This document shows, one piece after another, positions 1 through 64,000 of a stretch of 64,000 bases of DNA (position 1 is its first letter; every line of letters starts with the position of its first letter). A program made the translations under genes and the position numbers. The notes beneath the pieces were generated by a model. The model worked only from the letters and a program-made list of their open reading frames with translations. It was not told the origin of the DNA and did no database searches. The stretch comes from Octopus vulgaris (taxonomy: Eukaryota): assembly GCA_951406725.2 (NCBI GenBank), contig OX597827.1, forward strand, positions 16,926,001-16,990,000. The letters run 5' to 3'.

Positions 1-187
1 ACTACTCTAAAATGGATAAAATGGTGAGTGAATGTGCATGACTTTACTGCTAATCTTTATAAATTTAGGAACACGGGGCGAGTGCTCCCATCAGGATATA
101 CTGGAATTTGAATGCCGCCACCAAAGAGCGTATCATGAAGGCAAAATGAGAGACTATATCGTACGTGAAACCGATTTACAAACATCT

Positions 188-402
188 AAGGCAGTGAGTT
201 GGCAGAATTGTTAGCACACCGGGCAAAATGCTGAGCAGCATTTTGTCTGTTCTTATGTTCTGAGTTCAAATTCTGCCGAAGTCGACTTTGCCTTTCATCC
301 CTTTCGGGGTCGATAAGATAAGTATCAGTTGGATACTGAGATCGATATTATCGACTTACCCCCCTCCCCCCAAATTGCTGGCCTCGTTCCAAAATTTGAA
401 AA
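188..402 (+). mobile_element. SINE family A, monomer (diverged)
   Basis: tRNA-like head (GGCAGTGAGTTGGCAGAATTGTTAGC...GAGTTCAAATTC), central GTCGACTTTGCCTTTCATCCCTTTCGGGGTCGATAA domain and C-rich tail; matches many other copies in the window. Confidence 0.85.
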
Positions 403-581
403 CAATATAGTCACAAACATACACTTCTAAACTTTATACTTATTTTTGTGTAACATAAGTACACAGACAAATATTTATGATTTTTTTTTTCTGACATTGT
501 GTGAATGAAAAATTGTATGTTCCTCAGTTTTTCCTCGGGAAAAAATAAGTTTTAAAATATTATTCATGTCACAGAAGTAAA

Positions 582-1164
582 CTTTTATACTCTAGGCACA
601 AGGTCCGAAATTTTGGAAGAAGGGGGTCAGTCGATTAGATCGACCACAGAATTTCACTGGTACTTAATTTATCGATCTCGAAAGGATGAAAGGCAAAGTT
701 GACCTCGGTGGAATTTGAACTCAGAACATAAAGATGGATGAAATACCTATTTCTTTACTACCCACAGGGTGTTAAACACGGAGAGAACAAACAAGGACAA
801 ACAAACGGATTAAGTCGATTATATCGAACCCAGTACGTAACTGGTACTTATTTAATCGAGCTCGAAAGGATTAAAGGCAAAATTGACCTCGGCTGAATTT
901 GAACTCAGAACGTAACGGCAGACGAAATACCTATTTCTTTTCTACTCACAAGGGGCTGAACACAGAGAGGACAAAAAAGGACAGACAGACAGATTAAGTC
1001 GATTATATCGACCCCAGTGCGTAACTGGTACTTAATTTATCGAACCCGAAAGGATGAAAGGCAAAGTCGACCTCGGCGGAATTTGAACTCAGAACGTAGC
1101 GGCAGACGAAATACGGCTACGCATTTCGCCCGGCGTGCTGACGTTTCTGCCAGCTCACCACCTT
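582..1164 (-). mobile_element. SINE family A, three-body concatemer (184-bp internal unit)
   Basis: 16-bp TSD ATGTCACAGAAGTAAA at 566-581 and 1165-1180; unit junction GAAATACCTATTTC at 740 and 924. Confidence 0.92.
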
Positions 1165-2547
1165 ATGTCACAGAAGTAAAGTTCGAAAGAAATAATAGCC
1201 ATTTTATATATTTTTCAACAGAATCAATTAGGGAATAGCACTTATTTCTCGAGAATAAAAAGTGTGTTACGCAGTCTTATTATAAACTAGAAATTATTAT
1301 AGAATGAACTGGAATTAAATCTTAACATTTGAGTTTTATTTCATTTAGTTCCATATTAGAAATAAATATTCTTTGATTCAGTGACTGTTGTTAAAACTGC
1401 CGCAGCTGTATAAATTGCAAACATATAGTTAACATATAAGAGTTTGGCTTTCAGCTAAAACAATTCCGTGGTTTAAACTTTAGCTTCATTCTTGCCAATC
1501 ACTTGAAACCATAGACCAGCAGAAGTTGTTTGAAGGAATAGTATTGCATATCGCCAAAACATCACATTTATTTTGTTAAGAATTTCCAAGAAAGATGGAA
1601 ACACATATATGATTGAAATAACTTCGAAGCATTTATAAGAACCATAATAAATAGCGACTTTAACTCAAACCAAGTCACTTTCATGGAACCGCCATCCCCT
1701 GTTTATTTTCTCAAAGAATTCTGAGAAAGACGGAAACAAACAGATTATTGAAATAGCTGTGTAACATTCATAAGAAATATCGAAATAAATAAATATTAAA
1801 ACAATTTAGATGGAAAGTTATTGGAATATGAAAAGGAAACGAAAACATTAAGTGAAATATATTTTAATTATTTATAAGAAAACTCGAAATAAATAATGGA
1901 GTAATTTTATGAAAGGAAAAACGCAAAAATTATTGAAATAACTTTGGAACATCGAAAACGATAAAAAAGTGGAATGGGAGAAAAGCTTTGATTTCTCTCT
2001 TTAAATTGATAATTGCTCTAATCCAAAGATAAAATTATAATTGCTTTAAAATGCAAACAACGAAAGACGAAGTGGCGGGTAGAAGTGACAAAGAGAATAT
2101 AGACGCGAATGAAGGAGATAGAAAGAAATAGAAGGCGGGTACACAGCGAATGAATTGTACTGCATAATGTTGGCTGGTGTGAGGCTTTCAGAAGAAGATG
2201 GTGTTTTCCTATTAAAATATATTAAAACTGGAATTTTAGAGATTTTACTATCATTTTTATATTGATCCAAATGGTTGTTTAAAGTTTTGAATACATTTAT
2301 GGACATATTTGCATTAGAATATCATTATAATAACGATTCATTATAACTAAATTGAAAGAGATGCATCTGTTGAATATTATCTTTGTTTAGTTGTTGCTTC
2401 GCATCTCTCCACCCATGCCATGCTGACTGAGCGGGATTATGATAAAAAGTACTTCTAGAAATGACCATCCTATTTGCTTTTGTATATCTTGAACCGCGTT
2501 ACCCAATGTGTTCTTCGTTTGATACGATGTAGAAAATTTTGCTGCTA

Positions 2548-3153
2548 TTTCTTATTTCTTTACTGCCCACAGGGAGCTAAACATAGAGGGAACAAACAAG
2601 GACAGACAAAGAGATTAAGTCGATTACATCCACCCCATTGCGTAACTGGTACTTATTTAATCGACCCCGAAAGGATTAAAGGCAAAGTCAACCTCGGCAG
2701 AATTTGAACTCAGAACGTAGCGGCAGACGAAATACCTATTTCTTTACTACCCACAAGGGGATAAATACAGAGAGTGCAAACAAGCAGAGAGAAACGGATT
2801 AAGTCGATTATATCGACCCCAGTGCGTAAGTGGTACTTATTTAATCGACCCCGAAAGGATTAAAGGGAAAGTCGACCTCGGCGGAATTTGAACTCAGAAT
2901 GTAGCGGCAGACGAAATACCTATTTCTTTACTACCCACATGGGGCTAAACACAGAGAGTACAAACAAGGACAGAAAAACGGATTAAGTCCATTACATCGA
3001 CCCCAGTGCGTAACTGGTACTTATTTAATCGACCCCGAAAGGTTGAAAGGCAAAGTCGACCTCGGCGGAATTTGAACTCAGAACGTAGCGGCAGACGAAA
3101 TACGGCTACGCATTTCGCCCGGCGTGCTAACTTTTCTGCCAGCTCGCCGCCTT
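2548..3153 (-). mobile_element. SINE family A, three 184-bp units plus head
   Basis: GAAATAC recurs at 2729, 2913 and 3097 (184-bp period); ends in CTGCCAGCTCGCCGCC, the reverse complement of the head. Confidence 0.92.
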
Positions 3154-3174
3154 GAAAAAGTTAAAATATTAACA

Positions 3175-4260
3175 TTGGCTACAAAGTTTGGCACAAGTCC
3201 AAGGTTGCAGTTAGTCGATTATATTGTATCCACAGTACTTGACTAGTACTTATTTCATTTATCTCGGAAGAATGAAAGGAAAACTCAACCTCAGGGGAAT
3301 TTAAACTGAGAACACAAAGAGCTGGAAAGAATGCCACTAAAGACTTTTGTCCGGTGCAGAAAAGAACCATTTAGATCGACGCCTTATAAAACGTAAATAT
3401 AGGCTTCTAACTTTAGCAGAAGGCCAGAAATTTGGGGGGAGGGGTAAGTCGATTACATCGGCCTCAGTAATCGACTGGTACTTATTTTATCTACCCCGAA
3501 AGGATGAAAGACAAAGTCGAACTCGGTGGAAGTTGAACTCAGAACGTAAAGTCGGGCGAAATGCCACAATGCATTCTGGCTGGGGTGCTAACGATTCTGC
3601 CAGCTCGCCGTCTTCAAAGATAACTCTGTATACATCTCAGAAACACAGAAGTGCATATGTTAATGCAAAGAATTGTTGGTAACATGATAACATTAATCAA
3701 ATAATTGAAACCGATTTCAACTCATAACGTAAAGAGCCGGAAGATATGACGCTAAAGAATTTTGTCCGGCCCACAAACGAGTCAGCCAGCTCGACACCAT
3801 ATGAAACCTAAATATTGGTTTCAAATTTTGGCACAATGCCAGTAATTTCGAGGAAAGGGATAAGTCGATTACATCGACTTTCTGTGCTCAAATGGTGCTT
3901 ATTTTATCGACCCCGAAAGGATGAAAAGCAAAGTCGATCTCTGCAGCATTTCATCTCCGAGTATAAAGTCTAAAGAAATGCTTCTAAACATTTTGTCCGA
4001 AAGTGGTAAAGATTCTTCCAGCTCACCGCTTTATAAAAGCTAAATATTGGTTTCAAATTTTGGCACAATGCCAGCAGTTTCCAAGGAGGGGCAAAGTCGA
4101 TTAAATCGACCCCAGTTTTCAACTGGTGCTTATTTTAGCGAACCCGAAAGGATGACAGGCAAAGCCGACATCAACATTATTTGAATTCAGAAAGTAAAGG
4201 ACAAAGTGCCGCTAAATATTTTGTCTGACATGGAAACGATTCTGCCCTATCACTGCCTTA
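3175..4260 (-). mobile_element. Head-to-tail cluster of about 5 older SINE A copies
   Basis: Repeated diverged GGCACAA...GTCGATT...CCCCGAAAGGATGAAAG...CCAGCTC blocks at about 3175-3385, 3400-3615, 3710-3800, 3815-4035 and 4045-4260. Confidence 0.8.
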
Positions 4261-4560
4261 TAAAATCTTAATATTAATGGGTAACATCATTTACAAGAAT
4301 GTGAGGTGTTAAATTACTAAATAAATAAATAAATAATTAAATAAATGTGCCTGAGAGCGGAGTTTAATAAATATAGTCATCACCTGTGTTTTATAGCAGA
4401 AAGAGGTGGAATAAATTTTGAAATGGCAGCTGTTTGTATGGGTGAGCACGCGCACATGTCTACTTGATGACTGGTGCATGTGTTTATAAAACACAAATTT
4501 GTATATGCAACTCTGCATATTTTATATGTGCGTATGAGTCTGTGTATATGATAGATAAGT

Positions 4561-5165
<605 letters not shown>

Positions 5166-5729
5166 CTATTATGTGCATGTATGTATTTATGTATACCATA
5201 TATATCTACGTACGACGTATGTACGTATTCGAGTATATTACGTACAAATGTTTGTGATTCTGTGCGTGTTCGTGTGTGTGTGTGATTATAGGAAGGACAG
5301 ATGGCACTCAGGTTCTGTTCTGACAATGAACATATAAATGAACAATTGTCTATAAAAATCAAAAGAGCAAAAGCACAAAAACAAGAATGCCAGTCAAAAA
5401 AAAAAAACAAACAAAAAAAACTCAAAGGAAACAGACAATGTGAACAATATTACATGAAAAATCACTAGAGCAATAGTAATACTGGAAATAACAAGAAAGA
5501 GATTAGCAGTAAAAACGGTATAAACAGAATATTAACCACAGCAAAATTGCTACCTTTGCATCATTGTGGAAAGCTTTTATTTATTTGTAATGAGATGTGT
5601 ACAATGCTACCATTAATATATATCTATATAACTATCAATATCTGATATATAGGTATGCATTTATACTTATACGTGCATGACTATATGTAAATAGATGCAA
5701 ATACATACTGACATATGTATGTATATATA

Positions 5730-5944
5730 CTCTTTACTCTTTTACTCTTTTACTTGTTTCAGTCATTTGACTGCGGCCATGCTGGAGCACCGCTTTTAGT
5801 CGAGCAAATCGACCCTGGGACTTATTCTTTTGTATGCCCATTACTTGTTCTATCGGTCTCTTCTGCCGAGCCGCTAAGTGACGGGGACATAAACACACCA
5901 GCATCGGTTGTCAAGCAATGCTAGGAGGACAAACACAGACACAA

Positions 5945-5988
<44 letters not shown>

Positions 5989-6160
5989 ACATATTTACGA
6001 CTGGCTTCTTTCAGTTTACGTCTACCAAATCCTCTCACAAGGCATTGGTCGGCCCGGGGCTATAGCAGAAGACACTTGCCCAAGATGCCACGCAGTGGGA
6101 CTGAACACGGAACCATGTGGTTGGTTAGCAAGCTACTTACCACACAGCCACTCCTGCGCC
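5730..6160 (-). mobile_element. SINE family B
   Basis: Head GGCGCAGGAGTGGCTGTGTGGTAAG, CTTGGGCAAGTGTCTTC block, internal TA/TG microsatellite, tail GCGGTGCTCCAGCATGGCCGCAG...GTAAAAGAG. Confidence 0.92.
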
Positions 6161-6208
6161 TATGTATATACATGTATATACATATGCATATATACATATG
6201 TATACACA

Positions 6209-6388
6209 TAGTGAATCCAAACAAAGAAGAACAAACAAGAACGCGAGGACGTAAAGTATTATCAGACGCTCAAGAAAGGAAAGAAAGAGGATTTAACGTT
6301 TCGAGCAAAAGCTCTTCTTCAGAGATAGAGGAAAGTCCAAAAGAAGGGAAGACGGAGGAAGAAAATCGCCAACGATTCGCACGTGGCT
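6209..6388 (-). mobile_element. ~180-nt hammerhead-bearing element (family D)
   Basis: Near-identical to 23362-23550 and 35975-36183; minus strand CTGAAGA-A-GAGC-TTTT-GCTC-GAAAC-GTT at about 6292-6325. Confidence 0.8.
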
Positions 6389-6492
6389 ACATACACACAA
6401 ACGCACATACATACACACATACATACATTCACACACACATGTATATATATGTGTACATACACGCACACACACACAAACACACACACACACAT

Positions 6493-6523
<31 letters not shown>

Positions 6524-6928
6524 CACGTTATATATTTATATGTATTCTGATATAGATAGATATTAACCCTTTCTATAGCTTTATCTCCTTCGGAATTCAC
6601 CGTAGAAAAAATAACAAATATACTTACACATGCATGCGTGTGTGTGTGCTTATGTGTGTATGTGTTTGTGTGTGTATGTGTGCGTCTGAGTATGTGTATG
6701 TAAATATTTGTAAAACTCTCATGATTGTTATTCCGAATAACTGCTGAAGTGGACATATTCTTCACAGAAGACACTAAGGAACGTAAAGCTGAATTATCCT
6801 GTTATGATATAAGAGGCAAATTTCACAGGAAACTCTTGTGCAAACCCTTGATGCAGTTAACCAAGCAAGACTGACCACTGAATGCGTTTAAGATATCTGC
6901 TGGGGCTTCTGAAACTCCATTACACTCC

Positions 6929-7013
<85 letters not shown>

Positions 7014-7092
7014 AGTTGAGTTGTGGGGTATCGCACGAGTGGAATTATATACGAAAGAAGGTTTGAAAATGCAATTTAAAAGATGTTTATTT

Positions 7093-7133
7093 ACTTAACC
7101 GGTTTCACTCTTTGGTAAAAGATTGTCAAAAGT
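7093..7133 (-). ncRNA. Minimal hammerhead ribozyme, U3-A8 variant
   Basis: actt-TTGACAA-TCTTT tacc AAAGA-gt-GAAAC-CG-GTT-aagt; stem I actt/aagt. Confidence 0.65.
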
Positions 7134-7744
7134 AACATTGAATATTATGGATTCAAAAAAGTTTTTTACATAATTGCCACATTGAATATTATGAATTCAA
7201 AAAGTTTTTTTTACATAATTGTCGCATTACATGTATAAATATAGTGTTTGGTAACAGAGATATATTAAGGGCATAAAGAAGTTCAATAGTGTGATGAGAA
7301 TATTTGGAAAAATTGGCAGAAAGGAATAAAACAAATATATTATTGGAAATTTGGTTGCGTTAATTATTGGTTGTCGCAAATTGTCACATTACATGTATAT
7401 ATATATATATATACAGTCTTTGGTAGAAAGGACATGTTAAAGACATAAGGAAGTGCAACAGTATGGTGAGAAAATTTGTAATATTGACAGAAAAAATTAA
7501 AATGGATATTTTATACATCTCAGAATATTTTGAATTGAAGGCGAGACTTTTTTTTTACTGACCTGTTCGCTTTAGCAGAAATGTTGAATTGAGAGAAAAA
7601 AATGTGTACCCAGTTTTGTTTTGTTTATGGTCCCCCTTCAAGCATCAATGATTTTGGGGTTATCGGGAGGTGAGTATGCGAGTGTGAATAGATGTGTCCG
7701 TGTGCCTGCAGTATCTGGTCAGACGGCGTCTGTTTGTCACACAC

Positions 7745-7777
<33 letters not shown>

Positions 7778-8837
7778 TAATATACAAACACACAACACAT
7801 ACACACAACACACACACACACAGAACACACACATACACAACGCACCCACATATATAATATACACACACAGCACACAAATATAACATCTATTTATATATAA
7901 TACACACACATATATAACACACATACACACACAACACACACACACACAACACACGCACACATACATACATAATATAAATATAACACAAATACACCTAGCA
8001 TATATATACATACAATACACATACACAGCATGTGTGTGTGTGTGTGTGTGTTGTGTGTGTATGTGTGTTATATATCTGTGTGTATTATATATAAATAGAT
8101 GTTATATTTGTGTGCTGTGTGTGTATATTATATATGTGGGTGTGTTGTGTATGTGTGTGTTCTGTGTGTGTGTGTGTTGTGTGTATGTGTTGTGTGTTTG
8201 TATATTATGTGTGTGTCTGTGTGTGTATATATATATATGTGTGTGACAAACAGACGCCGTCTGACCAGATACTGCAGGCACACGGACACATCTATTCACA
8301 CTCGCATACTCACCTCCCGATAACCCCAAAATCATTGATGCTTGAAGGGGGACCATAAACAAAACAAAACTGGGTACACATTTTTTTCTCTCAATTCAAC
8401 ATTTCTGCTAAAGCGAACAGGTCAGTAAAAAGTCTCGCCTTCAATTCAAAATATTCTGAGATGTATAAAATATCCATTTTAATTTTTTCTGTCAATATTA
8501 CAAATTTTCTCACCATACTATTGCACTTCCTTATGTCTTTAACATGTCCTTTCTACCAAAGACTGTATATATATACATGTAATGTGACAATTTGCGACAA
8601 CCAATAATTAACGCAACCAAATTTCCAATAATATATTTGTTTTATTCCTTTCTGCCAATTTTTCCAAATATTCTCATCACACTATTGAACTTCTTTATGC
8701 CCTTAACATATCTCTGTTACCAAACACTATATTTATACATGTAATGTGACAATTATGTAAAAAAACCTTTTTGAATTCATAATATTCAATGTGGCAATTA
8801 TGTAAAAAACTTTTTTGAATCCATAATATTCAATGTT

Positions 8838-8878
8838 ACTTTTGACAATCTTTTACCAAAGAGTGAAACCGGTTAAGT
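8838..8878 (+). ncRNA. Minimal hammerhead ribozyme, U3-A8 variant (mirror copy)
   Basis: Same motif as 7093-7133, in the right arm of the palindrome. Confidence 0.65.
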
Positions 8879-9191
8879 AAATAAACATCTTTTAAATTGC
8901 ATTTTCAAACCTTCTTTCGTATATAATTCCACTCGTGCGATACCCCACCACTCAACTTTTATATATATATATATATAACTATACTACAAACAAAGTAAGT
9001 TAGATATTATGAAATAATAAATTAAATGTTATATATTAGATGATCGCCGTTTATTAATTAGTTATTGGCCAAATGGTCAAACTCAATTTCGCACCATGAA
9101 CGATTATATTGGCCCCCTCTGATGAGGATTTGGCGAAATTGTTTTTCCTTTTAGTTTGTTTGTGTTTTCTTATACGTTTTAAAACTTTATA

Positions 9192-9225
<34 letters not shown>

Positions 9226-9562
9226 CATATATATATATACATATATATATACACATACATATATGTATATATATACATACATGTATATATATATACATAT
9301 ATATACATATATATATATACATACAGGCATATTATATTGACACTATAGCCTCTTACAGTGATGTTACTCAACACACGTATACACATCATGAATTATACAC
9401 GCACTAAATGCACGTATACACGCACATAATACTTACACCAGCTACTTCCACACAGTTACCTATGCATACACAGACACTTTCTGCCCAATTCGCAACTACA
9501 GTATCAGTGTGTATATAGTCGGTATACATATACATACATACATACATACATACATACATACA

Positions 9563-9598
<36 letters not shown>

Positions 9599-9609
9599 TA
9601 TATATAATA

Positions 9610-10019
9610 ATATCAAAGGGAAATGGAATTTGATTAAAATTAAAATTTACATTTCCAGTGGTCTAACGTGTGGATATGTTTAACCCTAGGTTGGACCTGC
9701 TGAGGAAAATCAGACCTTGTGAGTTCACCTTAACTCGCTAAAAGAAGATTAGAAATCAATTGGTTCAGGAAACTAGATGGTAAATGTTTTTCATTTCCAA
9801 ATTTATTGCTGTCGAATTTTATCCCTAATTTTTGTGGTTATAGAACCTAGCTGTTCTTTCTAGCGTGTAGAATCTCTATAAGTGGATTCCTTATGTGTTT
9901 AAATATACAATATATCGTATATATATACAGCAGGTCCAACTTAGGGTTAAACATATCCACACGTTAGACCACTGGAGATGTAAATTTTAATTTTAATTAA
10001 ATTCCGTTTTCCTTTGATA

Positions 10020-10020
<1 letters not shown>
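9610..10020. mobile_element. Element with ~93-bp inverted termini inserted in (TA)n
   Basis: 9610-9702 is the reverse complement of 9928-10020. Confidence 0.75.
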
Positions 10021-10108
<88 letters not shown>

Positions 10109-10708
10109 TGTATATATGTATAAGCATATGCTATTCTCATATGTTTCTATGTGCATGCATATATATATATATATATATATGGAAGCTTGTATGTATACAT
10201 GTATACCATAATATAGAAAAAAGGTAATTGATAAACACGTAGGACAGAAAGAGATCTAGACGTGTAAATAGAAAAATAAATAAAACTGATGAATATATGG
10301 ATAAACATACAGTGGAGAGGTGAGGAGATATATATATATAGAGAGAGACATAAAACAAGACATATGGATTTGATAAAAGCACCAATAGATAAACAGACAA
10401 ATAGAGCAATGAGTTAGAAAGTAAAAGAGAGAGAGAGAGAGACAGAATAAGAGACATCACTGAGGTGACTATACTCTCCGGCTTCCATGTTATGACATAT
10501 GTTTAAATCTTTTCTCACCAAAGTATCCTTCCCATTTAATTACAATAGTTGCTCTCCTATATCTAGATTGTGTATGTATATAAATACACATTGATTCCTA
10601 TAACAATCTATGTATGAACACATTTCATATACATCAAATATATATATATACATATACATACATACATTCATACATATATATATGTATATATATATATATG
10701 TATTTACA

Positions 10709-10802
<94 letters not shown>

Positions 10803-11094
10803 CACGTGTAGTTTTGTTGCCTGAGGATCGGCAGCGTGAAACTAGTAGTTATAAGTTCCAAAGTTCTAAAGTTTTAGCTTCCCAAAAATTACGGCACAAA
10901 ACAAAACAAAAAATAACTAGTCGATACAAAAAAAAAAGAAGACAGCAAAAACTAAAAAAAAAAACAACAACTTGTAATGACTGTTTATTTCGTAATTGAG
11001 TAATTGAGTACTTTTCCTTGATTCATGAATGTAAATATGTTTGTGAGTGTACATCTCTTCCTACCATTACACACACATACACATATACACACAC

Positions 11095-11141
<47 letters not shown>

Positions 11142-11373
11142 CACAATATTTGTTTAAGTATCACAGTATCTAATCTATATAAATTGTACATGGATACGTA
11201 TAAGCAGTTTGATATATTTTATGTATATATCTATATATACATATATATATATGTATTTATATACATTCATATATTATATATGACATATATAATATATATA
11301 ATATATATATATTTATATACATTCATATATTATATATGATATATATAATATATAATATATGTATATATATATA

Positions 11374-11404
<31 letters not shown>

Positions 11405-11754
11405 GTATATGTGCACCCATATGAATGTGTGTGTATATATACATGTACTTCCCCTCCTACACACACAAATATGTTTTACTTCCAAGAATTTCGACCGATC
11501 TGAAGCTGCAGCAACTGAGAGCCAACGAGAACACATTCGCCATTTGCCTTACTTCGATAGGAAGATCCGCTTCGATGTGATGCGATGCTATATAAAGAAC
11601 TTGTATATTTACAAATGAGAGAGCGATACACTTGGTGCATGTGGTACAGTGTTCGAAACTCCGGGTTACACTGGGTTTCCTGTTTCCGTTTCTTTCAGCG
11701 AATATACATGTTTTTATATGTGCATGAGGATAGCATATGCTTATACATATATAC

Positions 11755-11817
<63 letters not shown>

Positions 11818-11818
11818 C

Positions 11819-11884
<66 letters not shown>

Positions 11885-12120
11885 ACACATAGGCGAATGT
11901 ATAGCCACATATATCTATAAGCATGCGTGTTTATAATTTTACTACATTCCTGAGACTGGATTCTTTGATAGGACACCGAGCAGGTAGCAATGTTGTAAAA
12001 GAAATTTAAGAGAAAATAAATATATACGTTTGCTTGTGTGTATATTTGCGCAAGTACACCAGAAAGAATGTGTATATGAATGAATCTATACAATATAATA
12101 TATGTTCACATGAGCATTAC

Positions 12121-12218
<98 letters not shown>

Positions 12219-12390
12219 TATATATATATATATATACACATATATACATATATATATATGCATATATAGATAAGCATACATATAAGTATGAGTATATATA
12301 TGTACGTACACACACGCACATATATATATATATGCATATATATATATATATGTACGTACACACACACACATATATATATATATATGTGTG

Positions 12391-12429
<39 letters not shown>

Positions 12430-12723
12430 GTACAACTTACACATATACACTCACATGCACACATTTATATATACGGGTGCATATACATGTGTATGTGTAT
12501 GTGCGTCTGTGTGAGTATGTGTGTGACTGTGTGTGTACGCGTTCGTATTGTAAATCTTAAAGATGTAACATTCATGACCGTCGACTTTGGATTTACAAGT
12601 GCAACACTCTTCCTGCCGGCTCCCGGTATATTTCCTTTCCTAAAAAAGATCAATTCCAGTACACAATAAAAAAAAAATAAAATGAAAAGTTTATATGGAA
12701 ACATAAATAATCACCACATTTAC

Positions 12724-12792
12724 CTCATACAGATTTCCAAAGAACAACTTGAACATTAATGATGGAGCCGATATTACGTATACAACGTAATG
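12724..12792 (-). CDS. Candidate exon (HYVVYVISAPSLMFKLFFGNLYE), unidentified
   Basis: ctttttag acceptor, gag|gtaaat donor, then an 84-nt pyrimidine-rich intron to an in-frame acceptor at 12640. Confidence 0.25.
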
Positions 12793-13020
12793 CTAAAAAG
12801 CAATACATAGCATCCATTGATCTCAAATAATGTAGACTCATTTATAGCTGAAAGAAAATGGCCGGCGCTAAACTCCGAAATATGACAGCAATTAACAGCA
12901 GTAAAGTAAGAACCAATCCTGTCATACCTACCTCGTATGAAATGCCAGCAATCTACAGCAGCAACCGCTTTAATCAGAAAATGCCATATGTATGTGTATA
13001 TGTATACGAATATGCATATG

Positions 13021-13093
<73 letters not shown>

Positions 13094-13276
13094 GTATATA
13101 TATATATAAAATATATATATATGTATAATTGTGTGTGTCTGTTCGTCTGTCTGTCTCTTTCTCTGTCTATCTATCTATTTCTTTACCTTTCTGACTGCCT
13201 GTCTGTTTGTGTACCTACCTATATGCATATATGTGTACATACACATGTATGTAAATATATATATATATAGAATATA

Positions 13277-13329
<53 letters not shown>

Positions 13330-13332
13330 TAT

Positions 13333-13388
<56 letters not shown>

Positions 13389-13431
13389 GGAAAAACCTGA
13401 AAATGCAGGAGTCTTTTTAAAGTATTTATTA

Positions 13432-13471
13432 ACTTAACCGGTTTCACTTATTTAAAAAGATTTTCAAAAGT
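13432..13471 (-). ncRNA. Minimal hammerhead, U3-A8 variant, at the end of a ~0.9-kb Penelope-like remnant (about 13390-14335)
   Basis: actt-TTGAAAA-tcttt...-gt-GAAAC-CG-GTT-aagt; homologous to 7093-7133. Confidence 0.55.
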
Positions 13472-14347
13472 AAGGTGTGAGGTTTTGTGTATCCTCTGTG
13501 ATATCAAAAATTAGTTAGCAAAAATGTATTCAAATCAAATGATAGAGTCTTTGACAATGATACAAAAATGTTTTGAGGTGTCTTCTGTGATGAGTCAAAA
13601 GCTAGTTTACATAAAAACATTCAGAGCAGGTAATAATTTTTTTTTATAATGGTAAGAAGTTAACTTGAATATAACCCGATCAAGTAATAGAGTCTTTGGC
13701 AATATGTAACTGGGTCTTGCATCTGGCTGGAGTTCGACAGTTATAAAACGAGTTGCAATTTTTCGGAATAGAATCTTCCTATTATCCCAAAAATAATAAT
13801 TGTTAATGATATATGCCTTAAATGGCATTGTCATCTTGTATTCGTTTTCAGGTGTATAAAATAATGTGGGTGGCTGATGGTCACCAGTCACAATGTAGTT
13901 GATGACTGATAAGAAGGTTTTGAGTGCATTTATGTGTCTCGCATCTGGCAGGAGTCTGGCATTTATAAACTGAGTTGCAATTCTTCCATATAAATTTTTG
14001 TATCTAAAAATAAATGTTGATATTAACATTTATAAAGACTTCCTTTTTATCTAAATATATCTATATATGCCCCTACTCCACCCCACCCATTTAAGGTAAG
14101 ATATTATTATTGTTTACTGATATTTTTTCCTATCTTGTCTGTAATAGATTTGTGACTATTCGGTGGTACAGAAGTATTTTTTGACTTCTATCATTAGCGA
14201 TATAGGTACTCATGTAGTACCCTTGTGTATAAATCTCCATATCTAATATTGTATGTATATATTTTATTAATTTGCCTGTACGGCTGATAATTCGCTTACC
14301 ACTTGTGATGGTATTTAAATAATACCATCCCTATATTTATATATATA

Positions 14348-14762
14348 GGCGCAGGAGTGGCTGTGTGGTAAGTAGCTTGTTTACCAACCACAAGGTTCCG
14401 GGTTCAGTCTCACTGCGTGGCACCTTGGGCAAGTGTCTTCTACTATAGCCTGGGCCCGACCAAAGCCTTGTGAGTGGATTTGGTAGACGGAAACTGAAAG
14501 AAGCCCGTCGTATATATGTATATATATGTATATATATGTGCATGTGTGTGTTTGTGTGTCTGTGTCTGTCCCCCTAGCATTGCTTGACAACCGATGCTGG
14601 TGTGCTTATGTTCCCGTCACTTAGCGGTTCGGCAAAAGAGACTGATAGAATAAGTACTGGGCTTACAAAAGAATAAGTCCTGGGGTCGAGTTGCTCGATT
14701 AAAGGCGGTGCTCCAGCATGGCCGCAGTCAAATGACTGAAACAAGTAAAAGAGAGTAAAGAG
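14348..14762 (+). mobile_element. SINE family B, full length
   Basis: Complete head, body and GTAAAAGAG tail. Confidence 0.93.
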
Positions 14763-14823
<61 letters not shown>

Positions 14824-14829
14824 TATATA

Positions 14830-15379
14830 TTAATAAATATAAGGGTAGCAAAAAATTCTAGAAAAAATTCTCCGCCACCAGCGGTCCAGTGATAAACAAA
14901 AGATAGTCAAAGACTATATAATATACATTCAAAAATATAAGGAATGGCCATAATAGGACATTCAACTCACTAGAAAGAGCAGCCAAACTCAAACCGCTAA
15001 TAGTTGTAATTCTGAAATTGAAAGAGAAATAAAAACGTTTACCCTTTCATCTCTGGACTATGCATAGTTTCGGCAAACTTTAGTAAACAAATTAAATTGA
15101 ATTAAATTTATTTACAACTGGCGTGCCTCGTCAGCAGAGAAGCCAAGGACGAACATATATCCACGAGGCAATGGTAAGGAAGCCTCCAGTCTATATGCTA
15201 TAATTTTCAAAATCTACCGCAATCGCGCGGTCTTCTCAGCAGCAAATATAAACTGCTGATTTAATTTCAAAATTAGTCAAAAAGTCATTAATTTCAGAAT
15301 TACAACTATTAGCGGTTTGAGTTTGGCTGCTCTTTCTAGTGAGTCGAATGTCCTATTATGCCATTCCTTATATTTTTGA

Positions 15380-15383
<4 letters not shown>
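14830..15383 (-). mobile_element. Hammerhead element: ~462-nt monomer plus inverted partial copy, inside (TA)n
   Basis: 14926-15018 is inverted at 15291-15382; a second rearranged copy lies at 16124-16455. Confidence 0.8.
15052..15138 (-). ncRNA. Hammerhead ribozyme with canonical core and long stem II
   Basis: tctg-CTGACGA-GGCA...TGCC-GAAAC-TATGCATA-GTC-caga; stem I tctg/caga, palindromic stem III. Confidence 0.8.
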
Positions 15384-15429
<46 letters not shown>

Positions 15430-15438
15430 TATGTGTGT

Positions 15439-16002
15439 AGAAATATTAAAATAACTAAGTCTCTCTAAAGAGAAACGGCAGGTTCCCGGAAAATAATAGT
15501 TATCGCCATACTAATATGGCATTCTTATAAAAATAAGTTTGTGTATCAAATAGCTAACTTAAGGCGATGGCCTCATGGAGCTAATAAGCGGACAGCTTTT
15601 TCTTATTTTATAAGAATATATTATATGGCGATAACTATTATTTTCCGGGAACGCTGTCGCTGTTCTCTTTTAGAGAGACTTAGTTATTTTAATATTTCTA
15701 TTATTGAAAACAAGTGGATGTATTCCACCGAAACTAGGTAAATAAAACCATCGAACAGAGATTGTCGGAAGCGACACCTACTGGCTGGCTACGCTGCATT
15801 GAAAAGGGGCAATACCCCGAAACGCGTCTGTAGCTGCCGGTCAAGTAGTGTGGAGCGACTGACCTCCCTTGTTCGAAGGTTATATGGATACAGTTTGTGT
15901 ATCAAATAGCTAACTTAAGGCGATGGCCTCATGGAGCTAATAAGCGGACAGCTTTTTTCTTATTTTTATAAGAATGCCATATTAGTATGGCGATAACTAT
16001 TA
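15439..16002 (+). mobile_element. Hammerhead element: ~355-nt unit with direct terminal repeat and inverted 5' segment
   Basis: 15538-15641 is repeated at 15893-16001; 15439-15537 is the reverse complement of about 15601-15699. Confidence 0.78.
15793..15834 (+). ncRNA. Minimal hammerhead, U3-A8 variant
   Basis: gctgca-TTGAAAA-GGGG caata CCCC-GAAAC-GC-GTC-tgtagc; 6-bp stem I. Confidence 0.78.
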
Positions 16003-16123
16003 TATATGTGTGTGTTTGTACAAAAATCACATACATTCACATACATACACACGCACACACATGCAAACTCACACACACAAACACACACATATATATTTTA
16101 TATATATATATATATATATATCT

Positions 16124-16455
16124 ATTCAAAAATATAAGGAATGGCGATAATAGGACATTCGACTCACTAGAAAGAGCAGCCAAACTCAAACTGCTAATAG
16201 TTGTAATTCTGAAATTGAAAGAGAAATAAAAACGTTTACCCTTTCATCTCTGGACTTGGCTGCTCTTTCTAGTGAATCGAATGTCCTATTATGGCCATTC
16301 CTTATATTTTTGAATGTATATTATATAGTCTTTGACTATCTTTTCTTTCTCACTGGACCGCTGGTAGCAGAGAATTTTTTCTAGAATTTTTTTGCTACCC
16401 TTATATTTATTAATTAATGATTTTTTGGCTAATTTTGAAATTAAATCAGCAGTTT
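16124..16455. mobile_element. Second, rearranged copy of the 14830 element
   Basis: Direct segment 16124-16256, then an inverted segment that spans the monomer end/start junction. Confidence 0.8.
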
Positions 16456-16459
16456 ACCC

Positions 16460-16536
16460 CCACACTACCTTTACCACCACCACCACCATAATCATCATCA
16501 TCACCATCATCGTCATTACCATCGTCGTCATCATCG

Positions 16537-16578
<42 letters not shown>

Positions 16579-19150
16579 CCACCACCACCACCACCACCAT
16601 CATAATCATCATCATCACTACCACCACCACCACCATCACCACCACCATTATTCATCATCATCATCATCACCACCATTACCACCACCACCACAACTAATAC
16701 CACCAACACCCACACCTACCAATTCCCTACTACCACCACCACCATGAAAGCCTTCACGACGAGAACTACTACTTCCCCTATTAACACCACCACCACAACC
16801 ACCACCACGACCATCTCTTGTCACACTACTACCAAAACGACCTCCTCAACCATCACCACAACCACCGCAACCACCACAACCGTCACTATCATACTATTAC
16901 CAAAACCATCATCCCAACCATCACCCCAACCACTACCACCATCTCTACCACCACCACCACCACAACCACCACAACCACCGCAACCACCACAACCGTCACT
17001 GTCATACTATTACCAAAACCACCATCGCAACCATCACCCCAACCACTACCACCATCACTACCACCACCACCACAACCGTCACAACCACCACAACCACCAC
17101 AACCGTCACTGTCATACTATTACCAAAACCACCATCGCAACCATCACCCCAACCACTATCACCATCACTACCACCACCATCACAATCATCACGACAGTCC
17201 CCCAACCACCACCCAAACTACTACCACTACCCCCCCACCACCACCATCATCAGTATCATCATCGCCTGAAGCAAATCCACTGACGAAGTACAATATCATG
17301 AATAAGCTCAATAAGCATGGCTAATTAAAGGAGAGATTACTTTAATAAATTTAATTAATTAACGATATAATATTGACAAGATTGACACAACACTTTATGA
17401 ATGTTTAATAATTAACCCAAAACTGCTGGCGGACGTGAGGGAGTAAAAGGGGGATAGTTCCTATCAGTTCTCATTAACTCCGGGGGGAAAGAGTTCATAT
17501 ATCACAGTTTCCGATACGGGGTGAGGGTTGGTGGCGATTTATTGGTGTTTTGTCATGACGTTCTTGTTGTTGTTGGTGGTGGTGGTGGGGGTGGTGGTGG
17601 TTGTGGTGCCGGTAGCTTTGGTAATGGTGGTGGCTGTGGTAGTGGTAGTGGCGATGTTGGTAATGGCGGTGGAGGTGGTGGCGATGGCGATGGTGGTGGT
17701 GGTGGAGGTGGTGGTGATGATGGTGGTAGTGGTGTTGGCGACGGTTGTGGTGTTGGTGGTGGCGATGGTGGTGGCGGCGGTGATGATGATGCAGGGGTGG
17801 TTATGGAATTGGTGGTGGTGGCGATGGTGGCGGTGGTGGTGATGATGGTGGTGGTGGTGTTGGCGATGGTTGCGGAGTTGGTGGTGATGGTGGTGGTAGT
17901 GGTGGTGGTGATGATGGTGGTAGTGGTGTTGGCGATGGTTGCGGTGATGGTGGTGGCGATGGTGGTGGCGGCGGTGATGATGGTGCAGGGGTGGTTATGG
18001 TGTTGGTGGTGGTGGCGATGGTGGTGGTGGCGGTGGTGGTGATGATGATGATGGTGGAGGTGATACTGGTGATAATATTGGTGGCGATGGTTGTGGTGGT
18101 GGTGGTGGGGATGTTTATGGTGGTGGTGGTGGTGGTGGTGGAGCTGCTCTGGGAATGCTGTAAAACTGGTGAGGGCGGTGAGCTGGCAGAATCGTTAGCA
18201 TGCCGGGCGAAATGCTTAGCAGTTTTTCGTCTACTGCTACGTTCCGAGTTCAAATTTCGCCGAGGTTGACTTTCCCTTTCATCCTTTCGAGGTCGATAAA
18301 TCAAGTACCAGTTGAGTACTGGGATCGATGTGATCGACTATCCCCCCTCCCCACAAAATCCAGGCCTTGTGCCTATAGTAGAAAAGATGCTGTAAAGCTG
18401 GTGATGGGGATGATAGTGATGATGGTGCTGGCAATTCTAGTGGTTGTGACGATGACGTAGTTGTGTTCGTGGTGATGATGGTGTTGGTGATGGCAGTGCC
18501 TGTGTCGGTCGTGGTTGTGATACTGTTGTAAAGTGGGTTCCTCCCTCTGATGTGATGTTTCATCATCGTCGTACTGTAGTTGCTATTTTACGCTAGTACC
18601 CACAATAGTTACTAGTCATGATGCCACTGTATCTCTTGGTACCGGAATAGTAATGCACTAAATTCTTCTGTCTCACTATCACTGATTGCTCCACAAAACA
18701 CCGACTAGAACTGTCGACTCTCAACTCTTCTACTCTCAACCTTCTCTTGACGACCAGCTATTGGTTTATTTATAATGACTGAGTCCTACCACTTTTTACC
18801 GGGAGAGGTATACAGTTTCACTATACAACAGATAGTAGCAGCTGCATCATGATCATGATGATCATCATCATCATAATCAGCAGCAGAAGCAGTAGTAGTG
18901 GCAATGATGGTGGCGTGTATGTGATTGTAGAGGTGGAGGTAAAAGTGTCGGTGGTAGTGAAAGTGACGGTGATGGTGACATTTGCGGTTGTGGTGATAGT
19001 TGCGGAGGTAGTTCTGATGGTAGTGATAATATTACATGGAGCGACAGTGATAGTCGTAGTGTTGGTTGTAATGGTCATGGTGGTGACCGTGGTAATGGCG
19101 ATGGTGGCGGTATCGGTAGTGATGGTGACTGTGGTGGTTGTGATGGTCGT
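16460..19150. repeat. Degenerate (ACC/ATC)n tract facing an oppositely oriented (GGT/GAT)n tract
   Basis: CAC-rich 16460-17270 (with a ~110-bp higher-order unit x3); GGT-rich 17560-18520 and 18835-19150. Confidence 0.9.
18173..18386 (+). mobile_element. SINE family A monomer
   Basis: TSD ATGCTGTAAA(A/G)CTGGTGA at 18155-18172 and 18387-18404. Confidence 0.92.
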
Positions 19151-19939
19151 CAGATATTTGGGAAAAATTTGTCACAAAAATTCCGATCCTTTGTCCGACA
19201 GTTTTCTCAAAAGAACAAAATGAGAAAACGCGACACACATTTGCCTATCGGAAAGCGGATAGACTTTCAGTCTGCGTCTTAAAGTATCAGTGAACTGGAT
19301 AATATGAATTTAATAGAGGAGTTTGTGAGAGAGGGTTGGAGAACTGTATGTATAATAAACGAAGGAGAAGTGACCGAAGTTATTAAATAACAATGTTAAA
19401 TAATACTCAACTGTCTCAGGAAATCTAATAACTGCAATTCCGTCTCGATTTCAATAACCCTGGTAAGGAGAATTTCTCAGGAGTGTCTTCTGCATGGAGA
19501 AAATGTAGTTAAGTGCAAAATAACATACTGAATTTAATATGCCAGAAGTAATTTTAATCAAATGATATCATACACTTACAAATGAAAATTATTTAATGTT
19601 AAAAGCAATTCTCGTCACGAGGTGAAGAGAGTATCTAAAATGTGTTTAAAATCAAATGGAAATAATCGTGGCTGGTAAGTATATTCATTTGTAGATGAGA
19701 TGACAATTTAGGAAGGAACAGTTAGAATTGCTAAAGTTTTCCCATCAGTGACTTTCTAGTTAGTTGCGGCAAAGGAAAAGTTCATTTTATTATATCCATA
19801 ACTTTGATATATAATTCGTTTATCGGTTCATCTCTTAATTTCTACAAATCCTCGATTAAATAACATTAAATCTTATGATAGATCCTCGATTAAATAACAT
19901 TAAATTTTATGTTAGATCCAAAGCCTTGAATTTAAAAGA

Positions 19940-20310
19940 CGCGTACACTTGATTAAATCGGGCTAATGCTTAAACTGCACTTCATTGTGTCAACCTCGGA
20001 AGAATGAATAGCTAATCCAACTTCGACAGGATTTGAACTCAGAATGTAAAGGCAAGTAGGTAGGTCTATCATGAGCCTTAGGACTCACAAACTTGGAACT
20101 TGTTCCAGTTTCCATCGCGTTTAAGTGACTGAGATTTCAACACTTCCCACCCAACGGAACGCCGCTCCATCGGAAGGTTAAATTTTTCCAGTTTTTACTG
20201 GAACTCATTTACAGCTGAGCGAACTGGAGTGAATTAATATGAAGTATTTTGCTCAATAACACAACATACCTCATGGTCTAGGGATCGAAACCACGATCCC
20301 GCGATCACAG
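19940..20310 (-). mobile_element. Old SINE remnants (A-like fragment, then a tRNA-headed SINE with a C-like tail)
   Basis: GGATTTGAACTCAGAATG fragment; GGGATCGAAACCACGATC B-box-like block; ATGAGCC...ACTCACAA tail similarity. Confidence 0.55.
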
Positions 20311-21369
20311 GTTCTGTAGTCGAAAGTATTGGCTTTGCGCCTTCACTTTAAGAGTCATAAAGAGGCGTATCTAAATTCATCGAGGTATTTTTCATGCTCT
20401 GCCGATTCTTCTATTCTCCCACCTTGCTATGATATTACCCAGAAGAATAGATCATACGATTTTCTAGAAAACAGTAATAATATTCCCCCCAAAAATAACA
20501 CTATTCACTGTGGATCCCTGTTTGAAGATAAAAGATTTCTGGAGAGAAAGGAGAAGCTCCCTTAAGAAAGAAAATTCATTTCTCTATATCTCAACATATT
20601 TTATGCTGATATCTGGATCTCGAGTTATAGATAAGGAGTAAGTTATGACATAATGGCTGACAATAATAGACAGAGCATCGTGACGTAATGGCATAAAGAC
20701 AGCAAGCCAAGGGAACTATTAAAGATAATTAAGAGAATCCAATGAATCAAAATCGCAAAGCGGGGGTTAAGAGGAGAAGGAACGATAAAACAATCATCTT
20801 TCAAGATCGTTACGTCGATAACATCGAACACAAAAGAAAATGTGCCGATAAGAAAATAAGGAATGATTGAATGAACGCGGAATGTGTTGGTAACGGTGTT
20901 GGCGGGTGGTGGAATTGTGAGGTGAAAGAAAGAAAGAAAAAAGAGAAAGAAAGAACGTCGAAATGACAGGCGGAAAATAGGGCCTATCTACAAGTAGTTG
21001 CTGCCAGAGAAACCCATTATTTATCTGTTTAATATCAAAAACCTGTTACCATAAGTTGATTAAAAGTTGATTTTATCCGGCATGACTAAATAAAAGGATA
21101 AACGTGACTATATAAAGACGAAGCATGATTAAAAACAGATAGAGAGAGAATATGGCGGAAACACATTAAATATAAATGGAAAAGGTGCCCAATTGGCCTA
21201 TTTCTTTTGAACGAAGATCAACTATCAACCAAGTATAAAAGAGATAAGTTAATGAAAAATTGGATTTGTCAACTAAAAGACTATTACGAAGAAGGGAAAT
21301 GATTACGATGATGGATGTAAGGAAATGAAATATTATTATAGTATTACAATATAAATATAGTATAGTATA

Positions 21370-21424
<55 letters not shown>

Positions 21425-21574
21425 GTATATATGTGTGTGTGTTTAAATATTTGGTATAAATCATCTAAGTATATTGCAAAAACGGAAGCACAATGCTAAA
21501 TTAAAAAAAGACAAAGACGTTTATGTCTTCTGAGCTATCACAAAGGAATAAATAGAGACCAAAATAAGGCCAGT

Positions 21575-21896
21575 GCAGGCGCAATGGCCCAATGGTTAGG
21601 ACAGCGGACTCGCGGTCGGAGGATCGCGGTTTCGATTCCCAGACCGGGCGTTGTGTGTGTTTATCAAGCGAAAACACCTAAAGGCTCCACGAGGCTCCGG
21701 CAGGAGGTGGTGGCGAACCCTGCTGTACTCTCTCGCTACAACTTTCTCTCACTCTTTCTTCTTGTTTCTTGAGTAACACTGCAATGGACTGGCTTCCCGT
21801 TCAGCTGGTGGGAGGGGGGAACACATGCGCCACAGAAACTGGGAAACCGGGCTCATGAGCCTGGCTAGGCTTGAAAAGGGCGACGTTCTTTTTTTC
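21575..21896 (+). mobile_element. SINE family C (variant tail)
   Basis: tRNA-like head TGGCCCAATGGTTAGGACAGCGGACTCGCGGTCG...TTCGATT; tail GAAACTGGGAAACCGGGCTCATGAGCC. Confidence 0.88.
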
Positions 21897-22010
21897 AATA
21901 AGCCAAAACTTGGTAAAGAATAGGGAAGTAAGGATTTCATATATAAAAACGCGCGCGCACACATACATATACATTCACATATATATATATACACACATAT
22001 ATATATATAT

Positions 22011-22237
22011 AAGGCGCCGAGCTGGCAGAAACGTTAGCACACCGGGCAAAATGCGTTGCCGTATTTCGTCTGCCGTTACGTTCCGAGTTCAAATTCCGCT
22101 GAGGTCGACTTTGCCTTTCATCCTTCCGGGGTCGATAAATTAAGTACCAGTTACACACTGGGGTAGATGTAATCGACTTAATCTCTTTGTCTATCCTTGT
22201 TTTCTCCTCTGTGTTTAGCCCCTTGTGGGTAGTAAAG

Positions 22238-22242
<5 letters not shown>
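22011..22242 (+). mobile_element. SINE family A monomer
   Basis: Full head, body and tail between TA repeats. Confidence 0.9.
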
Positions 22243-22291
<49 letters not shown>

Positions 22292-22481
22292 TCACATGCA
22301 CGGATATACACATATACGTACGCGGTGCATTCCAGAAGTTTTCAGATTATTTTAGGAGAGGCAGTTTTAACAGTCTTCGATTATTGTAAGTTTACTACAA
22401 CGTTATTATACATGCAATAAGCTGACCTGCCGGCTTTTTTGCTGTTCCAGACTGAAGGACACTGCGGTAATAGCGCTCACT

Positions 22482-22932
22482 ATGAACACATTGAAACTCC
22501 GACGTCTGGCAGCTGACTTGGCAGACACCCATAAAATTATCAACCATCGTACAAACAATAACTCTGAGCACTTTTTCAAACTCCACCCATCTAACACCCG
22601 TGGACATATTTACAAAGTAAGAAAACAGCACAGCTCCCACGACTTCAGGAAACATTTTTTCACGCTGAGAGTTGCTGAAGCATGGAACAAACTGCCGGCA
22701 TCGGTTGTTAGTTGTCGGAGCACTGCATCCTTTAAAACTTCCATGCTTCCTGAGAGTCGCCAACACTACACCTGATTTTCTCCCCTCCATACACACACAA
22801 GCATGTATCTGACTCATACACTGTTCGCTTTCCAGACATTTCTACATTACTGCATGTACTTTATATGCACTTTCTGACAAGTTGTGATGCACCTGAGTAC
22901 TGTATACAATAATTTCATTATTATTATTATTT
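22482..22932 (+). mobile_element. 5'-truncated CR1-type LINE (ORF2 C-terminus plus 3' UTR)
   Basis: Peptide TLKLRRLAADL...TRGHIYK...RKHFFTLRVAEAWNKLP...FK, typical of the CR1/L2-group ORF2 end; (ATT)n tail. Confidence 0.88.
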
Positions 22933-23107
22933 TAAATACTACTTGCCACAGCTGAAGAGTTTGCAGGAGGCAGTTGTGAAGTATGGAAACGCCCAATGCA
23001 ATAAAGTTTTGCATGAAACTGGGTGCGTGGGGGTACGCTATGCTCCAGATTAAATGCACTGACATAACACATGACAACAGAAGCAGTAGTAACAATCAGT
23101 AACAACT

Positions 23108-23231
23108 GGGGGCGCAGTGGCCCAAGGGTTAGGGCGGCGGACTCGCGGTCGGAAGATCGCGATTTCGATTTCCAGACCGGGCGTTGTATGTTTATTGAGC
23201 GAAAACACCTAAAGCTCCACGAGGCTCCGGC
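23108..23231 (+). mobile_element. SINE family C, 5' part only
   Basis: Head matches the 21575 copy; truncated at a microsatellite. Confidence 0.85.
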
Positions 23232-23263
23232 TATATATACGCATACATACATACATACATACA

Positions 23264-23550
<287 letters not shown>

Positions 23551-24049
23551 AATATATATATGCAAAACTTTTGTCCATAAATGTTTTCTTTTATTGTAGT
23601 ATGCATTCGCATCGTAGTTTGTTACATATCCTAACATATATTTTGCTGTTTCGCTCATAAAAACACACCTTTGTGGTGTGCTACAGATTTTTATTATTGA
23701 ATCTTACTACTTATCTTTTTTACGTTACAGTTTTTAATTTTATTTTATGTAGTAAGTTTTCTATATTTTAGTATCCCTATTTTCGAGGGGAAATGTATTT
23801 GCAATATCGGTGAAAAGAAATGAAAGTAAAAGAAAGTAATAAATATAAAACTAGTTTTGAAACGACATAGAATTTGACCATTAGTCGGAAACATTCTCGA
23901 ATCAAGAAGCTGCTGTTTAGTAACTATGCAGTAGTGCGCTTTCATGCAACACACACACACACACACACACAGACACACACACACACAAACTCTCACACAT
24001 ACACACACAGACTCACACACACATGTATCCATACATATGTATATATATG

Positions 24050-24086
<37 letters not shown>

Positions 24087-24265
24087 ATTTATATATTCAT
24101 GTACATATAATATAGCTGTACTATCTCTTTTTTACTGCTGGGTGACGTTTTATTATAAAAATATGGAAATAGTGACCTTCCTGGCACTTACAGACTGATG
24201 CCTCGCATCATCCACAATTGCCTTCAATTGCACTTTCAGCAGCATAAGAGAGTATCCTCAGGTTT

Positions 24266-24410
24266 TCAAGACGCAGGGATTTTTATTTTACTCTGCTCGA
24301 TAACTATCTGGGGCACGGATGTTTCTGTCTTTGTCTCACAGCTCTGCTCGGTAGACTTTTTTGTGAGATAATTCATCCAGGCCCTGTTTACTTCAGTTAA
24401 TTTGAGATAG
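24266..24410 (-). CDS. Candidate stop-containing exon (YLKLTEVNRAWMNYLTKKSTEQ...KIKIPAS*)
   Basis: Pyrimidine-rich acceptor gtttcttttcctgaag; 47 open codons in unique sequence. Confidence 0.4.
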
Positions 24411-24693
24411 CTTCAGGAAAAGAAACAATACCGGAAACTATTTTTTTCTCAGAACAACCCAAAATGTGTTTGTACGCGATTGTGTGTGCAGTTGAGTATC
24501 GTTGTGTGTTTGAATGTGAGTGTGACAGAGAAAGAGAGCGCATATGTGTTTTTGTATGTGCGTGTGTACTTGTGTGCGCATGTGTGTGAATGCACGCGCG
24601 AGTATATGTGAATGTCTGTGTGCAAGTTTGCGTGTGTCACTGCCGTTATTCGTAACATACATTGAATCGTTGAAATTGTCCAAAACAATGCTA

Positions 24694-25093
24694 TCTTTAT
24701 ATATAAAAGTGAAGTTGTGTGTCTGTCTCCTACGATTTAGATTCCTAACTACTCCCACATTTTGCGGTGCAATTTAACCAAAACCGGGTATCTTATAGTC
24801 GTCGTGATTCATATCGAGCCCTTCTGGGTATTAGTGCGCGTCTACGATGAGTTACGATTAAAAAAAAAAAATTACCATCATTTTTTCCATTTTAATGCAT
24901 TTTTTCGCTATTATATAAGGGAAGTAACTCTCTAAAAATGTCTACGATGAGTCAACGATTTAAAAAAAAATTACCATAATTTTTTATTCCATTTTTAATG
25001 CATTTTTTTGCTATTTTTTTGCTATAACTCACTAAAAATGCTTATATAGTTATTTCCCTTACAAACCCGAGCAACGCCGGGCGATACTGCTAG
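24694..25093 (+). mobile_element. Non-autonomous Helitron-like element
   Basis: A|TC start, 3' hairpin CCCG-agcaacgc-CGGG at 25066-25081, CTAG|T end, no TSD, internal duplication. Confidence 0.85.
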
Positions 25094-25149
25094 TAACAAA
25101 TAAAGCAATAACAATTAACTGAATAATTATAACAACAAAATTACTCAAT

Positions 25150-26445
25150 AGGGTGGAAACCCCGCACAGATGCGATCAAGGAACTCCGCAGGTCTGTGGT
25201 CACCCAGCACACCTGGAGTGCTAAGTCAAGCGTTTCTCATTCCTCCGTACATTTCAGTCTACAGACGCATGCTTAGATTAGAGTAATTCGCTCGGGTCCT
25301 TCTCACTGCATACACCCACCTTTTTACAAACTTACTAGGGGGAAGCACATGCCGACCCACCTTCACTTCCCGTTCCAGGTGGAACTTGAAAATTTGGCGA
25401 GGGCTTGGTCGAAAAAGAAATTATCTCTCCTCAGTATTTTCAGTCTCGTTCAACGTTACATTGTCTTCCACCGTGGTGCACTTCTCGTTCAAAGGAGAGT
25501 GGTAGGGTGACCTTTTACAGCTGAAACATTGATAGTCGGATGTGTTTGTTTATTCGTTCTCGAGCCATGCCTGGCTCATAAGGGCCGGTTTCCCGGTTCT
25601 CTTGGCGTATAGGTTCCCCACCTGGACGGGACGCCGGTCCGTCGCAGGTGAGCTGCAAGATGCAGGAAGAAAGAGTGAGAGAAAGTTGTGGCGAAAGAGT
25701 CGGCAGAAGTTCGCCATTACCTTTTGCCGGAGCCGCGTGGAGCTTAGGTGTTTCGCTCATAAGCACACACATCGCCCGGTCTGAGATTCGAACCCGCGAT
25801 CCCTCGACTGCGAATCCGCTGACCTAACCACTAGGCCATGTGCCTCCATAGTCGGATGTGTCCCATATTGGATAGTAGTTGTTCACCAGGAAGGTTTCGT
25901 CGTTAGCCCCACTTAGGAATGCAAGGCCAGGGATTGTTGGCAGTTATCCATGGTTCCCAGCCCGAAAGTTTTCCAGCAACTTGATTTTTATCAAGATTTT
26001 CCAAAAGGATGCGGTTGCTCTTACCCACCACTAACTCTCTATAGAAGGCCTTGATGGAACATTCACCAGCGGCACGACCCTCATATAAAAAGGAATGTCA
26101 ACGCATGACTGCGCTGAAAGTGTCGGGCGTCCTGCTTCGGTTTCCGCCTATACATGGGAGCGAGCTGCAGAAAAGCGCGTATAGTAATACAGCGCCCACA
26201 CCTGCTCGCCATCAAAGAAATGCTGGAGGAATTGCAGCCCCAGCACAAGCCTTTACACCATAAACCACTGAATGACCAGTCCTCTGCGCAGCAAATGGAC
26301 CATCCAACCAAGGAAACATGTCACATCCACTGAAATCGGAAGCGGAAACGATCCATTCTCCCACTCGAATGCTGCACACATCTGCTAGCATCAAGCAGTA
26401 TACACCTTCCCAGATCCGTGAAAGACCGATAATAATGAATGCGGT
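25150..26445 (-). mobile_element. Probable decayed LINE remnant (L1/Tx1-like), interrupted by a SINE C
   Basis: GC-rich island; frameshifted minus-strand peptide ~FKFHLEREVKVGRHVLPPSKFVK(R)WV resembles Tx1/L1 ORF2 C-termini. Confidence 0.35.
25546..25847 (-). mobile_element. SINE family C, full length
   Basis: 14-bp TSD ATAGTCGGATGTGT at 25532-25545 and 25848-25861. Confidence 0.94.
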
Positions 26446-26449
26446 AAAA

Positions 26450-26955
<506 letters not shown>

Positions 26956-27756
26956 GACGTCCCGGAGCGTTAGAATTAATATTGAAAAAGAAAGATTTAA
27001 TTTTCTTTTCTATAGAATTAAGTGAATAACTGGCGAGACTGGTTTTGTCCGGAAACGCTGATATATCAGGATGTTCTTGGCTATATATTTTTGTAATTGT
27101 CCAAAATGGATTTTTTCCCTTCTTACATTTTATAGTAATCATTTTGAAAGTCTTTTTCTTTGGCTTTTTTTTTCTACTCCTTTGTAAACTTTACATTCTT
27201 AGTTATCGTTTGGTTTATTTTCTTGTTCATTTTTTCTGTGTCTTACTTTCTAATAATTTCCCGTCTGTCTATATTTGCTGTTTCTTGAAGCGGCAAAATG
27301 GTGGAAATGTAAAGGCGGCCTGACTTCAAACATTTTGCAGCTTTTAGTTTTGCTTTTTTGTTTAGCTTTGTTCTTCTCCATCCTCTCTCTCAGTTCAAAT
27401 CACGTTGCGACTGACCTCAACTCGGATCTTTGTTTCATGGTTTAGTCAAAAGGAGAAAGAGTACCACCCATAAACCTTTGCAAGTTCTTTGAGACTGACG
27501 AAGGAAGAGAAGAACGGAATAAACTACATCTCTGAGGCAGATCATCAACGTATCGAGCTATATCGATATTGATGTGATTCAACTATTGGAAGAGAATGAA
27601 GTTTGCTAAAAGCATCAAACGGCCATATTATGTTAAAGTTAGCGACGGGTCAAGTCGCTATTTTTAACACCACCAAAATAGAAACCAAACCGGGAGGGCA
27701 CCTTTACGTGGTCTGTCATCCTACTAGAAATAGCAGCTAAGTGGTTTTTATATAAA

Positions 27757-28172
27757 GGCGGCGAGCTGGCAGAAGCGTTAGCACGCCGGGCGAAATGCTT
27801 TGTGGTATTTCGTCTGCCGTTACGTTGTGAGTTCAAATTCCGCCGAGGTCGACTTTGCCTTTCATCCTTTCAGGGGTCGATAAATTAAGCACCAGTTACG
27901 CACTGGGGTCGATGTAATCGACTTAATCCGTTTGTCTGTCCTTGTTTGTCCTCTCTGTGTTTAGCCCCTTGTGGGTAATAAAGAAATAGGTATTTTGTCT
28001 GCCGTTACGTTGTGAGTTCAAATTCCGCCGAGGTCGACTTTGCCTTTCATCCTTTCGGGGTCGATAAATTAAGCACCAGTTATGCACTGGGGTCGATGTA
28101 ATCGACTTAATCCGTTTGTCTGTCCTTGTTTGTCCTCTCTGTGTTTAGACCCTTGTGGGTAATAAAGAAATA
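27757..28172 (+). mobile_element. SINE family A dimer (two units)
   Basis: TSD GGTTTTTATATAAA at 27743-27756 and 28173-28186; length equals a monomer plus 184 bp. Confidence 0.93.
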
Positions 28173-28395
28173 GGTTTTTATATAAATCATATCCCATTGT
28201 CTTAAAAAAAAGGACATGTTGTTTACATTAGTCATGTCTATCGAAAAGTACGGGAATGTCAATATTGGATCTATTTAGCCCATCGTGGGACTTCCTCATA
28301 GTTCTGCTCAACCTAATTTCTCTCACGACACTGAGATTTATCTGAGATCATTGCAGGAGATGCTTTCCCAAGTTACTGCTCAGTGGAATTGGATT

Positions 28396-28634
28396 CTCTC
28401 TTTTCTTTTACTCTTTTACTCTTTTACTTGTTTCAGTCATTTTGACTGCGGCCATGCTGGAGCACCGCCTTTAGTCGAGCAAATCGACCCCGAGACTTAT
28501 TCTTTGTAAGCCCAGTACTTATTCTATCGGTCCCTTTTGCCGAACCGCTACGTTACTGGGACATAAACGCACCAGCATCGGTTGTCAAGCAATGCTAGGG
28601 GGACAAACACAAACACAAACACACACACAAACAT

Positions 28635-28711
<77 letters not shown>

Positions 28712-28882
28712 CATATATACGACGGGCTTCTTTGAGTTTCCGTCTAGCAAATCCAGTCACAAGGCTTTGGTCGGCCCGAGGCTATAGTGGAAGACACTTG
28801 CCCAAGATGGCACGCAGTGGGACTGAACCCGGAGCCATGTGGTTGGTAAGCAAGCTACTTACCACACTGCCACTCCTGCGCC
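28396..28882 (-). mobile_element. SINE family B, full length
   Basis: Head, body and tail as in other B copies. Confidence 0.93.
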
Positions 28883-29041
28883 TATATATTCTGAACTATA
28901 TGGTTGCGAAGAAGACCTCATATGTCATTCATCGGACCGAGTTTAGAGTAAAAAAACACACTTGGCAAGATACCACGCAGTGGGACGGAACTGAAAACCA
29001 CAACGTTGCGATGCAAACTTCGTAACCACACAATTCCGTAC

Positions 29042-29093
29042 TCTTGAACATCCTCTCAGTGCGGCGGTTGAAAGTCCTGATATGTTCCTCCAG
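29042..29093 (-). CDS. Candidate exon (LEEHIRTFNRRTERMFK)
   Basis: ttttatcttcag acceptor; phase 0 matches the upstream exon. Confidence 0.42.
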
Positions 29094-29212
29094 CTGAAGA
29101 TAAAACGATGTTATTGGTGGATTGGCAATAGATAGAGTTGAAATTAACATTGGTTATATCCTCCCATATCTTCCTTAACAAATGCATGATCGCGTTGAGG
29201 CGATCGACTTAC

Positions 29213-29293
29213 CGTTACAGTGCACACGTTCAAAAGAGACAGCTCTGTGTAAGTACCGCGAGGTAGTCCTTTGGGTTGATAGTCTGATGTAGG
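29213..29293 (-). CDS. Candidate exon (PTSDYQPKGLPRGTYTELSLLNVCTVT)
   Basis: Strong acg|gtaagt donor; 27 open codons; acceptor is weak. Confidence 0.42.
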
Positions 29294-29345
29294 CTAGATG
29301 AGTGTCCAGGTGGGTGTTTTAATCAGTCATTCGTGATATTTCTAC

Positions 29346-29376
29346 CTTGATCTGATAAATGCGATGAATAATTTCA
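29346..29376 (-). CDS. Candidate micro-exon (EIIHRIYQIK)
   Basis: cttgttcag acceptor and aag|gtag donor; phase-compatible, but requires a 52-nt intron. Confidence 0.3.
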
Positions 29377-29612
29377 CTGAACAAGATGTGAGACAAGAAG
29401 ATTTCAAAATTCGCATACGTCGCCATATAGATGTTGGGGAGCTTAAGACATGGGTATGTGTTAAGATGCACGCTTTGCAGACACGTAGTTATGTATTTTG
29501 TCCTACTGCGCGGCAACGTGGGCAACTGTCTTCTTAGTTGAATGTTGTGACCGACCAATATCTTATTAGTAAACTTAGTAGACAGCACTTGCTTTGAAGC
29601 CCGCCGTATATG

Positions 29613-29681
<69 letters not shown>

Positions 29682-29689
29682 ATGCATAT

Positions 29690-29754
<65 letters not shown>

Positions 29755-29774
29755 CATATAGATATATAAATCGC

Positions 29775-29955
29775 TAGCCACTATACCTTTTTCTATTTTC
29801 TCTCCCTGTTTATTTCTGTGTTCCTTTCTGTCGAAGAGCGTAGGCTCGAAATGTAAAAGACTCTCTCACTTCCCTAGCGTTAAACTAATACATCAGTTTG
29901 TTGATTACACATCCGTCTTCGTCTTTTGTTTCGTTTTTGTAAATTCTCACTATAC
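29775..29955 (+). mobile_element. D-related hammerhead element (decayed core)
   Basis: CTGTCGA-A-GAGC gtag GCTC-GAAATGTA; similar to 34640-34830 and 59130-59272. Confidence 0.6.
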
Positions 29956-30241
29956 ATATATATATTCACACACACTTATATACATATGTATTTGTATGCA
30001 TGTATGTATACACACACACACACACACATACACACACACACATATACACACACACACATATATATGTGCATATATACCACAGGATTCTTTTAGTTTTCAT
30101 CTACGAAATTCACTCACAATGCTTTGGTCAGCCCGAAACTGTAGACACTTGCCCAAGGTGATACTCGGAGAGAATCCGGAAACATGTTGGGAAAAAGGAA
30201 TGTTACCACACAGCTACGCCTGTGCCAAATATGTGTACATA

Positions 30242-30307
<66 letters not shown>

Positions 30308-30587
30308 TATATATATTATGTGCGTGTGTGTGTGTGTGTGTGTGTGTTGTGATATGCCTTTGATTCATGCGGACTATTGTGCTTGTGAGCAGATTTGGTA
30401 GACGGAAAATGTGCGGAAGCCTGTCATGTAGGTGTGTGTATGTGTGTGTGTGTGAGTGTGTGTGGATATGTAGATAGGTAGGTAGGTGTATATTGATGAA
30501 GGTTGTGAACATCAGTGAGAAAACCGAGAATCCGTTATTCTCCAAACGAAGTTCCTTCTGATAATTGTTCTGTACTGAGGTAGAAGC

Positions 30588-31019
30588 GATCTTTTCGGTT
30601 TGAACGGCAGTTTTTTCTAGCGGTGTCATTTGAAATTGTCACCCATAATTATGACCCTACTATCGATCTATTGCATTTCAATCTGTTTTAGGGTTAGGGT
30701 TAGGGTTAGGGTTAGGGGTGGGGGGAAGGGTATCTTTTTTTCTTCACAAATGTAAATAAACCCAATCTGTTTCTTAAACGAGGGACATATTCATACGGCA
30801 CAGAATCTTTTTTTAACCTCAATTGACGTCATTGATTGGTTGAAATTGCAGAAATTGAAGAAAAAGCAACAACAAATATCTTACAAACCATAGAATTTTC
30901 TCAATAAAGCCAAGAGAAAAAGATGTTTTATAAACACATTCTACCAGTATACGAAGTTTAAAAGTGTTTAGTTACCTAGAAATTATGTTAAAAACTGCCG
31001 TTCAAACCGAAAAGATTCC
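30588..31019 (+). mobile_element. MITE with internal (TTAGGG)5
   Basis: TIRs GATCTTTTCGGTTTGAACGGCAGTTTTT and AAAAACTGCCGTTCAAACCGAAAAGAT; four copies in the window. Confidence 0.9.
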
Positions 31020-31859
31020 GAATTCCTTCTGATAATTGTTCTGTACTGAGGTTGAGGCACTTCTTTCAAACTCATGCTGTCTGAAATGCAGTGAACCCGT
31101 AATTGGTTTGTTAGAAACCTGTAACCAACGACGCCATTGTTCAGCAATCAAAATATATAAAATAACAATAAACATACCACTCTTATTGACTATGTCTGTT
31201 CCTCACAAAGCTTGACGTTTTTCTCTTTGGTTAAAATAAATCTATATTTAAAGATGAATAGATCCGTTAACAATGTTTTGTTTGCTTTTTAAACTGGGTT
31301 TTTGTGCAACTCAAAGTATGCTTTAATTGTAAATGAATTATTGATATCAAAGTAGACCAAAGACGTAAAAATAAATGAATGAAAATCGAAAGAAAAGATT
31401 CCACATGAATAGTCTTAAGAAATAACATTTGTTAGAATCGCTTTTCTCAATCGATTCTCCTTTAAATTCTTCAGAAAATATTTTTCAATGATTTTTGACT
31501 ATACACACACAATATTTACAGCACACAGACAATGAAACGAAATTCTATGCATTCTTATGTATATACGTTTATTAAGCAATATTTTTCAACAAACGTTTTA
31601 TTAATTTTCAACAATATCTAAAACAATTTACCATAAATTTTGCCTTCTATTTGTCAGCAAATGTATTTCAATGATTTTTCTCTGAGTAAATGCATTGTTG
31701 TGCGGTTAAGAAGTTTTGCTTTGTAATGAGACGACGAAGTTCGGGGTTCGATCTCACTTGGTGGTAATTTCAGCGTATCTCTTTTCCGCAGTAAATTTAT
31801 GAATGAAATTTAATAGACGGTAGCTCGTCGTAACTTAAGTGTATTAGTTCGTATTTGTA

Positions 31860-32050
31860 TATGGGGGATGCTGAAAAGGTCCTGGCTTTGAGTAAAAGTA
31901 AATACTGGAGGTTCAGTTACTTATGATTTTATTCAACATACTCTCCTATCAAATTCACAGACTTATTCCAGCCCTGTCAAAGAATCCGAGAGGTCGGGCT
32001 TCTGACCAGGTCTTTCGTAATACCTTTAAAGTCAGAAGATTTTCAACACA
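31860..32050. mobile_element. Decayed mariner-type MITE (partial second copy at about 32131-32228)
   Basis: Imperfect TIRs TGCTGAAAAGGTCCTGGCTTT and AAAGTCAGAAGATTTTCAACA. Confidence 0.5.
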
Positions 32051-32237
32051 TACATACTTTGTACATACATACTTACATACAAACATACATGCATACATAC
32101 ATACATACATACATACATACACACATACATAAGAGGGGGTAAAAGAAAATATTGGAGGTTCAGTTAATTATGATTTTATTCTACACATTCCCCTCTCAGA
32201 ATCACACACTTATTGCAGCGGTTCTTCAGTCTAAGCC

Positions 32238-32533
32238 CTCTTTTGCCAAACCGCTAAGTTACGGGGACATAAACACACCAGCATCCGTTGTCAAGCGATG
32301 TTGGGGGGAGGACAAACACAGACACACAAACACACACACATACATACATACATACACATAAACATATATACGACGGGCTTCTTTCAGTTTCCGTCTACCC
32401 AATCCACTCACGAAGCTTTGGTCGGCCCGAGGCTATAGTAGAAGACACTTACCCAACGTGCCACGCAGTGGGACTGAACCCGGAACCATGTGGTTGGTAA
32501 GTAAGCTACTTACCACACATCCACTCCTACGCC
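32238..32533 (-). mobile_element. SINE family B, 3'-truncated
   Basis: Head and body match family B. Confidence 0.88.
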
Positions 32534-32836
32534 TATGATAATAGATACAAGGAAATAGAACTCAAGACATGAGTGTATATATATCAATTAAATATAAGGA
32601 TAAAAGCTATATAAGATTTGTATCAAGTAGCCAGCGTGTAAAACCAATTAACGTAAAAAAATTAATACTAAGTATATAATTTAAAAAATATACATTGTTG
32701 CACTAAGGGCTTTTACTATAAGTAAAGCCACGCGCTGGAAAGGGACGCTAAACTCTTATTTACTTTATCAAATATACATAACACGCTGAAATCGAGAAAT
32801 TGAACAAAGAAAAATATTTTTTTTTTAAAGATTCAG

Positions 32837-32896
32837 TTGCATATCAAAACGATTTCGTGGTCAGCACTGTAACACACTCTCCACTCGTCAGTGCAA
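32837..32896 (-). ncRNA. Hammerhead ribozyme with canonical core, in an AT-rich element (about 32585-33205) flanked by TA repeats
   Basis: ttgca-CTGACGA-GTGG...CCAC-GAAA-TC gtttt GA-TA-tgcaa; all three stems form. Confidence 0.8.
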
Positions 32897-33204
32897 ACTT
32901 AACCAGAAATATATAAACATAAATACTTATACATACCATACGAACACAGCGCATCCACAGAGCATATGCAAATGTTCACACTTATATACCCATAAAAAGC
33001 TTTATATCTTGTTCATGTCAGCCACCTATGTATCACCAAAATAATTCAGCACTGAATATATTCCAATTTAATATTTATTTATTATATATCTAATAAATAA
33101 ATCTATTATTTATCTAATATTTATCTAATAAGGTTTGATGAAGTAGTTTCATTTTAACGTCACTGTCCAGCGTATGACTTCACCTACAGTAACAGCCCTT
33201 AATG

Positions 33205-33243
<39 letters not shown>

Positions 33244-33558
33244 TACGCGCACGCGTACACACACATGCACAAATACACTCACACAGACACATGTACAAAC
33301 ATACACACACACACACACATTATTCGGGAAGTGTTTCAATCATTACTCAAGAGTTTCGTGCATTACCAATTATCAGACTTTGATGAGCGCTAATGAATGA
33401 AATTCATGAGATTTGAGTCGCGCTGTAACTGCTGCTAATTATTAATATTATATATATATATACTGGAGTAAGCACATAAATGTGAAACAAGGTGAAAAAA
33501 AGAGTGCTCAAATACCAGAGGTAGAGTAATATGCTTTATTTAATAGCAGCAGAAATAT

Positions 33559-33618
<60 letters not shown>

Positions 33619-33621
33619 TAT

Positions 33622-33679
<58 letters not shown>

Positions 33680-33682
<3 letters not shown>

Positions 33683-34120
33683 ATTTTTGATTTTGATTTT
33701 TCCAGTTTCAGCTAATGAGCTGTGGCCATGCTGGGGCACCGCCATTTGGTTTGCTACACGATTTTACCTCACGGATGCTTTTTAGCAAACGCCATCTGAT
33801 GCATGAGAGAGTTCGATGCAGCCGCCCTCATCTGCACCTCCTGCCGTGAAGTTGGTTCATCCGGGACACCTGACAGGAAGAGATCCAGTCCTACTTTAAA
33901 GACATCCGGATCTACACCATGCAGGTCCCTCAGGTTCTTCGGGAGGATATTGAAGAGCTGTGGGCCTCTGAAGCCCAGGCTATCACAATATCTTGTCCTA
34001 CATCTTGATGGCAAATTTGGAGTCCTTGGTACTACGCAGTGGCGTCCGGTTCTGGCATTTGTGTGACTCTCGATGCCAAAGTCTGGGACAAGACCTTCCA
34101 GGATCTTCCAGATATATATT
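33680..34120 (-). mobile_element. 5'-truncated CR1-type LINE (ORF2 C-terminus plus tail)
   Basis: IIYIWKILEGLVP...GPQLFNILPKNLR...FKVGLDLFLSGVPDEP...AAASNSL; 3' UTR GGCGGTGCCCCAGCATGGCCACAG and (AAATCA)-like tail. Confidence 0.88.
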
Positions 34121-34167
34121 ATGGCATATACATACATACATACATATATATATATACATACATATAC

Positions 34168-34201
<34 letters not shown>

Positions 34202-34639
34202 TAATAAGGGTAGAAATTGATATTAATAAATTAAAACCAGTGGCTTAACATATTTAGAAAATCTGAACATTAAAAATTGTGCTACATTAATCTTGTATGT
34301 ATATATATATATACATACGTATGTACGTATGTATATATAACAAAGTAAAACAAGATGGGGTAAAAGGTAGGAGGAATTTTAATAACTCTATAGAGGTTAC
34401 AGTTGTTTCATAATCCACTCAAAATTACCTCACCAACTTTGATGTAGATAAGTACACGAGTACACACACACACACACACACATACATATATACACACATG
34501 TATATATACATACATGTAATATACACAAATGCATATAGTCATGCGATGATGTGCCTAAAATAAAAGACTACATCGTCACATCTTCAGCCTCGATTTGGAA
34601 GTATGCACCTTAGTGTAGGTTCCTCTCGATTCTTTAAAT

Positions 34640-34830
34640 TCCTCTATATACGCTTCTTCCTCTTTTTCTTCCTCTCTGAAAATTTTTCCTCGTTCCGACG
34701 AAGAGCCATGCTCGAAACGTCAATTATAATTCCTATTTTTCTATCTAAAATTTTCTCTGACTGTCACTCTAATATATTCACTCGATGCATCTAATTGAAT
34801 TGTGTTGTTTTCTCACTTATTTTAAATATT
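34640..34830 (+). mobile_element. D-related hammerhead element
   Basis: tt-CCGACGA-A-GAGC cat GCTC-GAAAC-GTC-aa at about 34693-34723. Confidence 0.65.
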
Positions 34831-34838
34831 TGATTCAC

Positions 34839-34952
34839 GGTATGGACGCTTTGTTTTTGCTTTGGTGTCTCCCTCTGCTGTATGCGACTATGAGGATTTG
34901 CTTCCCAAACTTATAATGTAATACATGTCTTTGGTGTGGTAATTGTGCGCGG
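34839..34952 (-). CDS. Candidate exon (RAQLPHQRHVLHYKFGKQILIVAYSRGRHQSKNKASI)
   Basis: ccttcttcag acceptor and cc|gtgaat donor; phase 2-2, compatible with the 29376 acceptor. Confidence 0.35.
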
Positions 34953-35143
34953 CTGAAGAAGGCTATTGACATACATATTACATCAATTATGTATTGATAT
35001 AAACTGTCTAATAAAGCCAGAAACATATGTACCGCTAAATCCTTTGCATCCTGTTTTTCTTTTGATAATTATACCCTATCACCTACACCACTAACTGGCG
35101 TATACAGGTGCTTACTGTTATGAAGTATTCACCCTGAATTTTT

Positions 35144-35186
<43 letters not shown>

Positions 35187-35187
<1 letters not shown>

Positions 35188-35572
35188 CTTCTTGCTTCAG
35201 TCATTTGACTGTGGCCATGCTGGTATCCGCCTTAAAGGGATTTAGTCGAACACTTATTTTTGTAAGCGTAGTACTTATTCTACCGACCTGTTTTACCGAC
35301 CCGCTAAGATACAGGGACGTAAACACACCAACACTGGATTTCAATCGGTTGTGGGAGACACAAAGACACACACACACACACACACACGCACGCACATATA
35401 TATGTGTGTGTGTGTGAGAGAGACTTCTTTTGGTTTCCGTCTACCAAACCCACTAACGAAGGTTTGGTCGGCCTGAGGCTATAGTAGAAACACTTGATCA
35501 AAGTGCCACGCAATGGTGCTCAAGCTGGCACCATGTGATTGGGAAGTAAGCTTCTTATTACAGAACCACATT

Positions 35573-35577
<5 letters not shown>
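35187..35577 (-). mobile_element. SINE family B, diverged
   Basis: Tail CAGTCATTTGACTGTGGCCATGCTGG and a recognisable body. Confidence 0.85.
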
Positions 35578-35641
<64 letters not shown>

Positions 35642-35668
35642 CGGTAATATATATATATATATATATAT

Positions 35669-35708
<40 letters not shown>

Positions 35709-35747
35709 ATATACATATATCGGTAGTCATATATATATATATATATC

Positions 35748-35784
<37 letters not shown>

Positions 35785-35906
35785 TATACATATAAATATA
35801 CATATAAATACATATACATATATACATCATATATATATATACATATATATATATATACATATACATATATATATATACACATATACATATATATATATAC
35901 ATATAC

Positions 35907-35974
<68 letters not shown>

Positions 35975-35979
<5 letters not shown>

Positions 35980-36183
35980 ATCCAAACAAGAAAGCACAAA
36001 AAAACACAACAACGCGAGGACGTGGAACAAATATAGCATTATTGGACGTTCAGGAGAGAAGGAAAGAAGGAGGGTTTAACGTTTCGAGAGGAGCTCTTCG
36101 TCGGAAACATAGGAGAAGGAAAAATCCAGAGAAGGGAAGACAGAGGAAAAAAAAATCGCCAACGGTACACACGAGGTCACATT
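35975..36183 (-). mobile_element. Family D hammerhead element
   Basis: Abuts (TA)n; gttt-CCGACGA-A-GAG...CTC-GAAACGTT-aaac at about 36074-36108. Confidence 0.8.
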
Positions 36184-36533
36184 CACTGCGTGGCACCTTG
36201 GGCAAGTGTCTTTTACTACAGTCTCGGGTTGGTCAAAGCCTTGTGAGTGGATTTGCTATATTGGTGGACAGAAACTGACAGGAGCTCTTCGTGTACATAT
36301 ATATGTATATATATTTATGTGTGTCTTTGTGTCTGTGTTTTTCCCCGATCATCGTTTGAAAACTGATGTTGGTGTACAAATGTCGCGGAAACTTAGCGGT
36401 TCGGCAAAAGTGACCAATAGAATAAGTACTAGGCTTACAAAGAATTTCTGGGGTCGATTTGTTCGACTAAATAAGGTGCTCCTACATCGCCGTAGTCAAA
36501 TGACTGAAACGTGTGAAAGAGTAAAAGAGTAAA
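36184..36533 (+). mobile_element. SINE family B, 5'-truncated
   Basis: Starts at CACTGCGTGGCACCTTGGGCAAG; ends GTAAAAGAGTAAAA. Confidence 0.85.
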
Positions 36534-36817
36534 AATAGTACACACACACACACACACTCACACATAATGTATTTTATGTATACGTGTACATGTGTATCTT
36601 TCTGTAAATTGATATAAAATCCAACATGCTAATGATAAAGTAGTGTTTGATGAACGAAGTTTATTGACACACATGGAACTAACAAAACACTCCTTTGTCT
36701 TTTGTAACATGAGAAATGAAATGAGATAGTAATTGGCCCGTTGCAAACCAGTAATAACTAAATGATGATTTATTTAACGAAAACAAAAACAATGAAGAAT
36801 TTAAAACAAATAAATAC

Positions 36818-36939
36818 CTGTACCAATATTTCAAAGTAATATTTCAATGAATCTTCCATTTCTCCTCTGTTACTCCTCGGGAAAAACATTGAATTGATTT
36901 CTCGCCCTACAACTTTCAATGCAAACATAGCAATGTTTT
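36818..36939 (-). CDS. Candidate exon (NIAMFALKVVGREINSMFFPRSNRGEMEDSLKYYFEILVQ)
   Basis: ttcgcag acceptor and cag|gtattt donor; 40 open codons in AT-rich unique DNA. Confidence 0.4.
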
Positions 36940-37699
36940 CTGCGAATATTATAATACATTGACAGCGATGTTTTCAATTATTGTTTTACCAGATCTTTGA
37001 GAGCCATTGACCTTACACTGTCTGCAATTATATTGAGTAGGAGACAGACAATTATTTTACATAAAACAACCGCAAGCTTTCCTCTAAACAACACATGTCA
37101 ACAAAAAAAACAAACAAACGAAAATCAAGCTATGTGTATACATGTACATGAATGTTGTTCCATAGTTTTCTGAGCTAGCTATGAATGTGAGTGACTTGTT
37201 AATGAATGCGTATCTGAGCATTAGTGCGCGTATATGTACGAGTGTGCGTATTTCAGTATGCGAATGTGTGATTATATGAGGCTGTGTATCTATGTTATTC
37301 TAATACAAAAGATTTACATGTCTACCGAGGATACGCCATCAATTAGACAGCCTGTCAATGGAAATGGAGCTTTCACTTCTTACTGTTTACTATGTATTTA
37401 TCTATAATTCTCTATAAATACATGTGTATGTGTGTGTGTGTTTCAGTGCATGTATGTGTTGTGCGTGTGAGCGTACCTGTGTATAAGCATGTGCGATTTC
37501 GTGTGTGTGCATGTATGATCGTATATTAGTGCATCGGAGAGAAATTAGGTAAATAAGTAAAAGGATGATGTAACGAATGACGAACGTAAAAGAAAAAAAA
37601 ATAATAATTTTCGTTTTATTTGGAGAAGGAGGATAAAAACCTAGAGGTAATTGTTAGAAAGCGGAGATAATTACAAGAAATACACAATAGATATATGTA

Positions 37700-38918
37700 C
37701 AGGAGTTGGACAAAATAATGGAAACCCCTTAAAATTTCAAACAAATTTGTTTTAATATGGGGTTGGACCGCCTTGGCAGTAGTTACAGGTTGAATTCTAC
37801 GAGGTATGGACTCGTACAAAGTTCGAATTGTTTCCAAAGGAATTTTTGTCCATTCTTCAGCTAAAACAGTCTCTAGTTTTTGTAGTGATGATGGAGGAGG
37901 ATATTGACTCCTTATTTGTTTTTCTATGCACCATAAATGTTCAATAATTTTGAGATCTAGGGACTGTGGTGGCCAGATAAGATATTCAATTTCCCTACAA
38001 TGTTCCACGCACCATTCAGCAACAGATTTAGCTGTGTGAATTGGTACATTATCATCCTGAAAGATGTGTGAATTGGTACATTATCATAGGATTAATTTGA
38101 TCAGATAAAATGCTTAAATAGTCTTGACTATTAATTCTGCGATGAAGGGAAACCATTGGATTTCCAAGATATAACCCCACCCTCACCAGATTATCACAGA
38201 CCCTCCTCTGTGTTTAACAATTGGAAAAAGGCAGTTTGGGTTAAGTGCTTCTTTTCGGTGTCTCCACACGCATACTCGGCCGATGGTCGGAAATAAGGTA
38301 AAGGATGACTCGTCTAAGAAAATAACATTCTTCCACTGCTCTAGGGACCAATCCTGTAGGTTTTTTACTCCACTCTAAACGCTTTCCAACATTTGTTTTT
38401 GAAAGTAGTGGTTTTTTGATTGAAGCCTTCCCGTGAAATCCGGCTTTGTGCAGCTCCCGGCGAAAAGTATTTGTGGAAACTGGGTTCTCGAGGTGGTCAT
38501 TAAGCTCTGCAGTAATCTTGGGAGCCGTATTTTTGTGATCCTTCAAACAACTTGCGTAAGATTCTCACGGTCCGTGTCTGAAAGTTTTGGTTTTCTTCCG
38601 GAGTTTTGTTTCGGCGAGGAGGTTTTTCCCTCTTTCTCAAAGGCTGTCATTACTTTCGAGACAGTACTTCTTGATATACAAGACATTTCAGCCATTTTCG
38701 TTACGCTAGCGCCTGCCATACAAGCACCAACATAATTTTAGTTACCTTTTCTGATGATATCTGAAAAGAAACATCAAATTTAGTAAAATATATTAAGCAA
38801 CACTAACAGTAAATAAAAAACAACAACATAAAAATAAACAAACATTTGACGGTTTTATAGATATTCAAAATTATGATGCTATGATGCTAGGTGTTTCCAT
38901 TATTTTGTCCAACCTCTG
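37700..38918 (-). mobile_element. Tc1/mariner transposon with decayed transposase
   Basis: TIRs CAG(GA/AG)GTTGGACAAAATAATGGAAAC(C/A)CCT, TA on both sides; peptides KITAELN...KKPLLSK and WPPQSLDLKIIEHLW (SPDLNPIE-like); frameshifted. Confidence 0.95.
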
Positions 38919-39054
38919 TAGGTAGGGCAAAATCTGATGTTTGTTTATATGTAAGAGTAAAGTTACAGACTTGTGACGATCGTAGTGAACATCATCGCTG
39001 AAATGTGATGAGCTAACAATAGATTTTACATATAGAAATATTACGAGGACTTTG

Positions 39055-39470
39055 GGATCTTTTCGGTTTGACCGGCAGTTTTTAAAAATAATTTCCACGT
39101 AACTAAACACTTTTAAACTTCGTATACTGGTAGAATGTGTTTATAAAACATCTTTTTCTGTTGGCTTTAATGAGAAAATTCTATAGTTTGTAAGATATTT
39201 GTTGTTTTTTTCTTCAATTTCTGCAATTTCAAACAATCACTGACGTCTATTGAGGTAAAAAAACATTCTGTGCCGTATGAATATGTCCCACGTTTAAGAA
39301 ACAGATTGGGTTTATTTATATTTGTGAAGAAAAAAAGATACCCTTCCCCCCACCCCTAACCCTAACCCTAAAACAGATTGAAATGCAATAGATCGATACT
39401 AGTCATAATTATGGGTGACAATTTCATATGATACCGCTAGAAAAAACTGCCGTTCAAACCGAAAAGATCC
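39055..39470 (-). mobile_element. TTAGGG-containing MITE, reverse copy with 3 repeats
   Basis: GGATCTTTTCGG...CCGAAAAGATCC termini; CCCTAA x3. Confidence 0.9.
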
Positions 39471-39812
39471 GAGATTTATTGTTTCAGTCCCTTCCTCCCA
39501 CTTGAATAACCCAAATAAAAATACTTAGTAAATTAAGTCAAAGAATTCTATTTCTTTGTGGCAAAATCAGAGGAGGAAGAACTGTGCTCAGGTTTCTGTT
39601 TAGCTCTTTCGAGATTAAGCGGTAAGGGGCAATGGGATTATTATCTCACCGGAGAACTGGTCCGGGGTGCAGCCAAAGAGGAGGTTGATGTGTTAAATCG
39701 GGAGAGGGTTTACATCTTCCACTCAAGAATAAGCGCTGCCTTGGTATATTAGAAATGTACGTGATTTTCTCAGCGTTTTTACCGTTTTTACCAATATATA
39801 TATATATATATA

Positions 39813-40082
39813 ACCAAGTTTACTTTCAACTCTAAAACTAATCGGAACAGGGAAATGCTCAAAGATTTTTTAGAGGAATTTACTCTTTACACCTCCAACA
39901 ATTATTTTATGAAACCAAAAGGACAACTTTGGACATTCGAGTATCCATTTGTTGACAGGGCACAAATTGACTACCTCATCTTTCGAAAGAAATGGCGCAA
40001 TAGTGTCAAAGACTCGAGATCCTACTCTTCCTTTAGTTCTGTTGGCTCCGACCACAGAATTGTATCAGCTACCGTTAAGCTT
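39813..40082 (+). mobile_element. LINE AP-endonuclease fragment (RTE-like)
   Basis: TNRNREMLKDFLEE...WTFEYP...QIDYLIFRKKWRNSVKDSRSY...GSDHRIV. Confidence 0.85.
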
Positions 40083-40663
40083 ATGGCTGTGGGATAAACA
40101 AATTGGCTTCAATTTCAAAACATTGGCGTCCAGGTCACAGAAGCAAAATCTGAGGGCAATTTTAGTCAGTTCTTTTGATTTCTAGACAGAAGGAAATAGG
40201 AAATAACACTTACTGACCAAGGACAACAACAAAATAAAGAAATTAAATAGAATTTTTGCTACACATTGTTGCTACTATATCCAAGAGTACAGCGTTACAT
40301 GAGAGCAGAAAGAGTCGTAAGAAAAAACGAAATGTTTCATCTTAAAACAATGAACAGCTTTCCTTCTAAATATTTATTGTTCGTCCAATTTGTCGACTGG
40401 GAAGAATTTGAGCGTATGAAACAAATCTTAAACATAAAGATGTTTACGACCAATCAAGTGTAAATAGTGTAGTCATGTGATTATTGGGGGGGAAACGGAC
40501 CAGTAAGCAGGACTGGTGCTACTGACGTGTATATGTAGATGATTTGTCATTGATGTATACCAAATCAGATTAGTCGATCAACAAGCATCATTTAAATATG
40601 TGGCGAAACCTAGCAGCTATTACAAATACATTTACATTCAATGATCATTCAGCGCGTGTGTGC

Positions 40664-40694
<31 letters not shown>

Positions 40695-41009
40695 CCTTTG
40701 TCTGTGTCTGTGTGTGAGTGTGTATGTGTGGTTGTGTTTATGTACGTGAGCTTATACATATATGTGCTTGTGCGTATATATCTGTATGCGAGTCTATATA
40801 TATATATATATATATGCACATACACAGTAGTATATGCATATACATACATACATATGTGAGCGTGTGAATATGTATATACCTATATATATATATGTGTGTG
40901 TATGTGTCTGTATGTATGTATATATATATATGTATATAAATATGTGTATATGTATATGTGTGAGTATATATGTTTGTATACACACACACCCTACATACAA
41001 ACACACTCA

Positions 41010-41043
<34 letters not shown>

Positions 41044-41106
41044 ATTTCATATATACATATACACCCGTATACACAGTTGCACACAGAACTATCTCAATGT
41101 ATAGAA

Positions 41107-41176
<70 letters not shown>

Positions 41177-41352
41177 GTGTGTGTGTGAGTATTTATATAG
41201 AGGTATGTTGATGAAAATGGGAAAAATAGAAGTCGAAATATGATTATATGTATATTTTATTAATATTTGGAAGTAAGTTAACAAAAGTACCAACGCACAA
41301 AACTCTCGGACCTTGAGCCATTCTCTGTTACTTTTGCTAAATATTAATATAT

Positions 41353-41472
<120 letters not shown>

Positions 41473-41709
41473 CTTATATAAAATTTCATATATACAGCTA
41501 CACCAATATAGAAAGGTGCACATCTTTCTCTCTCTCCTTATGTATGTATGTATGTATGTATGTGTGTATGTATGTATGTATGTGTGGATGTATGAATGTA
41601 TGTATGTATGCATGCATGTATGTATGTATGCATATATGTCTGTATGTATGTATCTATCTATCCATCTAAATATCTATGTATATGCGTTATATGTACCTAC
41701 ATATGCATG

Positions 41710-41762
<53 letters not shown>

Positions 41763-42512
41763 GTATATGTATGTATATATATATGTGTGCGTGTATATCT
41801 ATATATACGTATATATGTATGCATATGTGTGTACGTCAGTGTGTGTGTGTATGTATGTGTCTATGTTTTCAAAAAAAAAAACACAGATCAAACACGGGGA
41901 CACACACACAGCTTTATATTATATAATAAGTAAATATTCTTACTTTATAATACACACCCATCAATGAATGCGTAGACACTCCTAGATACGTATGCACACA
42001 TATTCCTATTGAGTCACCCTCTCTCACAAACATACACACTGACACATGTGTATAAATGTGTGCGTGAATGTCCCCAAGAAAATGGCATTTGTGTGCACAG
42101 GCAAAAACAAACGAATATAAACGCATACGCACAAACCGAAGCACACCGGACGTATCAAGAAGTTCGTACACACAGCTTAATACGTTGTATACTCAGAAAG
42201 ATATTATTGTATTTGTCTGGCCCAACTTGCTATTGTGTTCTTTAGGCTGAAGCTTTTTGTTCCAGTGACCAAACTGATGCACATACATGTACACACACAC
42301 ACAAACACATCACTTCTATGTATATATGCACATATATTTATATACCTATATGTATCCATACACATAAATGCATACGTATATATGTACATATATGTATATA
42401 TGTGTGTGTATAGGTTATATGTATATATGTGCGTATATATATGTAGATATATATATATGTATATATATGCATATATATATATGTATGTGTATATGTCTGT
42501 GTGTATAGGTTA

Positions 42513-43224
42513 TCTCTCTATATATAAAACTGGGAATGTGTATCTGTCTGTCTGTCTGTGTGTTTCCCTAAAACTTGAGAACTGCACAACCAATTTCATT
42601 CAAATTTTACACATGCCTTACTTAGGGTCCGGGGAGTGTCATCGACAAAAAAGTTTTAATTTTTTGCCTAGGGCGAGCCCACAGCAATATCCTATCTTCT
42701 CCACTACGGTTCCCCAAAAATTGAGAACTACACAACCAATTTCATTCAAATTTTACACATGCCTTACTTAGGGTCCATGTAGTTTTATGGGCAAAAAAAA
42801 GTTCAACTTCTTGCCTACAGAAGGTAAATTCCCCACAATAGAAGCAAGGTTCGAGTAAACGGAGCGTGCAAGGGAGTACTCGACTCGAACTTGCAAAGTT
42901 GAAATATACTATTTTTACCTTTATATCTGGGACGTAGGACGTCCCGGATAAAAAGCAGTAGAGGTAGGCTGGATTGTAGCCACACTTCTATACAAGAGGG
43001 AGGACAAGATACAATTGATAGAAATTGCAAGAGACGGGCTTACAATTCCAGTCTGTTATATATTTTGAGTATTGTTATCACTAGCGATATCAAGATATAA
43101 CTTTGTATTTTGTATTTTATGTGTAGATGTATATATATAGATGTACATGTAATATGTACACATATATATATACACATATATACATGCACTTGCACTATGA
43201 CCCGGCAACAACGGGTCATAATAG
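42513..43224 (+). mobile_element. Helitron-like non-autonomous element
   Basis: TC..TATATATAAAA start followed by (CTGT)n, an internal tandem repeat, and 3' hairpin ATGACCCG-gcaacaa-CGGGTCAT; terminal CTAG is degenerate. Confidence 0.6.
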
Positions 43225-43245
43225 GTTATATATGTGTGTGTGTGT

Positions 43246-43551
43246 GGAGGCACATGGCCTAGTGGTTAGAGCAGCGGACTCGCGGTCGAATGCTCGTGGG
43301 TTCGAATCTCAGACCAGTTGATTTGTGTGTTTATGAGCGAAGCACCTAAGCTCCATGCGGCTCCGGCAGAAGGTAATGGCGAACTTCTGCTGAGTCTTTC
43401 GCCACAACTTTCTCTCACTCTTACCTCCTGCATCTTGCAGCTCAGCTGCGACGGACCGACATCCCGTTCCAGGTGGGGAACCTATACGCCAAGAAACCGG
43501 GAAACCGGCCCTTATGAGCCAGGCATGGCTTGAGAAGAAACAAACAAACAA
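43246..43551 (+). mobile_element. SINE family C, full length
   Basis: Head GGAGGCACATGGCCTAGTGGTTAG; (AAAC)n tail. Confidence 0.92.
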
Positions 43552-43669
43552 TATATATATGTATGTGTGTGTATAAGGATGAAATGCCACTTATATTTAA
43601 ACACTATACAAATATTCTTTTAAAAAAAATTTTCTTTTAATTTTTCTAAATTTAATTATTTAATTGTTA

Positions 43670-43705
43670 CAGTTGAAAAGGTCTCAATGACTGAAACCGG
43701 TACTG
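43670..43705 (+). ncRNA. Minimal hammerhead, U3-A8 variant
   Basis: cag-TTGAAAA-GGTC tcaat GACT-GAAAC-CG-GTA-ctg; element ends in (TA)n at about 43760. Confidence 0.72.
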
Positions 43706-43753
43706 AAATGTTCTTTATAAAACTATTTTAGCATTTTCTATCCTGACTTGTTT

Positions 43754-43826
<73 letters not shown>

Positions 43827-44219
43827 TATATATATATATACACACATATATATACCAATTAAGGACTGAACACGAAAAGTGGACAGTCAACATGCTAGAT
43901 ATAGACGTCAAATCGCCTTTCACCACAAAAAGATTATGTTCTCAGATCAAACTCAACACAAAACCATAGCAATAAACAAGTGAAAAATATACGAAATAAA
44001 ATAATTACCCATGTACTAACTTAGTTTCAGCTGTTATATATACACACATATATATATATACATGTTCACACATATAGACAGGCAGAAAATCATATTTATA
44101 TGCAGACACAAGCACACGTTTAAACACCCGTCTTACTTTTATGACATCAGTTCACTCGCATAAAACAGTATTTATCAATTTGGCTCCATTTATATTCACT
44201 TCATAAAACTATTAATGCT

Positions 44220-44328
44220 ATACTACTCTACTACAACTACAACTACTACTACTACTACTACTACTACTGCTACTACTACTACTGCTACTGCTATTACTAC
44301 TACTACTGCTGCTGCGGCGGCTGCTGTA

Positions 44329-44412
<84 letters not shown>

Positions 44413-44452
44413 GCTGCTACTACTACTACTACTTCTACAGTTGCTGCTGCTG

Positions 44453-44508
<56 letters not shown>

Positions 44509-44530
44509 GCTACTGCTGCTGCTGCTGCTG

Positions 44531-44577
<47 letters not shown>

Positions 44578-44620
44578 GCTACTACTACTTCTGCTACAGT
44601 TGCTGCTGCTACTGCTGCTG
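44220..44620. repeat. (TAC)n/(TGC)n microsatellite
   Basis: Direct inspection. Confidence 0.97.
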
Positions 44621-44785
44621 ATAACTCAATCTTGTCTTTAACCGTTTCTAATTTTCTTTTGAATATATATATATATATGTGTGCGTGTGCGTGTGTGAGT
44701 ATACACACACATATATATGTATATAAGTTTATAACATGTACTTATAGTATGTGCGTGTATATATATGTTTATATATATATATATA

Positions 44786-44816
<31 letters not shown>

Positions 44817-45210
44817 GTATATGCATTGGTATGAATATACATTAGCATTTACACACACACCAACACACACATACACATAAGATTATATATATTCATATAT
44901 GAATATCATTATTTATCGACGTACGAATTCTTTATAGCTACAATACCAAAGATCTTCACAATGCCTATCCCACCTCATACCTCCTCCTCACGCTCGCACA
45001 CAGACTTCAAGTATGCGTGTCTAGCCTACCTGTATTCTTACTAATATGTGTATGTGCGTCTGAGTTCCCAGGTTGACATAACCTGATATCTAAGATAAAG
45101 AAATTCACGTCGACATTTTCTTAATCACTTTTTGCACATTTTATATATCCTTTCAGTTTATCGTAAATTTTCTTCTGTTTTATTTATTCTTTTATGGATT
45201 AAAAAAAAAT

Positions 45211-45623
45211 GGATCTTTTCGGTTTGAACGGCAGTTTTTTCTAGCGGTGTCATATGAAATTGCCACTCATAATTATGACCCTAGTATCGATCTATTGCAT
45301 TTCAATCTCTTTTAGGATTAGGGGTGGGGGTAAGAGTATCTTTTTTTTCTTCACAAATGTAAATAAACCCAATTTGTTTCTTAAACGAGGGACATATTCA
45401 TACGACACAGAATGTTTTTTTTACCTCAATGGACGTCATTGATTGGTTGAAATTGTAGAATTGAAGAAAAACAACAACAAATATCTTACAAACTATAGAA
45501 TTTTCTCAATAAAGCCAAGAGAAAAAGATGTTTTATAAAGACATTCTACCAGTATACGAAGTTTAAAATTTTTTAGTTACCTAGAAATTATGTTAAAAAC
45601 TGCCGTTCAAACCGAAAAGATCC
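45211..45623 (+). mobile_element. TTAGGG-containing MITE (2 repeats)
   Basis: Same TIRs and body as the 30588 copy. Confidence 0.9.
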
Positions 45624-46065
45624 CCCAATTTTTTTTTTTCAAACTTGATTTTTCAGGTTCTTTATTTCTAATTGAAAAGCAACTTATATTTGTCCATGAA
45701 TTTGTCGCAACCCTTACAATCTTCTTATCACCGAATACAAAAACAGGCTGTCTGAAAATCTATGAATACCACCGTGCGATTAGGTTAAGTATATGAATAC
45801 TTAAAGATTAATAGTTTCTGCTACAAAGACATCGAGCGTGCTTCGGCAACCTTATGAGTCGTACGCAATGTTTTGAACGGCATGGGTGCACGACAGAGCC
45901 GCAGATCAGTCAAAACCATGCTCATTTTTACCAAATAGGTGGCCGGTCAAAATTTACTCTAAATTTAAAAGAAAAAAGAGAAGCATACATATACGGCCAT
46001 ATACATACACACTCACACGCACGCACAAACCGCCCCATAACCAGGCAAGCAAATAAAAACAAACA

Positions 46066-46155
<90 letters not shown>

Positions 46156-46221
46156 CACACACTTACACACAATCCTTTTTAAGGCTCAGATTTTATCCTG
46201 TCACTATTAAAATAGAATATA

Positions 46222-46453
46222 AGGCGGCGAGCTGGCAGAAACGTTAGCACGCCGGGCGAAATGCGTAGCCGTATTTCGTCTGCCGTTACGTTCTGGGTTC
46301 AAATTCCGCCGAGGTCGACTTTGCCTTTCATCCTTTCGGGGTCGATAAATTAAGTACCAGTTACGCACAGGGGTCGATATAATCGACTTAATCCGTTCGT
46401 CTGTCCTTGTTTGTCCCATCTGTGTTTAGCCCCATGTGGGTAGTAAAGAAATA
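46222..46453 (+). mobile_element. SINE family A monomer
   Basis: TSD TATTAAAATAGAATATA at 46205-46221 and 46454-46470. Confidence 0.94.
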
Positions 46454-46698
46454 TATTAAAATAGAATATATTTTTTTCTTTTTCAGGAAATGACGAGAAA
46501 CAATTACGGATATGTCTGGGGCTTTTGGTTTCATCAACCGTCAACGTTTTAGACTAAACATTTGAACGCATCATTAGGCAAACATACAATATTTTACATT
46601 TATTGGCTAAGTAAATATCATTCTAGAGGTTAAATTCAGAGGAGCATTTGAAAAAAAATTAGATAACACTGGACCTTAAAACATTTAACTAGAAATAT

Positions 46699-47115
46699 AC
46701 TCTTTTACTCTTTTATTTCTTTCAGTCATTTGACTGCAGCTATGCTGGAGCACCGCATTTAGTCGAGCAAATTGACCCCATGACTTATTCTTTGTAAGCT
46801 TAGTATTTATTCTGTTGGTCTTTTTGCCGAACCGCTAAGTTACAGGGAAGTAAACGCAACAGTATCGGTTGTTAAGCGATGTTGAGGTAACAAAAACAGA
46901 CATGCACACACATACAGACACAAACACATACAAACACGCACACACACACATACATACACACACACATATGCATACGACGGGCTTCTTTCAGTTTCCGTCT
47001 ACCAAATCCACTCACGAGGCCATAGTAGAAGATAGTTGACCAAGGTGCCACGCAGTGGGACTGAGACCGGAACCATGCGGCTGGTAAGCAAGCTACTTAC
47101 CACACAAACACTCCA
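46699..47115 (-). mobile_element. SINE family B
   Basis: Tail, body and head match family B. Confidence 0.88.
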
Positions 47116-47566
47116 GCATAGTAAGATAAAATACCACAGACCCACGTCTGTGCAGTAAGATAAAATATTGAAAAAAAAGACTAATATTTACCTGAGAATT
47201 ATCTTTCAGGACTTATACAGAAATTGCCTGAAACATTTTGAAATTGTTTGATTAGCCAGACACTGGAGAACGGATGGAAAGATGCAGGATTGCAGATACA
47301 GCTTGACACCCAGCTTCTTTAGTTAAATGATGTTTGACATCAGGCGTCTTCAGGTTTTTTCTTCTTAATGTTTGTCTTGTTACCTCACGCCTCTCTCCCG
47401 CGGTTTTAAAATGTTTTCCCTGTTTGTGTGTGAGTGTCTAGTTATCTTTGTATGCATATGTAATCGTTGGCTCATTCTCTCATCTTTATGTGTATATTTC
47501 TGCGCATGAGTGCGAATATAATATATACATACATTCATCCATCCATCCATCCATCCATCCATCCAT

Positions 47567-47611
<45 letters not shown>

Positions 47612-47640
47612 GATGCATACTTACATATAAATTTCTAATA

Positions 47641-47679
<39 letters not shown>

Positions 47680-47707
47680 GATACATACTAATTATAAATT
47701 TCTAATA

Positions 47708-47755
<48 letters not shown>

Positions 47756-47757
<2 letters not shown>

Positions 47758-47877
47758 GCCTGCTCGCTTAGCCAGCGGGGTGGCGTCATTTGAAGGCTAA
47801 AACAATGCGAAGCGCATTGTGACCAGCGATGTGTAGCAACATCTGATAGCCTGGTCGGTCACTGTGATCACGGTGAT
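47756..47877. other. GC-rich, hairpin-rich 120-nt insert within (TA)n
   Basis: Hairpins CAATGCG-aag-CGCATTG and GACCAG...CTGGTC; terminal palindrome TCACTGTGATCACGGTGA. Confidence 0.55.
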
Positions 47878-48417
47878 ATATATATATATATACTTATTAA
47901 ATGTACATTATTTTGGGTAAATTCTATTCTGATACTATAAATAGTAGCATAATCATTGAAAATGTTTTGTTCCGCAGATTTTAAAATATCTTAAACCATT
48001 GGGAATGTCCTTGATTGTAAAGTTCAATCGTTTTCATTATAACGATATAATGTACTTATTAATCAATAACAAATTCGTTGGGAACGGCTATAATGAATTG
48101 ACACCTGTCTTCCAATTGTTACTTATTTGTATTTTATTGACCTATCTCGGAACATGCCCTTCACAAAGTGTAAAGTATATTATGGACTGTATATTTAATA
48201 AAATGTTCATACTTGACTAGCTCAAGAGCAGATTATATAGTCAAATGGGTCAAATTGTTTGCATGCACCACAGGAAGATCATTCTGCCGGTACTTATGTA
48301 CCAATGTTGATATTTACATAATTTTGTTGTGTGTGTATATTATTCCAACCTAACGAGGTGCCTCAACTGGCGTACCTAATTTAACTGAATCATACTTATA
48401 TATATATATATATATAT

Positions 48418-49221
48418 GATAAATTTGTTCGAAATTTTTACCGGCATCCTCTCTGTCGCCGGGTATAATCTGCGTCTGCGCAGTGGTTTGAAAAGTTAGG
48501 ATTTACAAACCGTTAGTTCTACGTGTGGATCTGGCGGTTACAAAGGCAGACGACAAGATGTCTAGCGAGGCTAAACAAGAGGAAAAGTCAAAAATAAATT
48601 TTGCGAGTGCAGCAACTCGCGCCTGTGAAAATATAGTTATTAACAAAGAAGAATTAGAGAAATACCTAGGTTTACTAAGAAAAGAAGGTGATAATGTTAA
48701 GTTGCTCCCTCCCAGTGAATTAATTTACGCACCGGAGAGAATTACGGTAATAGATAAAACATATAATGTCAAAAATAAAAAAAATCGACTTTGTACCGAG
48801 GGAAGCCATAAAAAAATGCTTGAGGCCGATATGGCAACAAACAAGCTACGTAACGTCAAAATAGTGATGGCTCTCTCTCTCCCTCCCCTCTCTCACTTTG
48901 TCTTTCCTGTGAAACTCTCTGCCTCCTTCTTCCACTTTTCTTTATCTTATTTTTTTTTTGTTAGACGCCATCAAAAAGGAATTGCTGATATTTGTTATGG
49001 TAAAAAGCTATGGTTGAAAATGGTTGAAAGTAGATTTTTACCCTATCCGCGGGTGCCTCGGGGAAAAAAATAAGTTGACAAAACCCAGATAGGATGTTGA
49101 CAAATGTCCTCCTAAAATTTGAGCGACACGTGTGCTAATTTGTGGACGTGCATAAATTACAATCACGTACACGCACGCACACACACACAAACACACGCAC
49201 CCGCATCCTCCCTTTTATAGA
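48418..49221 (-). mobile_element. Possible Helitron-like element between TA repeats
   Basis: Minus-strand start TCTATAAAAGGG followed by a GT-rich tract; CCGGC...GCCGG hairpin at about 48441-48462; no clear CTAG. Confidence 0.4.
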
Positions 49222-49325
49222 TGTGATATATATATATATATATATGTATTCAAAAATCTTATAAAATGTGATTCTTACTTCCTAATAATTATGTCAAATT
49301 ACATGGTCAGTTAACTATAGTTATT

Positions 49326-49588
49326 ACGAAGCCTGTCGTTTATATGTATATATGTATATATGTGTGTGTGTGTGTTTGTGTGTCTGTATTTGTCCCCCTA
49401 GCATTGCTTGACAACCGATGCTGGTGTGTTTACGTCCCCATAACTTAGCGGTTCGGCAAAAGAGACCGATAGAATAAGTACTGGGCTTACAAAAGAATAA
49501 GTCCCGGGGTCGATTTGCTCGACTAAAAGCGGTGCTCCAGCATGGCCGCGGTAAAATGACTGAAACAAGTAAAAGAGTAAAGAGAGAG
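49326..49588 (+). mobile_element. SINE family B, 5'-truncated
   Basis: Body and tail match family B. Confidence 0.88.
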
Positions 49589-49968
49589 TTACGTAACGAT
49601 TGCTGAAACGACTGTAGGAAATAAGTAGTTAAAGTATCACTACAATATCGTTGTCCTCTGTTATTCATTGAAATATAGTTATACATATAGAGACACGTAT
49701 ACATATAGCCACACGTACATACACGCACATTTTCTTGTATAATTCTTCGTATGAGCAAGGCTCACTGATACAATATTGAGTAAGGATTTCACGTGGAATC
49801 GAAACGAAATTAACTCTGCAAATTAGTTACCTAATAACACACACGTATACATGTATGCATACATGTATGCTTGAATGTTTGGATAACACATATACAAGCA
49901 TATATGCATGCATACTTATATGTGTGTGTAATGATGCATGAATGTAAGATGAATATTGATTTAAGTAT

Positions 49969-50387
49969 ACTCTTTACTCTTTTACTCTTTTACTTGTTTC
50001 AGTCATTTGACTGCGGCCATGCTGGAGCACCGCCTTTTTTTAGTCGAGCAAATCGACCCCAGAACTTATTCTTTGTAAGCCCAGTACTTATTCTATCGGT
50101 CTCTTTTGCCGAACCGCTAAGTGACGGGGACGTAAACACACCAGCATCGGTTGTCAAGCAATGCTAGGGGGACACAGACACACAAACATATCCACACACA
50201 TACATATATATATATATATACATATATACGACAGGCTTCTTTCAGTTTCCGTCTACCAAATCCACTCACAAGGCATTGATCGGCCCGGGGCTATAGCAGA
50301 AGACATTTGCTCAAGATGCCACGCAGTGGGACTGAACCCGGAACCATGAGGTTGGTAAGCAAGCTACTTACCACACAGCCACTCCTG
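49969..50387 (-). mobile_element. SINE family B
   Basis: Near full-length match to family B. Confidence 0.92.
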
Positions 50388-50492
50388 TATGAAGATATAT
50401 CACATTACACTGCATAAACGAGCAAACTGGTGAGGGAAAAGTATTCTCGAATAATACGAACCCATTAAATAACTGGTACTTTATATATCCTA

Positions 50493-50726
50493 TAAGGCGG
50501 CGATTTGGCAGAAACGTTAGCATGCCGGGCGAACTGCTTTGTGGTATTTCGTCCGCCGCTGCGTTCTGAGTTCAAATTCCGCCGAGGTCGACTTTGCCTT
50601 TCATCCTTTCGCGGTCGATAAATTAAGTACCAGTTACGCACTGGGTTCGATGTAATCGACTTAATCCGTTTGACTGTCCCTATTTGTCCTCTCTGTGTTT
50701 AGCCCCTTGTGGGCAGTAAAGAAATA
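50493..50726 (+). mobile_element. SINE family A monomer
   Basis: TSD GGTACTTTATATATCCTA at 50475-50492 and 50727-50744. Confidence 0.94.
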
Positions 50727-51388
50727 GGTACTTTATATATCCTAAGCTCATGGAAAGAAATGGTGTCCGAATGGTGTTGAAATCAAAAGGATATAGTTAT
50801 AAAAGTTAATCCTCTATGGAATTTAGTCCAACTTGTAATAACCTGGGAAAGTAATCATAGATTTTGTCAGAGACAGAGTCGCGTTGCTGGAGGCGTAGCT
50901 TTGGTATATCTCATTGATGGCAACGAAACCTGAATCAATTATCTTTCAAATCTTTCCCTACTGTAATCAGAGATTTGTTGGTTCAGATCTCTCATAATTT
51001 CTCTCTTTATTTCATATAATACCAGAATGAAAGACATTACAAGTGTGAGGTGTCAAATATCACGACGTAAAACATTAAAACAAAAATAGTCAAATATTTA
51101 CGTAAATGTAATGAACGTAGACAAGTGATTGATCAAGTGTCAACTTCCCGTTCAATGATATCCATCGACGTGTGATCAAAACAAATTTTGAAGCCAGAAG
51201 CGTTTGGTAGATAATACAGGTTGTTATAATGTGTCAACGCCCTCACATTGCAATTTTTTTCTCTCTCCTTTTGTTAAAGGAGTGAATAAATGAATTATAT
51301 CTGGGAATTGATTAAATGTCTAAACGTCTGAGATGAGTTATTAATAACAGTATAATTTTTCAAACAGTATCTACACACAGACACGCAC

Positions 51389-51455
<67 letters not shown>

Positions 51456-51669
51456 GCACGCACACACATACATCGTGACAACATTTTGATCAATTTGACC
51501 TCTAATATTCATCAGGTGTTCTATTCTTGGGTGAAACCGATCGAAACTTAGTTTAGAAGTAAATATTGTAAATATACACTCGAGAATGGAGGTTAACAAT
51601 TGGGAAAAGTGTAATCTTTTCCTATAGACTCGCGTATTTTGAATGCAAATCTCAACACACACACACATA

Positions 51670-51728
<59 letters not shown>

Positions 51729-51915
51729 TAGATAAATGGTACAACAAGGCACCAATATTTACTGGAAAATACCAATCGTAATAAGTACCTTGTACCATTT
51801 ATCTACTTATATATGTATAATTTTACCCTTATGAGGCTATCTTTTACTGGAAAGTAATACATTTGTATTGCATTATATATATATATATATATGTATATAT
51901 ATGTATATTTATATG

Positions 51916-51976
<61 letters not shown>

Positions 51977-51992
51977 TTATATTAAATTAAAT

Positions 51993-52103
51993 TCTCTGAA
52001 GAGGCCGTGGGACATCCTTGTTAATGTCTCATTTATACCTGCCTTATATGGATTATAGGTTAAATGAGGCATACTTGTCCTCACGGCCGAAACAGCTGTC
52101 AGA
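51993..52103 (+). ncRNA. Hammerhead ribozyme with canonical core and extended, branched stem II
   Basis: tct-CTGAAGA-GGCCGTGGGAC...GTCCTCACGGCC-GAAAC-AGCT-GTC-aga; host element about 51975-52272 between (TA)n tracts. Confidence 0.82.
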
Positions 52104-52272
52104 TATGATGTAATTGTATTTTATATTTCTATTTCCTTGTCTAATTATATTTACAATATATTTTGTTTAATGTCTTTGCTGTTATGTAATGGTGTAATAA
52201 AGTATTGATTGGGTATTATCTGATGGTTGATGTTTGATTGATTTAAGTATGCTTCTCCATTTTCTAATTTTG

Positions 52273-52450
<178 letters not shown>

Positions 52451-52664
52451 AATATAGAGAGCGAAAGAGAGGAAAGGAGAGAAAGTAAACTTCTAGTAAT
52501 AGACGTGCACTTAAACGAACTTTACAGGATAAAACCAAAGTTGATCTTGATATGATTAGAACTCAGAATACAGAAAGCCAGAACAACAGTTACAATCACA
52601 ATGGTGCTTTCAGAATTTTGCCAAATTACTGCATTCTATGACGTCATAATCTTACATCAGAGTG

Positions 52665-52818
52665 CTTACTCTTTTACTCTTTTACTTGTTTCAGTCATTT
52701 GACTGTGGCCATGCTGGAGCACCGCCTTTAGTCGAGCAAATCGACCCTGGGACTTATTCTTTGTAAGCCTAGTACTTATTTTATCGGTCTCTTTTTGCCG
52801 AACTGCTAAGTGACGGGT
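52665..52818 (-). mobile_element. SINE family B 3' fragment
   Basis: Tail only. Confidence 0.85.
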
Positions 52819-52947
52819 AAGAAAACTGATGGTTGTTTTCTCATAGTCATTGCAGCATCCTGGAAAAGTGCTAGGTTGCAGAATCGAAAGAGCCTCTTTT
52901 GGGAAAAACACCATAGATTATTGCTTATTTGTGCAAGTCTTAATTAA

Positions 52948-53169
52948 CCCTTTCATTACTGTATTTATTTTGAGATGCTCTGTTTTTCATTCAATTAATT
53001 TTAAATATAAGAAAGAATTTAGTAAAATAACTTAGTTACCATTAAGCTAGTGTTAGTAACATAAATTGTGACTAAGGTTTGGTGGAAGATTTCAATTCAA
53101 AACTTATGAAAACAAGACATTTGTACTACAGAGCCAGAGGCGGTTTTGGCCAGGTTGTTATCAAAAGGG
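52948..53169. mobile_element. piggyBac-like MITE
   Basis: TTAA|CCCTTT ... AAAGGG|TTAA termini. Confidence 0.6.
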
Positions 53170-53300
53170 TTAAAGGAGGACGGAAAGCTCTCATGATTGT
53201 TTTCAGTGACTCAGAAACTGAAGAGAGGAATATTGGGCGGGAACTATAATACATGAATTTCTACCTTGTAAATCATAACAATATCCATGTTTCGAAAAAC

Positions 53301-53547
53301 TTCTTAAACGTGGGACATATTCATACGGCACAGAATGTTTTCTTTTTTACCTCAATAGACGTCACTGATTTGTTGAAATTGCAGAAATTGAAGAAAAAAC
53401 AACAAATATCTTACAAACTATAGAATTTTCTTAATAAAGCCAAGAGAAAAAGATGTTGTATAAACACATTCTACCAGTATACGAAGTTTAAAAGTGTTTA
53501 GTTACGTGGAAATTATGTTAAAAACTGCCGTTCAAACCGAAAAGATC
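53301..53547 (+). mobile_element. TTAGGG-MITE family, right half only
   Basis: Matches about 30771-31017, including the right TIR. Confidence 0.88.
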
Positions 53548-53866
53548 TCATTATGCTATAAAAAAAAAGAGTAACGGATAAAGTATACTATTTAATGAAA
53601 AATTCAATTTCCGTGCAGTTTCTTTCAACCTCATTTCACTCAAAAATGTTTGGTGGTCTGGTGCTTTGGAATCCGACAGTGCCGTTAAGAAATATTGGTA
53701 TTGGGTTTGCCTTCGAAATAATTGGTATTCAGTTTACCTTCGAAACTTCTATGAAAGAATAAAATCAGTACCGTTCAAGAACTGGAGTTAAGTTAATGGC
53801 GCAAGCATTCATCCAAAATTTGATTTACTGCGTCAAAGATAGAAATTCTTATTTTGACACATCCCT

Positions 53867-54225
53867 GGCACAAGGCCTGAAATTTGTGGGGATTACATCG
53901 ACCCCAGTGTTGAAATTTATCGATCCCGAAAGGATGAAAGGCAAAATTCACCTCGGTGGAATTCGAACTCAGAACGTAGCGGCGGACGAAATACTATTTC
54001 TTTACTACCCACAAGGGGCTAAACACAGAGAGGACAAACAAGGACAGACAAATGGATTAAGTCGATTATATCGACCCCAGTACGTAACTGATACTTATTT
54101 AATCGACCCCGAAAGGATGAAAGGCAAAGTCGACCTCGGCGGAATTCGAACTCAGAACGTAGCGACGGACGAAATACCGCAAAGCATTTCGTCCAACGTG
54201 CTAATGATTCAGCCATCTCGTCGCC
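53867..54225 (-). mobile_element. SINE family A, two bodies
   Basis: TSD TTGA(C/T)ACATCCCT at 53854-53866 and 54226-54238. Confidence 0.9.
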
Positions 54226-54894
54226 TTGATACATCCCTAGATAACGGATAATGTTGTTTGTGGTACTGATTATCGGCACCTCTGAACATTATGTGCATTT
54301 TTTTGTATTTTGTAGTGAAAAATAACAGTTGTGAGTGCCAAAATTGGTAAAACCACAAAGAACAATGGTCTGCAATGATATATAGTTTTTATATATCCAC
54401 AGAATCACAAACAGATACACACACACACATATACTCACACATTCGCGCATACTCACACACACACGCTTTCTCTTTCTTTCTCTCTCTCTCAGACACTCAC
54501 ACACAATCTAATAACGACTTGTAAGCCGAAACTTCGAATTCCTGTCAAAATTTATTTTAAGTAATTAATATCAACATTACTCGAAAGTTTTATGTGTTCT
54601 GTCAATTTACCGTTAGAATGTTTCTATATATATAGCATTACACAAAACAAAATTCATTATACATACATAAGTACGTATGTACAAGAACGAATGCATGTAT
54701 TGGGTAACAAGCAGATTTAATTTCACTTGTTACTTAAAGTTTCGTGTACGTATACACGATTATAACGTAATTATGTCCCTAAAGAGATTTATTATCTGTG
54801 CTATTGTAAAATCAGTTTCATAGCAAAGCACTGGTTTATCTTTAAATTCAGTGAAAATCCTGTTAAAGGCAAATATTTATGACTTTTGTGATCA

Positions 54895-55290
54895 GCGCAG
54901 GGGTGGCTGTGTGGTAAGTAGCTTGCTTACCAACCACATGGTTCCGGGTTCAGTCCCACTGCGTGACATTTTGGGCAAGTGTCTTCTACTATAGCCTCGG
55001 GCCGACCAAAGCCTTGTGGGTGGATTTGGTAGACGGAAACTGAAAGAAGCCAGTCGTGTATATGTATATATATATATATGTGTGTGTGTTTGTGTGTCTG
55101 TGTTTGTCCTCCCAACATCGCTTGACAACCGATGCTGGTGTGTTCATGTCCCCGTAATCTAGCGGTTCGGCAAAAGAGACCGATAGAATAAGTACTAGGC
55201 TTACAAAGAATAAGTCCTGGGGTCGATTTGCTCGACTAAAGGCGGTGCTCCAGCATGGCCGCAGTCAATTGACTGAAACAAGTAAAAGAA
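54895..55290 (+). mobile_element. SINE family B
   Basis: Full-length match to family B. Confidence 0.92.
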
Positions 55291-55435
55291 GAAATATAAA
55301 CAAGAGTTAGATTACTTTTATTTCTAGTCTTAAACATAAAGTTTGAACTATAACCATTCAAACAAGCCTTGTATACTTTGCAATTCTGAGCGTAAGAAGT
55401 ATTTTCTGAATTCATTTCATTCAGATGCCCTTCTG

Positions 55436-55747
55436 TGTGGAGGCACATGGCCTAGTGGTTAGAGCAGCGGACTCGCGGTCGAGAGATCGCGGGTTCGAAT
55501 CTCAGACCGGGCGATGCGTGTGTTTATGAGCGAAAACGCCTAAGCTACACACGGCTCCAGCAGAAGGTAATGGCGAAACTTCTGCTGACTCTTTCCCCAC
55601 AACTTTCTCTCACTCTTTCCTCCTGCATCTTGCAGCTCACCTGCGACGGACCGGCGTCCCGTCCAGGTGGGGAACCTATATGCCAAGAAACCGGGAAACC
55701 GGCCCTTATGAGCCAGGCATGGCTCGAGAAGGAAGAAACAAAAACAA
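55436..55747 (+). mobile_element. SINE family C
   Basis: TSD AGATGCCCTTCTG at 55423-55435 and 55748-55760. Confidence 0.94.
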
Positions 55748-56645
55748 AGATGCCCTTCTGAAATAATTTCGTCCATGCATGCGCGATTTGGAACGTTAAA
55801 ATATTTCTTATACATGACAATTGTTTTGTAACTGAGATAGAATGTATTATATAAAAGCAAATCTAGTAACAACTGCTTTTTGGCTGACTAAATATTTTGC
55901 AATGTTTTGCAAATTTATTCTTAATATGTTCTGGCAGATTCGCTTTTGTTAAAACAGAAAAATTTTTTCTAGGACAAATGTGTGTTTATAAAACATGCGA
56001 TACATTAGGTTAAAAGGACTCTGGAACAGCCGGTGTTTCGACATCGTTGTGACTCATCAGATAAGTGCACGCTGGACCAATGAATCTCAAACCAGTTCGT
56101 GGCTCTTGTTTATAACTTCAGTAAACAAAATATTCACTGATGATTGCTGATATCAAGTAAAACGAAAATAAACTGTCGTATGCACATTAAAGAGCGACAA
56201 TCAACACGGCTGGCTTATTCATTCTTAATATGTTCCGGCAGATTCTCGCCATTCACCGTGCATACAAAAATTTATTAAACATTTCGCTTATCTCTTAATA
56301 TTTTCATGTTTTAAATACGTTTGCTCAGAACGACCTAAATGTAACATAATTAACTAACATTCAATGCTTCTTCCACACCATGTTTCCAAACTATATATAT
56401 ATTGCAACGAATGGTTATTATATGTGTACTTTTGTTCAGTAGTTTCTTTTACAAATCTGATTATAAGACAGATGAAACTACGATAAATTGATATTCTGAT
56501 TTGAATTTTTCAAAAGCTATAAATATGATTACTGTTGTATTTAAATAAAACGTTACTTTTTGTATTCGCTTCATTGCATCCGTTGCATTATTATTTGAAC
56601 CTCTCACACAAAATTACACACATGTATATATTCATACATACATAC

Positions 56646-56685
<40 letters not shown>

Positions 56686-56774
56686 TTATATATTTATATA
56701 TATGCACACATATATGTATACAGTGTATTCATATATACATATAAATATATATATATATACATATATATACTTAC

Positions 56775-56851
<77 letters not shown>

Positions 56852-56964
56852 TTATATATTTATATATATGCACACATATATGTATACGGTGTATTCATAT
56901 ATACATATAAATATATATATATATATATATATACATACATATATACATAATATATATGTATGTA

Positions 56965-57000
<36 letters not shown>

Positions 57001-57119
57001 CTCACTCCTATAGACACATATACTCAAACATAAACAAAGATATATATATATATATGTGTGTATATCTTTATATATATATAGACTAACTCATATAGACACA
57101 TATACTCGAACATAAGCAA

Positions 57120-57162
<43 letters not shown>

Positions 57163-57393
57163 TTATCTATGTATCTGTGTATCTACCAAAGGCATATATG
57201 TGTTTTAATCAGAGGCAATCCCAGGCAAACATCGTCATATGAGAAACGTACATTTATGAGTAGAATATACATAGCGTTTATCAATAGACAAACACGTCAG
57301 TGGTGTGTGTGTGTCTGTGTGAGATTTCTTATTGTTAATTTTGGTGTCACTTTTCTCTTGTCTCATCGTTTCTTTGTTACAAGAGGTACACAA

Positions 57394-57427
<34 letters not shown>

Positions 57428-57503
57428 GCATAGATATATATATATATATGTATATATATATGTATATATATGTATATATATATATACATATATATATATG
57501 TAT

Positions 57504-57565
<62 letters not shown>

Positions 57566-57639
57566 GTAAATATATATATGTATATATATATATATATATA
57601 TGTATATGTATATATACATATATGTATATATATATATGA

Positions 57640-57770
<131 letters not shown>

Positions 57771-58355
57771 CATATTGATGTATGTGTGTACGTGTTGAAC
57801 ATTGAATATCTGTCCACATAAAGAAAACTATTTCTAGAAAGACAAACGACATATCAAGTTCGTTTGTAAACATATCAGTTAAAATTTTATTTTTTTTTTT
57901 AACGAATCTCCTATTTTTCTTTTATAGTTTGTTCTACTTGTGTGAATTGGACTTTCACTTTTCTTCATACAACAACTTAAAAATCAAATACACCAACCAA
58001 CATAACATATGCAACTGTGTCGTTTCATATCCGCTTGTCATGTCCACATCATCTTATAAATTACACGCTAGTTTCTTGTTTCTGCGACTGCAAATAAATG
58101 TCATTTTTCTTTTTTACCTCTTGCTTAGAATACAGAATTTTCGTATGTACGTGTGTATGAATCTAAGAATATATGTATGTTTATTCTACGTAGATTTTGT
58201 ACGCATACATTTATTTTATATCTATGAATCAATCTATCAATATTGATTTATTTCTCTTCATGTATATTTAGCTGTCAATATATTTGTCTAACTGCTCGTC
58301 TACATCTCTCTGTAACTCCCTTCAAATATAATTTCTCTTTCTCTCTCTGTGCATA

Positions 58356-58397
<42 letters not shown>

Positions 58398-58620
58398 CAG
58401 AGGCACAGATCATTCATTGAATCTATATCACTATCTCTCACTCTGCGTGTCAGTCTGTTTATCTCTCTATTTAGCTATCCAACTACACACATCGCCTGAG
58501 GATCGCAGAACCGCGTAACTCGAATCGCTAGAAAATGAATTCTGTTTAAATAAACAATATAATCAATGACATGATGTAGTCTTTTTAGCCTTATGCTAAC
58601 AAACACTGTAATATTTGAAT

Positions 58621-58673
<53 letters not shown>

Positions 58674-58734
58674 TATATAATTATTCATATATATATATAT
58701 ACATATACATATATATATATATATATATATTTAA

Positions 58735-58846
<112 letters not shown>

Positions 58847-59129
58847 CAAACTACAAAGAAAGAATGTCCTCTAGAGAAAATTATTTCTTTGTAGTTTGAT
58901 CGTATGTGATCTACTTCTAGAATATGGCTGTCCACATAGTGGTTTTTAGCCCTAAATATACACATGTAGAGGAATTTTCTGATTTTTCAGATTTTTATAT
59001 GCCACGCTACTGGTCTTAAATTAATATTCAATTAATCTCCCTCATTATTTAAATGTTTATACATATATATATATATATATACATGCATACATATATACAT
59101 ACATACTTATCTAAGTGCATATATATGCG

Positions 59130-59267
59130 CTCTTTTTATTTCTTCATATTCTAAAGAGCGTATGCTCGAAACGTAGAAGTCTCTCTCACATTCTCGAGCG
59201 TCAAACTAATGCACATGCTTATTGGTCGTGCACCAGTCTTCCTCTTTCATTCTTCTGTAAATTTCAA

Positions 59268-59272
<5 letters not shown>
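59130..59272 (+). mobile_element. D-related element with a core-deleted hammerhead
   Basis: AGAGC gtat GCTC-GAAAC-GTA, then GAGCGTCAAACTAAT; ends in (TA)n. Confidence 0.55.
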
Positions 59273-59311
<39 letters not shown>

Positions 59312-59816
59312 GTGTGTATATATCTATATATGCTCGCCTTTTGTGTACACGTTTGTGCATGTATGTATATATGTATATGTATGTGTATATGTCTATGTAT
59401 ATATATGTTTATAAATATATATGTGTGTACATTCTCTTCTTTTTCCCCTACCTCCCTATTAACATAACTATCTTAGAAACTAGTTAATTTCAACTCAATA
59501 ATTTTAAACTTTTATATATTTTTAGATTTTAGTTTTCTTATCTTGTAATTTTAATTTTAAGTGTTAAGTTTTAATTTTCAATTTTAATTTTGAATCATAA
59601 TTTTGATTCTTAATCCTTTATCTCATATAATTTAACGGCTATTAAACTTGAAATACAATTTTAAACAACTGCACTAAACTATTGACCTTATAACCTTACT
59701 TAAATTGGCCTTCCACTCTCAATCTACTGAAACTTTAACGTTTGACGTCTAGCCCACATATAATACTGACATATCTATATCATTACCGTTCGATTCACTT
59801 CAACATTTAAGTTTAA

Positions 59817-59932
59817 TTTGTCAAAATATTTTCGTCGCTATGAGACCGCGACCTGTTCACTGACAAAAATCCGTGCTGTTAATTTGTCAAAATATTTTCG
59901 TCGCTAAAATCTGCGACCTGTTCACTGACAAA
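59817..59932 (-). ncRNA. Tandem pair of minimal hammerheads, G3-C8 variant
   Basis: tttgtca-GTGAACA-g-GTCGC...GCGAC-GAAA-ATAT-TT-tgacaaa at 59817-59867 and 59883-59932, inside the fold-back 59786-60031. Confidence 0.65.
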
Positions 59933-60744
59933 AATCCGTGCTGATGCAGCTCGGATTTTTGTCAGTCGCGGTCTTATAGCGACGAAAATATTTTGACAAA
60001 TTAAACTTAAATGTTGAAGTGAATCGAACGGCTTTTGTGTTTCTTAAATGGCTTACAAACACCTTCCACGCTGCAATTGTTTTCGTTCCAGCACACGATC
60101 TCAGATCAAATCACTTGCTATGCAAGTACATCTCCGTATATCATTACCTTTACTTTTATATTTTATTGTTTTTATTTTTACTTTTATTATTTTTTACCCT
60201 TTTGCCTCTATTTTATTTTATTTTTATTCCCTTTCTCCTTTCTCTCTCTTTCTCCTTTCTACCATAGACACTCACTCCGTCAAACCTATTCTTTTCTGTT
60301 ATTTTTATTTTCGTATTTTTACTTATATTCATCTTTATTTTTTTGTAATTTTTACCCTTTTACCTCTATCTTATTTTCTAATCCTTTCTTATATTTCTCT
60401 GTCTCTCTATCTCTCTCATAGACCCTTCACAAGGCCCATTTATGCCCATCATACTTTCTCACTCAATATACAGATTTACAATATGAATACATTATTCAGA
60501 ATACGGTCAAAATACTGCCTGGGATTTAAACTAAAAATTTATACCATCATGAAGTACCGTCCAACATCCATATCCTCTGGAAAAAGGTGAGTTGTGAAAA
60601 TTATTCCCCTGCCTATATTCTTCTAACTACTTTTATTCTTTATTCTTCTATTTCACTCCTTTATTCCTCTGTTTTATTCCTTTTAAATTGTGAATTTTAT
60701 TCCTTGTAAACTAAAAATATTCCCCGTCTAAAATATTCATACCT

Positions 60745-60820
60745 TGTCTCTGATAATGGGATACCCAGCGCACGGACATGGTAACCAACCACTAGGGTAA
60801 TCCCAGAAACGGCTGTAAGG
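60745..60820 (+). ncRNA. Hammerhead-like motif (C3-A8 mismatch, possibly inactive)
   Basis: ct-CTGATAA-TGGGATACCC...GGGTAATCCCA-GAAAC-GGCT-GTA-ag. Confidence 0.55.
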
Positions 60821-60990
60821 CTTCAAATTCAGCTTGTCCTAACTAAATTATTCTAAATGACTTGAGATACTTGTTCTGCCTTGGTTTTGATTTTTCCTCT
60901 AATATAATATGTATATGCACACACACATATATACATGAGTGTATGTGCATATATATATAAACACACACACACACACACACACACACACGA

Positions 60991-61054
<64 letters not shown>

Positions 61055-61469
61055 GTATATATGTATGTATTTACAGATGTAAATTTAATAGTGTTCACTT
61101 CCGGACTCTCTCACTCTGTGAGAGTTTCATTTCGAATCGCACGTGTCGCGAATGGGCTGGAGAATTTCTGTTTTGGATATATTTGGGGTACTTAATTGTG
61201 CTCATGACTTAGTGTTTGCTTCTTCCATGGGTATGAGTAAGTATTTCATTTATTTCTTTTTGCCGCATTTATCACTGACGAAGGGTGGGTTCTTATGAAT
61301 TAACCCTGTAATCGGTCCGATATGGTAATAACGGAATTTTTTTAGAAATTTCTGTCGACCTTTTTCGAGTAGCGTGCTTATTTGTGATAAATTATATGGT
61401 TATGGACAATGTGTCTAATTTCGGCATATTTGGCATTAGAAATTTTTTCGTTTGCCCTTATTTATAAGT

Positions 61470-61536
<67 letters not shown>

Positions 61537-61614
61537 GAATTTACTTGATATACCTAACTTATGCACAAAAAACTATACTATTTAACAATACAGTAATGTG
61601 GGGTGATTATAAGG

Positions 61615-61704
61615 AGAATGAAGCAACAAGAATGGATAGGTTTTAGTACGATCGTTTCATATGAAACGATCGTACTAAACCTATCCATTCTTTTGCTTCA
61701 TTCT
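61615..61704. repeat. Near-perfect 90-bp palindrome containing hammerhead 3' halves
   Basis: Centre CAT|ATG at 61660/61661; GAAAC-GATC-GTA on both strands. Confidence 0.85.
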
Positions 61705-61734
61705 GCGTATATATATATATATATAATTATATAC

Positions 61735-61802
<68 letters not shown>

Positions 61803-62235
61803 TATGTATTTACACACACTTCAAAGTAAAAGAAAAAAAAAAGAGATAGATTTTTCAGCAAGTCTTGTAATTGGTATTTTATTATTTGCTGAAAATCGAT
61901 AAAATTATACCAAAAATACATTTAACAATTAATCTCTCCAATTGCTGAGTCCGTAACTTTTCTGAAGCCAGCCTGCCTTTTGGGAAAACTATCAGATTGC
62001 ATTTTTGCATCAAGAAAATACAATATTTCCACCTGTTTTATCACAATTTTCTAAACACGATCGGAGCTCGTAAATTTTCTCTCAACAGTTTTTATGTCCA
62101 AGCGTCCAATGAGTTTCCCATCAGTTTTCTCGCCTGAAACGAACACACAATTTTCGGGGAGTTTTTATTTTTTGTGTAATATTATTATTGTTAACATGCC
62201 TTATCTAATATTGTTATTATTATTGTTATCACGTT

Positions 62236-62382
62236 AAATTCTGAGTTCAAATTCCGTTGAAGTCGACTTAGCCTTTCATCATTTCGGGGTCGATAAAATA
62301 AGCACCAGTTGAACGTGAGGTCACTGTAATCGACATAATCTTTCCCCACCTGAATCTACCGGCCTTGCACCAAAATTTGAAC
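62236..62382 (+). mobile_element. SINE family A fragment
   Basis: GAGTTCAAATTCC...TTTCGGGGTCGATAAAATAAGCACCAG. Confidence 0.8.
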
Positions 62383-62474
62383 TCATCATCATCGTCATCA
62401 TCAGCATCATCATCATTATTATCTTCAGGTATAGTTCCCATGGTAGAAAAGATTATTATTATTATTATCATTAT

Positions 62475-62970
62475 TGAGTGAGAGAGCAATGCATGCCATC
62501 GAAGTAACATTAGGGTGTCATATACGAAGCCCAGTATACCCATCATGACTACCCGTCTGATAAGGGTACACTAGGCACATACATCACAACAATATGTGCG
62601 CGACATGACGATCACATGTCAAGATTAACAGCTCATGGCCTTGCAGGTGGGGCCCAGTTAGAATTTTCTTCAGGTCAAGTAGAATATCCCGCTCAGAAGG
62701 TCCCTGAATAAGGATTGTTTCATTATACTGAACGAAACACCCATATTTCCAGAGGTGTATTATCCAAACCACAAAGGATCCCTCTCAACACATGGCTGTG
62801 ATGCTCCGCCACTACTTTTGACGTGATCAGAGATGCACATATCGTCAGCCACTAAAAGACATGCTCAACTGGTTAAGGTCAAACAACTGACAAGCAAATC
62901 TGAGGTATTGAGCGGAATATTTGCTGTAGGCCATCTTTTATGCCAAGACAAAAAATGTATATGATCACAC

Positions 62971-63053
<83 letters not shown>

Positions 63054-63506
63054 CATCATTGCGTGAGAAAGCACTGCATGCCATCAAAGTGACACTAGGG
63101 TGAAATATACGAAGCCCAGTATACCCATCATGACTACCCGTCTGATAAGGGTGCACTAGACACATGCATCACAACCATATGTGTGCGACATGGTGATCTC
63201 ATATCAAGATAAACAGCACATGACCTTGCAGGTGGGGCCCAGTTAGAAGTTTCTTCTGGTCGAGTAGCCCATCCCGCCCAAAAGGTCCCTAAATAAGGGT
63301 TGCTTAAGGATTTTGAACGAAGCACCCATGTTTCCAGAGGTGAATTATCCAAACCTCCCCCACTACTTCTGCTCGTGATCAGAGATGCACATATCGTCAG
63401 CCACTAAGGGACATGCTCAACTGGTTACGGTCAAACAACTGACCAGCAAATCTGTGGTATTGAGCAGAATATTTGCTGTAGCCCATCTTTTATACCAAGA
63501 CAAAAC
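62475..63506. mobile_element. Two tandem ~450-480-bp copies of an element bounded by (ATT)n/(ATC)n
   Basis: 62475-62953 and 63059-63506 are direct, diverged copies, separated and flanked by ATT/ATC repeats. Confidence 0.8.
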
Positions 63507-63525
63507 ATCATCATCATCCTTATCA

Positions 63526-63571
<46 letters not shown>

Positions 63572-63790
63572 TATTATTACTATTATTAGAAGCTATTGTT
63601 TGCAATTATCTTGCTTTATTTTCTCCCTGAAATAATATATACATGTTAGGATGTTAAAATGCAATCCAATGATTAATGCTTGCACATGGAAATATATGCT
63701 ATATTAAGATTCCATTTGCTCCATGTTTCGCAGTGTCGGACAACAGCAGAAGAGTACAGAAGAAAGCAGAGCCAGTTAATGCGATGATAG

Positions 63791-64000
63791 TTCTTCTTTC
63801 TCGAGCCATTCCGGGCTCATAAGGGCCGGTTTCCCGGTTTCCGTGGCGTATAGGTTCCCCACCTGGAACGGGACGCCGATCCGTCGCAGGTGAGCTGCAA
63901 GATGCAGGAGGAAAGAGTGAGAGAAAGTTGTGGCGAAAGAGTCAGCAGAAGTTTTGCCATTACCTTCTGCCGGAGCCGCGTGGAGCTTAGGCGTTTTCGC
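63791..64000 (-). mobile_element. SINE family C (runs off the window)
   Basis: Matches the 3' two-thirds of 25546-25847. Confidence 0.9.

Follow-up and report, generated by a model that had tools for sequence, protein, structure and literature searches.

Short units carrying a hammerhead ribozyme motif, found through two copies in a 64,000-nt stretch of Octopus vulgaris DNA (contig OX597827.1; hereafter the window), quite probably constitute a non-autonomous Penelope-like element: a borrowed reverse transcriptase (RT) would insert the unit into (TA)n, its RNA would be cut and then re-closed or re-entered, and its tandem form would arise from a single unit. The host genome comprises 2.8 Gb in 227 contigs and is rich in (TA)n. 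The weight of this reading rests on footprints seen across the whole family rather than on the locus in the window.

The unit and its two copies in the window

Copy 1 is a complete 462-nt unit (14831..15292), with the minus strand as the hammerhead-bearing RNA strand. It starts with TAATAAATATAAGGG at 14831, directly after the (TA)n target tract on its left side (14763..14830), and ends with GTCATTAAT at 15292. The unit has a GC content of 0.344 and a longest stop-free frame of 62 aa (54 aa in a natural dimer); no tRNA and no ORF were found in it, and its length across the family is 462-470 bp. Our own motif scan of the window located a type I hammerhead at 15050..15140 on the minus strand, in which stem I pairs 15140-15135 with 15055-15050, the core boxes are CTGACGA (15134-15128) and GAAA (15071-15068), stem II reads GGCA..TGCC, and stem III (CTAT-GC-ATAG) is followed by TC and then by the predicted cut at 15056/15055, that is, between unit positions 226 and 225. 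An Rfam search of the window at the gathering score gave no match. Of the 122 arms that span the motif, 98 retain an undamaged hammerhead core. Folded as a circle, the hammerhead strand reached -124 kcal/mol (z -6.8 against 40 shuffles), compared with z -1.6 for the other strand; its best predicted fold is one without stem I, the active hammerhead fold being predicted 6.2 kcal/mol higher. By eye, a splice-donor-like G/GTAAA is visible about 10 nt beyond the cut (window 15030-15045, minus) both here and in the sister family described below, with a pyrimidine tract and CAG shortly after it, and unit 104-140 on the plus strand can be read as TATA/initiator-like.

Two positions of the unit recur as outer ends of insertions and are the presumed start sites of reverse transcription. 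Fixed outer end 1 is unit position 1 (14831..14845, plus) and contains AAATATAAGG; fixed outer end 2 lies at unit about 92-98 (14915..14945, plus), where alignments extend to unit 85 because of TA likeness. The segment of about 95 nt that separates them is referred to as the tail. A predicted 16-bp hairpin at unit about 14-49 (14844..14879, minus) is the stop point of many arms. Copy 1 is joined to an inverted arm (15290..15394, plus) that covers unit 189 to 85 and terminates in (TA)n at fixed end 2. Between the two copies lies an unrelated inverted-repeat element (15432-16010), separated from copy 2 by (CA)n/(TA)n. The direct arm of copy 2 (16111..16256, minus; unit 85-229) begins at fixed end 2 after (TA)n, and its inverted arm (16256..16456, plus) covers unit 156 to 1 (16256-16412) and then unit 462 to 419 (16413-16456), so that the unit's end is joined to its start at 16413/16412. 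The outer end of this arm, at unit 419, differs from both fixed sites, and a CAC/CAT microsatellite lies to the right of the copy. The initial annotation had delineated a monomer of about 462 nt with a hammerhead on the minus strand and had pointed out the end-to-start junction of copy 2; both descriptions, including the coordinates, were borne out.

The window also holds other motifs and repeats. The element at 15432-16010 contains a hammerhead-like fold at about 15785-15835 (plus) with an altered first core box, the motif scan returned a further hammerhead-like motif at 32842-32891 (minus), and a 184-bp unit forms short tandem arrays at 629-1114, 2553-3103 and 27804-28179.

Most arms that reach the end of the unit continue into the next

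We assembled the family from four DNA searches and three pattern searches of the octopus's own genome, together with fetched stretches, and obtained at least 118 distinct loci with an average divergence of 6.2%; as the DNA searches scored the best 40 candidates only, this sample is biased toward close copies. A 24-25-nt exact pattern yielded 124 arms genome-wide, of which 108 were examined in full and 16 at the next base only.

Far from being unique to this locus, which the initial annotation had named as grounds for abandoning its reading, the end-to-start junction was crossed in 68 of the 77 arms that reach unit position 462: 58 align into the next unit and 10 carry at least 8 of its first bases. 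Five of the remaining nine become an inverted piece and four meet flank. The 58 free inner ends have nothing in common but (TA)n and widespread flanking repeats, so no longer linear element is apparent. The suggestion of a tandem or multimeric template is thereby sustained, and we regard it as supported that the template contained more than one unit length. No arm in the examined family sample was longer than two units, and no long array occurred among the 100 listed of 116 pattern matches. Same-strand pairs of complete hammerheads numbered four, spaced 467-470 nt apart, and were confined to 3 of the 118 loci, so that few loci would be able to release unit-length RNA.

Most outer ends lie at two fixed sites

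Insertions with two arms numbered 65 and those with one arm 59; of their 189 outer ends, 155 fell at unit 1-9 or 80-99, mostly against (TA)n, and 34 lay elsewhere; inner ends were scattered along the unit. Both fixed outer sites are followed by AAATATAAGG. The circular permutation that the initial annotation had expected from mapping copy ends on the monomer was therefore rejected in favour of two fixed sites about 95 nt apart. The two sites are also used in a coordinated way: among two-armed insertions with both ends canonical (n = 43), 40 combined one end of each kind, against 21.5 expected if the arms were independent (P 1.5e-9), while two had both ends at site 1 and one had both at site 2. 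The 108 arms anchored at unit 202-225, which are blind to starts beyond 202, gave a picture with which the wider count agrees, 51 starting at 85-97 and 35 at 1-7. The others comprised 7 called at 32, where a hairpin indel accounts for the call and position-1 sequence is visible alongside, 5 that enter the upstream unit and 10 that start elsewhere.

A minor third cluster of outer ends was seen at unit 150-158 (window about 14980-14988) in L003, L013, L020, L043, L047 and L250. Two further loci 18 kb apart, L281 and L282, have an identical arm layout (85-140 direct, 31-251 inverted) and are probably a local duplication.

Partial tandem, inverted truncated arm, one-sided tail and microsatellite targets are thus all present. 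This insertion anatomy, overlooked by the initial annotation, is the Penelope-like pattern: the available text of PMC8557442 attributes a tail, a partial tandem, an inverted arm and a microsatellite bias to Penelope-like elements, and that of PMC11167929 describes, for an anole element, reverse transcription that starts internally at two sites matching the tail.

Arms break at the predicted cut more often than expected

The exact pattern ends at unit 225, so the next base reports on the predicted cut. It was the expected one in 116 of the 124 arms and different in 8. Two of these 8 reflect a single substitution common to both arms of one insertion. The other 6 break at the predicted cut; they lie on separate contigs and are joined to different partners, the sequence turning into an inverted arm in four of them and resuming farther along the unit in two. 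From the background of 55 breaks in 17,239 arm-bases (unit positions 226-461), 0.35-0.40 breaks are expected at any one position (P 2-4e-6; 4-9e-4 after correction for 237 positions), and the second-highest position had 4, at a loop II length polymorphism. Microhomology of 1-2 nt was present in three of the six. Breaks at precisely this bond suggest, at the level of genomic sequence, that the RNA is cut in the cell; a structural stall at the ribozyme could produce the same pile-up. In the sister family, none of 37 anchored arms broke at the cut, a result of low power (chance 0.16 at the same rate), and one of 30 inspected arms folds back one base past it.

The initial annotation had read the stop of the direct arm of copy 2 as a mark of cleavage. 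This arm (L214) does stop within a few nucleotides of the site, but it ends at unit 228/229 and carries GAC(T) past the cut (16252/16253); with 3-4 templated nt beyond the cut it did not end there, and we rejected the stop as a cleavage mark. The proposal that the ribozyme cuts the RNA thus draws on the six breaks at other loci and not on this one.

Copy 2 has a twin on the same contig

Locus L275 (G000:C14:14582870-14585300), 2.36 Mb from copy 2 on the same contig, is a repeat of copy 2: its inversion joint and private variants are identical, and about 75 nt of host flank recur there in inverted orientation. The stretch common to both corresponds to 16001..16412 (plus) and comprises the microsatellite flank, the direct arm, the inversion joint and the inverted arm to position 1; unlike copy 2, L275 ends at unit position 1 against (TA)n. 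In a pattern search of the own genome the inversion joint was present at these two loci only, and the stop in L275 is the same event as that in copy 2 rather than a second independent one. The shared host flank and antisense arm go beyond the content of any unit-length circle. As the simplest explanation, one locus was likely copied from the other, in an uncertain direction, via a linear read-through RNA with unit 1-156 as its sense part; a DNA-level copy could be the alternative. To judge from this pair, unit 1-156 may suffice by itself for mobilisation.

The two passes of an insertion probably derive from one unit

Two passes within one insertion agreed at 137 of 157 subfamily sites (0.87 vs 0.54 for random pairs) and shared rare variants at 3.45 per 1000 sites (34 pairs), 12-fold over the 0.29 of random pairs. 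Abutting inverted arms behaved similarly, agreeing at 85 of 93 subfamily sites and sharing 4.18 rare variants per 1000 sites (39 pairs). No fixed difference between first and second units was found, the maximum being four recurrences in one direction at a site with two in the opposite one. Because a linear dimer inherited unchanged would drift into fixed differences between its units, and given the rare variants common to the passes, the tandem was likely rebuilt from a single unit, as far as genomic copies can tell. A circle would have this effect. Other routes to the same result would be a jump from end to end of a cut monomer, homogenisation within an array, and gene conversion between neighbours at a later time.

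These observations can be joined in one scheme. A tandem source would be transcribed on the minus strand, a GIY-YIG endonuclease would nick both (TA)n strands, and each strand would prime a cDNA that starts at unit 1 or about 95, usually with one site per strand; two-site priming would yield a head-out inverted pair with the tail on one side. Most cDNAs would pass both the cut site and the end-to-start junction, and about 5% would run off the cut RNA end (225), after which they would either jump or be joined to the other arm. A single unit could become a tandem if the polymerase rolled round a circle or jumped from end to end of the cut monomer, and linear read-through RNA would probably also be usable as a template.

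Circular or linear template

For the main template, two readings stand about even. The first, a strict retrozyme model and a narrow form of our preferred explanation, holds that hammerhead cleavage and ligation would produce a closed circle of about 467 nt round which the polymerase rolls. It would explain why cut site and junction are both read through, why the passes of one insertion have subfamily and rare variants in common, and why breaks occur at the cut. The strong fold of the hammerhead strand is in its favour, and the available text of PMC7229834 reports expressed retrozyme circles in coral, mussel and axolotl. Against it stand the scarcity of loci with two whole hammerheads, the absence of arms above two units from the examined sample, and the L275 pair, which requires a linear template or a DNA-level copy. 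In addition, where an arm had started made no difference to its second-pass stops (16 vs 16 arms, P 1.0), so nothing indicates that a polymerase travelling round a circle ran into its own starting point. The stop rate was three-fold higher in the second pass, probably owing to the hairpin at unit 14-49, and is therefore uninformative either way. We rate a predominantly circular template as possible, at somewhat less than an even chance.

The second reading, to which we give the same qualified credence, assigns the main role to an uncut linear tandem or read-through template; the ribozyme would be a passenger that cuts occasionally and ends a cDNA early, and template jumps or a master array would keep the units uniform. 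That nearly all pattern arms cross the cut speaks for it, and the L275 pair fits a linear RNA whose short sense part includes no whole hammerhead. Moreover, according to the available text of PMC11167929, hammerhead mutants of the anole element remain capable of insertion, and in vitro the main substrate is uncut RNA. On the other hand, a lineage with exclusively linear templates can change in length only by losing sequence and should gain fixed unit differences, of which we saw none; the rare variants common to passes and the lack of a long array among the listed pattern matches likewise speak against it.

The initial annotation had claimed direct evidence of a tandem or circular template. 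More than one unit is indeed implied, but for a circle the wording is too strong, because the 116 cut-crossing arms are equally compatible with uncut tandem RNA, with a circle closed again after cutting and with a template jump. Assembled contigs of four runs, which are only presumed to be RNA and cannot reveal RNA ends, strand or circles, cover the unit in short pieces.

We also considered, as a tentative and rather less probable extension, that the insertions are fossils of a complete retrozyme cycle, with a circle of ~467 nt, Penelope-type priming on both strands at two sites 95 nt apart, and ~5% run-off. If true, this would amount to genomic evidence of germ-line hammerhead cutting and of the use of Penelope machinery by a retrozyme, and a single coupled step would account for both the one-sided tail and the inverted arm.

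Sister family and autonomous Penelope-like elements

A sister non-autonomous family without an ORF has a unit of about 500 nt that is homologous over most of its length (window 9614-10012; loci L133-L162 and L290-L320). It carries its own type I hammerhead, whose stems differ in sequence yet are still paired, has two start sites about 90 nt apart, and occurs in tandem and inverted forms. The window copy of this family has a substitution at the base preceding the cut.

The genome further holds two intact families encoding RT and GIY-YIG, with proteins of 781 aa (L121-L127) and 775 aa (L163-L192), both apparently young. The 781-aa family has an upstream ORF of up to 479 aa without a Pfam match. 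In the 775-aa family, 76 of 76 scored copies showed 100% protein identity, and 3' ends fall at two positions separated by about 30 nt; both inverted pairs observed had one end of each type. Close to the 3' end of both families, hammerhead-like motifs whose cores are altered can be made out by eye. The terminal repeats of neither family are related to the unit, and we therefore infer the mobilising machinery. No terminal repeat matching a 25-unit profile turned up in 72 loci retrieved for their Penelope-type ORFs, a small share of the 6,136 and 30,321 first-look candidates. A match at L093 was considered as an autonomous partner and rejected as an isolated 65-nt fragment.

These data bear on a third reading, in which the pieces are 5'-truncated 3' ends (pseudo-LTRs) of an autonomous Penelope-like element ending in at least two units. 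The anatomy is the same as that of truncated Penelope-like copies, arms rarely exceed two units, so that an ORF farther up could be missed, and the searches are biased to close, full-length copies. Yet none of the 58 free ends continues into common non-unit sequence, and no arm ran into shared coding sequence, so that the RT and GIY-YIG between pseudo-LTRs that would mark an autonomous element were not found; ORF fragments lay near only 3 insertions in 175 locus files, 2 of them non-contiguous by coordinates. With unrelated terminal repeats in both intact autonomous families and the same ORF-less tandem design in the sister family, we regard this reading as improbable. An origin at the DNA level, by satellite-like duplication or fold-back repair, or a mis-assembly, with no RNA step, would suit the AT-rich, microsatellite-dense context and the L275 duplicate, which could be a DNA-level copy, but is very improbable: DNA events would not be expected to place the two fixed ends next to (TA)n at unrelated loci across many contigs, to pair them in 40 of 43 cases or to produce breaks at the ribozyme bond.

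Comparison with known elements

Retrozyme mobilisation, the role of the hammerhead in the Penelope cycle and the formation of tandem and inverted insertions are open questions in the literature, as far as the available texts of PMC7229834, PMC8557442 and PMC11167929 go. Three countable footprints described here bear on them, namely ribozyme-bond breaks, paired start sites and tandems from one unit, and the 462-nt unit is an easily tested substrate. A search of the open-access literature found no report of genomic ends at a hammerhead cut or of Penelope-like twin priming, and our literature search did not yield any account of an octopus element of this type.

In the twin priming of LINE-1 5' inversions, two target-primed cDNAs meet and an inverted arm results. 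Here, unlike in LINE-1, most insertions use a fixed second site, and the template sequences of the two arms frequently overlap.

The family resembles non-autonomous Chlamys elements such as MRC1 in its Penelope-type units, pseudo-LTRs and multicopy head-to-tail insertions, as described in the available text of PMC8557442. Chlamys elements differ in belonging to green algae, in being mostly hammerhead-less according to that text, and in resembling autonomous families at the 3' end, a likeness that we did not find for the octopus unit.

With endonuclease-positive Penelope-like elements the family shares a partial tandem with an inverted truncated arm and a one-ended tail, two RNA-internal starts, (TA)n targets and a hammerhead upstream of the starts (PMC8557442; PMC11167929; PMC4209133, as far as their available texts go). 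Unlike those elements it has no RT/GIY-YIG ORF, and its tail measures about 95 nt versus the 30-40 given for them in the accessible sources. Metazoan Penelope elements mostly have minimal, low-activity hammerheads in the account of PMC4209133, whereas the hammerhead here has a full stem III. Genomic ends occur here at the cut; for the anole element, the available text of PMC11167929 states that no RNA-seq reads begin or end there.

At sequence level, the features of animal non-LTR retrozymes are present, namely a type I hammerhead, a short low-GC non-coding unit and tandems. The family therefore likely belongs to this kind, as the initial annotation's comparison with retrozymes had proposed; the element type is already known and the family newly described. 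The available text of PMC7229834 (Cervera and de la Pena 2020) characterises animal non-LTR retrozymes as short tandem units with type I hammerheads and proposes Penelope machinery for them; according to the accessible part of a recent preprint, retrozymes derive from pseudo-LTRs and one of nine tested dimers was cleaved (Li, Clavereau and Pollet 2026, bioRxiv 10.64898/2026.07.22.740005). The unit of 462-470 nt slightly exceeds the 150-450 bp of the former source and lies within the 51-972 bp of the latter. The octopus family departs from animal retrozymes in its 4-bp stem III with a palindromic loop and its long stem II, and it consists mostly of dispersed insertions of 1.x units with inverted arms, not of arrays as described in PMC7229834. 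It is like them, by the same account, in its non-coding low-GC unit, type I hammerhead, head-to-tail tandems and well-folded predicted RNA, and in the co-existence of autonomous Penelope-like elements, and animal retrozymes are already known from another mollusc, the mussel, with units of 350-390 bp.
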